Assembly (NCBI RefSeq): GCF_035594765.1
Contig: NC_085847.1
Coordinates: 1 to 64,000, forward strand
Direction: 5' to 3'
Length of the DNA: 64,000 bases
DNA from: Anolis carolinensis
Lineage: Eukaryota
A program made the position numbers and the translations under genes. The notes under the pieces are model-generated. The model saw only the letters and a list, made by a program, of their open reading frames with translations. It was not told where the DNA came from and did not search any database. Below, piece by piece: positions 1-64,000 of the stretch (its first letter is position 1; every line of letters starts with the position of its first letter).

Positions 1-14300: not shown

Positions 14301-16632
14301 ATGGGTCAAGTTTGGTCTTGATCAGACATTGGTGGGGGTCACAGTGGTCTCGGGAAGTGAGTGAAGATACTGCAAGTCCCATCGTCCATGGTCCGAATTC
14401 TTCCAAACCACACCGGGATGTAGAGTGGGTCATGGGGACTGTATGGGTCAAGTTTGGTCTTGATCAGACATTGGTGGGGGTCACTGTGGTCTCGGGAAGT
14501 GAGTGAAGATACTGCAAGTCCCATCGTCCATGGTCCAAACTCTTCCAAAACACACCAGGATGTAGAGTGGGTCATGGGGACTGTATGGGTCAAGTTTGGT
14601 CTTGATCAGACATTGGTGTGGGTCACAGTGGTCTCGGGAAGTGAGTGAAGGTATTGCAAGTCCCATCGTCCATGGTCCGAATTCTTCCAAAACACACCGG
14701 GATGTAGAGTGGGTCATGGGGACTGTATGGGTCAAGTTTGGTCTTGATCAGACATTGGTGGGGGTCACAGTGGTCTCGGGAAGTGAGTGAAGATACTGCA
14801 AGTCCCATCGTCCATGGTCCAAACTCTTCCAAAACACACCGGGATGTAGAGTGGGTCATGGGGACTGTATGGGTCAAGTTTGGTCTTGATCAGAGATTGG
14901 TGGGGGTCACAGTGGTCTCAGGAAGTGAGTGAAGGTATTGCAAGTCCCATCGTCCATGGTCCAAACTCTTCCAAAACACACCAGGATGTAGAGTGGGTCA
15001 TGGGGACTGTATGGGTCAAGTTTGGTCTTGATCAGACATTGGTGGGGGTCACAGTGGTCTCGGGAAGTGAGTGAAGGTATTGCAAGTCCCATCGTCCATG
15101 GTCCGAATTCTTCCAAAACACACCGGGATGTAGAGTGGGTCATGGGGACTGTATGGGTCAAGTTTGGTCTTGATCAGACATTGGTGTGGGTCACAGTGGT
15201 CTCGGGAAGTGAGTGAAGATACTGCAAGTCCCATCATCCATGGTCCAAACTCTTCCAAAACACACCGGGATGTAGAGTGGGTCATAGGGACTGTATGGGT
15301 CAAGTTTGGTCTTGATCAGACATTGGTGGGGGTCGCTGTGGTCTCGGGAAGTGAGTGAAGGTATTGCAAGTCCCATCGTCCATAGTCCAAACTCTTCCAA
15401 AACACACCAGGATGTAGAGTGGGTCATGGGGACTGTATGGGTCAAGTTTGGTCTTGATCAGACATTGGTGGGGGTCACAGTGGTCTCAGGAAGTGAGTGA
15501 AGGTATTGCAAGTCCCATCATCCATGGTCCAAATTCGTCCAAAACACACCGGGATGTAGAGTGGCTCATGGGTGCTCTGTGTTCCACGTTTGGTCTCATT
15601 CAGGCATTGATGGGGGTTGCAGTGGTCTCGGGAAGTAAGTGAAGATACTACAAGTCCCATCATCCATGGTCCATCCCCCCCAAACAGCACCCAGGTGTAC
15701 AGTAGGATACGGGGACTCTATGTGCCAAGTTTGGTCTCATTCAGGCATTGGTGGTGGTTGCAGTGGTCTTGGGAAGTGAGTAAAGCTACTGCAAGTCCCA
15801 TCGTCCATGGTCCAAACTCTTCCAAAACACACCAGGATGTAGAGTGGGTCATGGGGACTGAATGGGTCAAGTTTGGTCTTGATCAGTCATGGGTGTGGGT
15901 CACAGTGGTCTCGGGAAGTGAGTGAAGCTACTACAAGTACCATCATCCATGGTCCAAACTCTTCCAAACCACACCGGGATGTAGAGTGGGTCATGGGGCC
16001 TCTGTGTCCTAAGTTTGGTACTGATTCGTTGTTACTAAGAGTCGCAGTGCTCTCAGGAAGCCAGTGAAGGTATTGCAAGTCCCATCGTCCATGGTCCATC
16101 CCCCTCCAAGCAGCACCCAGGTGTAGAGTAGGACATGGGACCTCTGTGTACCAAGTTTGGTCTTGATCAGGCATTGGTGGGTGTTACAGTGGTCTTGGGA
16201 AACGAGTGAAGGTATTGCAATTCCCATCGTCCATGGTCCATCGTCCTCCAAACTTCACCAGGGTATAGAGTGGGTCATGGGTGGTCTGTGTTCCAAGTTT
16301 GGTCTTGATCAGGCATTGGTGGGGGTCGCAGTGGTCTCGGGAAGCAAGTGAAGGTACTGCGAGTCCCATTATCCTTGGTCTGTCCTCCCTCAAATTGTAC
16401 CAGGATGTAAAGTGGGTCATGGGGGGTATGTCTGCCAAGTTTGGTCCTGATCCGTCATTAGTTAGAGTAACTGTGGTCTGTCAGAGACACAGTGTTTGAA
16501 AGTACTGCAAATCCCATCATTCATTCATGCAGACAGAAGGAGGGAATGGGGAAGGAGGGAAGGAGAGAGAGAGGAGGAAGGGCAGGCCTGGAGCGCCCTC
16601 CTGTGGCCGCTCTCCAGAAGCACATCATACCC

Positions 16633-16681
<49 letters not shown>

Positions 16682-19600
16682 CCTAACCCAAAATGCAGAC
16701 TATGCAAGGAAACCGACGACACCATGGATCCTATCCTCAGCTGCTGTAAGAAAATCGCACAGACAGACTACAAACAGAGGCACAACTCTGTGGCCCAAAT
16801 GATCCATTGGAACTTATGCCTCAAGTCCCACCTGCCAGCAGCAAAGAACGGGTGGGATCACAAACCTGCAAAAGTCTTGGAAAATGAGCACGCAAAGAGA
16901 CTGTGGGACTTCCGAATCCAGACTGACAAAGTTCTGGAACACAACACACCAGACATCACAGTTGTGGAAAAGAACAAGGTTTGGATCATTGATGTCGCCA
17001 TCCCGGGTGACAGTCGCATTGAAGAGAAACAACAGGAAAAACTCAGCCGCTCTCAGGACCTCAAGATTGAACTGCAAAGACTCTGGCAGAAACCAGTGCA
17101 GGTGGTCCCGGTGGTGATGGGCACACTGGGTGCCGTGCCAAAAGATCTCAGCCGGCATTTGGAAACCATGAAAAGGAACAAAATCTGGCTCCCAGTATTA
17201 AAAAAACTCCAAAATCAGAACAGTAAATAAGGAGCAACACTCTGAGGGCAGAGGAGCCCCAAGGACGGCTAATGACTCTGAAGGATGCCCCCCAGGCAAG
17301 AGACAAACCTTTCCAATGCTAATTAGGGTAATTCAATACCTCACAACCTCTGAGGATGCCTGCCATAGATGTGGGCGAAACGTCAGGAGAGAATGCTTCT
17401 GGAACATGGCCAGACAGCCCGAAAGACAGACAACAACCCAATATGCCAGGGTGTCTGTGGGGGCCAGTCTCAAGAAGCCCATCCTACCATTGCGTTGAGT
17501 TGGTCCTGGGGGTTCTGTGTGCCAAGTTTGATCCAGATGCATCGTTGTTTGGAGGTTTGGAGGAGGATGGACCACGGGTGATGGGATTTGCAGTACCTTC
17601 GCTCACTTCCAGAAAACACTGTGGCCCCCACGAATGACGGACCGGGACCAAACTTGGCACACAGACCCCACATGACCCACTTTACCTCCTGGTGAAGTTT
17701 GGGGGAGGATGGAGCACGGATGATGGGATTTGCAGTACCTTTACTCACTTCTAGAGACCACTCTCATTTCTAGAGACCACTGCGACCCCCACGAATGATG
17801 GACCCGGACCACACTTGGCACACAGACCCCCCATGACCCATTAATACATCCTGGTACACACCGACCCCCCACCCCATGACCCACTTTACGTCCTGGTGTG
17901 GTTCTAGGGAGGATGGACCATGGATGATGGGATTTACAGTACCTTAACTAACTTCCTAAGACCACTGCTAGCCCCACGAACGACGGACCCGGACCAAACT
18001 TGGCACACAGACCCCCCCATGACCCACTTTACATCCTGTTGTAGTTTGGGGGAGGATGGACCATGAATGATGGGATTTATAGTACCTTCACTCACTTGCA
18101 GAAACCACTGTGACCCCCACAAACGACGGACCGGGACCAAACTTGGCACACAGAGTCCCCATGACCCACTTTACATCCTGTTGTAGTTTGGGGGAGGATG
18201 GACCATGGATGATGGGATTTGTAGTACCTTCACTCACTTGCAGAAAACACTGTGACCCCCACAAATGACGGACCGGGACCAAACTTGGCACACAGAGTCC
18301 CCATGACCCACTTTACATCCTGGTGTGGTTCTAGGGAGGATGGACCATGGATGATGGGATTTATAGTACCTTCACTCACTTGCAGAAAACACTGTGACCC
18401 CCACAAATGACGGACCGGGACCAAACTTGGCACACAGAGTCCCCATGACCCACTTTACATCCTGGTGTGGTTCTAGGGAGGATGGACCATGGATGATGGG
18501 ATTTATAGTACCTTCACTCACTTGCAGAAAACACTGTGACCCCCACGAATGACGGACCGGGACCAAACTTGGCACACAGAACCCCCATGATCCACTTTAC
18601 ATCCTGGTAAAGTTTGGTGGAGGATGGACCATGGATGATGGGATTTGTAGTACCTTCACTCACTTGCAGAAAACACTGTGACCCCCACAAATGACGGACC
18701 GGGACCAAACTTGGCACACAGAGTCCCCATGACCCACTTTACATCCTGGTGTGGTTCTAGGGAGGATGGACCATGGATGATGGGATTTATAGTACCTTCA
18801 CTCACTTGCAGAAAACACTGTGACCCCCACGAATGACGGACCGGGACCAAACTTGGCACACAGAGTCCCCATGACCCACTTTACATCCTGGTGTGGTTCT
18901 AGGGAGGATGGACCATGGATGATGGGATTTATAGTACCTTCACTCACTTGCAGAAAACACTGTGACCCCCACAAATGACGGACCGGGACCAAACTTGGCA
19001 CACAGAGTCCCCATGACCCACTTTACATCCTGTTGTAGTTTGGGGGAGGATGGACCATGGATGATGGGATTTGTAGTACCTCACCTGCTTGGGATCTGAC
19101 TTCAAGAGACCACGATTGACGGATCAAGACCAAACTTGGCACACAAACCCCCATGACCCACTCTACATTAATCATATATATTATACTAGCTGTGCCCGGC
19201 CACGCGTTGCTGTGGCGTTGTCTGGTGGTGTTGGTGAGAAATTGTTGAGGTAGTGGTGGTATTGAATGTCTGTTGTATGGTTGTCTTTATGTTTGGTATG
19301 CACACTGAAGTGGATTATATGGCAATGTGGACTCAAGATAATATAAGATTCTCAATGGGTTATATAGCTGTGTGGAAGGGCCTTGAGTCTACACTGCAAT
19401 ATAATCCAGTTAAAATCTGATAATCTGTGGAAGAGGCCTAAGTGAGTCCTAACTGTGCCTGTCCCCTGGGCTAAGTAGGTTGCTAGGAGACCAAGTGGGT
19501 GGAGCTTAGCCTTCAAACTGGTAGCAATTGGATAAAAACAATTATTCCTTTCCCTTTAATTAGGACTTTATTTTTTCTTTTCTTTTTGTTGTCTCAACCT

Positions 19601-20442
19601 AGAGGCGTGGATGATGGGTTGTGTTGTCAAATTTCGAGGTTGGGGGGCCTGTAGTTTTGTTGTTTTGTCCGCTGCCCTGATGCCATCACTCTTTTATAGA
19701 TATAGACTAGCTGTGCCCGGCCACGCGTTGCTGTGGCGAAGTATGGTGGTATGGGAAATAAAATATTGAGGAATTGGTGATAGTTACAATTATTGCTCTC
19801 CCTCTAATTAGGACATCATTTTTCTTTTATTTTTGTTGTATCAACCTAGAGCCATGAATGGATGGGTTGTGTTGTCAAATTTCCAGGTTGGGGGGCCTGT
19901 AGTTTTGTTGTTTTGTGCGTCGCCGTGATGCCATCACTCTTTTATATATATAGATTACATGGTATTAGTATATTACTATATAATAATAATAACAATAATA
20001 ATAATAATATTGTGGGTATGGTGTTCCTGCTCCTCTTGTTCCGCCCCGCTCCCTCCCCGCCGGTGACCCCATTCATGCCTGCCGGGTCCATTCATGGGCC
20101 CCATTGTCCTCTGCCCTGCTCTCTGGGGCCAACAGATGGCCTCCCTTCCTCCCCCCATTCACTCCTTCATTAATTAATAGAAGGAAACAATGGGGCCCCC
20201 GGGGGGGGGGGGACACGTGCCCCCAACAAGGACAAAGGCCGGCCAACGGCTACAGACCTCACCCCCCACCCCCCCCCCCGCCTCACTTAAAGGCCAACTG
20301 ATTCATTTTATTGTTTTAATTTATTTATTCTCATTACTACTATTATTATTACTATTATTATATTATTTTTGTTATTATATTATTTTATTCCATATTTTAT
20401 TATTATTCTATTTTTATATTATATATTGTTTATTATTTCGGT

Positions 20443-20483
<41 letters not shown>

Positions 20484-20547
20484 ATATTTTTATTCCATAT
20501 TTTATTATTATTCTATTTTTATATTATATATTGTTTATTATTTCGGT

Positions 20548-20586
<39 letters not shown>

Positions 20587-20743
20587 ATATTTTTATTCCA
20601 TATTTTATTATTATTCTATTTTTATATTATATATTGTCTATTATTTCGGTTACTATATATATATATATATATATATGTAATATTTTTATTCCATATTTTA
20701 TTATTATTCTATTTTTATATTATATATTGTTTATTATTTCGGT

Positions 20744-20788
<45 letters not shown>

Positions 20789-20852
20789 ATATTTTTATTC
20801 CATATTTTATTATTATTCTATTTTTATATTATATATTGTCTATTATTTCGGT

Positions 20853-20891
<39 letters not shown>

Positions 20892-21192
20892 ATATTTTTA
20901 TTCCATTTTTTATTATTATTCTATTTTTATAGTATATGTCATTGATTATTTCAGTTATTATATTATTTTTATTATATATATTATTATATAATAAATTATA
21001 TTATATATATTATTTTTATTCCATTTTTTATTATTATTTTATTTTATATTATATATCACTTATTATTTTGGTTATCCTATTATTTTTCCATTTTTTATGA
21101 TTATTCTATTTTTATATCATAGTTCATTTATTATTTTGGTTATTATATTATTTTTATTATATATATTATTATATAATAAATTATATATTATA

Positions 21193-21223
<31 letters not shown>

Positions 21224-23754
21224 CACATACACACACATACACTAGCTGTGCCCGGCCACGCGTTGCTGTGGCAAAGTGGTGGTGGTATTGGTTAAAAATT
21301 GTTGTGTAATTTTTATTTGACTTTATTTGCATTTTTTTAATTAATTTTATTGTAAGTTATATTTTTATTTATTATATTTTATTATTTTCTTGTATTATTT
21401 TTAGTTATTTTCTGTTATTATAGTATTGTATTGTATTAATTTTTTTAGTGTTTTTTATTATTTTTTATTGGGTTGCTAGGAGACCAAGTAGGCGGAGCTT
21501 AGCCTTCTAACTGGCAGCAATTGGATAAAAGCAATTATTCTCTCTAATTAGGACTTTATTTTTCTTTTCTTTTTGTTGTATCAACCTAGAGGCGCGGATG
21601 ATGGGTTGTGTTGTCAAATTTCCAGGTTGGGGGGCCTGTAGTTTTGTTGTTTTGTGGGTCGCCGTGATGCCATCACTCTTTTATATATATAGATAGATAT
21701 ATTATTTTTATTCCATTTTTAATTATTATTTTATTTTTATATTATATATCACTTATTATTTTGGTTATTATATTATTTTTATTATATATAATATTATATA
21801 ATACATTATATATTATATATATTATTTTTATTCCATTTTTATTATTATTCTATTTTTATATTATAGATCATTTATTATTTCAGTTATTATATTATTTTTT
21901 GTTATATTTTATTATTTTATACATCATTTTTGTTCTGTGACGTTATCCTCATTTTTATTCTGTTTCTATTATTCTATTATTTTTGTTATTATATATTTTA
22001 TTATTTTATAGATCATTCTATTATTTTAGTTTGTTTTTGTAATCTTATTTTTTATTTAATTTATTATTATTATTTTTATTTTATCGTTGTTACATTAAGA
22101 ATTATTTTGTATTTTATTTTATTGTTTTCTGTATTATTTTTGTATTTATATTTTATATTAATTATATATCATTGTAACATTGATTAAATATATATTCATT
22201 ACATATTTTATATTATTTTATCCTATTACTTGTATTCCATTGCATACTATTATTTATTTGTTTTCACTAGTCTCCTATGGGTCTATGGCATGTATATGAA
22301 CGGAGGCAAACTACGTCTCTCTTTTGTGTGTGCTTCCAGGGCAATGGATGACCCTCCTCCTCCTCCTCCTCCTGCGGGGGATTTGCAGTGCCTCTCCTGG
22401 CTCACCTCCGTGGACGTCCCACGTCTACAGAGCAGGACCCGACCAACACACACAGGTACCAAGATGGACCTTGACTTCCGATGGTCAATCTTGACTTCCT
22501 ATGCTCAACATTGACTTCTTCCTATGGTAAACACTGACATATCAAGCTGAACATTGACTTCCTATGGTCACCATTGACTTCCTATAATCAATGTAGACTT
22601 ACTAAGCTGAAGGTTGGCTTCCTATGGTCACCGTTGACTTCTGATGGTCACCGTTGACTTCCAGTGGTCACTGTTGACTTCCTATAATCAATGTAGACTA
22701 AGCTGAATGTTGGCTTCCTATGGTCACTGTTGGCTTCCTATGGTCACTGTTGGCTTCCTATGGTTACCGTTGGCTCCTTATGGTCACCGTTGGCTTCTTA
22801 TGGTCACCGTTGGCTTCCTATGGTCACCGTTGGCTTCCTATGGTCACCGTTGGCTTCCTATGGTCACCGTTGGCTTCCTATGGTCACCGTTGGCTTCCTA
22901 TGGTCACCGTTGGCTTCCTATGGTCACCGTTGACTTCCTATGGTCACCGTTGACTTCCAGTGGTCACTGTTGACTTCCTATAATCAATGTAGACTAAGCT
23001 GAATGTTGGCTTCCTATGGTCACTGTTGGCTTCCTATGGTCACTGTTGGCTTCCTATGGTTACCGTTGGCTCCTTATGGTCACCGTTGGCTTCTTATGGT
23101 CACCGTTGGCTTCTTATGGTCACCGTTGGCTTCCTATGGTCACCGTTGGCTTCCTATGGTCACCGTTGGCTTCCTATGGTCACCGTTGGCTTCCTATGGT
23201 CACCATTGGCTTCCTATGGTCACCGTTGGCTTCCTATGGTCACCGTTGGCTTCTTATGGTCACCGTTGGCTTCCTATGGTCACTGTTGGCTTCCTATGGT
23301 CACCGTTGGCTTCCTATGGTCACCGTTGGCTCCTTATGGTCACCGTTGGCTTCCTATGGTCACCGTTGGCTTCTTATGGTCACCGTTGGCTTCCTATGGT
23401 CACCGTTGACTTCCTATGCTCACCGTTGACTTCCTATGTTCACCGTTGACTTCCTACAATCAATGTAGACTTATCAAGCTGAATATTGACTTCCTGTGGT
23501 CAACACTGACTTCCTATGGTCACCGTTGACTTCTTATGCTCACCGTTGACTTCCAATGGTCACTGTTGACTTCCTACAATCAATGTAGACTTATCAAGCT
23601 GAACGTTGACTTCCTGTGGTCAACATTGACTTCCTATGGTCACCGTTAACTTCCCAAGGCCACCCTTGACTTCCTATGGTCACTGTTGACTTCCTATAAT
23701 CAATGTAGACTTATCAAGCTAAACGTTGACTTCCGATGGTCACTGTTGACTTCC

Positions 23755-23797
<43 letters not shown>

Positions 23798-26700
23798 TGT
23801 TGTTGTTTTCTGTGCCTGTATACAGGTCGCCTGCTGTCCTCCTCTCTGCCGCAAAGCATCCTGGGACTCAGCGCTGTGAGTGTGACCCCCTCCCTTCCCC
23901 CTCCTTGCCTTTCTCCCATTGGCTACAAGTCAAGGAGGAAGTTAACGCTTTCACTTCCCGTTAGGTCAGCCGCTATGCGCCGCTCTTCCCTCCGCCGCCA
24001 TCTTGCCAGGAGCAGCAGGCCTTCGCCATGGCGCAACAGGTACTCGATGAATAGACTATAGGGAGCACCATTCAGGTGTTTCGGCCTCACCTGCAAATAG
24101 GTGAGGAAATGGGAAATGGAGTATTATATATAGAGGATTGATTGATGTGTGTTTGTTTACCTTGTATTTCCCAGTGTCCCCCGCAGGCCGCCATGTACAG
24201 CCATTCCTCCTATGCGCTGCAGCAGCAGCAGACACCGTATGCGCCTCCGCACATTGCGCCACTCAACAACAACGCCCAGGAAATGCACCCCAAGCATTAC
24301 CCCAAACCCATATATTCCTACAGGTGGGTCTCTTCTATAGGTTTAATAGGACTTATAGGTGCCAAATATGGCGGGTCGGCCTCACCATAGTATTTTGTCT
24401 TCTTCTCACAGTTGCTTGATCGCAATGGCGCTGAAGAACAGCCAGACGGGCAGCCTCCCCGTGAGCGAGATCTACAGCTTCATGAAGGAGCACTTCCCCT
24501 ACTTCAAGGTGAGCCAAGGGCGGGCTCCGTGGCTCCTCCCCCTTTGACCCCGTTGACCCTTGAGGTCACTCAAGGTCACTTCCTTCCTTCCTTCTCTTGA
24601 AGACGGCGCCCGACGGATGGAAGAACTCGGTGCGGCACAACCTCTCGCTCAACAAGTGCTTCACGAAGGTGGAGAGCAAGGCCTCCTCCTCCTCCTCTTC
24701 CTCACGCAAGGGCTGCCTCTGGGCCCTGAACCCGGCCAAGATCGGGAAGATGGAGGAGGAGATGCAGAAGTGGAAGCGGAAGGACCTCCCCGCCATCCAC
24801 AGGAGCATGGCCAACCCAGGTGAGATACTTCCAATGGACAACGTTGACTTACTAAGGTGAACGTTGACTTCCGATGGCCAATGTTGACTTCCTATGGCCA
24901 ACGTTGACTTACTAAGATGAATGTTGACTTCCGATGGCCAATGTTGACTTCCTATGGCCAACGTTGACTTACTAAGATGAATGTTGACTTCCGATGGCCA
25001 ATGTTGACTTCCTATGGCCAACGTTGACTTACTAAGATGAATGTTGACTTCCGATGGCCAATTTTAACTTTCTTTGGCCAATGTTGACTTACTAAGATGA
25101 ATGTTGACTTCTGATGGCCAACATTGACTTTCTATGGCCAACGTTGACTTACTAGGATTAATTTTGACTTCCAATGGCAAATGTCAACTTTCTATGGCCA
25201 ACATTGACTTACTGAGATGAACGTGAACTTCCGATGGCCAACATTGACTTACTAAGATGAATGTTGTCTTCCGATGGCCAACGTTGAATTACTAAGATGA
25301 ACGTTGTCTTCCGATGGCCAATGTTGACTTTCTATGGCCAACGTTGACTTACTAAGATGAACGTTGACTTTCAATGGCCAACGTTGACTTTCTATGGCCA
25401 ATGTTGACTTACTAAGATGAACGTTGATTTCTGATGGCCAATGTCAACTTTCTATGTTGACTTACTAAGACGAACGTTGACTTCCAATAGCCAAGGTAAA
25501 ATTTCTATGGCCAACGTTGACTTACTAAGACGAACGTTGACTTCCAATGGCCAATGTCAACTTTCTATGGCCAACGTTGACTTACTAAGATGAATGTTGA
25601 CTTCCTATGGCCAAGGTTGACTTACTAAGATGAATGTTGACTTCTGATGGCCAGTGTTGACTTCCTATGGCCAAGGTTGATTTACTAAGATGAATGTTGA
25701 CTTCTGATGGCCAATGTTGACTTCCTATAGCCAACGTTGACTTACTAAGATGAACGTTGACTTTCAATGGCCAACGTTGACTTTCTATGGCCAATGTTGA
25801 CTTACTAAGATGAACATTGACTTCTGATGGCCAATGTTGACTTCCTATGGTCAACGTTGACTTACTAAGTTGAACGTTGACTTCCTATGGCCAATGTTGA
25901 CTTACTAAGATGAATGTTGACTTCCAATGGCCAACGTTGACTTACTAAGATGAATGTTGACTTCTGATGGCCAGTGTTGACTTCCTATGGCCAAGGTTGA
26001 CTTACTAAGATGAATGTTGACTTCCAATGGCCACTGTTGACTTCTGATACCCAATGTTGACTTCTGATACCCAATGTTGACTTATTAAGATGAACATTGA
26101 CTTCAATGGCCAATGTTGACTTCTTATGGCTAATGTTCACTTACTAAGATGAACATTGACTTCCAATGGCCAATGTTGAGTTCTTTTGGCCAACGTTTAC
26201 TTACTAAGGTGAAGGTTGATGTCTGATGGCCAACGTTGACTTATGCTCAACGTTGACTTACCAAGATGAACACTGACTTCCAATGGCCAATGTTGACTTC
26301 TGATACCCAATGTTGACTTATTAAGATGAACGTTGACTTTTGATGGCCAACATTGACTTACTAAGATGAATGTTGACTTAAATGGCCAATGTTGACTTCC
26401 TATGGCCAACGTTGACTCCTGATACCCAATGTTGACTTATTAACATGGACGCTGACTTCAGATGGTCAACATTGACTAAGATGAACGTTGACTTCAATTG
26501 CCAATGTTGACTTCTTATGGACAATGTTCACTTTCTAAGATGAACATTGACTTCCAATAGCCAACACTGGCTTACTAAGATTGATGTTGACGTGCTGTAG
26601 ACAATTTTGACTTACAGAGATGAACATTGACTTCTAATGACCAATGTTGACTTACTACCGTAGATGTCTGACAGCCAATGTTGACTTACATTCAACGTTG

Positions 26701-27876
26701 ACTTCCAATGGCCAATGTTGACTTATTAAGATGAACGTTGACTTCTGATGGCCAACATTGATTTACTATGATCAACGTTGACTTCCAATTGTCAGTGCTG
26801 ACTTCCAATGGCCAATGTTGACTTATTAAGATGAACGTTGACTTCTGATGGCCAACATTGATTTACTATGATCAACGTTGACTTCCAATTGTCAGTGCTG
26901 ACTTCCAATGGCCAATGTTGACTTATTAAGATGAACGTTGACTTCTGATGGCCAACATTGATTTACTATGATCAACGTTGACTTCCAATTGTCAGTGTTG
27001 ACTTCCTATGGCCAATGTTGACTTAAGAAAATGAACGTTGACTTCTGATGACCAATGATCACTTACTATGATGAACATTGACTTCCGATGGCCAACATTG
27101 ATTTACTAAGATGAATGTTGACTTCTGAATGCTGACTTACTAGGATGAATTTTGACTTCCGATGGGGAATGTTGACTTCCAGAAATGAACGTTGACTTCT
27201 GAAGGCCAATGTTGACTAGACCCTTCTTCTTGAGAGGATATCTCTTCCATTTGAGATCAGTTCTTCTCTAACCTGTGTCCATTTCTCTTCCTATAGAAGA
27301 GCTGGACAAGCTGATCACAGACCGGCCAGAGAACTGCAGGAGGAAGCCCGCCGAGGGCGAAGCCGCCCGGAACATTGTGTCACGACCCACACAACAGCCT
27401 CCACCACAACCAGTGATGGCGCTGCCCTTGCCCCCACTGTCCTTGCACCACCAGGTCCAGGCCCAGTCCTGCATGGCGCCCGACTCTCCGGCCCCCGCGC
27501 AGACCCCACCACTACATGCCCTGCACAGCATGGGGCACGGCAGCCCCCTCCCCACACCCATGATGCCACCACCACCACCACCACCGACACATGGGGTCCT
27601 CCTCCGTGGCCCCGACTTCCTCAGCGCCGTCATGGCCGACATGGACGCCGAGGTGGACGCCCTGGACCCCAGCATCATGGACTTTGCCCTCCAAGGTGAG
27701 TGGCCCCTATAGCTCTCAATGGTGGACCATATTATACAGTGTATTCTCTATATATATGCACGTTAGTACATCTTGATTATATACTCTCGTCATTATTACT
27801 ACATCATTATAATTTCTATATTATTATTAATCTTCTCTCACTCCAGAAGCAACTCCTGTTGCTCCTGAAATGAAAA

Positions 27877-27928
<52 letters not shown>

Positions 27929-28207
27929 GACATGATCCCTGTGACCAACAGGGTGGAAGTAGATTTCCAGTATCCAATGTACTGCCACCCTATTGATCGC
28001 AGGTATAATGTTCAATAATAATAATAATTATTATTATTATTATTATCCAGCATATATATCTTAGTGTCAATAATAATAATAATAATAATAATAATAGAAA
28101 TATTAAAGGTGTGATAATATAATCTAATGTACTATATATATATATTATTATTATCCAGCATATATATCTCATTTGCTGTGTCATACTTTGTGTCAATAAT
28201 AATAATC

Positions 28208-52487: not shown

Positions 52488-54165
52488 CTACCACTTGAGG
52501 AAATCCCGCACTCGGCTCCAGAGCTTGGTGATCCACAGGTTGACTCCTAAGTCCGTCAGGTACTGGATCTCGGGGGTCACCATCTTGCGGCACAGCTTGC
52601 GGTGCTTCTTGTGGATGCGCTTCTTGAGGTTGTAGCCCAGGATGGACTTCTTGCCCAGGGGCTGCCAGGGCTGCATGGCGGACTCCTGGATGGCGTTGGC
52701 GTCCACGGGGCGGCCCCCGTCGATGCAGATGCGGGTCATCTTCTCGTTCTCCTCCTGGAGGCGGGCCACGTCCTCGGCCATGCGCTCCCTCCCGTAGGCC
52801 TCCACCTTGCGCCAGAACGTGGCGTTGAAGTGCCGGTAGAGCTTGGCGTCAATGAGGTTCCAGGCGGTGGCCTTCTGGTAGAGCTCGCCCGTCAAGCGGG
52901 AGACGGCGGAGTCCTTCCGGGCGTTGAGCTTGAAGTAGAGGACGTCCTCCAGCTCCCAGCAGAGCAAGTCCTTGAGGAGCACCAGGGACTCGTCAAAGTA
53001 CTCCAGGAGCATGACCAAGTGGAAGCGCCGGTCGATCTCTTGGATGGACTGCTCCACCCGAGGGCTGCTGGGGTTCAGGGTGTTGTCGTAGCCCAGGTCA
53101 AAGAAGAGCAGGTTCTGCAGGTAGTGGGCGTTGAAGCCGTTGGGGTCGTAGTAGCGCCAGGGGTCCCGCAGGAACTCGGCCAGCTTGTCCTCCCCGGAGA
53201 GCTTCCAGGTCAAGGGAATGATGCGCCCAAAGTAGTGGAAGGAGGACTCAAGGAGGTACGCCGGGTCCCGCAGCACCGTCACAAAGGTGGCGCCGGCCGG
53301 CAGCAGCTTGCGCACCTCCTCGTACTGGAAGCGCATGTGGTTGCAGATGATGTTGAAGCACATGCCCGGGCGGTAGTCCCGCACCTGGCTGCGCTCAAAG
53401 AAGGACGGGTAGTAGAAGTCGTTGCGGCCGTTGGGGAAGGCAAACTTGAGGCGGTGCTTCTCCCCAAAGCGGAGGAGGATGTTGAGGATGGTGCTGCTGG
53501 CCGTCTTGTGGGTCTTCATGAACATGATGTCCCGCTTGGGGAGGCACCTGTGGCCCGAGAGGCTGGCGTTGGAAGACGGGGCAGAGCAAGCCGAGGGGAT
53601 GGGCGTCCTGGAAAAGAAAGGCCAAGGGTCAAGGGTTAGGATGCTCCGGCTCCTGTCCCAAAACTATCCCTTCCAAGCATTGAATGCTCACTAGGACTAT
53701 CCTGTGGTCAAATTAGACGAGGTGAAAATAGATGAGTTGAAATGCAATGACACCCATCTCCTAGTGAGGAGGTGTAGGACTTTCCTAGTTCTCCAACCCA
53801 GCACTCTTCACAAAGGGAACTGCAAGGGACATCTAGTCTAACCCCTCTACTCTTTGAGGAACTGCATTGAGGAGGCCCTTACTGTCTGAAGAACCACGTC
53901 CCAATACCAGCCGCCCACATTTTGCAGTGAGGCAGTTCACGCCGATCAGGGAGACCCTTCTGCGGCAAGGATGCCCGAACTCTCCTTCCAAAGGGAGAGA
54001 CCTCCCCTCCGTCCCCCTCCCCCAAGTGTGGATGCAGGGCCAGCTCACTCACTCGGTCGTGCTGGCTTGCAAGGGCGAGAGGGCGTAGGAGTAGAGCAGC
54101 AGCATGAGGCTGGTCAGGAGGGTGCCCAGCGCCAGGCCCTTGCCCATGGAGCGCCCGCTCTTCAT
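52488..54165 (-). CDS. GAL3ST1: galactosylceramide sulfotransferase, copy A (~410 aa); exons 54165-54053 and 53607-52488
   Basis: Type II TM N-terminus SMGKGLALGTLLTSLMLLLYSYA; 5'-PSB KTHKTASST; FPNGRNDF; LRDP..ESSFHY; C-terminus TPEIQYLTDLGVNLWITKLW..RDFLKW; intact frame and GT-AG intron. Confidence 0.93.
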
Positions 54166-54729
54166 CACCTGCAGCCGGAGGAGTCCGGGGGGAAAGACCG
54201 TCAGCATTGGACTCAGGAAGGGTGGAGGGCGGGCCTTCCGGCACACTCTGTCCATGCTTCTCTTCCCACCCTTCTTCTCACATCCTCTCCCAGAGGGTGA
54301 GCCCTCGGTCACGGGGTGGGGAGGCTTCCAAAACCAATAATCCACGTTAGGGAGGATTCCAACAACAATGGCAAACACTGAATGCCATAATACAGGATTA
54401 TAAACATATTCAAAGAGTAAACCAACCGGTTTCCAAGAGAAGCCAACTTATAACCCCCAAATTAGATAATAACATCACCTTTCACCTAACATAACATCAC
54501 CTAAAAGCATCCAAGACCTTAATCATCTATTTATTTGGCTCTGCTGGTTCGGGTTTGGTCAGCTTCGTTGGCTCTGTGATTTTTTTGGTTGCATCATCAT
54601 TGTAATCATTATTTTTTAATCAAATAAATAGGTGCTTAACGTCTTGGATGCTTTGAGGTGATGTTATGTTAGGTGATAGGTGATGTTATCTAATTTGGGG
54701 GTTAGAAGTTGGTCTCCAATGTTGGCTTC

Positions 54730-55589
54730 TCGGCATGTGCGATCCATGAAAAAAAAGGTCCAATACTCGCTTCCAAAGTAGGGGGCGCTGGCGCTTCATT
54801 TCTAAAGTCATTTCCTATTTTTGAGCCAAAAATTTCAGAAGTTTCCAAAAATTCAGAATATTCGGAATTACTTCGTTAATGCCAGACGTGCATGCGCAAT
54901 TGCGAAAAACAGCACCGGGGAGGGGGGATTTTACAAGACTCTCCCGCCCTCACTTTTTGAGCTATCCTGGTCAAATTTGGCACAGTGGTAGAACACATTC
55001 AACTCTGCTAGCTCACCAAATTATAGAATGTTTCCTTTATCCTCTGATTTTTGGTGATTTTTCATAGCTTATATAAGAAAACATTTTCTAATAATTGCAG
55101 AAATCTATTCCTGCTTTGAAATTCTTGTTTCCTGTTTCATTGGGTTATCTTTACTTTGAAAGTTCTCATTCTACTTGGGAAACTTTGTTTTTGTGGCTGA
55201 AACTCTGTGAAATTGGTGGACACTGTGCTGCCGCAATGTGCAATGTGCTGCCAGCCACCGAGGGCTGGGATTCTGGAGCGATGATGGGTCTTGTAGTACT
55301 ACACAACCCCACTCAGGACGTACAAGCCCCTCCCCTCACAGGAACGTGCACTCCGATTGGTCAGGGAGGCAACCCCCTGCTAGGCTGCTCTTCCCTCCAA
55401 AACAAGTTTGGTTGCGTTAAAAAAATGGCTTTATTTATTACCGATACAATTTTGAAAAAATTACAAAAATTATCTATAAGTGTTCAAAATCGCGGGTTAG
55501 ATAGCCCTCGTCGGGACCACATCCGCAAGTAGGAATAAATACGATTTTATTACGAAAACCGAGATTTATGGTATTTCCGCCCATCCCTA
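54730..55589. mobile_element. non-autonomous hAT-like DNA transposon inserted in the right palindrome arm
   Basis: Imperfect inverted termini TCGGCATGTGCG / CGCCCATCCCTA; 8-bp target duplication TTGGCTTC (54722-54729) / TTGACTTC (55590-55597); the left arm shows the empty site. Confidence 0.7.
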
Positions 55590-55922
55590 TTGACTTCTCT
55601 TGGGAACCGGTTGGCTTGCTATTTGACTATGTTTACCGTCCTGTATTATGGAACTCAGTGTTTGCTACTGTTTGCAGGAATCCTCCCTAAGGTGGATTAT
55701 AACATAATACAACTGTATTTGTATTCCGCCCTGTCTCCCCAAGGGGAGTAGTATTTTTGGAAGCCTCCCCACCCCGTGACCGAGGGCTCACCCTCTGGGA
55801 GAGGATGCGAAGAGAAGGGTGGGAAGAGAAGCATGGACACAGTGTGCCGGAAGGCCCGCCCTCCACCCTTCCTGAGTCTAATGCTGACGGTCTTTCCCCC
55901 CGGACTCCTCCGGCTGCAGGTG

Positions 55923-57618
55923 ATGAAGAGCGGGCGCTCCATGGGCAAGGGCCTGGCGCTGGGCACCCTCCTGACCAGCCTCATGCTGCTGCTCTACTCC
56001 TACGCCCTCTCGCCCTTGCAAGCCAGCACGACCGAGTGAGTGAGCTGGCCCTGCATCCACACTTGGGGGAGGGGGACAGAGGGGAGGTCTCTCCCTTTGG
56101 AAGGAGAGTTCGGGCATCCTTGCCGCAGAAGGGTCTCCCTGATCGGCGTGAACTGCCTCACTGCAAAATGTGGGCAGCTGGTATTGGGACGTGGTTCTTC
56201 AGACAGTAAGGGCCTCCTCAATGCAGTTCCTCAAAGAGTAGAGGGGTTAGACTAGATGCCCCTTGCAGTCCCTGGAGTTCCCTTTGTGAAGAGTGCTGGG
56301 TTGGAGAACTAGGAAAGTCCTACACCTCCTCACTAGGAGATGGGTGTCATTGCATTTCAACTCATCTATTTTCACCTCGTCTCATTTGACCACAGGATAG
56401 TCCTAGTGAGCATTCAATGCTTGGAAGGGATAGTTTTGGGACAGGAGCCGGAGCATCCTAACCCTTGACCCTCGGCCTTTCTTTTCCAGGACGCCCATCC
56501 CCTCGGCTTGCTCTTCCTTCCGTGCCCCGTCTTCCAACGCCAGCCTCTCGGGCCACAGGTGCCTCCCCAAGCGGGACATCATGTTCATGAAGACCCACAA
56601 GACGGCCAGCAGCACCATCCTCAACATCCTCCTCCGCTTTGGGGAGAAGCACCGCCTCAAGTTTGCCTTCCCCAACGGCCACACGAACTTCCACTACCCG
56701 TCCTTCTTTGAGCGCCGCCAGGTGCGGGACTACCGCCCGGGCATGTGCTTCAACATCATCTGCAACCACATGCGCTTCCAGTACGAGGAGGTGCGCAAGC
56801 TGCTGCCGGCCGGCGCCACCTTTGTGACGGTGCTGCGGGACCCGGCGTACCTCTTTGAGTCCTCCTTCCACTACTTTGGGCGCATCATTCCCTTGACCTG
56901 GAAGCTCTCCGGGGAGGACAAGCTGGCCGAGTTCCTGCGGGACCCCTGGCGCTACTACGACCCCAACGGCTTCAACGCCCACTACCTGCAGAACCTGCTC
57001 TTCTTTGACCTGGGCTACGACAACACCCTGAACCCCAGCAGCCCTCGGGTGGAGCAGTCCATCCAAGAGATCGACCGGCGCTTCCACTTGGTCATGCTCC
57101 TGGAGTACTTTGACGAGTCCCTGGTGCTCCTCAAGGACTTGCTCTGCTGGGAGCTGGAGGACGTCCTCTACTTCAAGCTCAACGCCCGGAAGGACTCCGC
57201 CGTCTCCCGCTTGACGGGCGAGCTCTACCAGAAGGCCACCGCCTGGAACCTCATTGACGCCAAGCTCTACCGGCACTTCAACGCCACGTTCTGGCGCAAG
57301 GTGGAGGCCTACGGGAGGGAGCGCATGGCCGAGGACGTGGCCCGCCTCCAGGAGGAGAACGAGAAGATGACCCGCATCTGCATCGACGGGGGCCGCCCCG
57401 TGGACGCCAACGCCATCCAGGAGTCCGCCATGCAGCCCTGGCAGCCCCTGGGCAAGAAGTCCATCCTGGGCTACAACCTCAAGAAGCGCATCCACAAGAA
57501 GCACCGCAAGCTGTGCCGCAAGATGGTGACCCCCGAGATCCAGTACCTGACGGACTTAGGAGTCAACCTGTGGATCACCAAGCTCTGGAGCCGAGTGCGG
57601 GATTTCCTCAAGTGGTAG
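55923..57618 (+). CDS. GAL3ST1: galactosylceramide sulfotransferase, copy B (~413 aa); exons 55923-56035 and 56490-57618
   Basis: Same motifs as copy A, but FPNGHTNFHYP..ERRQ and 3 extra stem residues (SFR); intact frame and GT-AG intron. Confidence 0.93.
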
Positions 57619-58099
57619 GCGTGGGTGCCGGCCCCTCTCCCTGACCCACTTATCTTTCCAATTCCCCTTCCCTTCCTTTGATCCTTCCTTTTATTTTTGA
57701 GGGGTCAGCCATGTTGTCATCGGGCCACCCGAGAGCGTGCCGACCGGCTTCAACGCCAGACCGCATCGACAGGCAACTAGATCGAGCAGCCCGAGAAAGA
57801 AAAGATCTCACCATCGCCTCGGCAAAAGCCCCCGTGTGAGCTTATTGACACAGACACTAGGAAACGGATGAGCCGTAACTGTTTGTCTGTCTGTCCTCCT
57901 TGTAGGTGGACTTCTCAATGTGATATCCCCCCCAATGTGTTGTTAATGCCTAAGCCCCAAATGATACAGTACTTCGCTTCAAGTGTGGAAAATTTGCTGC
58001 TTCTCTGGGGAAACAACTCCCCGAAGGACGGTGGTCCGGGAGATGTAATCCCAAGAGAGGCCTTTTCCCAGTTTGGGTTGAGAACAAGTGCGTTATCGA

Positions 58100-58590
58100 G
58101 TGTGTTTCTGGGGGCATTATCAGGGGCTTTTCTGGGTGCCTTTCTGGGTGTGTTTCCGGGTGCGTTACCAGGTGCCCTTCCGGAGGCGTTTCCGGGTGCC
58201 TTTCTGGGGGTGTTTCCGGGTGCCTTTCTGGGGGCGTTTCCGGGTGTGTCATGGGGGGTGCTTCCTGGTGTGTTACTGGGTGCCTTTCAGGGGGTGTTAC
58301 CAGGTGCTTTTCCAGGGGCGTTTCCGGGTGCCTTTCCGGTGGTGTTACTGTGTGCCTTTCCGGGGTGTCTTTCTGGGGGTGTTTCCAGGTGTGTTATGGG
58401 GGGCACTTCCGGGTGTGTTACTGGGTGCCTTTCCAGGTGTGTTACCGGGTGCTTTTCCAGGGGTGTTACTGTGTGCCTTTCTGGCAGCCTTTCCGGGTGT
58501 GTTACGAGGGAGCTTCCTGGTGTGTTACTGGGTGCATTTCCGGGGGCATTACCGTGTGCGTTTCTGGGAGCGTTACTGGGAACGGCCCTC
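58100..58590. repeat. 12-bp-based minisatellite 3' of GAL3ST1 copy B (reverse complement of the 51640-52458 family)
   Basis: GGGTGCCTTTCC / GGTGTGTTACTG units. Confidence 0.85.
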
Positions 58591-58775
58591 CAGGAAGGAA
58601 TGCCCCCAAAGCGGTGCCCCCAAGACCCATCCCCGAGAGCTGACCTAGGGAGATACCATGGTTGATGGCATCGAAAGCCACTGAGATGTCCAAGAGAACC
58701 AACAGGGTCTCGCTCCCCCTGTCCAGTTCCCTGCAGAGGTCATCCACTAAGGCAACCAAAGCTACTGTGCCCAGG
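58585..58775 (-). mobile_element. L2/CR1-clade reverse transcriptase fragment
   Basis: ALVALVDDLCRELDRGSETLLVLLDISVAFDAINH (RT motif LDxSxAFD). Confidence 0.75.
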
Positions 58776-59237
58776 CCTGAAATCGGGTAAGCAACTGCAG
58801 GTGGCACAAAATCCGCTAGGGACGCCGTTGAGGTGCCGGGGCCTGGAGTGCCCAGGGAGGGTTGCGAGGGTGCCTCCCCACATCGCAGTTCAGCGCCAAG
58901 ACCCTCGGCGCTCCGCTCAGAGCGCTCAGCCAAGAAGGGAAGGGGCCATGTTCCAGAGGCATTCTCTCCTGACATTTCACATTTATGGTGGGCATCCTCA
59001 GAGGTTGAGGTTTGTTGGAGACTGGGGAAGAATCTACCTTTTATTTTTCAGTGATTGGTTTGGGGGGGGGTTGCCAAAATACTGTTTGCTTACACTTGAC
59101 AATTACCTAGGTAGTCTGTAGCTAGTTTGCTGATTGTCTGAACATGCACGGAGCCAAACAAGTGCACTTGACGTGCCTGCAGCCTTAACTCTCCGCTGCA
59201 GACGCAAAGGAAACAATAATTTTGCCCGGGGGTCCTC

Positions 59238-59480
59238 AGGGGGGTCGCGGGCCCCCGGGTCAACCTGACTTTCCGAGACATCTGTGGCAGCAGCCACCTT
59301 GGCCTGTGAGCCCACTCTCCAGAGACTTGAGCCAAAACAAATCATTACCTATATTCATAATAAAGGAGACATGATATATGAAAATAATGTATATTTGTAT
59401 TAATAATACAAGAGGGGACGGGGGACCACCGTGATGGACCCTCTGCGTTGAAATCCTTGACAATCCTCCCAATGGCCTCC
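59238..59480 (+). pseudogene. ALKBH2: diverged duplicate of the ALKBH2 3' coding end and 3' UTR/polyA region
   Basis: Encodes RGVAGPRVNLTFRDICGSSHLGL* versus ALKBH2 RGVVGPRVNLTFRDIRGSGHLGP*, followed by CCTATATTCATAATAAAGGAGA as at 51505; a further partial copy lies at 59500-59640. Confidence 0.85.
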
Positions 59481-59639
59481 TTGATTGACCCCTTGATTAA
59501 TTCATTACCTGTATTCATAATAAAGGAGATATATATATGATATATGAAAAGGATGTATATTTGTATTAATAATACGAGAGCGTTCTACTAGAAGGGGACG
59601 ATGGACCACCACAATGGACCCTCTCCGATGAACCCCTCA

Positions 59640-63992
<4,353 letters not shown>

Positions 63993-64000
63993 CTGCAAGA

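What the first reader, a model, noticed from the sequence alone, without database searches (positions are those of the whole stretch)
54168..55920. No room for an ancestral GAL3ST1 promoter: borrowed promoter or a 2-kb hairpin RNA
Seen: each ATG lies 3 nt after a splice-acceptor-like site (CTGCAG|GTGATG), yet only ~370 bp of arm separate it from the palindrome centre. The only notable CpG-containing segment in the middle is the hAT-like insert (GTGCATGCGC near 54889, GGGGGCGCTGGCGC near 54781). Known: mammalian GAL3ST1 uses upstream non-coding exons. Inference: either the transposon or spacer acts as a new bidirectional promoter, or B is spliced from ALKBH2-side (+) transcripts and A from USP30-side (-) transcripts. 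In the second case the pre-mRNA crosses the antisense twin and could fold into ~2 kb of near-perfect dsRNA, a substrate for ADAR or endo-siRNA production.
Basis: inference. Interest (0 to 1): 0.7.

Follow-up and report, generated by a model that had tools for sequence, protein, structure and literature searches.

The report
Promoterless GAL3ST1 palindrome on lizard X/Y
In the green anole, the two coding exons of the X-linked sulfatide enzyme gene GAL3ST1 were copied head-to-head, without the parent's promoter, into a chromosome tip that is likely shared by X and Y; the copies are still intact, are likely kept alike by gene conversion, and are likely read weakly from a new local promoter rather than as a giant hairpin RNA.

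Summary
Two GAL3ST1 copies form a fold-back palindrome (1.9-kb arms, 98% identical). Each ATG lies 3 nt behind an inherited acceptor. The parent gene, 5.8 Mb away on the same contig, shows that only 536 nt of intron were copied; its 5' exons (1.8-6 kb upstream) were not. The palindrome recurs on a second, Y-like contig inside a ~160-kb shared tip (likely pseudoautosomal), and a public run spans its centre. Flanks differ 15% from the parent (roughly 40-50 My), but the catalytic exon only about 1%, which points to gene conversion. All five coding indels keep the frame, yet every copy has a change at a near-invariant residue: relaxed, not absent, constraint. Read-through is disfavoured: splicing from the last ALKBH2 or USP30 donor makes an immediate stop, both neighbours have poly(A)-signal hexamers downstream, and the hairpin would bury the acceptor. 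No transcript, start site, small RNA or editing could be shown. Best reading: weak local promoter (0.45); silent copies refreshed by conversion (0.3). The hairpin RNA is geometrically real but unsupported (0.08).

The parts
52459..54333 (-). Arm A, homogenised part: GAL3ST1 copy A (ATG exon 54168-54053, intron, large exon 53607-52488; 410-aa open frame)
55755..57647 (+). Arm B, homogenised part: GAL3ST1 copy B (ATG exon 55920-56035, intron, large exon 56490-57618; 413-aa open frame; PF06990)
54337..54537 (-). Inner arm A: parent intron sequence no longer homogenised (7-15% from arm B, 9-14% from parent)
54521..54729 (+). Fold-back centre and stub of arm B, both parent intron; with 54443-54537 it forms a 95-bp inner inverted repeat (-152 kcal/mol as RNA, z -19.6); spanned without mismatch by a contig of run X3
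54730..55589 (.). Internally deleted hAT-type DNA transposon in arm B; 8-bp target duplication; family-borne NRF1-like (54888) and CTCF-like (54775) motifs; 8.2% from the family majority
55590..55754 (+). Inner arm B with a 51-bp repeat-derived insert (about 55698-55748) at which arm-to-arm homogenisation stops
54169..54333 (-). Candidate proximal promoter zone of A (mirror 55755-55919 for B): GC box at 54232/55856 and half-CRE at 54203/55885, both absent from the parent's matching intron; motif labels recalled, function untested
57648..58110 (+). Parent-derived 3' UTR kept by B only (15-16% diverged); lost from A
51640..52458 (-). 12/24-bp satellite behind copy A, matching a short tandem 12-mer in the parent's 3' UTR on the gene's sense strand only
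58100..58580 (+). Same satellite behind copy B, in mirror orientation; marks the original outer end of the palindrome (inferred)
59223..59496 (+). Direct duplicate of the ALKBH2 3' end (51388-51658; 18% diverged) with AATAAA at 59359, the first such hexamer downstream of B
50587..51521 (+). ALKBH2 coding exons (PF13532 on the last) and AATAAA at 51516; last donor phase 2
60785..62311 (-). USP30-type last two exons (PF00443 on the last; gene name from synteny and recall); last donor phase 2; ATTAAA at 60226, AATAAA at 59045

Best explanation
The locus is a fold-back duplicate of the two coding exons of X-linked GAL3ST1, lacking the parent's 5' exons, in a tip likely shared by X and Y; it is likely some 40-50 million years old, likely kept alike by gene conversion, and likely transcribed weakly and outward from a new promoter in the centre, with start sites predicted in the last ~200 nt before each ATG. 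Steps: (1) shown: only 536 nt of parent intron were copied, and the centre is parent sequence folded back; (2) shown: flanks 15%, introns 6%, catalytic exon about 1% from the parent; inferred: conversion from the parent and between arms; (3) inferred: some selection on the reading frame, hence some translation, with relaxed constraint because several copies buffer each other; (4) inferred and untested: the promoter is local, made from intron sequence, possibly helped by NRF1- and CTCF-like sites in the hAT, giving an unspliced short 5' UTR; germ cells are the likeliest place.
For: Parent alignment and 5' exons outside the copied segment. Divergence gradient: 3 of 225 synonymous sites against 93 of 605 flank sites, p 1e-10. 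One change shared by both C8 arms and absent from both C7 arms and the parent. Open frames and GT/AG sites in 4 of 4 copies. 5 of 5 coding indels in frame against 8 of 29 non-coding ones, p 0.005; 3 of 3 fixed ones, p 0.033 (indels counted by eye). A. sagrei has a second, open copy sharing R73H, F99L, Q247R. All 5 public models of the carolinensis copies begin in the unspliced arm, whereas 3 of 4 parent isoforms carry upstream-exon residues. Read-through donors give stops or a frameshift; only 3 weak donors lie in the spacer.
Against: No transcript of either copy was shown: 0 splice joints in 4 of 4 runs laid, contigs only. Every copy carries a change at a residue 92-100% conserved in 118 homologues and never seen there (F173L in both A copies; R115H/N116T/D117N in C7 B; loss of F222 in C8 B; R394C in C8 A). 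pN/pS 0.56-1.0 on few sites. Conversion from the parent can itself keep a frame open. Public models may start in the arm only because they lack RNA support; their N-terminal extension depends on one C that is missing in 3 of 3 runs covering it. No CpG island in the spacer; the CTCF-like match is not above chance (1 seen, 0.4 expected); CpG retention in the hAT ranks 3 of 27, not significant. In-frame indels between short repeats may be favoured by slippage.
Confidence: 0.45

Rival explanations
1. The copies are silent or nearly so. They have no working promoter, and their frames stay open because conversion from the X parent and between arms keeps overwriting damage; the palindrome in a recombining tip is a by-product.
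For: Conversion is needed anyway to explain 1.3% synonymous against 15% flank divergence. Lesions at near-invariant residues in 4 of 4 copies, and several in the sagrei copy. 5 fixed amino-acid changes where about 1 is expected at dN/dS 0.1, p 0.005. A has lost the parent's 3' UTR, and its first AATAAA downstream is at 49426, beyond ALKBH2's coding exons. No protein of C7 copy A among 12 of 12 cluster members.
Against: Three fixed deletions (18, 15, 6 nt) in the less converted ATG exon and stem are all in frame, with ATG and splice sites intact. Fewer fixed amino-acid changes than neutral (5 against 10.8 expected, p 0.04). An open duplicate in two A. sagrei annotations.
Confidence: 0.3
2. The copies borrow the neighbours' promoters: B is spliced from ALKBH2-driven RNA (most plausibly from a non-coding first exon near the UNG/ALKBH2 promoter at ~47150-47340) and A from USP30-driven RNA.
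For: Acceptor, branch-point-like motif and pyrimidine tract are retained. Both neighbours point towards the copy on their strand. ALKBH2's ATG also sits 3 nt behind an acceptor, so a non-coding first exon is likely. B is followed by a duplicated ALKBH2 poly(A) hexamer. HYDIN2 is a precedent for a start outside the duplication (abstract).
Against: Last donors give an immediate stop, ALKBH2 exon 2 a frameshift. The RNA must pass AATAAA at 51516 (and 54623, 55534). B's acceptor would be paired with the twin made earlier (70-nt duplex, -158 kcal/mol). No fused protein above 604 aa at E<=1e-170 apart from one unrelated gecko-group lizard model (weak evidence).
Confidence: 0.1
3. The point of the locus is double-stranded RNA: read-through across both arms folds into a ~1.9-kb hairpin, or antisense read-through pairs with GAL3ST1 mRNA, feeding ADAR or Dicer and tuning the parent gene.
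For: 98% complementary arms 1.42 kb apart; arms stay 99% identical to the parent's catalytic exon, so small RNAs would match it.
Against: Needs uncleaved read-through of about 6 kb past ALKBH2's hexamer; RNA past a used poly(A) site is degraded from its 5' end (established knowledge, recalled). It does not explain in-frame-only indels. Arm identity is explained by conversion. The letter differences seen in the runs are arm, parent or transposon alleles, not editing calls.
Confidence: 0.08
4. The palindrome or its second copy is an assembly artefact (fold-back chimeric reads, or a duplicated haplotig).
For: Fold-back chimeras occur in long reads (recalled); the window lies at a repeat-rich contig end. 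A qPCR study calls GAL3ST1 X-specific (passage), which would clash with Y copies if its primers lay in the shared exon; I could not see the primers.
Against: Arms differ by 17 substitutions, indels and old insertions. The same structure is on C8 at 99.5% with its own variants. A public run spans the centre exactly, and two runs hold the A-specific junction. An older annotation holds a duplicate-type protein. C8 carries its own intron-bearing RPL6.
Confidence: 0.02

Closest known systems
Sex-chromosome palindromes with arm-to-arm gene conversion (mammalian Y and X, avian W; PMC3403216, abstract)
   Same: Inverted gene copies on sex chromosomes, arms far more alike than their age predicts, haplotype-specific shared variants
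   Different: Arms only 1.9 kb and 98% alike; sits in a region shared by both chromosomes, not the sex-limited part; copies lack their promoter; a distant parent also appears to donate sequence
HYDIN2, a promoterless incomplete duplicate that adopted a new promoter (PMC5345166, abstract)
   Same: Ancestral promoter and 3' end left behind; relaxed selection; gene conversion with the parent
   Different: Here the whole coding sequence is copied twice head-to-head, the event is likely more than ten times older, and no transcript has been shown
Mammalian Gal3st1 intronic testis promoter driven by BORIS at CTCF sites (PMC10832218, PMC2975627, passages)
   Same: Shows that this gene can be started from an internal site in male germ cells; BORIS exists in reptiles (PMC5871936, passage)
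   Different: No CTCF-like match (<=3 mismatches) in the parent's 541 nt that were copied; the position of the mammalian exon 1f relative to the coding exons could not be read
Hairpin-RNA or inverted-pseudogene endo-siRNA loci (Drosophila hpRNAs, mouse oocyte pseudogene siRNAs; recalled)
   Same: Long inverted copies of a coding gene that could fold back and match the parent mRNA
   Different: Both arms keep open frames and splice sites; no spanning transcript or small RNA shown; neighbours end before the arms

Membership tests
GAL3ST1 (galactose-3-O-sulfotransferase 1) | PF06990 domain and closest relatives named galactosylceramide sulfotransferase | tested here: met
   E 1.7e-151; 97% to the parent, 88% to chicken and Sceloporus
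GAL3ST1 (galactose-3-O-sulfotransferase 1) | N-terminal hydrophobic anchor and intact two-exon frame | tested here: met
   4 of 4 copies
GAL3ST1 (galactose-3-O-sulfotransferase 1) | Catalytically active enzyme | not testable with these tools
   KTHKT and RDP motifs are kept (motif roles recalled), but each copy has a change at a near-invariant residue
Sex-chromosome palindrome (Y/X ampliconic type) | Inverted gene-bearing arms homogenised by conversion | tested here: met
   A-B 0-3% against parent-copy 15% in the same upstream segment, p 2e-4; variant shared by both C8 arms only
Sex-chromosome palindrome (Y/X ampliconic type) | Long arms (many kb) above 99% identity (threshold recalled) | tested here: not met
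   1.9 kb, 98.0%
Sex-chromosome palindrome (Y/X ampliconic type) | Location in the sex-limited or X-specific region | tested here: not met
   Inside a block shared by C7 (1-158 kb) and C8 (1-180 kb) at mostly 95-99%
Sex-chromosome palindrome (Y/X ampliconic type) | Testis-biased expression | not testable with these tools
   No run on record as RNA, no raw reads
Incomplete duplicate with adopted promoter (HYDIN2 type) | Ancestral promoter and 5' exons absent | tested here: met
Incomplete duplicate with adopted promoter (HYDIN2 type) | Mapped new start site and transcripts | tested here: inconclusive
   No joints in 4 runs of contigs
Hairpin-RNA / endo-siRNA locus | Long inverted complementarity | tested here: met
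Hairpin-RNA / endo-siRNA locus | One transcript spanning both arms; 21-23-nt RNAs or A-to-I editing | not testable with these tools
   Only assembled contigs were served
hAT non-autonomous element (spacer insert) | Short terminal inverted repeats and 8-bp target duplication | tested here: met
   Window 7 of 8; relative L033 8 of 8; family rule recalled
hAT non-autonomous element (spacer insert) | Link to a hAT transposase | not tested
   No autonomous partner was sought
Pseudoautosomal region | Terminal, collinear, near-identical block on X and Y | tested here: met
   ALKBH2 exon found only on C7 and C8; RPL6 with introns on both contigs, RPL6Y known
Pseudoautosomal region | Equal male/female dose and X-Y crossing over | not testable with these tools
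   No sexed reads or cross

The most novel reading that the evidence does not exclude
An X-hemizygous gene needed for meiosis in mice regained a place on the anole Y by jumping, promoterless, into the pseudoautosomal tip before the carolinensis-sagrei split; a hAT that landed at about the same time supplies a bidirectional NRF1/CTCF-type promoter for germ cells, and selection has kept a few copy-specific residues (R73H, F99L, Q247R) for some 40 My against repeated conversion from the parent 5.8 Mb away.
Probability: 0.15. Interest if true: 0.65.

Novelty: new variant of a known kind. Interest (0 to 1): 0.42.

Why it matters
If expressed, the locus is a small, testable case of three things at once: how a promoterless duplicate gains a promoter, how a short palindrome survives tens of millions of years in a recombining chromosome tip, and how an old, degenerate Y can regain a lost X gene through the pseudoautosomal region (males would carry 5 coding copies, females 6, not 1 and 2). 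It also locates a likely ~160-kb pseudoautosomal region in the green anole, where a qPCR survey had found none. If silent, it warns that conversion can keep dead duplicates looking alive. For practice: GAL3ST1 is used as an X marker in iguanian sexing, and short reads from its main exon cannot be assigned among five loci.

Tried and rejected
Expression from public runs: no RNA holder listed. Four runs were laid on 54340-56560 only, so the catalytic exon and the neighbours' exons were not covered. X3 and X8 cover the intron and unspliced donors and look like DNA; X6 covers the acceptor unspliced, kind unknown; X9 has depth in 6 of 30 bins, all on repeats; a filter drops some records, so holes prove nothing. 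Word shares of 0.21-0.30 in 6 runs resemble the 0.29 expected from parent exons alone, and 0.39-0.45 in 6 runs the 0.47 expected from copy exons, but two of the latter proved DNA-like: not used as evidence. Search for short spliced copy-type proteins: 0 of 15 candidates. Fusion proteins: none relevant. CTCF consensus scan: 7 matches at <=3 mismatches against 3.8 expected, 1 at <=2 against 0.4. CpG retention of the hAT: not significant. Tree of 15 proteins groups copies by species (support 92/91 and 80/81); one origin of all six duplicate rows is neither found nor rejected (AU p 0.064). Retention of an ancestral intronic promoter: no motif support, not excluded. Escape from meiotic X silencing as motive: the one passage seen ties that silencing to therian mammals; no support for anoles. 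Gene-level expression of the copies in papers: none found; 8 of 18 supplementary files of PMC5741051, including its tables, were not searched. PMC2863697 and PMC3982436 are not held. Earlier scan notes: none.

Full report
Setting. The window is G000:C7:1-64000, the start of an 11.08-Mb contig. Protein databases name the copy-B product 'galactosylceramide sulfotransferase-like [Anolis carolinensis]' on a contig of that length. The catalytic exon matches five places at 97-100%: two in the window, two at the start of C8 (1.317 Mb), and one at C7:5.845 Mb. C7 and C8 are collinear from their starts to C7 ~158 kb / C8 ~180 kb, mostly at 95-99%, and share nothing at 95% or more in the next 30 kb examined. 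The last ALKBH2 exon occurs only on these two contigs. Both carry an intron-bearing RPL6 at unrelated positions; RPL6Y is a known anole Y gene (passages of PMC5741051) and GAL3ST1 a known X gene (passages of PMC4232536). I infer C7 = X, C8 = Y and the shared tip = pseudoautosomal region; a ~0.25-Mb one is proposed for Sceloporus (passages). Dose and recombination were not tested.

Observation. Exons start at 54168 (-) and 55920 (+), ATGs 3 nt in. Arms 52459-54333 and 55755-57647 are 98.0% alike over 1894 columns. Against the parent, arm A extends to 54537 and arm B begins at about 54521, so the centre is parent intron folded back; B reaches 536 nt above the acceptor, A less. Parent isoforms in public annotation place their upstream exons at C7:5852908-5852305 and 5848813-5848685, that is 1.8-6 kb above the acceptor, and a transcript-based model spans 11.2 kb (supplementary row of PMC5381669). 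None of these was copied. The acceptor context is the parent's own. The structure is real: the same palindrome with its own variants is on C8 (99.5%), a 152-nt contig of run X3 spans the fold-back point with no difference, and runs X3 and X8 hold the A-specific junction.

Anatomy and history. Arm B was interrupted by an 860-bp hAT-type element (8-bp target duplication, 7 of 8; 5257 first-look candidates in the genome, 40 scored) and a 51-bp insert, where homogenisation stops. Both outer ends carry a satellite that matches a tandem 12-mer of the parent's 3' UTR on the sense strand (19 and 15 matches; 0 in three controls), so the original arms likely ran through the 3' UTR and A later lost it. 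A direct, 18%-diverged copy of the ALKBH2 3' end lies behind B and supplies its first AATAAA. Parent-copy divergence is 15-17% just upstream, 15-16% in the 3' UTR, 5% in the ATG exon, 5-7% in the intron and 0.9-1.4% in the catalytic exon, with 3 of 225 synonymous sites changed (against flanks p 1e-10, against introns p 0.004). At 1.8e-9 per site and year (passages of PMC9635203) the flanks give ~48 My (39-76 over the published range); a GC-rich tip may run faster, so this may be too old. The hAT is 8.2% from its family majority (27 rows), so it came early. The gradient needs conversion from the parent, unless synonymous sites (GC3 95%) are unusually constrained. Arm-to-arm conversion shows in a change shared by both C8 arms alone. 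A. sagrei has a second copy in two annotations that shares R73H, F99L and Q247R with the carolinensis copies, 3 of their 10 fixed derived changes. The tree groups by species and does not reject one origin (AU p 0.064): old origin plus conversion, or parallel origin. I could not see the sagrei locus.

Alive or dead? All four copies keep ATG, splice sites and a 410-413-aa frame. Five of five coding indels are in frame against 8 of 29 non-coding ones (p 0.005; fixed only p 0.033, counts by eye). Against this, each copy has a change at a residue 92-100% conserved in 118 homologues, and five fixed amino-acid changes fit neither strong constraint (p 0.005) nor neutrality (p 0.04) well (rough). Relaxed constraint on a redundant, weakly used set fits best; silence with conversion is the main rival.

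Which promoter? Read-through: the last donors of ALKBH2 and USP30 are phase 2, so the GAL3ST1 exon completes an Arg and then reads TGA, overlapping the ATG and 112 nt above the next junction, a decay substrate by the usual rule (recalled); ALKBH2 exon 2 joins out of frame. Only a non-coding first exon would give the enzyme, and it would have to skip three exons and AATAAA at 51516. In such RNA B's acceptor would be paired with the twin made earlier. Local promoter: no CpG island; the copies gained a GC box and a half-CRE 35-65 nt above the ATG that the parent lacks; the hAT family carries an NRF1-like and a CTCF-like motif (labels recalled), like the GCGCATGCGC motifs at the UNG/ALKBH2 promoter. 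Starts inside the hAT would face an AATAAA at 55534 (B) or a -152 kcal/mol hairpin (A), and only three weak donors exist, so starts near the ATG are likelier. All five public models of the copies begin unspliced in the arm, while three of four parent isoforms use upstream exons; this may only reflect missing RNA support, and their extension needs a C absent in 3 of 3 runs that cover it. Mammalian Gal3st1 has an intronic, BORIS-driven testis promoter and is needed for meiosis in mice (passages), which makes germ cells the place to look, but no CTCF-like site lies in the copied intron of the parent.

Direct RNA evidence is lacking: no served run is on record as RNA, and 4 of 4 runs laid on the spacer and 5' part of B gave no splice joint. 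That neither supports nor refutes expression, small RNAs or editing.

Novelty. The copies exist as automatic '-like' models. Five paper searches and a sixth on mechanism listed no description of the palindrome, the duplicates or this shared tip; subscription papers and bioRxiv supplements were outside reach. It works like a sex-chromosome palindrome (abstract) and like HYDIN2 (abstract) but fails the size and location marks of the first and lacks the transcript proof of the second. Verdict: real, old and undescribed; the promoter question is open, the hairpin branch is the weakest. Interest 0.42.

Noticed in passing
window 1-64000 and G000:C7:64001-158400 against G000:C8:1-180000: A terminal block shared by the X-like and Y-like contigs, ending abruptly near C7 158 kb; likely the green anole pseudoautosomal region, holding UNG, ALKBH2 and USP30. 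Its boundary and gene list were not worked out.
   Followed up: partly
window 51640-52458 and 58100-58580: A satellite that appears to have grown out of a tandem 12-mer in the GAL3ST1 3' UTR; the long ORFs over it (e.g. 51637-52635) are repeat artefacts.
   Followed up: partly
window 59223-59496 and 59505-59635: Two decayed direct copies of the ALKBH2 3' end with their AATAAA, between copy B and USP30.
   Followed up: partly
window 54730-55254; loci L033-L038, L059-L078: An abundant hAT-type family whose left part carries an NRF1-like and a CTCF-like motif in many copies; a possible genome-wide source of regulatory sites.
   Followed up: partly
window 56681-56692: Copy B on C7 has a cluster of changes (RNDFY to HTNFH) that reads as a compensated one-base shift in a near-invariant motif; absent from the other three copies.
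   Followed up: partly
window 55896 and mirror in A: C-run length polymorphism (6 in the assembly, 5 in three runs and the parent) that decides whether an upstream ATG is in frame; public models' N-terminal extension rests on it.
   Followed up: yes
window 11675-19081: Long ~142-bp-period tandem arrays in opposite orientations giving many ~80% inverted repeats; shorter on C8.
   Followed up: no
L008, L009 (G000:C3:242.59-242.82 Mb): Two distant GAL3ST-family paralogues on opposite strands about 230 kb apart, each match with one stop codon; possibly another inverted pair.
   Followed up: no
window 45754-49556 against C8 51439-56004: Order and orientation differ locally between C7 and C8 around the UNG/ALKBH2 promoter (48593-49556 matches C8 in reverse): a small inversion or repeat mismatch.
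   Followed up: no
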